Below are positions 1 to 64,000 of a DNA stretch of 64,000 nt, in pieces (position 1 is the first letter of the stretch; each line of letters starts with the position of its first letter). The stretch lies in the NCBI GenBank assembly GCA_029953675.1, contig JAMWBK010000001.1, positions 682,001-746,000 of the forward strand, written 5' to 3'. Both the position numbers and the translations under genes were made by a program. Under the pieces are notes generated by a model. It searched no databases and was not told the origin of the DNA. It was given only the letters and a program-made list of their open reading frames with translations. Source of the stretch: Rhodosorus marinus CCMP1338. Its lineage: Eukaryota > Plantae > Rhodophyta.

Positions 1-788
<788 letters not shown>

Positions 789-1434
789 TTTTGTTTTTTG
801 TCCTTCGCTTTTACAAAATCAAAATCTGAATATACTCCTCTTCTTCCTCCTGTAAATAACAAGCTTTTCAATGCCACTCCAAATCTCCCTCCTCAGTTCC
901 TCCTCCACCTGCCAGCAATCCCCCTCCCCCCCCGCCCCCACCACCACCAAGTCCTTCCCCTTTAGAAGCGTCAACCCATCGAAGCAGATCGAGAACGCAC
1001 AACCAACATCACCAAGCAGAGAAAGAAAAAAACTATCCACCTACCCCTCTCCTAAAAAACCACATAAACAACCAAACATTCTCTAAGTTTCAATAATACA
1101 AAATTTGTCGTCGGTGTGAGCAACAGTTATACCCCCCCCCCCTAAACTTTTCATCACCATCGCAGAAAATACAGCTGTCCAAAGTACACGAGCTATTTAC
1201 CTACCCTTAAGGTTTTCTACTACAAATATATGTTTACTCTCTGAAGGCAAATTTCAAAGTTTTATGAGTTAGTTTTCGTGTAGCTAACCCCTCCTCACAG
1301 GAGGGGATTAGGAAAACCGTTAAAATCGGTGAAGAAACTGAAGATATGAGAGGGAAACAACGAAAAAACAAAGAAAGCTGTGGACGTGAGTTGCTATGTG
1401 CTTTTTAGAGGTATTCTAATTGCCTTTCTATCGT

Positions 1435-2030
1435 TTAGAAGGATTTCTGGGACAAGGCTGACAGTGTCCCTCTACTCGGCTTGCGGGGAGTTGAGGGGCT
1501 TTTGGGTTGTGTGACTGCGTTTTCGTGAGTTGTGACGACGTTCTGTCGCGGATTATATCGTCCTCGAGTCTTTTGTGCGGGTGGCGAGTTGTGAAGGTTT
1601 GGGATTCCTTACAGTGTTCCCTCGTGCATCACATCGGTTTATCTTCCGCTTACTGTTGTGGAGGCCTTACTGCGTCCTGGTATCGGTGCTTTCGTGTGCT
1701 CCCGTTTTTGAAGAGGCCTGCTTGTCGTTTAGAAGGGATTTTGGAGGTCTCGCTGACACTGTCCCTCTGGCCAGCTTGGGGGGTCATATCGGGGTTTGCT
1801 TTCCGGATGGTAGTCGAGGTACTTCCCGAATTGTAGAAAAACGGTCGGGTGCGAGGCTTTTCGCTTCTGTGTCTGCGTTTTGTAATCGCGATGGCGGCTT
1901 GCTCCGCGGCTTCTCTATTCCTTGAGTTTTTAATGCTGTGTCGGGTTCTGAAGTTTTGGAACGGCTGGCCTTGTGCCTTTTGTGTCACATCGTTCTATCT
2001 TCCGCTTGCCGTAGAGGTCTCGCTTGTTCA
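1435..2030. repeat. Decayed tandem duplication, unit about 300-355 bp
   Basis: TTAGAAGG...GCTGACA.TGTCCCTCT at ~1435 and ~1729; CTGCGTTTT...GAAG.TTTGG at ~1515-1603 and ~1872-1960; TCACATCG.T.TATCTTCCGCTT at ~1629 and ~1985. Confidence 0.7.
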
Positions 2031-2626
2031 TACAAAGTTTCTGGTACGGACTTGGCTTGGCACTCGTTTCGCAACCGGAATTGCACTCGCTCGCGTTTTC
2101 TCTCTTGAGTTTTATGCTGTGGGTCTTAACGCCGCCTTCCTTTTAAACGCCCATTCTCTGCGTATTCCACAGCTTCCTTCCTCTCTGGTTGCCGTCTCTG
2201 ATGAACGATGGAGTTACTTGGGATGTTTTAGGTTGTGGAAGAGGCCGGGGGTGGGGGGAAGGGGGTTTGGTTTGGCTGCAAAGGTATTTCTGTAAATCTC
2301 TACTTTATATTTGATAGTTCATACGGGTCCTGGGACTTGGGCTATCGATCTTTTGCAGAAAACCTTGCTGGTCCCAGGGTGAGTCCATCGCCGGACAGGG
2401 TGCGTTGGGCGCTCACACGTACGGCTCAAAGACACACGGAATCAAAGCCTAGAGTTCCTGAGGACCTATGTAAAATCATTTGCGCAACAAAGACATTGCA
2501 GATCACCACGCCACGCCTCAGTGCTCACCTGGTACTGTAATCGCCCACTTTGTTGTTCGGTTTTCTTCCCTGCGTATCCGTCTTTCCAGATCGATTGAGA
2601 TAACATGTGTCCCTGAAAAGGAAACG

Positions 2627-3030
2627 TGGTCATCACGCCTAGGCCATGAGGGTGGACTTATAAATAGAACGAAACCCCTGGAAATGGCGCATTGGTTTGT
2701 TTTGGGAGTTTCATGTGTGTGCTAGTGTTGCGCCCGCGGTAGTTCGATGGCCACTAAAGGCTACGGGTTCAGTAATTGGTGCCTCCTCACTGATTTTGAA
2801 GAGAGAGTAAGCATTGATTTGAGAATATCGGAGGAGGTTGTTGATCTAGGACATGAGAGTTCGACACGAGTAAGTGCAGTCTTAAGCCGTAGATCTTGTC
2901 TCACCCGATCAGCATGGTGGGGGCAACCGCTGACTGGATTTAGGATCATAGCGCTGCGTCTGCCTCTAAGGCCTGGGCGGATTGCATTGCTCTTTTTGTA
3001 CTTTCTTCGGTTAGCGATGAAATCAGACGT
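2627..3030 (+). mobile_element. Degenerate Ty1/Copia GAG-pre-integrase/integrase-like fragment
   Basis: WSSRLGH...CVC*CCARG resembles the WHxRLGH...CxxCxxGK motif; followed by ERVSIDL and YFLRLAMKSDVF; contains a stop codon. Confidence 0.4.
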
Positions 3031-3942
3031 TTTCCTCGTCACCCTAACGTGCCAAAAGGAGCATGCATCGATGCATGTGTGCAAGTCCCAATCGTTTGAA
3101 CGGAACTTTGCTTGCCGAGCTCATTCTTGTTGAACGAGCTGTGCTTCCCCGTCCAACACTGAACACCTACACGTTCTAAAGCACAGCCACACCAGACCCT
3201 TTTTTCCACGGTACCAGACAAAAGATGAAAACAGAAACCCCCCTGCTCCACCCCCTTCACCCCCCTGTGGTTCCATAATCTGTTTGAGATACGGTGCTTT
3301 GGTCGTCCCGTGGTTGGGGGGGTTTGCTAGTTCACCCACGCGTGTCCCATACTGGACGTAGCACTAATTGCGAGGATGGTTTCTAAGGCACGTTCCCCTT
3401 AATATTAATCCCAATAGTTTGCCATGCGTAGCAATCAAATTGTGAGCGGTGAGCGACAAACATACTGCGAACAGAGGTCGGTGTGGTGTGGAATTCTGGT
3501 TTTGTGGGGGTCCTCCGGGTTTACCAGATCAATCATTATCAGGGTCAATCGTTATTGGTTTTGGTGGGTTGTGCTCGATAATGATTTTTTGAGCTCCGCC
3601 ATAGCATTTGTTTGGGTTTTACTAAGGGCTGACTCGTGCTACAAATTTAAAAGGATCCAAAAACTCATCGTCATCGTTTCTTCGGAGCCTAGCTGCGCTG
3701 AGAAGCGTGAATGAAGACGCTGAAGATGGCATCACGCGACAAAGCCGCGTTCGAACGCCAGAGGATCAAGGATAGCTCGGTGAGGAGGTTATGAAGACGA
3801 GCTAGGAAGCTAAGAGGGAGATGCTCAGGGTCACTATGGGCGAACCGGAACCAGTTAATATGGCAACTACTTGAAAACTATTGCTAGAGAAGATCTCGAT
3901 AGAACACAAATCGCGAAGCTTGCAACAATGCAGCGGAGAACC

Positions 3943-4040
3943 TGTACAAGATGTGAGAAGGACGGACATGAAGCTCATCGTGTCTTTCCAAACTTCGTTG
4001 TTACCATTGCGGACGTACCGGCCACATGCAAAACGACTGT
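3943..4040 (+). mobile_element. Retroelement gag relic with two tandem CCHC zinc knuckles separated by a frameshift
   Basis: CTRCEKDGHEAHR then, after a 1-nt shift, CLSKLR-CYHCGRTGHMQNDCP; the second knuckle is a perfect CX2CX4HX4C. Confidence 0.7.
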
Positions 4041-4189
4041 CCGGAGCGCATGACGAATAAGTGCAACCAAGGAACATGTGGTCGTAAACAAGGCGTCGAT
4101 GCACACGGAATAGAAGCAACTGAAGGAATCGAATGCTAGGCATCAATAACCGGCTATGTTGCAGTACTTTCAAAGACAATGTTATACAC

Positions 4190-4315
4190 ATCAACATTCT
4201 TCGAATAAACGCATTCGTTCATTTAAACAACCGGATCTCATATGAGTTGGACGTAAGACGGCATGTCTGCATCGAGAGCTAGAAGAGAAAGTATACATGG
4301 AAGAACCAGAGGGGT
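4190..4315 (+). mobile_element. Degenerate Ty1/Copia reverse transcriptase fragment
   Basis: ELDV[frameshift]TACLHRELEEKVYMEEPEG matches the Copia RT consensus QxDVKTAFLxGxLEExVYMxQPEG. Confidence 0.75.
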
Positions 4316-5259
4316 CAGCAATACACGTATACCCAAGGGAGGGTCAACCCCAGCTTGAGGGGTACCACAAAAATAAGCACTTGTACAGAAACACATGGAC
4401 AAGCATAAAAACACTATCGGAAAAACATAAAAATAGTGTAACCGCTATAGAAAGCATTGACAAATGTGGTGGGAGTAAACCATTCCCGAACGACCGATCC
4501 ACCCTGTCCTGCTTGGTTTTACTTTCCATGACCTGAGCCAGGACGGCCCTCTCCAACCTTTCTACAACGATGTCAGACCATCCTTTCGACGTGTCAGGGT
4601 CTGGCATCCCCGCACTGGCAAACACCATGTCATTTTCGCGAATGTCACGTCCCATTCCCCCCGCAGAATGTGTCATGCGCAGCTAGTTCATCTGGTTATG
4701 CGAGTATCCGTGCTGAAACTAGGAACCGAGCCCATGATCGAGATGCTCTGGGCGACCACAAATTTTGGGCGTCCTCGCGTCTTTAATTGTGGAGGCACTT
4801 GGACGGCTTGGGAAGGCGGTAACGGAATTTCTCTCGTGCAAGCTAGAACACTTTCGCACAACAGTTTGGACAAAGGTGAGGCTTTGGGTTCGGTGAGGCC
4901 AGGGAATCAATCGTCAGCTCTGGCTCTGTAGTACCTGTTAGTGGTGAACGGGTGGCACGCGATTCGTGTCAAACAAGTACTTTTCCCTCCGAATCTCGTC
5001 TTCTAACCCCGTTGAGGAGTCTCCTTACATTCTTCACTTGTCTTAGCGTCCTTTAGCGCCATGCGCGTTGCTGCCACTATAGTCACGGTTATCCGGACAG
5101 ACTGTACTCAACTCCGCGGTGGCTGAACTCATCTCTCGACTAAGGATCATTTTGTTCGTAATAGAAGAGAAAACGGAAAATTCTGGGTATACGGACAGGA
5201 CACATCTTATATGCTCTGAGGAAACTTTTGGAGTACTATGGTTCACATCTGAACCTAAA

Positions 5260-7330
5260 AGGAGTGTTCCATCGCTATGAACCTTGGAGGTACGTAGAAG
5301 AGTGTAGAAAAGTATTACGACGTAATAAATTCTCTGGGTACCAAACAAATTCGGTTCCCCCCCTTTGTCCACCTGCTCTGGATCTAGGTCTTTTGGCTCT
5401 TCCCCCAGGCGAGCTGCATTCTTGTCCTTGCCTTCGACGGTCAATCCCCCCCGCTTCCTCCTGCGACAGATTTGGAGCCTAGGTACGTCTTATATCGGAG
5501 TTGAACCCAACATCGCTAGTGCTGAAAGCCAGACGACAATGATGATGCTGATGAAGACGATTCGCTCAGAACCTTAGTACCCAGGGAAGAGATCAATACG
5601 AACGCCCCGATGCCGCAAGCTGGAATTTGCACAAAAAACGCCTAGTAAGAACCGAATGAGATTGTAAAGGGGTTCCAGACTTCTACCAAAAGCACATGTT
5701 CAGTATGAGACCGCCGCATTTTTGTGCTGAACTCATCCGCAGAACGTGAACTTTGTGACACGGTGAACAAGTCTTCGCACGAAGTGCGATGTTTTTTTGT
5801 TTTTTTTCCTGGACTGGAAGCGTGTTTGAGGTAGTTGTAAGATCCACGCCAGCGAGAACAAGCAAACTTTGAACACCGTAAGGCAATCTCCAGGACTCCC
5901 AATCTTTACGTCGAGGTCGGATACAGACTCGCAATCCTGCGGTCGGGTTACTCAGCAATAAGCGGGCAGAATGTCTAGTCACGACCAATCAATGCGTGCT
6001 ATGGTCGACGACCGCCTTGCCTTGGGAACAACTAATCAACGGACAACCTATCAACGGACAACCTCAGATGGGAGCAGTTCGAGCAAAGTGAAATGTAGCG
6101 TCGGAAACGTGGGCCCAAAGCTCGTAGGCCATGATCATCAAAATTGCCGACGTGAACCAGTCATTTCTTGAGTCGGGAGGAAGTCCGGCGAGCAGGGTGT
6201 CTTGGCAATTTTATCAGGAGCGCGTTTGAGCAAGAACCGCTCTCTACTGGACCTGTAAACTGCTACTCATCTCGTGCTCTTCTAACTCTTTTGTTTCTTA
6301 CATGAATGAGGAGCACAAGCAACTACATTTCTCTTCGACAGCGTGTGGTCTGCCCTGAATAACGTGAGCACCACTGTGATCACTGCGGGTGACTTAGCAA
6401 ATCGCGTGAGGGGCCTGGAGGTGAATTGTGTTGAAATACTTCGTTGAAGGAGTGGGGGGCTGTGTTGCCGCTTGGAATTTCTTCGCTTTTTAATCAATCG
6501 CGCTGTATTTGGCCGGAAATTAATTTCTGGTCGGCCGATCTGATTGACTCGTAGTATACGTTTATCATGATCGACACGTTTGAGCACGTCGTGAGATTTT
6601 GCTATCAGTCCTCTTCGTAGCGGATAGAGCTGCGAAAAACACGCAAAAAAAGCGGCAGCATATCAGTGCCGCTCTTATTCCGCAGGCATGACATAATCTT
6701 GTTATCTTCGAACATTCTGGATTTTCTTGCTCGTCTGGAGGTCCGCTTACCCCAAGCAACTAGGAGCGCAGAAGCTGTGCACTAGAATGCTCCTGCAGAA
6801 GCGGCAAACTGCTAGAGAAACTATCACTTCTGGGAAACCTAGGGAGCTATCTGGTTTTGATGGAATCAAGAAGGGCCCACACCAAGACGAACTATAGCCT
6901 GCCGTCGACGATGACATAATTGAGTGTGCAGAATCCATCCACTTGTAAGGGTTTACCATGGACGATTTCGAGCTCGCTTGGCACGGGGGGATGATGTCCA
7001 ATTGCAGACCCCAGTCCTATAGACTGCTGAAGAAGCAAGTCAAGACTGATCCTAAATCCAATCACTTGCCGTCCGTTTTGCTGTTCACATTTTAACTGGT
7101 CCTTCAACTGGAGATGTGAACCGGCCGTGCCGTTTCAAAGATGAAAATGACAACGTCGTGATCCAACCAGGTGGACGCGAGAGAGTAGGATTCCGTTTCT
7201 CTCGCTCCGCGATTGGCAGTCTATGGTTTGTAAGTGTGCAACGTTTAGCACGCCAAAGGGGCAAAAGGGAAAACAACAAAAACGACACGAGCGACTGTTG
7301 CGTCTGATCACCAGCTGTTTTTGACGTGCG
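5260..7330 (-). mobile_element. Heavily decayed Ty3/Gypsy pol (RT-RNaseH-integrase order)
   Basis: Motif remnants in Gypsy order on the minus strand: KTA..PFGVLNVAHLQ and WLDHDVVIF (RT, ~7330-7135); FFACFSQLYPL (connection, ~6650); LLQRSISTQFTSRPL..KRNVVACA (RNase H, ~6450-6310); LVVPKARRSSTI (~6030) and AGVDLT..KTCSPCHKV (integrase Zn finger, ~5850-5745); KVHSDG (~5275). Many stops and frameshifts. Confidence 0.6.
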
Positions 7331-7569
7331 AACAAGTCTGCATAAGAATATCAAGTGAGTTTCCCTTTTCATAGAACCCACAAGCATTCATTCAGTGGCT
7401 CTTAGAAACACCAATTCCCCACGACGATTTTCCACGCAAAGGCGAAAAATGCAGTCGCCATCACGGGTCTCTCCCTCTCAGCTCGGTCATAAAAATCGCC
7501 TTTCTCTTTACAGAGAATAAAATCAACAAAAACAAGAACAAAATTTATATCCCAGCAGGCAAGCAATAA

Positions 7570-7623
7570 CCCCCCCCCCCCGCGCGCACATTTGGGGGGC
7601 GGGGGAGGGGGGTGGGGTGGGGG
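7570..7623 (+). repeat. C12 run followed by five G-runs (G-quadruplex-forming motif)
   Basis: G6-C-G5-A-G6-T-G4-T-G5 at 7594-7623, preceded by poly-C at 7570-7581. Confidence 0.7.
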
Positions 7624-10600
7624 AAGGTTCGCTTTTCTTCAAATACGAATTCCCACCTTCTCCACCGATCTCCGAGAAGATGTTTTCACTCACCCCGACA
7701 CAGATACCCAAAGACGAACCAACGTGCCGTCACCATCCCCAACCAGTCCTGCAATTGCTTCAGCTGAAAAACATCAGATGATACAATAAAACTTCTCGTG
7801 TCGAAACAAGAAACAATGTACGAAAAAACTAATAACTATTCAAGATCATAAGCACAGCTGCGCATAAAAGCTAAATCAGAGGATCTCAATGTTTTACAAC
7901 GGAGTATAATTTGTTAATAAATATTGAGGTGGGCGCCAAATCCTTTCCCCCGCGGTGTGCGGAGTGAATTACGAAAATATTTAGATGTCATTCGACGCTA
8001 CGGATTAAGATCTTTTCCTGAATTAAGAACAAAATATGTACGTCTCCAACCAAGCATGGCAATTGGATGGTATACAATGAAGTTGACGAATGAAGGCCCA
8101 GTTCGCATAATCAATTTGACCAATCGACCAAAAAGTTTGGTTTTTGATGTGTTTCTTTTTTTGAAAAACAAATTCAATCTTTTTGTTGCAGGTTTTTTGC
8201 CTCTCCCTTTTCGCTTCTTGTTTTCCTCCCCCCCTTTTTTACCAGACACGTACTTAAAACAACATTGACCAAAGAGACCAATTTTATGGTAAAAAATACT
8301 GATATATATGAGTTGGTAGAATTTGGTGGTAATATCGCACCCCCCCTCCTTTCCGCGTTCGACCAATTAGAAAATGAGGATTCTCATCCATGTCGCCTGC
8401 TCCGCTCCAAAACAGGCGAAAAACACATTTTGATGGCGCAAGATCACGAAATCCGAGGATGTGCTCTTTCCGTTTTTTCCCGTTTTTAGAAAAATCATCG
8501 CCCCGCGCAAGGTTTTTTCTTATGAAGACCGTCAGAACGTTACTTAGGTTTTGGTAATTTTTGGGGTGTAGTTGTGAGTGCGCAGAGTGATTTTTGGGGG
8601 GGGGGGGGAATGAGAATTGTGGTGAGGTAACTTTTTGAATTAGAAAATAATCCCATACCTCTTCGCTTTTAATCTGAATCACTACGGGTAGTATTCTTTT
8701 GGTCTCAAGACGTATATATAGGCGTACATAATAATATTTGTTTTTGTTGAGTGAGGTGACGTGCATTGCCGATGGCCCCCCCCTCGCGGACTTGCTAAAT
8801 GCAACGAGGAGGACGCGTTTGCGGAGATCGCGTAGCCCGTTAGGGTAGAATACTACAAAAAAGACGGGACAGTTTGGAGATCTCGTCCATCCACGGTACT
8901 ACTACAACGGTGATGGAGATGATCAGCATTCCTAGGGCCAGTTTCATAGACGTTTTTTTTATTTATCAGGACAATAAAGTGCTGAGGAGAATCGGTGTGT
9001 TCAGGACAATCAAGACATTTCCTGTCTTCGCATGGGAAATCGTGTAACCACCTATGTATCTGGCACGTTGAGTATTTCTTTTTCGCTCCTACGCAGTAGC
9101 AAGCTCCACGTTAGAGGTTGTGAGGGCTTTGGCTCTCAAGTCCCTCCCCTATTGCATGACGATTCGACTTTACGTTTTCATAGCGCAGAAGTGAAAACGG
9201 AGGGCGGGCAGAGGTAAGGGAGAGAGACTGATTACCCCCCCCTTGGACGCGGGGACTTGCCGTTTCTAAAGTCACCTCTTTATCTCCTCGGCGCGTCCTC
9301 GGCGTGGGAGATGGCAGGTGCCGATCTCGCATATACGGTACAGAAGCAAGTGACTCAACGGGATCCCCAGTTTCACCCTTTGATTGCATTTCTATGAGAG
9401 GATTTGAGGATTGCATGACAATCGAGCTATGCCTGCCATCATCGGCTATTCCTAGCCGTCAACGCTGCCCAAGCGCAGACCACGGGGTATTCGTTCAAGT
9501 TCGACTCCCCCTCCCCCCCCCCCCGCGGCCATAGTTTTTTTGGGGATTTTCATCGCTCCGTACATCACAGAAAAAAGAAGGGCTCAGGGAAACCGGCCGA
9601 CGGCGGTCAAATACCACTGCACTACACGCCCGTGCGACCTCCAGAATAATTCCATTGAAACCCGCAACGTCCTGGGTTTCGCCCACCACAAAAACGAAAC
9701 ACAAGAGTCACAAAAACTACTCCAAAACATCTTGGGTTATCTAATGCCGTCTGACTTGTGGGGCGGGGAAAGTAGATCAACCATCCTCCTCGGGGGAGGT
9801 GATGGCATATCTCCCCCATTGAACCCCCCTACTCACGAAAGCAGAAAAATTGGGTCGTCGCCCAAATAGTTTTTCTTTTCTCACGCGGGCGACAAAAACA
9901 CAACGGCACAATCTCTTTCCCTTCGCAGGGAAAGGAGCAAAACAAAACAAAAACGGGTCCTGAAAACAAAACATTAGAATCGTCAACAATCTTCCCTGCT
10001 AACGCGATAAGACCGCAACCTCTTCCCTCAACTCGCGCGAGGAGTTGTTGCTCCGTTGCCACTGGAATTTCAAAACCTTTTTATCTGCTCACGCTTAGAG
10101 TCAAGGTGAGAAGGAGGGGGGGGGGAAATGCAACTAGTAAATTCAACTCTACCCAAATGTCAACCATACTTTATCCAGAAAACATAACATAAAATGTCAA
10201 CGCAATTCTTAGAGGGGTGAAGATACATCCACGTCACGAGAGGAAGCATCCACGTTCGGGCCCAATACTGCGACCGAAGCCAATATTCCCACGATTTTTC
10301 ATAAACACCACTAACATTACCAATTTATTGACCCCGGCAACACTATAAACCAATTCTTTTTTTGAGGTGTACGAACATTCCCTTAAAAAATTCACATACA
10401 CAAAATCTTAGGAGGTGGACATCATGCAACACACCACACCCTCCCGCACAACATCTTATTAAAACTAGCTTGGTAATATATATCATAAAACACAAAAGGG
10501 GGGAGGATGGGGTTCATTATCCAGCCCCCCCTCCCCCCTCCTTTTTAATTTTTTCTCTCTCTTCCTCCCTCTTTTTTTTCCCATCCCGGCATCAATTATT

Positions 10601-11091
10601 GTTTTCAGAAATAATTCTAAAACGACTTTTATTTACTAAAGGAATGAATAGTGAAAAATGGTTATTTTATTCTCTTGTTCCGATCTGGTCTGTTTTTGTT
10701 TTGTTTGAGAGTGTGGTTGTGTATGGTCAGGCTTTTTGAGATTTCACATTCTAGCTGGTGGAGGGGGTGGACAAGGTCTTGATTCATTAAGTGACCCTTT
10801 TTTTGGTGGGTGAGGGTAGGGAAGGGGTTAAGTGAAAAAAATCGAGAAAGGACTTTTAAGGTTTTTTTTTTTACATCAGTTTTTTTTGTTATATGATCCA
10901 TTGTCACTTCCTTCTTTTTTGGGGGGGGGGGAGAGGAGGGTTCTGAAATGCGGATCCTTTTAAGGGATTTTTTTTTGTGGGCTTTTGGAGGAAGTTGTAA
11001 GTTTGGGGTTTTCTTGGAGAGGACGTACGTTGTGCTTTTTGTCCGAAAACAGGACGAACTACCCGAGAGGTAGCTTTCTTTTTTTTTTTGG

Positions 11092-11158
11092 AAAATGGGG
11101 ATGGACTGGGCGTAACTGCAAGCTAAAATGTTGAGATGGACTGGGCGTAGGCTGCAAA
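11092..11158 (+). repeat. Two-copy direct repeat (~33 bp) upstream of DUR3
   Basis: AAAATG...GATGGACTGGGCGTA..CTGCAA occurs twice, about 230-295 bp before the DUR3 ATG. Confidence 0.8.
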
Positions 11159-11386
11159 CCCACCCAGGGGGTTGTGTTGCGGTTGGTTGATATCTTCTCT
11201 GGCCGGTGGGCTGCAGTCCAAGAATGGGCTGTTGGTGGTCTTGAGAGATCTGATCGGTATATATGAAGAATTCCTACTCGGAGATGGACAGTTGGAGAGT
11301 TGTCGGAGCGCGCTAGAGAAGGCTGGGCTTGGGGAGTGAGCGAGCGGAGGGAGTTTTGCTGGTGTGTTGTTCAGTCGTTGCAAACC

Positions 11387-13492
11387 ATGGCAGCTGTCGA
11401 CGACAATCCGAGTATCGAGCTGTGTGCGGAGAATTTCAACATCATCTGCGAGGATCCGGGCTCGGTCGTGAGGAATTACTTCGGAGACGAGCAGTATTGC
11501 TGTGACACTTCCTTCTTTGGGGGAAACAACCCGCTCGAGCCATGGGTGGGGTACGTGATTATACTGGGATTCGGACTGGTTTTCGGACTGTTCACTGTCG
11601 GTCTGGTGTACATCGACTGGAAGCTTCTCAGAACCAAGGCCACGTCAGAGTGGTTCAACACTGCGGGACGAACGATTAAAACGGGACTGACTGCGTCTGT
11701 CATTGTATCGCAGTGGACGTGGGCTGCAACGCTTCTCCAGAGTTCAAACGTGGCCTTTCGATTCGGAATCTCGGGACCGTTCTGGTACGCGGCCGGGGCG
11801 ACAGTCCAGGTCATCCTGTTCTCTATTCTCGCAGTACAAGTGAAGAGGAGGGCTCCAACATGCCATACTTTCCTCGAGATCATCCGGGCTCGGTGGGGCA
11901 AAATCGCCCACATTGTGTTCATGATTTTCGGGTTCATCACGAACATCATCGTGACGAGTATGTTGATCCTCGGAGGGTCTGCGGTCGTAAACGCTCTGAC
12001 AGGAATCGACACGGACGTAGCGTCCATCTTGATTCCCCTGGGCGTGATTGTGTACACTCTGGCTGGCGGTCTGAAGGCGACATTCGTTGCTTCCTACTTC
12101 AACACGGCGGTCATTTTGATTTCCTTGTGTATTTTCGCGTTTTTGACGTATGCGACGTTCCCGGAGCTTGGAAGCGCAGGAGCTGTTTACGACAGACTGC
12201 AGTACGTTGTCACAATTGAACCGGTCGAGGACAATCGCGATGGCTCCTACCTCACCATGTATTCGCTTCGAGGCTTCATGTTCGGGCTGACGAACATTGT
12301 CGGAAACTTCGGAACGGTCTTCGTTGATCAGGCGTATTGGCAGAGCGCCATCGCCGCAACTCCAACGGCCTCATGGAAAGGCTACATCCTGGGAGGACTT
12401 TGCTGGTTTTCGATCCCCTTCACGCTTGCGACCTCGCTGGGACTTGCAGCCAATGCCCTGTCTCTACCAGTCACTTTTGCTGAGGCCGGAGCGGGCCTCG
12501 TCCCACCAGCCACTGCAACTCATATGATGGGTACTGGCGGGTCGTTGCTCATCCTGATTATGCTCTTCATGGCCGTGACTTCGACCGGTGCCGCGGAACA
12601 GATTGCTGTATCGTCTTTGATCTCCTACGACATTTTCAGAACCTACGCCAAGCCAGAAGCCACTGGAAAGCAGATTATCCGCGTCTCCAGAATCTGCATC
12701 GCTTTGTACGGTATCTTCAGCGGATGTCTAGGAATAGCCCTGAACCACATAGGTATTAGCCTGGGCTGGCTGTACTTGTTCATGGGTGTCCTGATTGGAT
12801 CTGCGGTAGTCCCGGTAGCTCTGTCTATTTGTTGGAAGGGAGCAAACGGAACTGGCGCAGTTATTGCAGCGATTACCGGAATGCTGGGCGCGCTCGCCGT
12901 GTGGCTCGGGTTTGGCTCGAGCTTCGAAGGCGGAGTTACGATTGATAACTTGGGCCGGGACGAGGTTATGCTTGCCGGCAACTTGGTGGCCATCGGCTTG
13001 TCCGCTATTATTGTGATCGGCTACTCCCTCTGGCGGCCCGAGAACTGTGATTGGGAAACAACGACAAAGCAGATTCCCCTCATTGAGGAGGATCCCAATG
13101 CCCACTTGACGCAGGCTACTGAGGAGGAGATGACCAGTGCCCTCAAGTGGATCATGATTTGGGGAATCGGGCTCAGTCTTGTCCTCGTCGTAGTTTGGCC
13201 TCTGCTAACTCTACCACTGCCAGTGTTTACTTCGGGCTATTGGACGTTCTGGGTTGTTCTGTCCATTCTTTGGGGTTTGCTGGCCACAATCGCTATGGTT
13301 ATTTTGCCGGTCTACGAGTCCAAGAGCGCGGTTCTCGGTGTTCTGTCATGCGGCAAAGTCGTCACGAAGGAAAGGAAGGCGTATCTGGACAGCCTTGCTG
13401 AACAGGAGAAACTGCAAGATGCCGTCAACTCGTTCGATGAAGTTGAAGCTCAAGAAGTTGATCCCGTGGACGACGTTTCCTTTGAGTCATGA
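11387..13492 (+). CDS. DUR3: Urea-proton symporter DUR3 (sodium:solute symporter family), intronless, ~701 aa
   Basis: Multi-TM ORF with SFFGG...GYVIILGFG, SEWFNTAGRTIKTGLTASVIVSQWTWAATLLQSS, GNFGTVFVDQAYWQSAIAA; ATG at 11387 chosen inside ORF 11300-13492. Confidence 0.95.
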   Translation: MAAVDDNPSIELCAENFNIICEDPGSVVRNYFGDEQYCCDTSFFGGNNPLEPWVGYVIILGFGLVFGLFTVGLVYIDWKLLRTKATSEWFNTAGRTIKTGLTASVIVSQWTWAATLLQSSNVAFRFGISGPFWYAAGATVQVILFSILAVQVKRRAPTCHTFLEIIRARWGKIAHIVFMIFGFITNIIVTSMLILGGSAVVNALTGIDTDVASILIPLGVIVYTLAGGLKATFVASYFNTAVILISLCIFAFLTYATFPELGSAGAVYDRLQYVVTIEPVEDNRDGSYLTMYSLRGFMFGLTNIVGNFGTVFVDQAYWQSAIAATPTASWKGYILGGLCWFSIPFTLATSLGLAANALSLPVTFAEAGAGLVPPATATHMMGTGGSLLILIMLFMAVTSTGAAEQIAVSSLISYDIFRTYAKPEATGKQIIRVSRICIALYGIFSGCLGIALNHIGISLGWLYLFMGVLIGSAVVPVALSICWKGANGTGAVIAAITGMLGALAVWLGFGSSFEGGVTIDNLGRDEVMLAGNLVAIGLSAIIVIGYSLWRPENCDWETTTKQIPLIEEDPNAHLTQATEEEMTSALKWIMIWGIGLSLVLVVVWPLLTLPLPVFTSGYWTFWVVLSILWGLLATIAMVILPVYESKSAVLGVLSCGKVVTKERKAYLDSLAEQEKLQDAVNSFDEVEAQEVDPVDDVSFES

Positions 13493-13824
13493 ATTTAGGA
13501 GGGTTTTCCCTCTCTCAACTTGCATCCTTTTGCAAAACTAATGCGGGAAAAGAGCTGACAAAGCGGCAAAACCCCATTGGTCACCACTTGCGACTGTTCA
13601 ACCTGGCTATTCTCTCGGCCCCTACTGAGGTGCTCTAGGCATCGGCTTCCCCCCGTTACGGCAAAAGAACGGGAATTGAAACTTGAACTAATGATAAAAA
13701 CCAATTTTCCGAGCCCGATTGTTGCACATTTCCTGATACACTCATCTTCTCCCTCTCTTCATCCTGACTGGCTTTGCGAGAACGCCCTGCCGCCCACCCC
13801 CCACGTCCACATTCCCTTTGCCAG

Positions 13825-14030
13825 CCTGTTGGTGTCCTTAACCTTGGCATTCTTGTCACGGTTAGCCTTTTTATAGTTCTAACAATCCCATGTCAAGAAC
13901 GAGATCCTGTAACGCATCCGCCTGTTCCTGTCTTTACCTTGACATTCTTGGCACGCTGAGAGTATGGGCTTTATCGATCTTAACTTTCCTTTATTAGTTC
14001 TGACAATCACAAGTCAAGAACGAGACCCCT
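13825..14030. repeat. Two-unit decayed tandem repeat (~95-110 bp), each unit with an internal inverted repeat
   Basis: CCTG..CCTTG.CATTCTTG.CACG and TAGTTCT.ACAATC.CA.GTCAAGAACGAGA each occur twice; CATTCTTG is near-complementary to CAAGAACG. Confidence 0.8.
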
Positions 14031-14065
14031 CGCAGTTATGGACAATCGAATCGTCTGCTTCTCTA

Positions 14066-17000
14066 TTAACCGTCCTCATACTTGACCAGCTTGATACTGG
14101 GTCCTTGTGCTGGATTGTCGAGGTCCTTGTAGTGAGGTACTCGGGACGCCCTAGGGTCTATAGGTCCTTGATTCATTGGAGGCGGTCTCATCGGCATTCC
14201 TCGTCCGCGTCCACGCACCATGCCAGGCAAGGGTGGGGGAGCCCACTGAGGCCTGAACGGAGCAAACCGCGGAGAGGGTCGGTTCATACCAAAGTTTTGA
14301 TTCTCCTGCACGGCGGAGCCATCGATTCTATTCGGGTCGGCAACGTAGTTCTCAAGGAACAGTTCCTCGTCTGCGTCCGACAACACCTATTCAAGTTCGT
14401 CGCGGTCAGCTTTTTAAACTTTTCAGATTCGCTAGTTGTTTCATGCCGTACCTTATTCCTAGCGTCCACGTGCTTGAGACGCAAGTGTTTGTGGACGAAC
14501 TCCACACCCATGAACAACTTGTACGGTGGCAGGGCACATCTGAATCGACCCTGTTCGATATCCATCACTGATCAGTCGGAATTCACTTTGTTTCCAACGA
14601 GGTACGATTGATAGCCAGCGTTTTTTACCTCTCCTTCGGTCCTTGTGTTGGCATCAAACCATTCCTGGAGCTTCTTGTTCCTTCGCGCGCTTCCGTCTTG
14701 CGCTCCATTTCGAGCTTTGTCTCCTCTCCTCGCAAGAATTTCTGCAACTTTATCGTCCACTTTTCGTTCCCAATTTCCTTTCTGTAGGTTATGAAATAAA
14801 CAGAAAAAGCACGAGGGCCGTTCATTAGCAGCTATAGTAGTCTAGGCTCGGGAGATCCCTCCTTGTTCTGAAAAGGCTTACATCCCCAGAACTAGAGATG
14901 GCGATGACCACATTCGGGTCGATCTTAGGCCTTGTGGCCATTTCTGGCAAAGCCGTTGGATCATCAGGGTTTTCACTGCCGGAGTAATACGCGAAACAGT
15001 GAACTTTGTAGAGATAGTGAATGCACAAATCAAGCTGTCTGGACTCATCTTCGACGGACTAAATACCACAACAAGCGAAGACTGTGAGTCAGATACTTCC
15101 TCGAGGGCTCTTGACAGCTCTGCGGGTTGTTCACGTGCGTGTTGCGTACTACAAGAAACTCCTCCGTGAAGGGGTTCCGCCCCTCCACCTCTCGATATTT
15201 GTCCATGTGGCGCATCACAGCAATCACTTGTTCACGATCATGCTTCAGTCTCGGTGCAGTCGCTGCAATTTTCGGCAGTACGTTGTTACGATGCACAAAT
15301 CTCTTCTCCCTCTCCTTGTTCAAGGAAACGTCGAATCTGTAGATCACGTTCGCCCTTGGCTGTACCTAGGGAAACCGGAAATCAAAACTTGTAGGTCAGG
15401 GACCACAGCACGGGCAAATTATAACAACAGGCGAACAGAGAGTGAGAGGACCTCTGCGTTCGGCGCTTCCACAGGTTCCGCATCGTCAGTTTTTGCGTTT
15501 TGGTCGCCCCCCTCGCCTTCTTCTTCCTCCACTCCTTCCGCGGGTTCCTTTTCTTTCTCTTCGGTGTCCTTAGGAGGAGCTTCACTGCTAGGATCCACCT
15601 CTGACCGCTTCTTAACATCGTCTGCAGTAGGAGCTGCGGCGACCGGTTCCCTTATTACCTTATCCCGCACTTCTTCACACGCGGCGTTCGCTATTTCGGC
15701 GCTTTCGTATTTCGCCCAGGCAAACCTCGAGAGGCCTCGCATCGGTTGAACCTCACCAATCCGTAAGGACACTACCTTGTACTTCCTATCTCGTGTCAAA
15801 TGCCAATGGAAATGGAGGGACTCAGTTCGCTTCAAGCATTCCGTCCGACACCATCTGCTGTGATCACCCATATCGTGCAACTGGAATTTGAAACCTTCGC
15901 GCCATAAGGAGAACAAGTCTTACCCTTCGCAAGAGAGTCCCTCCCGTAGTTGCGCACGCGTAACCCTGGTAGGAATGCCTCGAATGAACAAGGTATCAAT
16001 CGGCTTTGGCAGATTTGACGGCCCCACTTCACTGCCCTTCTTCTCGTTTAATCTTTCAGGGGTATCCCTTTCAGGTTGGTCCTGTTGTTTGAAATGATTC
16101 AAAACATCAGACATCCAGATTGAGTTGTGGATCCGCAAATTTGACACTCTTGACACTCTACAAAACCGCTATACGTACGTCCTTTCCCTCCTCGCTCTTG
16201 TGTTCACCTTCGCTCGCAATTTCGCCTCCTTCCCTCGCCTCGGCTTTTTGTTCATCCTCTGCCGGTACCGGTTTGCTGTCCGCTTCCTTTGTCTGATCAG
16301 CGACCTGCAAGTTCAACACCGCGTTAACCAAAAGTAGTAAGGGCACAGTTTCTTTGAACCTCCTTCAGTCATACCAGCTCAGGGAGTGCTGTATCTCCAG
16401 ACGCCTCCAGCTCCTCTGTAAACACCCTCAACCGCTCCGCAGTTTCTTCTTTGATTTGCTTCATCCGACTTCGAATAACAGCCGGGTGGTATTTTTCGCG
16501 GAACCATTCTTCCTTTTTGTGTTCATCAAAGAACACGTTGGGCTGCTTCTTTCGGACCTGGCTCCCCGACCACAATGATATTGAGGTTAGAAAACCAGCG
16601 AAGTAAAGCTGGAAGCCACGGACAAACACACGCTGACGCACCTCAACAACATATGCTTCGTATCTAATCTTGGCTTCCTCCGGGGAGATATCGTCACGCT
16701 GATTCATCAAGAACTCACGGAAGGAAAGCGGATCCTCAGATTCCCTGTAGGAGCGAATGATTTGATAAGTTCAACGGAACAAGACGAAGATCGCTTTACC
16801 CCTCAAGCTTTTCGTTGCGACTCTCACCTCGCGTCTCCTTTTCTCCTAGGGAACGGAAGATCGTCATCGTCGTGTCTTCGCCGCTTTCCACGTTGATCAA
16901 AATCGTAGTTGAAGTCACGATCTCTCCTGCGTCCCATTCCTTCATCGTGGAACCTGCCTCCCCCTCGTCGATACCTGAGTAGAACAACGCAAACAAAACC

Positions 17001-17229
17001 TGAACTATTAGTCCTTCCGGCCGTCAAGGCACGAGAGCGGGAATTCTTGCAGCTTTGTTCCCGTGAGCCAAGAGTAAAAGAAAAATAAACAGTATAAAAA
17101 GACACAAAAAAACAGAGCAACCCGACAAACTTACGGGGGTCCCATTCCTCCCCTCATCACGTCCTGGTCATAGTAATCAAACTGCCTCCGACCACGACCT
17201 CCTCCTCGTCGTCCCTCGTCTTCAGACAT
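14066..17229 (-). CDS. SRRT: SERRATE/ARS2 homolog (multi-exon)
   Basis: RG/RD-rich N-terminus; FFDEHKKEEWFREKYHP; RRM-like TLFIRGIPTRVTRAQL; KLFMGVEFVHKHLRLKH; C-terminal DPRASRVPHYKDLDNP; GT-AG introns join the ORF pieces. Confidence 0.9.
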
Positions 17230-18535
17230 ACTTAAAGGGTGTATCCAAAGAGTATCGTGCTACTTGATCATTTCCATTCACATGGAATTCCATTCCGTTG
17301 CGGATCCCCTTCCACAAACCCGTCCCTCTTCCCAAACTGTTTAACTAAAAGCGCGCACGCGCATAAAAAGCACCTTGCGAAACCCCGAAATCATTTAAAA
17401 TCGTTTCAAGCTAAATTTACGCAGGCCAAATATGGACTCTACGACTACCACCTATGTTCCTCTCTGCGCCCAATTATCAAGGACAATGTTCCACAAATGC
17501 GCGGATAAGTTTTTCTGATAATTTTGCACGGGCGAGAATATACCAAGAAAAATATGTTCCTCTTTTGCTGGATATTGATTGAACGTAATTTTTTCTTCCC
17601 TTCGGCACAGCAAGCGGCCAAATGTTCCGCGACAAGTGATGAGTTGGAGAACTTCCCGTGGACGTGCTCGTAATGCTTAGGATTGAGGAAAGACCGGTTG
17701 CTCTGGACATTCTACCGAGAATGATGTGATCAAAGTTAGTTTGCTTCGACGCTCTTACTTGGGCGCCCCTCACTCCCGCCACGATTCCAGCTGAAACAAC
17801 AGCCCAAACCCACGAAATACTCTCAAGTTTTCTACAGGTATTGAGAGCAGACTCAGCAATAGACTGAATACCACCATCGCCTAGTAGAAGAGACATTCTA
17901 TGATAGCGCAAGAGTGTCAGAAGAGCCCTTTCCGTGCCTCTACATGATGCTGGAAGATTCCAAGTCGGTGCACGGAAGCTGCAAGCAACTGACACTGTCC
18001 GGGAATCGGGTGATAGGACAAAGAAGAAAAATCATATTGATTGATTGACTGATATTTGGTCGTTTTATTTACAAAATTTCAATAATAGTGCTGAAAATGA
18101 TTGAGGAAACGCCAACCCGTCCCATCCACGATCATTTGGAAGTCTCGGGGGCCAGCACAGACAGGCATCGATTCCGAGACCAGGCTAGGCCTTTCAAAAG
18201 GTTCGACGCATCTTCTTTGATATTAACAGATTTGTTTCAGAAGATTCTCCTCCCGTGGTTCACCTCTTCTTCCGGAAAATTTCAGAATGAGTTGTTCGTT
18301 CTATTTTGGACGGGAGTTTGTTGCTCCCAGGCATATCTCGGGTGCTCGAACTTTGGGATGTCTTGTGCAGGCCCTTTTCTCCACATGCGCTGAAAACAAA
18401 AGAATCATTCGGAATAGGTTCCTAGCGCTAGGCGACCATACCGTGTTTGCCCGCAGAGGCGAGGCAAAACTTTCATGCTCGCTTAAAAAAAAACACCGCG
18501 CGAGATTAAACACGCAGACATCTGCGCGAAATATC

Positions 18536-21198
<2,663 letters not shown>

Positions 21199-22697
21199 CA
21201 CTGATTCTATCTAAATCAGAGAGGAAGCTAAACCCACGCCAAAACGAAAACCACCAATACACCAGCAAAACTCTACTGACCATCCAAAACTGCCGAACCA
21301 CTACAACCTTTCCTCCAAAGAAGAACCCAAAAGAAAAAAACCAGCAATTAATCTGATTCTCTTCTCTACCTTATTATCTCCCCTGCCAACTCAGCCTCCA
21401 TCAAAGCCAAACCCTTCTCGAAGAACCGGAAAAGAGCAGCAACATCCACTTTATCCTCATTCAAAACGACGGTGGACTTGATTTCCATGAGAAAAGCCAG
21501 AGAACAAGAAAGAAGGTAGCGAGAACTCCCCCACACTGAACCAACAATCCTTGCCACCGAGAAAGGCCAAAAGACCCAACCAAAAGAGTACCTTCAATTA
21601 CTTTTCCACAAGCTTGTCTTTTTCAGGGACGAGCGACCTAGCACATCCTCATGAAGACGGTGCAGCCTTGGACTTTTCTCCATTAACAAAGGCAGCCGAA
21701 ACAAAGGGAACTTTGGCAACAACAAAACAACGAAACAAAATATCGCGAAGGCTATCACAAAAAGCTTCCTCAATGAGTTGGGTTTCGAGAAACCCTAGCG
21801 TTGGAAGGTTCCGTATCTCACAGCAGCTCGGCTCCTTCATTAAGAAGAAAATCAAAAAGGAGATGTCTTGACTACAATCCTCGATTTTTGTTGAAGGTCA
21901 AATCTCGGTGACAATCACCACCCCTCCCAGACCAAAAGCTTAGAGAGTTACGACGACATCGAGTCAAATGAAGGAATGAAGGAATTCTACGAGCCGAGAA
22001 AGATCATCAGAGTAATCTCGGAAGTAAACCCGCAACCTAAAGCGTGAAAGTCCAAGACTTTGGCAGGCAGATGAGCTCAGTCAGCGGTGACTGAGGTGTA
22101 GGTGGCCGCCTTCTCATAATTCTGGATGCAAGGCGTGAAGCAGGAGACTAGTTCCGAACGTTACGGGGACATGGTAGTCGTCAGATTCAATTACGTAGCC
22201 CAGTCGCAATCCTGAACAACCAGATGGAGAGGGTTTGAAACCTCATCGAGGAAATCTTATTGACGACATTTTCGGTCACACTGGGTGCGCCGGTGGAATC
22301 CGAAAGATGCTGGACAGAGCATGACCAGATAGCAAACCGGAGCGGATGATCTCAGAAGTAACTTGAAGATATCCAGTGCGTGTGTCGAACCCCTTGTCGG
22401 TGATTACCGATTCGTCCGACACACTCCGCATCTCCTACACCTGCAGCAGCTGAATTCAGTCTGGGGGTTCAGATAGGGTGGGAAGAACGGCCTTCATTGA
22501 GCGTTTGCAGAAAGGACTAACAACTATTAATACGATATGATCTGGTTCACTGATTCGTATGAAACCTGATCTTTATCACTAGAATTGTCTAGATCTTCAA
22601 GCCGATCAGCAAGAAGCTTCGGCAACGCATTCCAAATCTGCCAGGTTCCGGAAAAAACCCCTAGGAGTTGGGGGTTTCTAAACATTGTGAAGTTGTT

Positions 22698-23816
22698 TTA
22701 GCTAGTTAGAGAGTACAACAGGTCCATTTCAACGGCATGTTCTGATCTTCTATCGATCCTATCTTCTGCAGGAGTCTCCAATATCATCGGGATGTGGCTT
22801 AAGCGCTGGTGGTTCATGATTCGTTGAAATGTTTCCTGACCAATGCACCCTTTGCCGATCTTTTCGTGACGGTCAGCATTGCAGCCAAACTCGCCCTTGG
22901 AATCGTTGAGGTGTATTGCCTTGAGATAGTTCAGCCCAACAATCCTATCAAACTCCTCAACGGTTGTTTCGAGACCTTCTTCAGTCGATATGTCATAACC
23001 AGCGGCATAAGCGTGGCAGGTATCAAGACACACACCCACTCTATCTTTGTATACCACTTTGTCAACAATTGTTCTCAAATCCTCAAGCTGGCATCCGACC
23101 TTGGAGCCGCCTCCACACATGTTCTCAATCAAGATAACAACGTTTTCAACTTTGGATATCACTTGGTTCAGCCCTTCCGACACAAGTTCAAGGCCCTTCT
23201 CATGGGTAACTCCCCCGAGGGCAGATCCGGGATGAAAGTTGTAAAACGCCACTCCGAGTCTCGAGCAGCGGCTGACTTCTTCTTCGAGGCACTCCAGGCT
23301 CTTCTCGCGCATCGTTGGATCACCCGTAGCGAGGTTGATAAGGTACGACCCGTGAGGCACCGCATCTGCTGGCTTGTACCCGCATTTCTCCATCATTGCC
23401 TTGAAACGCTCTACCTCATCCTCTTTCATCGGCGGTGCTTTCCACGCTCGATGAGGCCTCGGGAAAAAGGCAAACGCCGTCGCACCAAGCTCTGCGGCCC
23501 TTAGGATGGCCGATGCGGCTCCTCCAGCAGCGGACACATGAGCACCCAGCCTCGTCTTCGGAAACTTCTCCCGTCGATCCTCAATCACCTCCAGCCACTC
23601 TGGCTCAACATTCTCAGGCTTTCCCACAACCTGATTCTTCTTCTTCTTAATCACGGATTTCTCCACCTTCTCAACCTTTACCTTCTTCTTTACACCAGCC
23701 TTGTCTCTCTTCGCGGTTCCTTTCGAGGCGGGTCGCTGAACTTCTTCATGCGCTTCGCCATCCCTCAGCTCCTCCGGTTCAGATTTCGCATTCCGCTTAC
23801 TCGAACGATTCCTCAT
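22698..23816 (-). CDS. APN1: AP endonuclease 1 / endonuclease IV with basic N-terminal extension, intronless
   Basis: LGAHVSAAGG, PHGSYLINL, NFHPGS, IENMCG, VCLDTCHAYAAGYD, IHLNDSK, DRHEKIG, ILETP motifs; Lys-rich N-terminus. Confidence 0.95.
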   Translation of the reverse strand: MRNRSSKRNAKSEPEELRDGEAHEEVQRPASKGTAKRDKAGVKKKVKVEKVEKSVIKKKKNQVVGKPENVEPEWLEVIEDRREKFPKTRLGAHVSAAGGAASAILRAAELGATAFAFFPRPHRAWKAPPMKEDEVERFKAMMEKCGYKPADAVPHGSYLINLATGDPTMREKSLECLEEEVSRCSRLGVAFYNFHPGSALGGVTHEKGLELVSEGLNQVISKVENVVILIENMCGGGSKVGCQLEDLRTIVDKVVYKDRVGVCLDTCHAYAAGYDISTEEGLETTVEEFDRIVGLNYLKAIHLNDSKGEFGCNADRHEKIGKGCIGQETFQRIMNHQRLSHIPMILETPAEDRIDRRSEHAVEMDLLYSLTS

Positions 23817-24969
23817 TGTCTTTTCAAATACTCAAAAGCTCCACTTAACAACGGCACCGTCAATAAGACAACCTCATCGGAAAACCATCCGAGCCTTCTT
23901 CCTTAAGCCACCGGGAAAGCACTATTCATCACCAACGTAGCAAACAATAAGCTAACAATAGGAAGCCTAGTCGGGGGATCCATCTCAAAGCCAATCGTTC
24001 TACTTCCAGCTCGGAAGATTTCGATCTTCATCATGCCTTTGTTCGATGGCCACTCTGGGCACTTCATGTCCGGTGCCATCACATCCTTTGCGAGGTGAAT
24101 CCATTACGAGCGCGAGCTTGAACACTGAGATCGCAAAGAATTTGGTAGGACTCCATAAAGAGTGAGGAAGACTGGTCCAGAGTCGATCTGGAAGCCAGTC
24201 CTTTTAGTCCGGCTCTCCACAATCATTCCAGTCTTCATCAAAAAACCAAGCATTGAGGTCTGGATTTGTTGCTAAAAGCGGAGTTTAGCTAGTCAGAAGC
24301 CCTCAACTAAGTCTTGCGACGAGTTGCCAGATGGTTCTGTGTTCACAGGCCAAAAGAACAGACCCTAGCTCTTTGGTGATCGATTGGTGCATCTGAGAAG
24401 GCGCTACCAACCGAGCGTTAAGCCAGCGGCTGATAAGCCTCCTTAATGAGCAGGGCTGAGTTTGCTCATCGTATAGATAGGCTTCAGGAAGATTGTTACT
24501 GATCCATCCGCTCGACAAGTTAAACCTTGAGTGGTCTAGGGCCATTACGGCGTAAGAGCTTCGTGCAAGTTGACTATCGCAATAGCGCTGGTTCATCCTT
24601 GCCAAAGGCTGTAGGGGTTGAACGAGTCCAGTTCCTCCTTTCGGCTGCGAGTTCGCTAGTGTTTGTGAGCAATCCTGGCTCGATGCAGCTATAGGAAGCC
24701 GCACTGCACTGGTAGGTCCAGGGCCCTATTGACAGCGCGGAGTTGATGCATTGATGCCGTAGCTCTAGTGTTACTCGCCGTTTTGGTTGTGACGATTCCA
24801 TAGCCTCAGCTCTGCCTGATATCTCATCAACCTCGCGCAACAGGCAGTCATTGGCGTAGCATATGATCACTGAAGGCGGGTGAGCTGAGCTGTCCCGCTA
24901 TTCAGTACGGAGGTGCATTACTCCCCCACATAGGCAGTACAGAACCAACAAAGAAAACGAAAATCTCAT

Positions 24970-26257
24970 TTACTTAGGTCTCTGCATTGTGCTTGGGTTT
25001 CTCTGCTCGCTCGGCTTCGCCCATTCCACTTGGAGAATCAAGTGGTCATACGGACGGCCATTAAGCGTCTGGATACACTTCTGAGCATCTGAGATTTTCT
25101 GGAAAGCGACAAAAGCAAAGTCCTTTGATTCCTTGGTTTTTCGGTCTCGGCTGAGGTAGACTCGTTTAACTGCTCCGAACGGTGCAAACAGCTCATGAAG
25201 ATCTCCCTCCGTCGTTTTAGCAGATATATTGCTCACTCGAACCTAGTAACAATGACCAAGCATACGAAAAGGAGGATATAACGAGGACAAGGTCATTAAG
25301 CAGCTCAAGTACGACTGATTTGGTGTCTTCGTTGACAAGCTCCAATCTCACCGTAGCACTATCATCACGTTGGTATCCTCCAGAGCCAGGGCCTTCAGCT
25401 GCAGCAGCAGCTTGGTTTCCACGAAGCGATGTAGGAACCCAAATATTCGGGTTTTTCGGTGCAGCGGTATCTTCGTTTGCGTTTTGAGCTTTCATGGACA
25501 TAGCTTGAGCCCAGTTTGGCTTTGCGGGCTCGCCGCCAATTTGCGTCGTTACCACACCTCCGGCGTTTCTCTCCTTCATTCTCTGCTGCATTTGGAGCAT
25601 ACGCAGTTCCTTCAGCGCCTTTTGCTTCGCCTGTTCGAGTGTGTCATCCTCGTTTTCTTCTTCTTCCTAATTGTGGTCACAATTTGGAAACACGAACAGA
25701 TCAATTAACATCCGTGTCACTACATGCAGCGGAGGATGATAGACAAATCCAATCGCTTAATTCCATGATACGAACCTCATCAATCTGTGTCACCCACTCT
25801 ATCAGAACTGTATCCTTCGAAACCGCAGTGATACCTTGTTCAGGTCCTGGTGGAGCATTGGCACATTGGCCGAATCGCTTCCATCTAGACGAAATTATTT
25901 GCGAAAAAATAAAAGGGTCAGCAAACGGCATCGAAACAGGTAAAGCTCTGATCTCATGAAGCAAGCCCGAACAAAAAAAGAATATAGGGAACACCCTCGA
26001 AGATCGTTGGATTTTCTATCCATAACTAGGGCAAGATGCGAGTCTTACCCTCTCCTCTCCGCAGCTCCTTTAGACACCTTATGAACCACCTTGTTCTCTC
26101 GCGTCGTCGTAATCGTCTTCTTCAAGAACCCATCCACGCTTATCGAGTACTCCGTTACCTTCTTCAACCCATCCGCTGTCTTCGTCTCCTCCCTCGGCGG
26201 AAGTTGATACTCATCATCTTCAATATCAGCCCATTCATCAACCTTGGAGTCAACCAT
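24970..26257 (-). CDS. EIF3G: Eukaryotic translation initiation factor 3 subunit G (4 exons)
   Basis: EWADIEDD start; AAERRGWKRFG..PGPEQGIT; WVPTSLRG; C-terminal RRM RVSNISAKTTEGDLHELF..FAFVAF..YDHLILQVEWAKP. Confidence 0.93.
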
Positions 26258-27004
26258 CTTTTCTTAGCTGATATTCACTCCTTTGATCCCCTTACCCACT
26301 TTCACCCATCCCCACGCTCCAGTCGCCTTCGTCTTCACCCCCCCAAAACGGCCTTTTTTCATCTCCTTCCCGACCGCCGAAAGAAACAAAACACACGTAG
26401 CTCACAACAAGCAATACGTCCATATATCCATAAAATTATTCTTCATTACAATACTATTTATATCTAATAATGATTTTAAAAGTTAGTACTATGCTTAAAA
26501 GTTTCTATAATAAATGTAAATAGTTATTGTATAGCAGAAACTAATTAGAGTCTGGAATCGTAGCGACGACCGCCGGAAACAGGAAAACTCGCAAGTGCGC
26601 TGGTATAAATCAATATAAGGGTATAAAATTTCCAAATTAAAATATTTGATGTAAAGTAATACCAAATAAAAAAGATTTAATACTCAAAATATTTTAAAAT
26701 AGGTTATATATTTATGTATTTAAGAATAAATACCGTTGTGGCATCTTATCGTGAAAAGTGGTCATTTTGTCACGATATTCTATTTGTCCATATAACAGTA
26801 TAAATATCTATTATTAATATAAGGATAGATGTAATTAATAAATAAAATGGGCATATCTTGTTTTAATTAATAAAAATACTTTCATGGATATATGTATCCA
26901 ATATATAATAATAGGTATGGCATCTTATTGTGTGGAGATGTCGTTTTGGAGTTTTGGTAAGGGGGTGAGTTCTGAGCTGAGGACGAAGGGAAAGATACCC
27001 CAGC

Positions 27005-27128
27005 GTAGAGCGCTGGGGTATGTTAGCTGGCCCAAATACCACCACATCCTTTTTTGGCACATTTTCTGGTACGTACGTCGATCTTTGGCTTCTTCTCCAT
27101 TCGAACGACGATTTTGACTATAAACAAC
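27005..27128 (-). pseudogene. Inverted decayed partial copy B of SURF1 exon 3
   Basis: Reverse complement contains GTCGTTCGAATGGAGAAGAAGCCAAAGAT..GTACCAGA..TGGT.TTTGGGCC, matching SURF1 ~28463-28570. Confidence 0.85.
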
Positions 27129-27144
27129 ATCTTGCGTTGATCGT

Positions 27145-27500
27145 CAGGTCGATACCTCTATGAGATGACAATATATCCCGGTGAGCGTAAATCAACCAGG
27201 AACAAGAGATCATGGAGTCCGTAACGCTGATACAGTGCTGTTCGAGCCGGTCCAATATCACCGCACCCCTTTTCTTGGCACGTTTTCTGAGACTATCATC
27301 TTCAGCTTTTTCTCCGTTTTTGAAGGACGCCTTTTAACTGTAACCTCATCACGTGGATAAACAGCTTTGATCGTTTTGATTCTTTCGCGGAGTACGGGGT
27401 ATCCAGCCTGTCACAATACCACCCTTCCGTCCTCTGTTCAAGGAACTGCGCGGAGTGAACCCCGTTTACATCTTGGACACTCGTTTCCGTTTTCTCAAGC
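27145..27500 (-). pseudogene. Inverted decayed copy A of SURF1 exon 3 with flanking intron sequence
   Basis: Reverse complement aligns with 28306-28653 (TTGAACAGAGGA.GGA, TGGATACCCCG.ACTCCGCGA, CAGCACTGTATCAGCGTTA.GGACTCCATG, TGTTCCTGGTTGAT); indels break the frame. Confidence 0.9.
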
Positions 27501-27766
27501 TACAGCAGCTTGATGATGCTACCCTAGCTCTTGCTTTCTATCATGCTCAGCAAGGGGTTTGAAAACAGAGGACCGAGCAGGATTTCTACGATGTCTTTTG
27601 ATCCTTGGCAAATCTTTGGGTGGGCAGCGCTCATCTTCCCCTCCCAACATCTTGACGTTCAGTATTTTTGGGTGGGGGGAGAGGACAGGTTTGGAGAGGT
27701 GCAGGTGTATTTGGGAGGGGGGGGAGGGGTTTGAGGAGGTGGCAGGTGCACCTCTGAGATAATCAT

Positions 27767-28979
27767 ATGCTAGTAACAATGCTGCGGAGACGGATCTTCA
27801 AGCGGTCGCTCAGTATGGGCACGGCGATGGCGGAGCAGCCTAAGCGAAGATCAAGCACATCAACGATACTTGTAATGGGAATTCCCGGCCTGGTCTGCGT
27901 GGGGCTTGGCGTTTGGCAGATCTACAGATATGGTGACAAGCTGGAGAAGATTGAGAAGAGGAAAGCGATGTTACTGGAAGAAGAGCCAGTGCGGGAGTTT
28001 AATGGGGTCGACCCAGCGACAATCGAGTACCGTATTGTAAGCACAGATCCGTCGACAGGAAAAGTCGAGATTCTTCAGTACCCACAGCCCTGACCGAAAA
28101 GCACGCGATTCTCTTTCTGGCTCTCAAAAATCCAGATTTCGCTGAAAGGAACGTTTTTGAGGAACATGGATGTGAGTATAAGCCCGAGGAGTGGGCCCAA
28201 AGAGATCCCGGATTACTTGACTTCAAGCGGTGGAATGGGTTCAATTGGATCATTCCTTTTGTCACCACTGCAACTTGGTAGGCGCTACCTTTCTCACCCG
28301 AAGGAGCTCGAGAAAACGAAGCGAGTGCCTAAGATCTAAGTTGAACTATTGCATGCGATTCTTTGAACAGAGGATGGACAGGTGGTTTACATAAACAGAG
28401 GGTGGATACCCCGCACTCCGCGACAGAATCAGACGATCAACGCTCTACCCAGCAATGAGGTTACAGTCAAAGGTGTCGTTCGAATGGAGAGGAAGCCGAA
28501 GATGATGGTACCAGACAACGTCCCCGAAAATGATCAGTGGTTTTGGGCCGACCTACCAGCACTGTATCAGCGTTATGGACTCCATGGTCCGCTGTTCCTG
28601 GTTGATGTGCGTTCACAGGGATACCTTGTCATCTGATTGAGGAGCATCAACCTGAATGCTTGTGACTAACTTCTGCGTGTTTTTGCAATATGCTCAGGCG
28701 ATTAGACGTGATGGCATATGGGAGCTACCATGTGCGAAGGATTTGGAGGAGCAACTAGGTTTTCAAGTCGACCCGTTCACGCACCAAGTCTATGCGTTCA
28801 CGTGGTTTGCATTGGCAGCTTGTATGGTGGTTATCATCAGAATTATCATCACCCGCAGGGCTGATCCAAGACGAGCGCGAATGGATGAGATTCTTCGGAA
28901 GGGAAGAGCCACCTCAAGGGATCCAAATAGACTTTCCACAGAGCATTTGAAAGAGGTACCAGCGGAAAAGAAGCCGTAG
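27767..28979 (+). CDS. SURF1: SURF1/Shy1 cytochrome c oxidase assembly factor (4 exons)
   Basis: TM + LGVWQ; YINRGWIP; VPDNVPENDQWFWADL; HQVYAFTWFAL; N-terminus resembles a mitochondrial presequence. Start may be 27767 or 27779. Confidence 0.92.
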
Positions 28980-30663
28980 CCTCCATCCACCAACTTCGGT
29001 TGCTGATGATGTTTCCAAGACCTAACTACTTTTTTCAAGTGGCGCTCGCACCAACTACTTGGAACTCGGCTTGAAGGACACTGCTCTATTTCACAGACGT
29101 CCAAGACAACGACATGCCCGTTGCTCGATCACAACGAGCTCGAAGAAGACTCCTGCTTTGATCTAGAAAGAAGCCAGTGAATCGCTCCCGCTTCTGGCCC
29201 GGAAAGCCATCTTTGTAAAGATTCCTCCGTATAGTGACCTCTCAATGATCTGCACAGAACAACAGGCCAAATATGTGGCGAAGCCGAAGAAGCAAGAGAC
29301 CGCGAAGCAAGGCTGCACTCTCGACGAGGTTCACATCAATCCGGACTGTTGCCAAATTTCTTCCAGAAGGTGATCGTGTCTACGAAATCTAGCTGGGCTT
29401 GTTTTTGCAATGCCCTTCCTAGTACGGGAAAGCATGGAGTCGCCCATCGTGATTGACTTTTAAACGGCCACTCTGATCATGCTAATATCGCAAAGGGGAA
29501 TGCAGTGTACCCTCCAGGACGAGGAAGGCGTTGGTAAACCATGTCCTCAGCTGCAAGCCAGATATGAATACCTGGTAGCCTGGGCGCTCCTGAAACTACT
29601 ACCTAGTCCTTCTAACAAGATCCGTCGTTGAACTACAAGATAATCAAGACCTCGGTGCAAAGACTGATTGATTCGCCTCCGCGATCTTCAACTTCTCGCT
29701 CACGAGCAGAGTACCTGTGGAATCCCATCTACACCGTGGGAAAGTCTTCTGATAGGTCGTGTTCCGAACCGCCCGAAGTATCACATTCCACATTCCTGGT
29801 GACTGAACAGTCCGGAATGTTCCGTTCTGAATAGATCTGCCCACGCAATGAGAGCACCAAGCACCAATTTCTTCTCCTTAGCGGATCCTCAATATGAGAG
29901 AGCCTTCATCTTCACCGCCACTCTTCACGAAGTTGGGGGGGTTCATTCACGAAAGACTTAAGCTTGCAAACCCCGGTCGTCGAATGAGGAGACCCAAGTG
30001 ACACATAGGAGTATGGCAAAGGACGACAGCTAACTTTCCACGCGCTTACCCAACTCCCAGTGGACGAATGGCACATAACCTCCCTTCATTACTCTGTCCT
30101 TAGCTTCACGTCTAATGCTCACGACGCTACCAGAATTGCATTCGGAAGCTATTTCGTCGTCCAAAATCCTGTTCGGAAAATGGTTCTGGAATTAGACCTT
30201 ACCAACGGATTCCATCTCCCTTCGCCTCTTCTTGGAGAGTGTGTGGCTTGCGAGGCTTCATCAAAGTCAGGATGTTTTGTTTTTTTTGGTCAAAAAAAGG
30301 ATACATGTGAGGAAATCGATGCGAATTTCGAGGACTTTTTTTTCCTCGGAAAAAAATACTGAGCCAGTCTGCTCTCCTTCGTCTTTCTCCCACGTGTGGT
30401 TTGATTGTTGTGGTACGTATTGTCTGAACGTCATTATCGTCATTGAGTGGAAGGCTGGTGGGGAACGAGTGAGGTCGATGGCAGGAGTCGTGAGCTTTCT
30501 TTCTTCGTCTTGTCGGTTTTGGCTTTTGTCTGCGTAGAAGAAGGGACGAATTGAGGACTTTGAAAGCGTAGAGTGTTCATGACGTCTTGATTGTAGTCTG
30601 TGACTTGGCGACGAAGAAGGATCTGGGGTTGCGGCGGAGGCGCAGTTTTTTTTTTGTTAAACG

Positions 30664-31862
30664 ATGGCGATGGGGTTTGTTCAGTGCGGGGTTGTCAGGC
30701 TTCGAAGTGGACGTGGAAGCGCTCGATGTAGTAATGGAGGTATTTGGATGGTCGCGGCTGGATATGGGAATGCGGAAGCTTATGGATCTGAGGTATCAAA
30801 GACGGACAGTCGTCCGTTGCAATTGGAAGGGTGTGATCTTTACTTGCCTGAAGAAGAAATCACTTCAATTGTTCATTTCACGCCGGGCGCTCTGGTTTCT
30901 TCGCAGCCGCACCTCTTTTATGGGAATTTCCTCTCCTCTTTGAGTGACTTTGGGATTGCAATTATCTCAACTCCGTATGACACTTCCTTCGATCATCTTA
31001 AGCTTGGGAAAGACGTTGCAACCAAGTATGTGAACGCGTATGCTGCACTGCTGCCTCGCCTTCCCAATACATGGGTCCCTACTTTCGGAATGGGCCATTC
31101 TCTCGGAGCCAAGCTTCAAGTATTAATGAACTGTGTTCCGGAGATTCGCCAAAGGTTCCCCCCGCGTGCTTCCAACGTGCTGATCTCCTACAATAACTTC
31201 GACTCCGCGGAGTCCATTCCGGCGTACGAGAATATTATAGATGGACTACGCGTTCTCGAAAGCCTCAGTAAGCTGAAGATGTCAAAGAAGCTGAGGGAAT
31301 GTACTGCGTATTTTAAACAACTCACTCGTTCCTTCTTGCTCTTTTGCCGATAGACCCGTTGTTGGATTCTGTAGGAGTCGCGATGGGAGTCGACCTCAAA
31401 AGCTCAAGGTTTCGAGATATTAATATCGAACAGATCTTCGACAATCTGAGAAACTTCACTGGCGACGTGGACCCCCCGACATCAGTCTTCGAGTCCATGG
31501 TGCGAAACTCTTATGCTGTGCCTGACAATTGTGTTATTAGCTTCGCCACGGATAGCATCGATCAGTCGGACATCCTTGAAGCCGATCTGAGGGGTCGCCA
31601 CGGAAAGAGAACTGTTCGCAGGCCCCTGGCTGGAACGCATCTGACCCCCATGATGCCCGCCTCAGATGAGCTGCGAGATTTTGGTCTCGGAAGGGACTTA
31701 CAAAACTATCTGCAAGAGACGGTCCAAAGCGTACGAACGCAGTACGACAAGGAGTTCCAGGACCTCGTCGTCACGACAGTGGCATTCTTGAGGCTGATGG
31801 AGGAGGATTGCAACAGACGGTTGCTGGGTCCCGGTCAGGAATCTTCCACAATGGAACGCTGA
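30664..31862 (+). CDS. DUF1350-family alpha/beta-hydrolase-fold protein, probably plastid-targeted; intron 31268-31353
   Basis: VHFTPGALV..PHLFY, TPYDTSFDH, GMGHSLGAKLQVL, LISYNN, GTHLTP; MAMGFV-type transit peptide; the splice restores frame. Confidence 0.85.
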
Positions 31863-32508
31863 TGCGAGTGCTCTTCGAACCTCAAGGACTCGCAGTATGT
31901 ACATCGAAAACTGGCTTGACAAAACTCAAACGAAAACGTAAGAGAATCGTGAAGATACTAAGATCATATGGAGAAAACATCGCGAGCTCTGTTCTCGGAT
32001 TTGGGGAATAGAAACTCGCCACAGCGAGGAAAAGTACCTTTGAGTAAAACAAAATTGTGCACAGTTATCTACTCTTTCTTAGCAGAATTCTGAGTCCTAA
32101 ATTGAGCTCCAGGTTGTCCTCCAGGAACCTTGCAACATTTTGAGAGCTTTTTGGTGTTCGAATCCCTAGTTGCACTTGGAGCTCTCTAGCCCTACTGAGC
32201 AACGCGGATAGCAAACGGACTCATTCACTTTGCGGTCCGGGATCCCACGCCTAACCTCCAGAGTACGACTAACTGTTCTCGTCGGGTAGGGATGCGTAGG
32301 TTAGGCATACTAAATCCACAAGCATCCTTCAAAATACCCACAGACTGAGACTATCCTGATCTTAGCTTACGAGCAAACCACATTCCTTATCCTGCTACTA
32401 CGTCAACCATAACCCGCCCCAAATCAAAGGAAAACTTGTTTTTGCGTAGACTTCATTGGCTAAGAATTGTTGATATACCAATCAATTTATTTACCGCCTT
32501 TTTGAAGG

Positions 32509-33196
32509 ATGGGATGGTTACTTCATGCATCCAGTAGTCCATGTGGTTTCGTGTATTCGACAGGCAAAACGGGCTGTTTGGTGAAGGACGATGAGGAAGA
32601 GTCGCGAGGCAGATGCGGTAGTGAAAGAGTTCCAAGTTGTGGATGGAAGAAGTTGACACTGGATGAAAGAACTTCAGAGGATTTTGTGAGTAAAGTATTG
32701 TGCTTCTCTGTGAGTTCTGTTGAAGTACCAGTTTGGTGCCCTTTTTTGGGGGGGGAGGAAGGGGGGGTAAAAGTGGTGGGGGTGTTTGTGGGCACTCGGT
32801 GAGGTGATGAAGAAGGCGGCTGTTGAAAGTGAAGGCCTGAAGCGGGAATGGACGCTGTGCGATGTCCAAGGGGAGATAAAAATATGTGAGGTTGTGGATG
32901 GAGCTCTGCAGAGGAGCCCTTGGCGACCTAATGGAGCTCTTGTTGGGAGCTTGCTGGTGGCAGAGGACAAGGTGAGGTGGATGAGTTTGTAGATGACAAG
33001 AGGCAGTTTTATCGACAATTAAGTTGGGAGTTGTATTTCACACCACTAGGCCAAACTGCTTGTGAGCTCCTATCAAATGGAGGGAAACTGGGAGAGCACG
33101 CCTCGTCCTTTGGGGGTGATCCGATATCAGAAGGAGGAAAAGAAATGGATCCTTGTTGGCAAAGTCACGAAGACCTGCAGATTCTCTTCGAGGTGA
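32509..33196 (+). CDS. Tentative 3-exon hypothetical protein (~163 aa): 32509-32685, 32804-32971, 33050-33196
   Basis: Strong GTGAG donors at 32686 and 32972 at phase 0; CTAG acceptor at 33049; all three pieces join in frame. The first acceptor (GAG) is atypical and no family was recognised. Confidence 0.35.
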
Positions 33197-33674
33197 TGCT
33201 CAGCTCCTTTTTTTTGAATCCTCAAGTACTGCGAAATCGTTCATTGTCTAAAGCAGTTCACCACCTCATTTTTGCACGCAGACCTCAGCCAATAATCGAG
33301 AAACGAAGCGCGTCTAACCGCAGGAAGATCAACTATAGCAAACTGAAGTAGTTATTTGTAGAACTGCGAATGATGTACTAGGAGTCTACTTAACTGGGCT
33401 TTGGCGAAAGCAAAAGCTAGGAGGACAGAAGTCAACGGCTCCTGCATATAGGTCGAACAAAGCGATCGCGGATTGTCGGTCGGTTGGCGAGCTTGTAATT
33501 AAACATCGTGCACAGGACTTTTAGAATACAGCGTGAAACTACTTCGGAAATGAATATGAACAGTCCGGCCGCGTTCATGGACGGGCACCTGGTCCTAGCT
33601 CACAAACGTTGTGAACCCATAAGGGTCTCGAATGGTGCAAGGCACGAACATTTGCAAAAGCTTCAGCTAGAGTT

Positions 33675-34462
33675 TCACGCAGTCACTACGAATCGTGCAG
33701 CCTGGAACTTCATACTTGGAGTCTCTTCTTTCATCAGTTCCACCACACCATTGGAGATGAAATAACTGCCAGGGCTTCCGAGCTTGTAGTTCTTCGACAA
33801 GTTCGAGTCCCAAAACTCCATCGAGTCAGTAAAAGCAACTTCTGTAGCCCGGACAGGGAGGGTGATCGTCCAATTTCCATCCACGCTCTTCATCATCGCC
33901 TGGCCTGGTGCTGGAGTGAATTCTCCGTCGGCCATGCGATACAAGCAGAACATCTGCGAGGAGAGACAAAAAAGAGTAGCTAGACCAGGTCAGAAAGGAA
34001 CCAAACCAAGGAGCTCGTGCGTTTACGAGAACTTTTCAGCGTGGAATGTGCTCCTATGAGACCAACAGGCTGGCTCACCTTTAGGCATCTCTCAGTTGTG
34101 CTGAAGTTGATTCTGATATCCTTGTTGTTCAGGAAACGTTCACACTCGGCCTCGTCAGCATCACCGACCCTAGTGAAGACGTTCTGTCCACAAATGTATC
34201 GCCCCGGCATGCCGACGTGATAGTTCCCACCCTTGTTGTCATCCCAGTTCGACTTGGAGCCGTTCGTAATGTAAAACTCGAGCTTTCTAGCCTTCACCCT
34301 GAAGACGCGGAACCCAGGACGGACATGGTCCGCGCTCACGAGCTCATACGTTGCATTCGAAACCCACTCTCCATCGTCCTTTCTGAAAACAATAAACGCA
34401 CGCTTCCACGACGGCAGCGAATGGAAGACTTCAATCCATCCAAAATCACCAGGCTCAGGCAT
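33675..34462 (-). CDS. Small protein made of two tandem CBM25/26/53-like starch-binding modules, no catalytic domain; intron 34078-33954
   Basis: Module 1: GEW...LEFYITNGSKSNWDDNKGGNYHVGMPGRY. Module 2: GEFTPAPGQAM..WTITLP..EVAFTDSMEFWDSNLSKNYKLGSPGSY. Phase-0 intron joins them; N- and C-termini uncertain. Confidence 0.65.
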
Positions 34463-35489
34463 CCTTTCCCCCACCCACAACCAAACTCCAAAAAAAACCC
34501 CCCAAAAACAAAAAAAAAGGCACGCACACACACAAACCCACTCACCTCAATTACACTTCTCAAAACCTACCCCAACCCATCTCCCCACCCAAACCCGAAA
34601 ATAAAGAAGCCCTACACACCCTCCCCCATCCCAACCATCCCCTTCATCTCAAATACACTCCACAACACTTCCCCCAATCCAAACCTAGAAACGAAACCCT
34701 CTCCAAACCCCCAAAAGACCAAAAAATTCCCATCCACCCAAATAGCCCTTTCAGACCAATAAAAAAATAATCCAAAAATAAATAGAAAAAACATTTTAGA
34801 ATTTTCCCCGTTTTTTTTTGTACCCCCTCACTGCTCTCCTTCTTAGGTGAATTGCCAACGGGCCAAAGTAGCACTCAAATGCTCCCTTCCTCCACCGTTC
34901 CCCCCCTTCCCTTTTTCACCACAGAAAAAAATGAGAAAAATTTAATATCACCACGGTTCCCCCCTCCACCCCCACCTCTCACTTTTTTCTATGCCTGAAA
35001 TTGGCCCGATTTATGTAAAGTGACCTCACGTCCACACAAATTGGAAAATATATATTTTTGTTCTTTTTTGTGCCATTCCAGAAATTAAAGATTTATCTAG
35101 AATTCCAAAACCAATCAATCTTCTATGGTTGTTCTTTTCCTTCCGATCGAAAAAAAAATGCCGGTCGGTAGTTGTCCGATAGAAAAAGGGATCGGAGATT
35201 CAATTTACTTAATAATTGGGTGTTTTTAGCTTCGGCAGCGTGCCTCCGATAGCAAGTTTATATCGGGACCTGAATAGAAAAGACAAAAAAACGATAAAGA
35301 AAAATTGGCATCGGACGATATTTTTCAATCAAGGACAATTTTTGATTGATTTTCAGTCTTCTTCTATGGTAATAAATTGACTCAAAGAAAGCAGAATCGG
35401 CTTTTTAAGGATTTTGCAATTTACTGCGATGACCATCCCCTTCCTCTTTGATGCACATTCTGAGAACCCATGTGATGTGTTGAGAGGCT

Positions 35490-35900
35490 CGTGAACCAGC
35501 TTGTTGATATCTGTTTCTAAAACCTCTACATGTGAGGTAGCCGCCAAAACCCAGGAGTGGGAATATGGGTTTCAGCGCGAAAGATAGCATTGCAAGGGAT
35601 TGAAAGAGGCTCTGAGCTCTTCGAAGAGACTGTACATGCTCAACCTCTCCATGTTTCTGGAACACTACTGCTCGCGCGCCCATGTTGGCGTCCATTCGTA
35701 CGAAGAACGGAAGCTCTTGATCGAGCATGTACAGTCTCGTCGAAGAGCTCAGAGCCTCTGAATCCCTGTCCACACGGTGCTTGAGCCGCAAGTCCAAAAG
35801 CTCATGGCTCTCACGAGCATTTGGGTGACAGCCTGGGTCAAAGAAATAATAATAATTCAATATATGAGAGACAGCTTGCCACCCAAGAAAGCGATCGTGA
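35490..35900 (-). mobile_element. Ty3/Gypsy RT-connection/RNase H fragment
   Basis: RFLG..NYYYFF, ARESHELL, LSSSTRLYMLDQELPFFVRMDANMGARAVVFQ..EH, LAMLSFALK and, after a shift, VLETDINKL follow the Gypsy RT-RNase H consensus. Confidence 0.6.
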
Positions 35901-36116
35901 GTCAATACCTGGACGGAAGATGATTGATGGACAAACATTGATTGAATATCAGACGCTTTATTGGACGCCAATAGGACACTTTTGTAAATATTTCATGAGG
36001 ATACTCTCCCCTAATTGTTCTAATTTTTTTTTAAGTCTATCAACGAAAAAAAAATTACCCGACCTGCCCGATAGTCGTTTTTAGACGCTCCATGACACCC
36101 TCCACCCCCCCCCAAG

Positions 36117-36282
36117 GGTTCGGCTTTCGGCCTTAGCTAAATTCTCGTAGTACTGTTTCCTTCAGAAGGCCGGCGGGCATATCATCCGAGAAAGTCCTCG
36201 GTTTGTCCGAGTTGTGATAGTAAGCTGAGATGCTCCTCGAAATTTGGTTTGGTTAAAAATTCCCGAGCGAAGATTTTTGGAG
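36117..36282 (+). ncRNA. U2 snRNA-like sequence, probably a decayed pseudogene
   Basis: TTCGGCCTTAGCTAA..GTAGTACTGTT..TCAG resembles the U2 5' stem and branch-point recognition site; GTCCTC..TCCGAG (36194-36211) resembles stem IIb; GATTTTTGGAG (36272-36282) resembles the U2 Sm site. Spacing is expanded and the GATCAAGT core is altered. Confidence 0.3.
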
Positions 36283-37246
36283 AAAAACAAAAACAAACTG
36301 AGATGAAAGAAAACAGTGTACTAAAGAATTATTAGATACAGTAATCGTTTATTGGTTAGAACAGAAATTCCAGCAACGGCCAATCAAGTATCCACAAGTG
36401 TGCCCTTCGCTTTCATCTCAGAAATTATTTTGTTTTGAATATTATTAGGAATATGTGACTATCTGGTCCAATCGTTTGTTGACATCTCCATCTCATCTTT
36501 GTTTTTAAATGTTTCTAAACTCTCGCTCGGAAAAGAGGTTTTTTTTGGATGATCTTAGATTATGGTGCTGGTTTTATTCAATAATAAAATAATTCCGGCT
36601 TGGTTTCTCAAACAGTTCTAACTCTGGTTATATTGGACTTTTACACTGTTTTGGGTGGATGACTTTCTTCCGATTTTCTTTCCCTTCCTCGAGCTTGCTA
36701 TTTTATTGACGAGAGGTCCTTGCCCCCACCCACCCCTCCCCCTCCTTGCCGCGTCCACATCCAGAAGGCCGGTTTTGGCCGAGAAAAGTCTTTAGCTTCT
36801 ACCTTTTGGGGGGGAATTCAGGCCCCTATCCTCCCAAACCTCCCCCTCCTCTCTTTTGTTCGCCTCCTGTGCTTTATCTGAGAAATTGAGAATATTGGTA
36901 AGAATTGTTTTCGAAAAACGTTTTGGACCAAAAGAGATATGCGACCGATGTACTGTGAAGGTACAGCTGCTTTGCGGTCAAAATTTCTTATGGGGTTTGG
37001 GGGAGGGGGTGGATGGGTGGATGGGGTTGGGAGGGTGGGGGAAGAGGGGGGGGGCGTAGGATCGTATCTATTGTCTTCTTCTTCCTCTTGTTCGGTATGC
37101 GCGGATGATTTTTTCTTTTAAGCGTTCTATGAGTAGTGTTTGGGAGTTCCCCGTGGAATACTATGGCTTTACAAATTTGAATTTCATATGAGGGTGGGGG
37201 GAAGGGATAAGTTTGGAGTTTTAGGTTTGGTGGGTTTTCTTGAAGA

Positions 37247-38078
37247 ATGGTGCGGACGAGGTCTAGTGGTGGGGTGATGAGGGATGTAGAGGCGGAGGGT
37301 GCTAGTGGAAGGGCGCGGAAGAGGGCGGCCCTGACTGAGATTCAAGAAAATGTCCCGAAACGGACCCGACGTGGGAAGGTAGAGAGTATCCCGGCGACAG
37401 ATGATTTGAAGGCCAGAGACGGAGGAAAATACGTGCAGGGTGGTCGCGAAGGATCTGGTAAACGGGAAGGGGATGTGGGTGGTGATAATCCACGAAGGTC
37501 AGGGGGTCGGAGAGTGGCCCCAAAGGCCGAGGACGTCCCACAGGTGAACAAGCTACCATCAAAGAAAACAAAACGGCCGGGTTCTAGGAGACCCCAAAAG
37601 CGAACGAAGAAGCAGAAGGAGGAAGAGCGGAGGGCAGATTCTTCTGAACTAGTGCCGGCAGATGTTCTTCCTGGACCGCGCAGACCATCTTTTGGAGGGT
37701 CCTCCGATGACAGCAACCAAAACAAAAAAGTTATCACTTACTCAAAGAAGACCCAAAGAGAGTCCAGGCAGCCACTGACGACACATCTGCGAGCTATTCG
37801 AAGAAAAAGTAGCATTCGAAAACGAAGATCATCCGCGGGCTCCTGTACAATAGACGGTGAGGACGTAAGTTAAAAGGATGAACCCTCACACCTCTGGCAG
37901 ACCTCTGGGCTACTTGGAACTGAAAACTCTGCACCATGCATAGGATGAGCTGTTCGAGTTAGAATCTGAAGAGGACGGATCTCCAGAGGGGAAAGAGTCT
38001 GCGCGAATGGAGAGGTTCCTGGAGCAGCAGAGAAGGATATGGGACGAAATTGACAAGTACGAGCTGGAGGAAACCTAG
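37247..38078 (+). CDS. Sororin-like (CDCA5-like) cohesin regulator candidate, 250 aa; exons 37247-37864, 37944-38078
   Basis: Basic low-complexity exon 1 with RAALTEIQEN and ITYSKK; 79-nt GTAAGT..TAG phase-0 intron; exon 2 ends RMERFLEQQRRIWDEIDKYELEET*. Confidence 0.6.
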
Positions 38079-38839
38079 TCAATGGTGGAGCCTTGAAACC
38101 CTTCCACTATCAGCCCACCCTATTTGAACCCCGAAGCTGTTCAAAAAATGACACCTCTCCGCTCAGCAGGCAGAAACGAGTACAGCCCCGCGTCAAGAGG
38201 GATGTCAGCAAACCAGCAAGGTTTCGGATTGCATTCATACCACCTTTGCGTGACCCTTTTTCTCGTTCCCGGACACCTGTGAAACCTAAATTTGTCGAAT
38301 CCGACCTGCACCACTCTATCTTCTCAAAAGTGTCTCTCTGCCCGGCCTCGCTTCGTTCTAAACCATATCTTGAGCACGCAAGCTTGCAATCGCAGCAAGC
38401 CATCAGTACAATACAATTGTTCTGCCCCAGCCTAGCCGCAGTGATCACCACAACGCCAAGATCGCCAAGCGGCCCCCGATCGCGGCCCTGTAACGTTCCA
38501 GGCTGCTCAGCAGAACACGCGGATGACTCATTGTTTTCCACTGTTCATACTCAGCCGAAGCATGTACTCCTGTAGATCCACACCCGATGTACGTCAGCGC
38601 CTACGCAGCGTTCGCGGTTGACTTCAAGGACTCTGTTACATTCAACATGGCTTAAAGCAGTTTACAAGGCGTTTTCCATAGATTCCTGAACCTGCTCTGG
38701 ATGATCGGCCGGAGCAGGTTGCGGATTGCCTTTGTGAGCACGGGTTAGCATCTACAGCGGGTGGGACGGACGGGGCCGATGGATGTTATGAGGCATGTAC
38801 TCCTCGCAAGCTCACGAATCGTGAGCTACTAGACAACGA

Positions 38840-39804
38840 ATGAGAGGTTCTATCCGTTCGCGGCTCGGAATTCGTGCATTGAAAACTGTTGTCGAACGGA
38901 AGGCGTCCGCATCCAACGATGTCAAGTCGATCCAGAATACTGGTAACTCATTCAGGAATGCTATGGCCACTGCCGGCGGTGCGACCCGTTCAATTGAAAC
39001 ATTCTTCCTGCAATTGTCTAAGGTGGATCGACATGGGAGTCTGTCAAAGAGACTATTGTATTGTGCATCAAGGTTAGCAGTTTTGCTTATTGCTTGAATA
39101 CCTACTTTGCGTCAACAAAGATGGTACGATTGACCCACAAATTCGGAGGTTTATTCTTGAGACGTCACGTCTGCCTTATGGCAGAACGCGTGTCTGAAGA
39201 AAGCCACGTTGTTTTCATCCGCAGTGCGTCGGTCCGTCCATGTTGCCCACGCTGGAGGAATCTGGGAGTCTTGTCATAGAGGAGCACATCTCCTCATACT
39301 ACGGCAACTTCAAGAACGGAGACATTGTCATAGCAAAACCGCCGTACGATTCTCAAGTCACAGTTTGCAAGAGAATCTGCGCAATGGTGGGTTACGAGAT
39401 TGGCTCATCTACTTTGTAGAAAGCGTTTTGCCCGCTCTTCAACGCACTGACTTTTTCTCTCGCGCTAACTCCTATAAAGGGCGGAGAAAAGGCGGCTTGC
39501 ATTGCTCAAAACTCCTCAAAGACGGAGGAGTTCGTAGTTCCAGACGGACACGTATGGTTGGAAGGGGATAATCCCAAGAATTCTCGTGATTCCCGCAGCT
39601 ACGGTCCAGTCCCGCTTGGACTACTCCACGGCAAGGTAAGCGGGTTGAAAAGCAAGCTTTTCATCGACCCCTGCGTTCTCTGTGAATTGAACAGGGTCCT
39701 ACCATTGCTGCTAGGTCATCTTCAAACTCTGGCCGCTTAAGAACTTCGGCAGCCTGCCTGCGCGGTCGGCTTCGGAAACTACCGGGGAAGATGCAAGTTT
39801 GTAA
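38840..39804 (+). CDS. IMP1: Mitochondrial inner membrane peptidase subunit 1 (S26 family, multi-exon)
   Basis: CVGPSMLPT (catalytic Ser), GDIVIAKPP..VCKRI (Lys), VPDGHVWLEGDNPKNSRDSRSYGPVP, VIFKLWP, joined by GT-AG introns. Confidence 0.9.
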
Positions 39805-40288
39805 ACTTCCAGCGAACACCAATGATTGTTTTGACGACAATGGAGCGAGTCTTGATCCTCGCATGGGGCGCGCCGCACTACACAGGATTTTGGCGAAGCC
39901 GGCGAAAGCACCAGGCAGCGTTCATCAGACAAACGGTCAACAACGAAGACAAACGACGAAGACGCATTATTATGACTGCCTAGCCATTATTGCAAATCGA
40001 TGGATTGGGACTCCCTCTCCAGATTATTCAGTTAGTACTTTAATTCACATTGAGAGCATCACCCGCCTATTTTAGGAAGAGCACATCAAGCTAAAAGGTG
40101 AAAGGTCTGAACTATTTCTGGGAGCCCTCTCACCCACTGTCACCATGCTCTTATCCGCCTCTCATGCTCTCTGTAGGACAAATTGTCACATGATTGTTTG
40201 CCTTCCTGGAGTGCATTATCACACACTACATATTTGTAATGATTCCTTGACCACAATCAGTTGCCTTGATCAGCTCCGTCCCTGGAAG

Positions 40289-42715
40289 CTACGGCGGTGG
40301 CAAGAGTCTTCGACACGTGGGACACTCCATCTTCTCATCCATCCACTGCTGCAAGCAGTCCTCGTGAAAAACATGCTCACACGGGGTTGCCATCCGGTTG
40401 GGACCGTTCAGGCTCACGCTTGTCATACAAATTACACAATCTACAAGTCTCGGTCCAGTATATCCGATCGACCCCTTCTTCCCTCTGTAGTGATTGCCAG
40501 GTACGGGTACAACTTCGTCCAGGTTTCCAGACTCGACGTCTCCGAGACGCTCAACCTGTGGCGCTGGTTCCGTCAACATCCGGTAGTAGTCATACTTCTC
40601 AGGCAAAAACCGCTTTGGAATCAAGCACCTCGCACCGTATCGGTGCTGAAGCAACAGAATTGAAGCCTGGAAAGCTACCCAAGCCATCAGCCAATTCCCG
40701 GTCATCTATTCCCGTTCCAACCAGCCATGCAAGTCAGTAAAATACGTCAATTACGGCAGATTCAACTCGGAAAGAAACTGAGAACAAACGAAACGGGTCA
40801 CTTACGTATTGGGGTCTCACGTGGAGGAAATTTCTTGGGCAACAAAGAAAGTACAGTGGAATGGCCAGTCGAGTCGCGCTCATCCCGACAATGTATAGCG
40901 GATGAAGGGGACGCCTGTCAAGTTAATAGTGGTCATGGTTAGATATTTGGAGTCAGTCTATTTTGGATGTGGGCATTGTGGAGAACATACCTATGGTCCT
41001 CAATGATACTCAAGAAAATCTGAGGTACCCAGAACGAGTACAGAGCAAACACAAACACTCTCATATACTTTTGCAGCCGATAGAGCATGATGAGCCCAAA
41101 CAGCAGAGATCCGTAAAACCGAGAATACAGGATAGAAAGCTCTCTCCGCATCGCGTCCCAGCCTCCCGAAAATCCCTAAGCATGGCAGAGACAGAACAGT
41201 TTCGCTCGTTGGTCCTCAAATCGGAGCGACGCAGATGTTGTCGATTCCGCCTGACGCGGCCGAAAACTTACGGATGGTCTTCGTGCCTTCCATATCATAA
41301 GCATGTATCGCATCTCGAAGATAGAAAAAATAATAAACTTGAAAAACGCCGCTATTGCGAACGCGTTAAATAGCGTTGAAAACCGTTGCGCAAACATTCC
41401 CATTGTAAGATGCGCGAGGAAAAGGTACGAGTCGCTGACAGTTTGCAGGCCAACAGAAAGGAGGCTCACGCGATTCGCTCCCGCTGGAGTCGAGGTCATC
41501 TCCATCTGCCTTATCAGGACAAGCACTTGCGTGAATGCAACGAACGTGACGAGCAAGGTGTAGTTGATAGCCTTCACAAAGAGAGTCTCCCGGTCAAACG
41601 TCGCTAGCTCAATCTCAGCGGAAGTACCACATTGCTTTGACGTAATGTTTCCGTTCATTTTGATGTATTCACTATTATTCCCCTCATGCGACGCAAGCTC
41701 CCTTGGACTTGGAGTGGTACCGGAAAAGTGCCCGGGGGCAATGTAAAACACGGCCTCAAAGTCGCACTTGCTTTGGACCGGGTGACTACCCAGTTTTGAG
41801 CCTCTTCATACGCATTAAAAGAGGCGGAGATTCAGCTACCAACCAGGCCAGTAAAAGCGTAGATATCAAAAGAGGACCCCACGGGGTTCAAGAAAGGTCC
41901 ATAAAATGCTCACCTTCCCAGATAGTGATCTCGTTGACGCTCCAGGTCCGCTGCTAAAGCATCCGCGAAGGCCTCCTCGGACAACTTCCAAGATCCCTTC
42001 TGCTCTGAAACAAGCTCGTACAGTCTATGCAGAGCGTTGTCCTCATACAGAAAATCGCCCACGAGCATAATAATCCCCTCATGAACCTTGTAAACTCCAA
42101 TAACTTTTATCAAGACATCGCGAAAGGTTCGATAAGCTCCATCACGAAGAATTATCTCCCCGTCGACGTAGTGCATGTCCGAACCAAGCTTCTCCCTTGG
42201 GTGGTTCTCAGCATTCAGAGAAGCAAAACCATCTGGGTTCTCAAACAGCAGATCTTGCTTGGCGAATTCCGGGTCAGGAGCCTCTCCGAATGGAAACGTG
42301 TCGTTGACAGCAACCGACCAAGAACCATCGTAGTCCCGCTTGAGATTCAACGGGTACGTGCTCTCCGGAGGTGGGGCGTGAGCTGTCCTATTTTGCGCGT
42401 ACTCCGACATTACCCGGTCCACTTTCGAACTCCTTCCCACCCCAGAGTTGCTGTGCACCGTTGACAGTGTTTGGAACTACAAAATTAAACAGGCGGAGAC
42501 AAGGCCACATTAGTTATAAACCGCAAATCTTGAGACAGAAATTCAACGAAAGAGTGAGAGCGTGCTCATGCTCTGTGACGAACCTTGGCCCTCGTCATAT
42601 TAGCCACGAGCAAAGCCACAAGCAACGCGAAGATGAGTCTAGGGCCAGCGGCAACATTCGCAGCAAAGTAGGGAGGATTACCACCGCCAAGAGCACCGTT
42701 CCCGAAAATAGGCAT
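40289..42715 (-). CDS. Transmembrane RING-H2 E3 ubiquitin ligase of the TUL1/Dsc1/FLY type (multi-exon)
   Basis: Lumenal N-terminus; TM region KAINYTLLVTFVAFTQVLVLIRQMEMTSTP, SFWVPQI; YGARCLIPKRFLPEKYDY; RING CVICM..TPCEHVFHEDCLQQWMDEKMECPTCRRLLPP. Start codon inferred. Confidence 0.9.
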
Positions 42716-44748
42716 CTCTACTATACTGAGTTTAACAAATACACAACTCCTCTGCTATACAAGAACACCGCCCTCTGCCGGTGCCACCTCCCGCACCCAA
42801 CCCACCTTCCCCAACCTCAAACCCAAACCAACCCTCCCGGCCAAAGAGAAAGCTCCAGCAAAGCTTTTCACAACAAGAAAAAAAATAAACCTGAAACAGC
42901 TTGCTCTTCCGGAACCTTCAGCCAACGAAACCACCCGGGAACTCCTCGTTTCAATGCTCGCAGCTTCCTATGCTCTGAAACCGGAGCTTCCCCGCAAACC
43001 ACAGCATTGCTCTTCACCTCCCTCCACAAAAGATCGTGAAAAGCCTTGACACAAAGGCTTTTCTCCCCCTTCCCAGCTAAAAAGTAAGATGCCACGCCTT
43101 TCCCGCTTCCAACACCTTTTACGTTCCGTCCTTAACGAGCTTTAACAGCACGAACTGGTCAGCACGTGTTCCCCACCGGACCCTTCAAAACAACCACATG
43201 GACTTGGTTCCTCAAAGGGCCACTTCTTCAGACCCAAACTGGTCTGCTGAAGCGATAGAGCGTTGCGCTGTTTTCTACATCGAAGAAAGGGGTTTCAATC
43301 GTTCCCTTTCGTTGTTTGCGAATAAGAAAATCCTTCAACTTGGACTCAAAAAAAGTCTCTGTTCTTGTTGGAACTACTTTGCCCGCCTCCTGTTCGTCAA
43401 TAGCGTTTGTAAACAGTCCTACTTAGGGTGATTTGTCCAACCAACGTGCACAAGCACTGCTGTGAAACTTGGTCCTTGGAGTATTCAGCGAAGCACGCTT
43501 GCCATCAATTGAACTGTTTACTCGCGGTTCTTTGGAATGACATTCGGGAACCATCCGGAAAGCACATCTTCCCAAAAGTTCTGCTGATAAGTTTCGCGTG
43601 TTGGTTTCCATAACCCATCCCCGATAAAGCATTCAGGGGGGACAATGGGAGGTTTGGGTTGTGGATTACTCTTCAGTCGCGTCCTCGCCTGCTTGACACT
43701 CCCCGTTTTCTTGTGGTACAAACATCGATGCGTGAGGGAGTAAAAAACTTTCGAAAAAACTTACAACGAAGAAAGCCCTTTTACAAACGACGATCGAAGA
43801 TGAAGAAAGCACTTTACAGGCGACGATTGAAGATGAAGAATCCAAAGCAGTGCTTCCAAGCAAAAGCTATGTGGAGCGTCGTCCGCAATAAAATAGGCGG
43901 TCTCGAAACTGTCCCACCGCATCATATCAGCAATCCTACCCAGTTGCCTTCCAACCCTTTACCCGAAAAAGAAGGTTGGACAGATAAGCAACCGAACGCC
44001 TCTTTCGCCCGCAACATTTATCAAATACACCATCCCCCATCCTGATTATGAACATATATATTATATTTACGTACCATCGACAACTTTTACCCCTCCATCA
44101 AAACCGAAAAATTACAAATTTAGTATTAAAAAACAACAAAAAATATACAAATTTGCAAATTTATACCCAGTCGTTCTAGACCAAAAAATCAAGGCCAATA
44201 CATCTTTATTAAAGACAAACCTGCGTAATATTGAGCTCCCTTTATCAGAGCCTCCTTCCATCGTTCATCCCAAAACTATACCTTTAGCAGCTTAAAATTC
44301 GAAAATATATTTATATTTGTGACTAAATATCTTAAATACAGACTTATTCATAAAAATGGACACTTATCGTTAGATATTAATTGATTTTAAAGAAGAAAAT
44401 TGAAGCATTATGCATCTCACAAAACGTTCCAAAAAAGGATGAACGGGGGGGATGAAATTCTTTTACGAACTCTGATGGGCGGTTTTTGAATGAATAAAAT
44501 AAGTAAATACTTCTATTTTTCTTTATTGCAACCGTTAACGGTATAGTTCAATTCGCTATAAGGGGGGGGGGAGCACGATGTCGAATAATTACGTTGGTAC
44601 CACAAAATGCAGTGATTTCGTTAGGGTAAATCATGGTCTTTTTCTTTCGAAACTCTAAGGTGGTAGAGTTTACGTGGTTGCGGGCTTTTTTCTTTAAAAT
44701 TGGACTCCCATGGCATGGAAGCTTTTTGTGGCAGGAGGTCGTCGTAGT

Positions 44749-44967
44749 ACTGAGATCGATTAAGAAACCGAACTGAACCTAGTGTTGATGAGTTGAGGAT
44801 GAAGAAACGATTTTCTAGAAGAAGTTAGGGACTAGTTAATGGCTTCTGTGAAATCGCACTGAGATCTAGTAAGAAAACTGAACTGAACCTAGTTGATCAG
44901 AGCGTGGTGAAGACCCATTTTCAAAGAAGACGGGTCCTGGGACTAGCTCACCAGCTGCGTGAAATCG
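44749..44967. repeat. Decayed tandem duplication, 109-bp period
   Basis: ACTGAGATC..TAAGAAA..GAACTGAACCTAGT, GGGACTAG and GTGAAATCG each recur 109-110 bp apart. Confidence 0.85.
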
Positions 44968-45805
44968 GCCTAGGGAACACTTTCGACTGCAGTGTTTTTG
45001 TTTTACAACCGTGCCTGGATCTTTGGTAGGCATTAGGATTGGATCAGGACAGCTCGCCGTCCGCTTTCAGTAGTTCCAAAGCTGCGGCGAAAACGTTCTT
45101 AGGAGGTGTATTTCGTGTGAGAAAAGATTGTCCCAAACAAGATAGCTACAGCGGACGACTTGATAAGATTTGAGTGGAACGCTCTCAGGACGTGAGCCAG
45201 TGCATGGTTTTCAAAATGGAGATTGTACGAGGTGGTCCTTGGTGTTTTAACAGACTCTGGACGATGGCCGGGTTTTGGTGAGGGAGGTGTGGGTGGAAAG
45301 AAACGAGGATGGAATGACATGGCAGTACATAAAGCATTTTCTTGGTTTCCTAAAGTTGAGTTTTACGAATTGCAGATTTCCTGTTAGGTTGGTGAGCGTG
45401 CTTCGTGGGTGAGGATCTTTCGTTCCTTCTTGGTTGTCTTGGTAGTGCAGAGATTGCCTTTGGTAGTAAGGAAGGTGGGCGCTTGAGTTTGCCACGGACA
45501 GAATCGGCAATTTTCTTTTTAGCTTTTGCCCATTTGTCCTTTCGGTGACAGTTCTGGGAGGACTTTGGTCCGATAGACTATTCGGTTCCTTTGGGAATGG
45601 GCTGAGGTTAGATTCAAGCTTACCTTTGTTCCGGTCTGGGCCTGATGGTATGGTGTATGCTCTTCAATCGGTGTGAATCTGCAGGCGTGCCTATGAGGAG
45701 GTACAGAAGGATTTGCGGAAATTCGACTGGTTGGCTTCTTGATCTTGGTGTCGAACTTGCCTAAGGTCTCGAGGTAGCAGGTTCTTTTAGGGGTTCTTGG
45801 TTGAG

Positions 45806-48461
45806 ATGAAGTGGCTGTCCAAGCTGGTCGGAAGAAAAAGCAGAGGAACGCCCGCTGGGAAACCCTCCGAAACCCGGGCGGATGTTCGCAGATCAACAGA
45901 GAAAGTGTCAGCTGTGAAATCTTTGCGCAGGCGGTCCCGAAACTACAACGAACAAGTGGGAGAAAGGGGAGCTAGCAATGAATTTAAGGGCAGCGGGTCG
46001 TCAATTTTCGGAGGCAATGAACTGGACGAGACAACAAAACTGATAATGGACACTAAGAAGGGCATTGTCACGGTTCCCGAACTCCTTGAGGAGCTGATGA
46101 GTCTCACTAGTATTGTCTCCGACGAGGCACTGTTCAATCTGAACGAGTTCCTGTCTGACGAGTCCGTGCTAAAGGTGAGCGCGGGAACTAATGACAAGAC
46201 GATTGATACGTTGTGTTCTAAATCGCGCGTTCATTTTTTCTTCTGAAGGAGTGCCTCGCGCTCTTAACCGGAGAGTCAACCTGTGACGTGGTACAAGAAT
46301 GTGAGCAGAAGACGACAGCTCGCGAGAAGTATAGCTATCAATGGATATTGTCCACACTGATTGCATGCGGTCCGAAAGAGTTGAAGAGGACAATAGCCGC
46401 CAGCAATGAGCTTTGTGGCTACTTTGCTAGGTTTTTTGACTCGAAAAACGCAGCTGACGAGGTCATGACGTCGAACGTTGTTCGTGTCATGTTATCGGTG
46501 CTCCACACGCAGCCGGTTAGTTTCAAGCCAATTCTGCTGGATGGAAGCCATTTGTACGCCCAAGCTAACATAATTTGAAGTTGCTTTCACGATCCGTACG
46601 AACACAGGCAAAGTTCGCGGCGAATCTCTTCTCCAGTGACTCGTTCGGATCGAGCCTGGTGGGCTCGATCCGCTGCCATTCAGTTTCCGAGCTGCTTCCG
46701 AGGTTCATATCAAGTAAAGAGTTCTACACAAGAAATCCTCTACTTTATGGCCCTCCAATAATCCCAGGAATACTAGGTCTGGGAAAAGGCAAGGTAAGCG
46801 TTCCTGCGATCGTGCTGCGCACTCGTGCCGAGGTCGACGCTGGAAGCGAGAGTCCGTACCTTTTGCTGGTCTACGAAAACCCCGGCTTGCTTCAGCTGGC
46901 GCTTAGATCCCTGAACGCCGCGGCCTTGAATGGTAGTGCTCTATTACCTACCGCATCCGAAGGCTGATTCCTGGTGACTTGTCTCGTTTTGCCAGATTCT
47001 CGACGCGCTTGCTGATAAGTTTATCGAAGCCCTTGATTCTGCTCCGGACGGGCCATCTTCTTCAAGGGAGAAAATCATGGACAGCGCTGCAAGCGCTAGT
47101 TCCCAGATCTCGATACGAGTCATGATGGTTTCCGGACATTCGAGCAAGTATATCGGTGACCCTGGCAGCGTTGAGTATTACCTAGACGAAATAGATGTGC
47201 TTTCGAATCCTGGCTCGCTTTCGAGAACGCTTCGAGCTTCCCTCTCGAAGTACGAGGAAAACGATGACGACTATTTTGGGCTATCCATGGCAATGCGGGG
47301 GGTCGCGACAATCTTGGAAGTTGTCCATCAGGGTACGACCACCGGGGTGTTTGTATCCCTGCTGAGCAGTGAGACCTGCTCAGCTATTCTGAGATGCGTG
47401 TTGTTGTGGTTTTATCTCGGTCAGGGAAAAATTCGGACTCCGTTTCGATTCTTCAGCAGATCAAGAAGCTGAACACATCGAAGGTTGAGGAAGTTTTGTA
47501 CAGTAACCTGGAATCGCTACAGGGTATCCTGCGGAATCACGCTCAGATTCCCAGCACGTTAAAGGTGCACCTTGTAGAACTATTTATGAACATGGTTCGA
47601 ATTTGTAGCCGGGTGAGTCATTCCGTACATGGCTTGGAACAATTGATGGCACGAGGATCTAGAAGAACTTGCTCACATCGTGCTACACTCGCATAGGCTC
47701 ACGCGGACAAGCTCGTGGAGAGTGAAGTATTTAACGACTTAGTTGACGTTTTCTTCGAGTACGATTCTCAGCCTATCGTCCACAAGCACGCGTCAAGTGC
47801 GCTCATCGCTGCCTTGCAGAAGAATCTTGTCGAGGTTCGGCATAGCTTGCTTTGCGATACACCCCTAGTTGTCAAACTTGTTGAGGAGTGGAACAGACTG
47901 GATGTGGGGAACAGCAAAAAGGTATTCGAACTGTTCTTGCTCGTGCGGATGAGCTCTTAATTATCCTTCGCTACAATTAGGCGCCGCTGATAGCAGAACG
48001 CTGCAATGCCAATTGTAGGTACGACAGTCGAATGCAGGCGAGATAGTGGATATCGTAATATGCATTCGGGACAGTATGACGTATTCGAAAATTACGAAGG
48101 AGGAGGTTACCGCTGCGATAGGCGATGAAGCTTATAAGAATTTTAGACACCTATGCAACAAGCAGCTCCCAAAGATTGAGGAAATGAGGTCGTCACAGGT
48201 ATTTGAACGCACTCTCGAAAGGAGCTCGGTTGTGGAAATGCAAATGACGCACGGAATAACTGAACTTTCTTCTTTTTAATTCAGTTCCAAGCTCAGAAGC
48301 GAACCACCAAGAGCCACTTGCAGCATCTACTGAAACCCTCCTACGAGCTGCGGGAAGGTGATGGTGATGTGGTATACTATCACAACCTCGTGGAAAGCCT
48401 GCGAAACTCGGAGCAAGGCAGGGACTCCATCTGGTCCCCGCACAAGGAAGCTAGGGGATGA
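45806..48461 (+). CDS. SAPS-domain (SIT4-associated / PP6 regulatory subunit-like) protein, multi-exon
   Basis: Helical exons with KYSY..STLIACG..ASNELCGYFARFF..NVVRVMLSVL and DLVDVFFEYDSQPIVHKHASSALI resemble the SAPS domain; several GT-AG introns; family call from recall only. Confidence 0.55.
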
Positions 48462-49579
48462 CATCGTCTCGGCTCAGCAGCACAACAAGCCTAAAACCGA
48501 ACCGGCCTAAGTTTGTTGCATCACATTAGTCCGCCTCTCGTCGAAATTTTTCATACCCCAGACAGAGCCATTCTCTTCGGTGGCGGTTCCGGAAGGCAAC
48601 CGCGTCGACATTGAACGTGCCGAGAGGCGTTCGCGACTTCAAAACAGAGCTTCACATCGTTTCACCAGCGACGTGAAGCCATGCCAGCCCCTGTTCAACG
48701 CCAGTGAAAAGACAGTGAAAAGAACGCAGCAAAGTTCTGTTTTCGCAAACGACGCACAATTCCGCCCGCCTGGCAGTCAATCGGCTTTGATTGCTCTACG
48801 TCGGGCTTGGTCTAATGAATCCTCCCAACCTTCCTACGGGGCTTCAGTTTGTCCTAGTTCCCTGCCTGTCATCTTGCGGGCTCATCAGTAAACAATCATC
48901 ATTGACATCCGAACAAAGATGCACTCTGGAAGGGTCCAGTTGTGCCCGCGATGTTTTCTCGTTGTCAAGTGCTTCTCTTGATAACATCTTGGCCGAAATG
49001 GCATGTGATAGCACGAGATACTTTTGAGATATTTTATTTAAAAATCCTAATATCCTGTAAAATTATATACATAAGGAAATAGTTTTGTACCAAATTTGCA
49101 AATTTTCCGTTATTTGTTTTATGTGTGAGTTTTTCTGGGAGGTGAAGGATTGCGGTGAGTGCGAAGATCGAATGCTTGTTAGGGGACGAAGGACTCCCGT
49201 GAGGCAGCGATGAAAAGAACGATCCTTTACGAGAGCGAGCTAGCGTTGTGTATTTTTTTGCAACTCCACAAGACTTGGTGCGCGCGCACGTTCTCTGGAC
49301 AGTTTTGAGCGATCCCCTTTCTGGTACATCGTTGCTAGGATCGGTGTGAAGGGGGGGGGTTGGTGAACGTCGCGCTTTCATACTCGGGACGTGCTCGGTT
49401 TTTCACAGACTTAAGACCTGTTCGAGTCGTTTTCATTCATTGAGCATTAACATGACTAAAAAATAGACCTCGCGAGAGGACCACTCTTTCTACTTGGGAT
49501 GTAGATGAGCTCTAGTCGAGAGATTGAGTGGTACCCAAAGCGCTTGGATATTGCACCCTAGCACTCTTTGGCGAGCGCA

Positions 49580-49690
49580 TATACCCTTGCTATGATCCGC
49601 CCAGACCTCTTCTTTGCCGCTTCATCTTCGAAATAACCCACGAGTCCGTATCTAGATGAAATTGGAGCCGTCTGGAAGGACAAGATTTTA
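49580..49690 (+). mobile_element. Possible Copia RT C-terminal remnant
   Basis: TLAMIRPDLFFAASSSK*PTSPY resembles the Copia TRPDIAFAVS segment; short and contains a stop. Confidence 0.3.
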
Positions 49691-50031
49691 GTCGTTGAGG
49701 GCTTCATCGCGACGAAGCCTCTCCCTACATGCTGAACGCCCTGTCCATTCTTCGATCGCCTTGTTGTGCTTATCGTTTCTGGCTTTTCACGGAAGGCAAG
49801 TACGTCCTCCTTGTACTACTCTTCCTCTGATGGATTGGCTTACTAGACAGTCGGTTGTGTTTCGGTGATGGGATGTGGATGCTAGGTCTCCTTACCTAAG
49901 ACGCTCTTCGGCTAGGGGAGGGGAAACGCGAATGCTGATGTGAGTTTCAACAGCGCGTTGGAGGGATTTCTCTGGTCAGCGAGTGTTCGCTGAGAGGCGA
50001 CGTTGGCTTGTTCGAAGGCGACCGGGGAAAG

Positions 50032-51791
50032 ATGTCCATTTTGGATCTCAATGATGGATTGCTAGTTCAAGTTCTGTCCAAGTTGAGCTTCGCGAATATT
50101 TTCCGGACGAGTCGATGTTGTAAGCGTCTGTGGGGTTTGGTTTGGGAGAGCGAGGAGCTGTGGTACTACGTTCTCAAAGACTTCTTGGAGGAGGAGGTCG
50201 TGATTAGGCAGATCCTGGGGCTACTTGGGAGCTACAGGCTTTTGGCAAAGTTTTTAGTCAAGTACTCATCGTTGGAGGGAGTGTGGGCTGGAGATATTAA
50301 ACCTCGCGGGCAATTGCTTCGAGTTGAGTTTGAGGATGGGGCTCTCGTTGGCAAAACTTACGGCCTCTCTGTTGGTCCTCGCCTGGGAGTGCACAGACTG
50401 ATCAACAGACTGTTGTTCAAGCTGGAGCCTGAGAACCACAACAATGAGTTGAAGGTTACTTGCAAATGGTTCCGTCAGTCTCAGGATAGTGCTGGTGGTG
50501 AACAGGGTCAGGGGAGTAGTGATTTACCTGACAACGATGCTGAGGATGCTATTCCCGAGATACGAAGCGATGAGTTCACGCTTATTCGGTCCGGTAAGTT
50601 CTCCCTGTACATGAATCACTGACGAGCGGCCGAGAAACACATTAATCGAAGCCATGGAGGGAGCTGATTCGTGTACTCATGGCGCTCTACTTGAAATCCT
50701 AACTGTGTGATGTTTTTCAGCGGAAGAAGACCCGGGTGAGATTCTCACTAATCCGCGTAACGTCTACGTAAGATACATTTCTCGGGGAGAATTGCCACCA
50801 GAACGATTACCTCGGAAAACGACGTATCGTCGCCTAAAGTACGAAATACAGCAACAAAGCGAAAACCCGTCTGATGCAGAACACGAAGACAAACTAAAAG
50901 AAGGCATGTACTGGGCTCTCTATGGTAAGCCTATCTAAGAAATACAACCTCAGCGACACCCAGTTCAACTCATTCTCCTGTGCACTTTCTTTCATAGGGT
51001 TACACGGACCAGAAATCATACTCGTAAGCAACAGGCTTCAGGACACAACGGGAATCGAGCTTTATCTGCTAAGCACTCCGAGATTCTTTGTGTACCCCAG
51101 GTCACTTACAACGAGAATAGTATGATTGAAGGCAGGAAGATTACTGGAGATCTCAACGTACCATGCGGACAGGTCTCCTTTTCAGTAGAAGTGGACTGCC
51201 TACGTAGTTATCAACTTCCGCCCGAGACAGTCGCAGTTCGACAGGCTTTGCTGCAGGCTGCTGGTGATGAGATTACACATATTCACTCGTAAGCATATCG
51301 TTCCTGGGTCGACTAAAGACAATGTGTGCTCCGGCTAGTAGAGTCATCGGCGACCTTCATTCACGTCTTGTTCTCGCGGAGGACGCATGACAGAGAGCAT
51401 GAAAGTTGTCCTATGGCGCTACGGTCGAGCGACGCTTAAATATTGGCGCGATTCGCGAGAGGGTTGCGAGCGTGGAACTGAGCTTCACTTTTGTTCTAAT
51501 GCAGCGGGGTGGGAACAGTCGCGGAAGAGTACTTCAGACATCCGCGGTTGACAGTAGCTGAGCTGCTGAGGTATGGAACTTGTTCTCTAGTTCTCTCCCT
51601 GTTCATGAGTCCTGAGGTTCACTTGGTTATCGTATTCGTTTTACTCGACCAGGTTTAGAAATGACAACTTCGCGGTACTTTGGCTGGAGCTAGGCAACCC
51701 AATCTTTTTCAGGCCCCTCAAGCTCCCGGAGTATGGAGAGGTAGGAAGAAGGTTCTTGGAGAGCATGGCGTCCGGACCTCCATTCTCCTAG
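50032..51791 (+). CDS. F-box protein with FBXO31/EXECUTER-type (DUF3506) C-terminal domain, multi-exon
   Basis: F-box ILDLNDGLLVQVLSKLS..RCCKRLW; EGMYWALYGLHGPEIIL, EGRKITGDLNVPCGQVSF, GVGTVAEEYFRHP, FAVLWLEL. Confidence 0.75.
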
Positions 51792-51948
51792 TGGTGTAGT
51801 GAAGTCTTTGTATGTATTATAATGCACCTGGCATCAACGAGAAACCTGTGGCGTGAAGGTCGGAAAATTACATAACCGTGACGCAAGTTTGGTCTTCAGA
51901 CTCACGGGCTTCTGCTTTGGCTCAGGGCAGGTTAACAATGATCGACAG

Positions 51949-52898
51949 CTAATCGGAAAGATCCTTTCGATAAACAAGATCTTGACGTTTCGTGCTATGA
52001 GCAACATATCGCGCCGCAACAAACAGGTAGTCCGATAGCCTGATGTTCGAATTTCATTTAGGCAGAATTTTTTGTGAGATGGATCCTTGTAACTTGAACA
52101 TTATCGACCGCTATGCGTTGAAACGTAGGCCATAGAAGTGTCTCTTTTGTCGAGACTTTCGTACCGATTGAAATAGATTGCGACGTCTCCATTCAACTGG
52201 TTATCGCGGACGAGTGGGTACATCATTCTCTCAGCATGCCTCACAGCGGTCCTCGCCATGTGTACGTGTGCGGAGGGTACTCCTCCTCCTGGAAGGATAA
52301 ACTGGTTCAGCTTGGGGAGGTCCTGATCCATTTCATCAATCCACTTTTCGAGTTGCTGAATCTGCGGGATTGGTAAACATCAGCGCCGTGAGATGAATAG
52401 CTTTAATTTAACACCGCCTGTGCGGGCTTTTGACTATCCAGCCGACCATCCCCACCTTTTCAGTCCGGAAAGATACCATGCTCTGCTTCTGCTTTGAGGA
52501 AGAGTCCAGAGGTGTGGCGACCGCGGCTCCAGCATCAAAAAGTGTATGTTGAATGGCCTCCAGTTCCCTTGTCCGTCGGGGATCTTCAACGTGCTCCCTA
52601 GCCAAGCCCACGCGTGCGTTGGCCTCGTCTATCGACCCCAGCACTGCGAAAACGTGGTCATCCTTGTGCCTACGTGATCCTTTTTTATCGTCGTCTTGGA
52701 CCACTTAGCCTACTGGAAGATTGTGATTCAAGATGTTCTACGAGAATTCGACCACGCACCGTTGAACAAGCTCGTTGTGCCTTGATCTCCAGTGCGAGTG
52801 TAGACCTTTGACTTCGGTGCAGCACCACTTTGCCCCTCCTTCACCTTTCTAGCAGTATCTGCAGCTCTTAATCCCGATTTGGAAACGAACCTGCGCAT
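51949..52898 (-). CDS. MMAB: Cob(I)alamin adenosyltransferase (PduO/MMAB type), probably mitochondrial
   Basis: KVYTRTGDQGTTSLFNG, GSIDEANARVG, IQHTLFDAGAAVATP, FILPGG, RTAVRHAER, NRLSDYLFVAAR. Confidence 0.93.
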
Positions 52899-53862
52899 AT
52901 TGCAATCAGTTCTAAGCTACCAAAATTAAGACCTTGAACAATCTAGGATAGATGCGAACGCAAAGCGACAGAACGATTTTCTCTCCGAGGTTGCCCGCCC
53001 GAGACGTGGCTTCTAATCCTATTTTGGACCCGCCAAAGTCTGCCCTCGACTCCTCAGCGAATTTCCAAACCTCACGCTGAAAATTGTTCTCGACTGAATA
53101 CCCTTTCGTCTTTCAGTGCAGCCTGCGGTCACGGAAGCAGTCTGTGAGCCAAGTAGCCCAGATCTCCCTTCGACAAACTAACCACCGATTCTTCTCAAGA
53201 TGATCTCAACGAGTGCTTGGGCGGATATCCACAAAAGCGGCCAAAGCACGTCGAAGTGACAATGGAGCGGACAGCATGACCCCAGTGGAACTTGGCCAAG
53301 GTGCTTGTGATATTTTGAGAGCTTTCTCTAGGCCAACCTTGGCGTTCTAGGTTCAGAGTGGACGGTTCACTAGTTCACAGAGTGCATTTTGCTCTGGACG
53401 ATCGAGGTCCTCTAGCATTATACTTAAGCTGACTGCTCAAGTCGAAGGGCCATCCAAAAGCTTCATACAGATTCACAAAGAGCCTGCTGGAAAGCAGTGT
53501 TCGTCCTCCTTCAAGACGCAGCCGAAAGCGTCGCCAAAGGCCTCACCTTTCGTATTCTGAGTAAAGACTAGAACTAATTCACATCTACACCATGACAAAG
53601 AGGCCCAGACGCTCAGTCGAGGTAGTGCCTTCGTCAGGCACGAATTCCATCCTTGAGACCCGTGTGCAATTACAACTCTTCTTTCAGTTCTGAACTTATA
53701 AATACAAACTCGAAAGGCAAATACTAGGGGGAGTTAATTCCATCACTACTGCTTCAAACCCATGCATTGCGTAAGGTCTCCTCGGAACTCATCAGTGACG
53801 ATCGAAGTGCGGTGAAGAGCGGTTCTAAACACTGGCTTGCAAAGGTGCTATAAATGAACTTT

Positions 53863-54959
53863 CTAATAGGAGAAAAATTGATCGACCACCTCTACTGGTA
53901 CATAGCTCCATGTGGGTGAAGTATTAAGCCTCAGAGTGACCGCGGTGTCCCATCTTGGAGTTGAAGGTAAGCCTGTAGTCCATTTGAGAGATTGCGGGAC
54001 GTTTCTGGTTCAGTTGGTGGGTTTGTTGATCACATTTGAGCGTACAGATTGCATTATTTGGCGGAAAAACTCACCGCTCCGTGGCTTAATCGGTTGTTGG
54101 AGGAATTTCCTAACAAACCATGCTTGATCAACTGAGTTGAGCAAGGAGCTCACAAGGTTTAGCTTTTTGAGGTACTCCTCCTCAGAGTGAGGGAAGATTG
54201 ATTCTCCAAGAGCAGGGTGGTAGATGTTGAATGCAACCTGGCGACGTTCACTACCAAACGGTTGAGATTGCAGAATAGCCATATCATGGTACTTGCCATA
54301 CTTGGAGAAGCAGAGTTCGGCCAGGGTACGTCCTGCATCGGTAAGACCACAAGAAGCTTCAGTGGAGGTGTAATTGACGCACAGAAGCACTGGAAATCCA
54401 AGCGCACCATCCACAAGTCGCAAATCCTCGTCCTTCGGAACTTCAGCCCAGTCGGCCATCTTTTGAATCGCCAAGTTGAGACTGCTGTCCAGCTTCGCAG
54501 TGGTTTCGGTGACGTACAGTGCTCCCGTCTTAGCCTTGGCTGCTTTCCGTTCTTCTTCAGCGCAACCTAAGCCTGACAGAAATTCCTCAGTGAGGGCATA
54601 ACCAGACAGAACGTCCTTCTCCGCGCCCCATGACAGCGAACTTTCGCGGCGGTTGAATGCCTTGCCCTGCTTCTTTGGGGACCATTTCTTCTCCTTCCAG
54701 CCGTAAGTGAAATTCCAAAGCGTCTAGTCCACGGCAGGCACAAGAGAACACAAAGCAGGACAGGCATTCAGTCTCCCCATTTCCAGGGCAAAACCAGACA
54801 GCCTCTTGGGGTCATCATTACCTCGTCAATCTTCTCCCATACAGTAGCAGGCTTTTCACTGCTCTCAGCGCAAACCACGCCAGGCCTCCTGCAAGCTGAA
54901 CTCGGCCTAACCTCACCTCTACCGCATCCAGCAACTGACACAAACCCAGAACCGTCCAT
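53863..54959 (-). CDS. DUF3067-like protein with plastid-type transit peptide (3 exons)
   Basis: MDGSGFVSV transit peptide; GRTLAELCFSKYGKYHD, SIFPHSEEEYLKKL..V..LLN, PRSG..AVTLRL follow the DUF3067 pattern. Confidence 0.6.
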
Positions 54960-55410
54960 CGTTGCCCCTCCCCCCCCCACCGCTGCAAAAGCAAAAAACC
55001 TCACGACCTCAAACAAAAAAACTCCCCCAACCCCTTACACACTCATCGTCTCAGATAGCAGAGACCCTCCCCCCCCCAAACCCAACTTGCTCCAACAACT
55101 TATCACAGGCTCCCGCCTCTTTCGTCAAATATGAAACAAGAGAAGTGGCGGGAAAGATTACCCACTAGGTCACACTTTTATCCTTTTCCATCTCCTCCTC
55201 CCTCCCTCCCTCCCACTTCACGCCAGAGTCCTCCCCCGCCTTCTGCATCACGAGCAAGATGACTTCCGCAGGTTTTCCTGAGGACAACACGGTATCCACG
55301 AGTCATCTTTCAAGATCGGATATTTGACAAGATCGATAAGAAAAACTCCATAAAATAAAAAAAAACAGGCCAACGGAATTTTGGCCATTGTTCCTTTCTC
55401 TCCCCCTAAC

Positions 55411-55632
55411 ACGACCGGAGAGAGCAAACTCGATAAAACAAATGAAAAATTTGCGCCGACCGCTAACGCTTTCAATACGCGACCAATGTCATTTGCTTTT
55501 CTCCTGTTTTTTCACGAACACAGAAGCAAATGCGTCATCTATCGCGACCGGATGAGGAAAACTTCATAAAACGAATTAAAAAAAATCTGGTCAGCATATC
55601 CGAACTTAACGACCAATGTTCCGTTTCTCCTT
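55411..55632. repeat. Decayed tandem duplication, ~133-bp period
   Basis: CGACCGGA..AAACT..ATAAAAC.AAT and CGACCAATGT..TTTCTCCT recur at ~55411/55544 and ~55480/55611. Confidence 0.7.
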
Positions 55633-55932
55633 GCTGCAACGAAATAAATTGGATTAGCTATCACGTAAAAAATAAAAGAAAAAACCTGGGCACTCAATTT
55701 TCGTGTTTCAAGAGAAAAAATTGGGAGTGAAAAATATCCCTGAAAAAAAAAACTACAATTCAGGGACATGGACGGTCAGTATTCTTATATTTCAAAGAAA
55801 ATATGCGTTGCAAAAATATCCAGAAGGCGAATTGAATATTTTTATTCTGAATAATATCCTCCCCGCCTTGGAATTATTTTAATCATTTGTTGTTTTGTAG
55901 ATACAGATTTAGATATGATTGGTCAAAGTTTT

Positions 55933-58900
55933 CTAGTATGACCAATCAGTCAGAGTGTTTACTCTTGTTTTAGCTTTTTTTGGTTCAGAAAATTTTTTCC
56001 TGTCCCAGAAGAGTCGTTCTCGTCCCATTCGGTAAGGAGGGAGGGGAAGAAATGCGTGGAGTACGGCACCATAGGAAACGTACCACCACTGAGATCGGAT
56101 GCCTGGAGAACGTAAATCCATGGCAAGGCTGAGAAGGGTTTCCATATGAAAGCTCGTTGATCTTCTTGTTCCAGGAATCTAGACTCGTAGCGAACACTTC
56201 TTGAGCGAACGCTTGTGTAAACGGGAACCTCTCAAGAACCCCGGTGAACAAGGAATTTGACCTGGAGCCGAGTGAAACCACTCTACACGGTCTCCAATGA
56301 CAAAAGATCGCGGGGATGAAACCTGCTGAGTCTATGCCAGAGGTATTTCTAATCAGATTCAGGGATAAAACCTGCAATGCAGATTCAAACCAAAAGAAGC
56401 TTAGCTCTTTTATGGCATTCCCTTTGTTCTCTTTCTTCTTTTCTCCCGGTTCTCAGCGAACCCTGAACCCGGTAGTTCACCAATATCCCTGATATCCTTT
56501 TTGGGGAAGATCTGCTTCTAGATCGGCAGATGTATCGTCATCATTTCGTAAAGTAATCATACTCTGGTCGTCTGTGTCAACTTCGGACTTTCACAGCTTC
56601 CCATGTTAGTGGCGAAAGCATCGAAGATGCATGTCCGGATTTCAGGGTGGGTGAAAAACTCGTGGCTGGCGTCAATATGCCAGAATCGTTCGAATAGCCA
56701 GCAGAGATTCTGAAGGGACAGAGGTTGATCAGAAGATTTACTCTGTAGTTCACAATCTTTAAGCAAAAAGTGTTCAGATTAGTCCAAAACAATTTGGCGG
56801 ATTCGTTTCGTCGACGTTTGATGTCACGAACATGCTTGTTCCCTCGGACTGTTAACGAGTGAAGGCTTCCGTGCCGGACAGAACTTCATCCCCTGCCTTC
56901 CTTTTTAGACTTTGGCTGAAGTTGCTCAATGCATTGGGTGCGAAGGAAACGTGCTCTGGTTCAACGCTTATTTCATATTTTTTCTTAGGCAAAGGAAGTT
57001 CTTTCCAAACTTGGTTTAACTTATGGCTGGCTTTCTTATCGACTACGACGCAGATGGCGCCAAACCTTTGATTTCGATGCTTTGTGTTCTAGTAGATATG
57101 AGCTCATAAAAATGCTGCGTTCCAGAACCAATCTTACGCGTCTTGCACTGGGCCTACAAGAACTCTTAACCTGACCTTCATGCTCCTTCGATTTCAAAAC
57201 CAGCAAAGCACGGGACGATTGCGAGATTGACATTTACAGAGTTGTTCCTCCGAGACCGTGGCCGAGGTTCGATTGCTCCGCTCTGCAATGCAGAACCCTT
57301 CAAAATATATACAGTATGAAGCCAGCTAACCGGTTCTTTTCTTGCCGAAAATACCTCTATGAAATTTTTGAACCACAGTACCCCTCTCAGCCCCATAGTT
57401 TTCCTCCTGCTCGGGCTTGCTGAAAATATCTAGAGGAGCAGAAGAAACGCTTCTACCTTCAGCGATCTTGAACAGCTGACCCACAAGAATATGCGCAGTG
57501 ACCTACTTATTCGGGATATGAGCGCCTGACCCTGTGACTGAATCTCCAAATGTTTCGGGTAATCATTGAGTGCCCGACCCACGGAATCGATCACGTTAAT
57601 GTCCTTAATCCGCTGCACAGCTGGTTCAGCATTCGCTAGATTCACTAGACAGGCAATCCCATGCTCCAAGACTATCAAGTTCTCCGGATATCCAAGGAAG
57701 GAAAGCACTAGTCTTTCTATGACACCAGACTCAATCTGAACCGTATGCACAACAACAATCCTGCTTTGAGTACGTCTGCCAACATGACTGCAAAACGAGA
57801 AGCAAACTGGAGTTTTGCGAGACGGTGTATTTGGATGGCTTTTTGGGTACCTGCACGTGACGGTTCAAATCACATCTATCGGCCATATTCCTCAAACACC
57901 GACACCCTTGCTCCTGTACATCTTTTGATTCCAGAAAGATCGACATGGCTTCGACGACCATCTTAACAGTCCCGTTTATTGCAGCCGCGTTCTTGTTCGG
58001 AAGGTTGTCAATTGTCGCGTTTGAGAGCACCCTCATACAGTTGTTGATGATTAGTTCAACTATCGCCCGGGATTCAGACCCAATCTGAAACAGCACGGAA
58101 ACTGGGCATTAGCTGATTTGGCAACAACCAGGTCTGAGGAATCAACTTGAACTTACTCCGCTCAGATAATGGTTAAAGCAATCAGCGACCGCGTCCATCC
58201 CTTGGAACCGATCCATATCGTCCCGGTTAGCAGCTTCAAAAAGAATGAAGCGAAGGGTGAGCAATGCGCTATTCGCAACTTCGGGGATCGCCTTGGATCT
58301 TCTCAGGGCACTTATTATCAGTTTGACACCTCCGATCCTGCCGACTCTTTGGCAAGCCGATTCATCGCGCTGTGCAAGTGAATCTGTTTGGTTCGATTTA
58401 GAAGCGCATGTAAGGGCACCACTTGAGCCTGCTACCCATTGCTAGGACACAAAACCCACGGACTTACGTAAAATTTGCAAGCAATTGAGCTGTACACCTG
58501 GAAACTTTGACTCAGCCCCCAAAATATCAACCACGATATCTACAACCGACTCTTCTCCTAGTATCTCCTTGTACACATCTCGATTCGTTTGCGCAATATT
58601 CTGCAAGGCACAGAGAGCTTGGTAGCGAGTCTTTCTCTCTTTAAATCGCCTGATGGCAGCCAACAGGCTTCCGACAGTCCCTGAAGTTAAAACAATTCAA
58701 ATTCCGTTAAGTTCGGATCCAAACCTGTACTTTCAAGCGTACTAGTCTGCTTCTCATCGATAGACAGGTTGGCATTGCTCTCCATACCTAAGTCAATCAA
58801 GGTCCGAGAATTCGCGACTTCTGACGCAGTCAAGTTACGAATGACCACGCAACTTGAATAAGCGATCCCGATATCCTCGGAATCAACGAGGTTACGTACT

Positions 58901-59607
58901 GCCCGCACGCATCCCGTCCGTGCCGCAAGGCTTTTCGCAGTCTTGGACCCATTGCAAACGTTCGCGATCAGGGCTAGGCAGTTCTCCAGCACTTTCTTAT
59001 CGGAGCTGTAGTCTGCGAACAAAGTGGAAACGAATTCTATGCATCCATGATTCAAGGCCATAGCACGAGGTTTCTCCTCGGTACATCCTGCAACCAAGCA
59101 ACTTGATCCACGAGTCACAATTTCTAATGCAGTACAAAGGGCATGCCCGAGCTGAGAAAACCGAACGTTTCAAGCTTTGAACAAACATCTTGTTGTTCGT
59201 TGCGTACCTAAGTCGCCTTTGAAGTTTCTAAGCAGTTGCAGAACCCGCAAGACTGGTACGTGGGAGTTCAAAGACTTTCGATCCTTGCAAAGATACTGCA
59301 ATAAATACAAGTAGTTCCTGGCTACGGTTTCATTCTCCAGATTGTTCCCATCCGTGATCTTTGTGGCCTCATCCACGACGTCGCGGACGAGCTCCAAGTC
59401 TTTGGTTTTAGCGATCTATTCGAGATGAGCAGAAGCAACAGAGATGGAAATGTTTATTTGGGTCAGTTGGCTTTCAGAACATTGCGAAAACAGGAAGAGT
59501 GGAGTAACACTTACGCCACGGAAACATCTATGTAACGCGGCCCTTCTCTCCAGGTCCGAATCATAAACACTCTCAAGGAACCGCTTTGGCATGTATTCTA
59601 CTTCCAT
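55933..59607 (-). CDS. Armadillo-repeat protein with unrecognised C-terminal region (many exons; boundaries approximate)
   Basis: ARM-like units: KVLENCLALIANV, YSSCVVIRNLT, YQALCALQNIA, DVQEQGCRCLRNMA, LEHGIACLVNLA, GVIERLV; GT-AG introns between ORF pieces. Confidence 0.7.
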
Positions 59608-61799
59608 AGCTGTCTTTAGATCCAAGCTCACAACCCCCTGAGAGCACCATCAGAAACCGCCATTACGACTTATGAGTCGCCATTCCCTCCAAAGCACGAA
59701 CTCTTCGCGCTTCGCGCGTACTCTCAACCTCTGCTAAGTCGAGGCAAAACAACCATAGCCAACAATAATGACCTTGCTTTAGACCCAGGTGAAAAGCTGC
59801 CCCAACAATAAAAAGAACGGGTCTTTCAAATTCCAAAAGCTTTCCCAGCCGACCACTAAAACAATATTAGCAAACGACGAATTCGGGTTCAACTTGAACC
59901 AACCAAAAAACAAGCGTTAAGCCAGCCAATTCTCCTCTTCAAAGCAAAGGGTTCGTGCACAGGACCCGTCTTCACTACTAAACACTACAAAAGCATTCCA
60001 ACCACACCCAAAAAGGCTCCTCAATCCTCTCTCTGACAGCAATTCAATTCACCCAAAACAAAAACCATTAGCCAGACTCATTCTCTTTCTCTTTCTCTCT
60101 CCCACTCTCTCTCTCCCCCTCGCGCTCTTTCTACATCTCTCTCTGAGAGCCAATCAAACAAAACGAAACTCAGTCTTTATCAAGTTCAGCGTCTCATGGA
60201 TGGAAACTAGTCCCTCCGAAACTCATACCGAGCTGATTCCCCTCCTCGAAGCTATTATCAAGAGCCTCACCTTCCCTTGCAAGTAATATTGCCATCAAGA
60301 AGCTATATCGGCAGAATCAACAAAAACAAAAAAGACACCGCTCGCTCTGCGCTCCATCTTCCCCACCTTACCCGAAAGCAAAGAAACACAGAAACACATC
60401 ACAAGGAATGATGACCCTTTTTTGGTCTTTTTAACGACGACTAAGAAGTAGCAATCATCCAAAAGGCCGAAAATCAAAGAATAATCCACCAAAAAATCAA
60501 AATTTAGAGCATTCCAGTTTAAATCTAGGATATGTGAAAATTGTACGAAGGCCCTGGTCATTTGGAATTCATATCGGTGGCGTAAGAGGGGTAAAGAAAA
60601 ATAGCATCGTATGAATCATTGTATAATGAAATAAAAAAGTCCTTTTGCTGGCAATATAAATGATTTACGGGGGGAATAGGACCAGTTGCTGTCTTTTAGA
60701 AAAGTTTCCGTTTTTTAAGAGCTTTCCAAGAAAGAGGTGCGTTTGTCAGTAATAAAACCTCGCTGTACATATTTCTCGATTGTCCAGTATTTCAAGATCA
60801 GCATTTGTTTATCCCCGGGGTGGTGCGGTCTTAGAAATTGTCAGATCAATATTTAAAAATTAATGACGTGAAAAATCTGCTCGGATGTAATTGTGAGCAC
60901 CCCTCAGCTGAGTTGCCTCTGTCGTATGAGCATGTCCGTTTTGATGAAGAAAATCAAAGTATTCTAATTTGTTTTAAAACAAATAGGCACGACGAGGTTG
61001 TTTTTTGTTTACTACTTACCCCATCTATTTGATTTTCTAAAGAAGTTACGAATATACTGAATAATATTAACACTTTCCGTTCGTTGCTTGTATACAACTG
61101 GTCCGCAAAAAATGTATTTAGATATATATAGTACGTAAAGAATTATAATTGGATTAAAATAATTTAGACAAGATGGATTGGATAATAGTTGCGCAAACGG
61201 CCATTTATAAATGACCATCTGTCCATATACTTTTATTATCAAGATACAAAATCTCGATTTTTTTTTGAGCGTTTGATGATTTTGTGTGTCGTTTCGATGG
61301 AGGATCTGGCGATCACGGCCGTGAGGCTTCAGCGAGAGGGGAGGGTCTAGCCGTCTTTTGACAGTCTGTCCTAAGCGATTACCTGTATGAGAAGTTTTAA
61401 GCGCTGCATTAACCTTAAACTTCTACTTCACACCTTTGTCATCATTGATTCTCACGAGGTGTTGACCCGCCCTTCGCTCCCGCATCCGCATCCTGTCCTC
61501 CTCTAGAGTCACATGGGAGGTCTGCGCCCTGCTTCTGAAACAATGTTTTGATGAATCTCTCGCCAAGATACGAGAAAAATAACTGGACTACTTGCGATAA
61601 ATACTGAAATCTTCAGCACACTGGCTTGATGTCCCCTCCGGATGCGGCATGGGGGTGAACCCTGGCGATCGAGGTGATGAAGGTTAGGAAGTTGCGTTCT
61701 TGGATAGTCTGGATTTTTGGGTGGGTTCAGTTGGTTGTCAGGGAGCTCTAGTAAATGGACTGCTCGTGGGTAGAGATCTGAAGAAAGATAAGAGCAAAG

Positions 61800-64000
61800 A
61801 TGCTTGGCTTTGGGTTGGTTCGATCCTTTGTCGGGGTTGGATCGCCATGCACGAGCGCGACGCTGCTCAGAAATGGAAGGAGAAAGCATGTACGGCTTGG
61901 ATCCGGGATCAAGATGACAGCCGTGAGCTCAGCCAAGTTCTCATCGTCTGACACTTCTGAGAAACCGGTTTCGAAGGACGTGCTTTCTTTTCAGGAGGCC
62001 ATCTCCCGGCTCCAAAAGTACTGGGCGGACAAGGGATGTATAGTTTGGCATCCTTACAACCACGAGGTGGGAGCTGGTACAATGAACCCTGCGACCTTTC
62101 TCCGAGTTTTGGGACCTGAGCCATGGTCTGTGGCTTACGATGAGCCGTCAGTACGTCCTGACGATTCAAGATACGGCGAGAACCCAAATCGAGTCCAACG
62201 ACATACGCAGTTTCAGGTGATCATGAAACCTGCTCCCAGAAACTGCCAGGAGCTCCTGCTCGGATCTTTTCAAGTTCTAGGAATAGACACCGCAGCTCAC
62301 GACGTGCGATTCGTAGAAGACAACTGGGAGTCACCAGCTCTTGGGGCTTGGGGCCTCGGCTGGGAGGTCTGGCTCGACGGCATGGAGGTGACTCAGTTCA
62401 CGTACTTCCAGCAAGCAGGGGGTTACACCTGTGACCCTGTATCACTGGAAATTACCTACGGACTGGAAAGAATTATGATGTCGCTGCAGAATAAGAACCA
62501 CTTCAAGGATATCGTTTTTTCTCCTGGTGGAATTAGCTATGGAGACATTTTTATGCAGAACGAAGTTGAGATGAGTACGTACAACATGGACAAGGCCAAT
62601 GTTGAGAGAAACCAAATCCTCTTCGATGCCTATGAGAAGGTTTGCATGAGGGAGAAACAACACTGTGCTTTGCCATTGACTTGCTGCAATTCCACGGCGC
62701 TGAAGCCCACCTTGCCATACAATCACAACCCGTAGGAAGCCCTTGATATGATAGAGAGTCGACTTCCCGTTCCTGCCTACAACTACTTGCTCAAAGCGAG
62801 CCATACGTTCAACATTCTCGACGCAAGAGGTGCGGTTGGAGTAACTGAAAGAGCAGCGTACGTGACACCAGTCGAATATGTCGAGTTGCTTTCTCGCGCT
62901 GGGTTGTAGACGATGACTCTTAACAAACTCTTATTGCCCCATGCATGATTCTTTATAGTTTCTTCAGGCGAATGAGAAACCTGGCCAGAGAAGTTTCGGG
63001 CTTATGGTATGATCGGCGCAAGGAGCTTGGCTTCCCGCTCCTGTCCCCCGAAAGTGACTCCAAGGAACCGGTTCGTTGGGGCTCCTCCTGAATCTTGTTT
63101 AGAATCTTTATTAGGATATCTCATCTCTTACAAGAAACGTCGCCTGGGCCAATTCTTCAGGAGATTCCTAGAAAGGAATGGCAGCTGATGGCCGAAGTAG
63201 TTCCGTTTATCCTTGAGATTGGGACGGAGGAGCTGCCCGCAGATGATGTAGACCATGCAATCACTCAGGTAAGCTATGGCTCGGCTATACGGGTGCGAGC
63301 AAGTGGAGATTGAGATTGGTCGCTTCCCGTGCTTTGTTTGCGTAGTTTGAGCGGCACTTGAAAGAGCTACTGGTATCGAGTGGACTAAGCCACGGATCGT
63401 TCAAGGCCTTTGCAACGCCGAGAAGACTTGTCGCGGTTATTGACGATCTCGCCTCCAGTCAAGCGGATTCTGAAGAAGAGGTGTGTAATTGCTGAATTGT
63501 TGAATAGAAAAGGGTAAAAGCTTAACCCTAAGAGGCACGTCCTCTTCATCCGCCGCCTCCATAGGTCAAAGGCCCCCCGCGGAAGATAGCTGTGGACGAG
63601 CATGGGGAGTTAACAAAGGCAGCGCTCGGCTTTTGTAAGAAGAACGGGGTTGACCCGGCGGATGTTGAATGGCGAGACTTAAAGGTAGGCTTCAAGTCAT
63701 CATTTTCCACCCGTTTAAGGGACGTAGAGATAGTTTCGAAACGCTTACCGAAGGTGGCAATTGTAAACGCGTTCCTGCTTTCCAGGGTCAGAGCTACCTC
63801 TACGCGACGGTCAAGACGAAAGGCAGGCACGCAGGAGAGATCCTAGCTGAATGTCTTCCATCCGTTATCTCAAAGATTGGGTTCGTGAAGACCATGCGTT
63901 GGAACGCCTCGGGAACGGCATTTTCGAGACCGATAAGGTAATTAAGTGCCGCAATCTGCGCAACTGTCACGTCTTTCTCGAGGAGTAGTTCGGCCCAGGC
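61800..64000 (+). CDS. glyQS: Organellar glycine--tRNA ligase, fused alpha+beta (GlyQS type), truncated by window end
   Basis: Transit peptide; [77 protein letters not shown]; beta part [20 protein letters not shown] in downstream exons. Confidence 0.95.

Follow-up and report, generated by a model that had tools for sequence, protein, structure and literature searches.

Sororin holds sister chromatids together after DNA replication. It is a fast-evolving protein that was thought to be specific to animals until 2024, when orthologs were demonstrated in fission yeast and Arabidopsis (PMC11148194), recognized from C-terminal matches as weak as the one described here and then proved genetically. 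These two proteins, Sor1 and AtSORORIN, were found by a weak match to the C-terminal Sororin box (E = 1 at the proteome level for Sor1 and E = 0.04 for AtSORORIN) together with a K/R-rich stretch; neither had a Pfam domain when it was found, and genetic validation came later (PMC11148194). The box of animal Sororins follows the consensus [WFY]xxxΦNxxFxE[AΦ][ED]x[FY]ELxΦE (Nasmyth and colleagues, PMC10656103), and the contact residues of human Sororin are W233, F241 and F247 (PMC10656103). Sor1 is inactivated by mutation at F299, V302, D303 and Y305 (PMC11148194). In the known Sororins a basic stretch precedes the box (PMC11148194, PMC10656103), and the linker between the two is polar and 10-20 residues long (PMC11148194 Methods).

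Other motifs are distributed less evenly over the family. The APC/C degron of the vertebrate proteins and of Dalmatian is a KEN box; Dalmatian, from Drosophila, carries a Sororin box at its C-terminus and is targeted by the APC/C (PMC10656103, PMC11148194). The KEN box is missing from both Sor1 and AtSORORIN, and APC/C degradation of Sor1 was not seen in vitro (PMC11148194). AtSORORIN is also without the FGF motif, of which Sor1 has a putative copy (PMC11148194), and FGF is absent from the Sordaria protein, as it is from AtSORORIN. Consequently neither FGF nor KEN decides membership of the family, and a degron is not a family-defining feature of Sororin.

We analysed a 64-kb window, that is, the whole stretch of 64,000 nucleotides of Rhodosorus marinus CCMP1338 DNA, in which a sequence-only reading had proposed a two-exon gene for a Sororin ortholog in a probable red alga, of a kind that annotation would call hypothetical. 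When joined in frame, the two exons encode 250 amino acids with a pI of about 10 and a composition dominated by a few residues (R36/E27/S24/G24/K23), only seven residues being aromatic. NCBI lists the same 250 amino acids, without a difference, as hypothetical protein NDN08_005219 from Rhodosorus marinus, annotated on a 3.8-Mb contig, so that the proposed organism and annotation status were both correct. A 242-aa protein from the MMETSP transcriptome of another Rhodosorus marinus isolate (P0002) has 74% identity to NDN08_005219, is unbroken at the exon junction (..DG[EG]DDELFE..) and has the same ..YELEET end, and this continuity of a transcript-derived sequence supports both the splice and the stop. 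The three strings quoted in the sequence-only reading were located at residues 26-35 (RAALTEIQEN), at residues 163-168 (ITYSKK) and as the final 24 residues (RMERFLEQQRRIWDEIDKYELEET). The gene and its protein are real, and the earlier observation of them is confirmed. The features discussed below are listed in the table.

Table. Features of the candidate gene and of its surroundings, in positions of the 64-kb window.
Feature	Position	Strand	Residues	Remarks
Sodium:solute symporter family ORF	11300-13492	+		
Acidic repeat ORF	18536-19339	-		267 aa, hyper-acidic, (AEIEAEID)n-type repeats; no Pfam match
Tail of the acidic repeat ORF	18539-18598	-		top decoy for the box
AP_endonuc_2 / xylose-isomerase-like TIM barrel ORF	22698-23816	-		
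DUF1350 protein	30664-31862	+		apparently split across two adjacent ORFs; possibly intron or frameshift
C-rich tract	36828-36856	+		upstream of the G-rich tract
G-rich tract GGGGGAGGGGGTGGATGGGTGGATGGGGTTGGGAGGGTGGGGGAAGAGGGGGGGGGCG	36985-37060	+		long; about 190-260 nt upstream of the ATG
Exon 1	37247-37864	+		618 nt, 206 codons, from ATG (ORF list, sequence)
N-terminal island ARKRAALTEIQENVPKRTR	37313-37369	+	23-41	R26-x-x-L29-x-x-I32 and basic stretch
RRPSFGG	37679-37699	+	145-151	weak look-alike of vertebrate RRSCFGF (FGF); invariant between isolates
VITYSKK	37730-37750	+	162-168	proposed YSR-like motif; invariant between isolates
K/R-rich cluster RAIRRKSSIRKRR	37790-37828	+	182-194	100% conserved between isolates
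Acidic/polar linker	37835-38003	+	197-226	interrupted by the intron; sole SP site S219-P220
Intron	37865-37943	+		79 nt, GTAAGT...CATAG, between codons; P0002 continuous at the junction
Exon 2	37944-38078	+	207-250	codons 207-250 and TAG stop
Candidate Sororin box RMERFLEQQRRIWDEIDKYELEET	38004-38075	+	227-250	aromatics F231, W239, Y245
RING-H2 finger ORF	40289-40705	-		matches DUF2921 transmembrane E3 ligase domain
ORF upstream of the RING-H2 ORF	41176-41751	-		membrane-spanning in appearance
Glycyl-tRNA synthetase alpha subunit	61800-62735	+		bacterial-type; PF02091, E = 1e-109

The final 20 residues, FLEQQRRIWDEIDKYELEET, align with the animal consensus without a gap and are anchored C-terminally on the last residue of the protein. 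They agree exactly at seven of the 12 constrained positions (1, 11, 12, 13, 15, 16 and 17), carry W in place of F at position 9, and are mismatched at positions 5, 6, 19 and 20. The three aromatic residues of the candidate box in this 250-aa protein have the spacing (8/6/+5) of human W233, F241 and F247 in a protein of 252 aa. The two key Phe positions, which cohesion requires and which lie six residues apart (human F241/F247; Sor1 F299/Y305), are W239 and Y245 here at the same spacing, and when paired by spacing from the published positions the four residues F299, V302, D303 and Y305 of Sor1 fall on W239, I242, D243 and Y245. Between the two isolates the substitutions in the box are E233A and K244N, both at unconstrained "x" positions. 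The box motif as given in the sequence-only reading is present in form, except that seven and not six residues separate the first two aromatics; this seven-residue gap is that of the published consensus as well. The final residue, moreover, is T rather than E.

The sequence-only reading had also proposed a search of the last 30 residues with a Sororin profile, and here its expectation failed. In a Pfam scan at E<=10, Sororin_C (PF25220) was not matched by the protein, by exon 2 or by the C-terminal 24-mer, nor was Sororin_middle (PF09666) matched by the protein or by exon 2. As a control, a human Sororin sequence matched both profiles, and its residues 205-252 were 100% identical to those of database primate Sororins. 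In an hhalign comparison of the Rhodosorus pair with 12 vertebrate Sororins the box was left unaligned and the best alignment lay elsewhere with a probability of 0.3%. An HMM of 29 distinct amniote C-termini gave no alignment, this set being nearly invariant and too narrow. That no profile is significant, whether from Pfam, hhalign or the amniote set, agrees with what we regard as the main alternative, possible although rather unlikely: a chance resemblance, in which a disordered and basic protein of the nucleus or nucleolus, confined to Rhodosorus and with an unrelated role such as one in RNA binding, chromatin or ribosome biogenesis, has an acidic amphipathic C-terminal helix that happens to fit a loose box.

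Because the filters of HMMER mask weak scores, we probed PF25220 with chimeras. The human 24-mer scored 44.8 bits and its first half followed by a GS tail 18.6 bits. Replacing the GS tail with Rhodosorus residues 239-250 raised the score to 31.0 bits, the alignment reaching model position 21, whereas composition-preserving shuffles of the same 12 residues gave 18.5-19.5 bits and extended the alignment in none of 12 cases. The Rhodosorus half-box is thus worth about 12 bits where the shuffles are worth about none, which counts against chance resemblance. The reverse chimera, with its first half from Rhodosorus and its second from human Sororin, scored 23.1 bits, compared with 19.0 bits for GS and 17.7 and 18.5 bits for two shuffles, or a gain of about 4 bits. 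From these values we estimate about 9 bits for the complete Rhodosorus box, using a fixed cost of 7.2 bits deduced from the human halves. This corresponds roughly to P = 2e-5 for a C-terminal 24-mer, slightly below the HMMER Forward filter, and lies far below the PF25220 gathering score of 27.4 bits.

Single substitutions in the human 24-mer indicated where the bits are lost. In the Rhodosorus box Trp stands at the position of human F241, the family's most conserved Phe, and the change F241W costs 7.1 bits, a point in favour of chance resemblance. Roughly 11 further bits are lost through the Rhodosorus ET in place of the terminal ΦE and E in place of the preceding L (L250E, -5.7 bits; V251E, -3.4; E252T, -2.1). 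The other changes were smaller (W233F, -3.5 bits; M237Q, -1.7; N238R, -1.6), and F247Y was tolerated at -1.3 bits. Changing the human EAAEQ to DEIDK gained 4.0 bits, so at its core the Rhodosorus box follows the family model more closely than human Sororin does.

How often such a fit would arise by chance was estimated with an independent, count-based score derived from the published animal consensus. The probability of an equal or better C-terminally anchored score was 1.5e-5 for a generic composition and 7.7e-5 for the C-terminal composition of the protein itself, and the box came out on top when the 64-kb window was translated in six frames and its 2105 stop-anchored 20-mers were ranked. 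Once the anchoring is given up, three of 61,373 six-frame 20-mers in the window equal or beat this score, as chance resemblance would have it. When the top decoys of the window were placed in the PF25220 chimeras, they gained 5-15 bits in the second-half position and none in the first-half position, where the Rhodosorus sequence adds its 4 bits or so. The strongest decoy was the tail of the acidic repeat ORF, whose C-terminal 12-mer gained 14.7 bits without possessing the aromatics. Acidic tails can therefore mimic half of the box, and since the acidic part is so readily mimicked, it is the aromatic triad, the register and the anchoring that carry the evidence. The occurrence of all three aromatics and an ExΦD..YEL core in a single ungapped register ending on the last residue, at these anchored probabilities, argues against chance. 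We estimate about 0.1-0.8 chance matches per proteome of 10,000 proteins from the box alone, which is comparable to the evidence that nominated AtSORORIN (E = 0.04) and Sor1 (E = 1). From these comparisons, the C-terminal likeness to the Sororin box appears to be real, in register and beyond what composition would give.

Conservation between the two Rhodosorus isolates is unevenly spread along the protein. Residues 143-250 and residues 23-41 each show 89% identity, while the remainder has about 50% identity with indels. The AlphaFold2 model of NDN08_005219 has a mean pLDDT of 54 and is disordered except for one confident helix at residues 220-249 (pLDDT 83-96) and two weakly predicted ones at 23-35 and 178-187. 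For a primate Sororin the same procedure gave a mean pLDDT of 57 and a C-terminal helix at 227-248. In both predictions most of the chain is unstructured and a short alpha-helix closes it at the C-terminus, as is characteristic of Sororins. The K/R cluster stands upstream of the box and corresponds to the basic stretch of known Sororins, although the linker that follows is acidic and about 30 residues long, compared with 10-20 in those proteins. In the predicted model the overall architecture (a short, disordered protein with a K/R cluster and a single terminal helix) matches that of the Sororin family, and this combination of size, disorder, K/R cluster and helix is a further argument against chance resemblance.

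The shorter motifs gave a less uniform picture. ITYSKK had been proposed as a YSR-like Pds5 motif, but in a PF09666 chimera the YSK segment scored 47.6 bits compared with 44.8-46.2 for shuffles (a gain of 1.4 to 2.8 bits), and we could not maintain this assignment beyond the shuffled controls; the unrecognized YSK motif is another point on the side of chance resemblance. RRPSFGG, which has a single Phe, stood about 3.7 bits over shuffles in the same type of chimera. The order of the RRPSFGG and YSK segments is reversed relative to the vertebrate motifs, and the vertebrate combination of YSR and FGF for binding Pds5/Wapl, itself not universal among Sororins, was not found. At the N-terminus, the resemblance of MVRTRSSGG (37247-37276, residues 1-10; MVRTRSGG in the other isolate) to eutherian MSxRRTRSGG was judged to be probably coincidental, because the eutherian N-terminus is not kept in monotremes or reptiles.

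Within the conserved island at residues 23-41, RAALTEIQEN contains a D-box-like RxxLxxI, and a KEN box is absent. The island may be an APC/C degron. The same observation could be accommodated by another APC/C-regulated cell-cycle protein, either securin-like or a short D-box regulator, with a helix that binds a partner other than cohesin. Like many APC/C substrates the protein is short, disordered and basic, and a degron does not by itself point to Sororin, as Sor1 and AtSORORIN do without KEN. We nevertheless consider this minor alternative improbable: by a composition-based estimate, about 0.2 RxxLxx[LIVM] matches are expected by chance in a protein of this composition, and the Pfam scan gave nothing specific to another family. 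Furthermore, we know of no conserved C-terminal aromatic box in securins, which counts against a securin-like protein in particular.

Inhibitors of cyclin-dependent kinases of the KRP/p27 type (CDI, Pfam PF02234) are likewise short, disordered and basic, and have a conserved C-terminal F..F..KY/W-N-F-D motif. The Rhodosorus protein shares with them these general properties and an aromatic motif near the C-terminus, and ERFL...RIWDEIDKYEL superficially resembles the CDI pattern (F..W..KY). The alignment, however, requires two indels. PF02234 was unmatched in the Pfam scan, and chimeras with p27 scored 36.8-37.8 bits, within the range of shuffles (28.7-48.3), so that the CDI profile does not separate the Rhodosorus segment from shuffled sequence. 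In addition, the protein stops before the PLxGxYEW half of the CDI domain. We rejected this candidate as very improbable.

Searches for relatives returned to Rhodosorus each time. A search of 1.84 billion representatives with a profile built from both Rhodosorus proteins matched just the second isolate and one repeat protein judged spurious (P0003), and so revealed no homolog beyond Rhodosorus. Rhodosorus was likewise the sole source of matches when 5.8 billion clusters were searched by word index, with the full-length protein and with residues 143-250, and a JGI metagenome scan with back-translated conserved peptides yielded 600 pattern matches of which none was confirmed. A sequence search of the PDB produced a lone spurious match to a hydroxylamine reductase (E = 1.7), while the human Sororin matched zero PDB chains at E<=0.01. 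This orphan status in all database searches is what chance resemblance would lead one to expect. As for the expectation that the box be conserved in related algae, it holds between the two Rhodosorus isolates, and these searches found no homolog beyond the genus in which to follow it across red algae.

The neighbouring ORFs in the 64-kb window are ordinary nuclear genes. The RING-H2 ORF and the ORF upstream of it on the same strand are probably exons of one gene for a TUL1-like transmembrane E3 ubiquitin ligase. In the glycyl-tRNA synthetase ORF about 63 residues precede the PF02091 domain, and the enzyme may be nucleus-encoded and organelle-targeted. Upstream of the candidate gene, the G-rich tract could represent a G-quadruplex or a promoter element. 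The interval 36300-37260 contained no E2F site (TTTSSCGC), and none of the E2F, MSA and CHR promoter motifs upstream of the gene exceeded the background of the window.

Taken together, these results favour, with modest confidence, the Sororin reading: NDN08_005219 most likely represents Sororin (CDCA5 / Dalmatian / Sor1 / AtSORORIN) in Rhodosorus marinus, the match being one of motifs. It is most likely a fast-evolving, intrinsically disordered, putative nuclear protein. As regards the original proposal of Sororin identity, the in-register box and the architecture support it in part, while the curated profiles remain unmatched, no relatives appear beyond Rhodosorus and the YSK motif is unrecognized. 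Like vertebrate Sororin/CDCA5 (PF25220 and PF09666), the protein has about 250 aa, is largely disordered and basic, and has a K/R cluster followed by a C-terminal helix that finishes at the last residues; the aromatic spacing is identical, and its ExΦ[DE]x[FY]EL core scores higher against the family model than that of human Sororin. It differs from the vertebrate proteins in having no reportable Pfam match, Trp for the invariant Phe, ET for ΦE, a D-box-like sequence instead of a KEN box, a longer linker, and YSK and FGG segments that are weak look-alikes in reversed order. Dalmatian is said to combine Sororin and Shugoshin roles (Yamada et al. 2017, cited in PMC10656103), whereas nothing in the Rhodosorus protein is Shugoshin-like. 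With Sor1 and AtSORORIN it shares the manner of its nomination, from a weak C-terminal box and a K/R-rich stretch in a protein without a Pfam domain. Those two are genetically validated, whereas the Rhodosorus protein is known from its sequence and predicted structure, and eight residues follow the Tyr in Sor1 compared with five here.

If the protein is a Sororin, its amphipathic C-terminal helix (about residues 220-249) would run over the neck of Smc3 and the helices at the N-terminus of the kleisin Scc1/Rad21, with F231, W239 and Y245 occupying the positions of human W233, F241 and F247. Bound in this way, the helix would keep the exit gate of cohesin shut against a releasing activity of the Pds5-Wapl type after replication. 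The K/R cluster might serve as a nuclear-localization element or as a contact with DNA or cohesin, and the conserved block of residues 143-200, which includes RRPSFGG and VITYSKK, could supply short linear motifs for Pds5. Through the conserved RxxLxxI island the protein would be targeted by the APC/C and removed in G1. Each of these binding and functional steps is suggested by analogy with the systems described in PMC10656103 and PMC11148194.

The sequence-only reading assumed that cohesion-maintenance machinery of this kind was once thought specific to animals, a premise that has been out of date since the orthologs of fission yeast and Arabidopsis were shown in 2024 (PMC11148194). Because Sororins are already known in fungi and plants, the gain would be an extension to red algae and a candidate new member, not a new kind of protein; it is motif-based, and incremental rather than conceptual. 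In favour of the Sororin reading, Pds5, Eco1 and Scc3 have reportedly been retained in red algae (PMC4175184; bioRxiv 10.1101/2025.05.08.652912). The two species examined, Cyanidioschyzon and Galdieria, are reported to be without the Scc2 loader (PMC4175184). In our literature search no paper that we found linked Sororin to red algae. That red algae have a bona fide Sororin with a Phe/Trp/Tyr triad, a D-box and not a KEN box, and putative Pds5 motifs in reversed order is a proposition on which we find the balance even. If it holds, the very divergent box, with Trp for an "invariant" Phe, would provide material for testing which contacts matter. With a red-algal member the family would gain a third Archaeplastida/eukaryote branch, which would argue that antagonism of Wapl at the Smc3-kleisin gate is ancestral. 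Sororin-type protection of the exit gate would then trace to the ancestor shared by all Archaeplastida, and probably to a point close to the eukaryotic root, and this would be so even for a lineage in which the Scc2 loader is reportedly missing from both species examined (PMC4175184).
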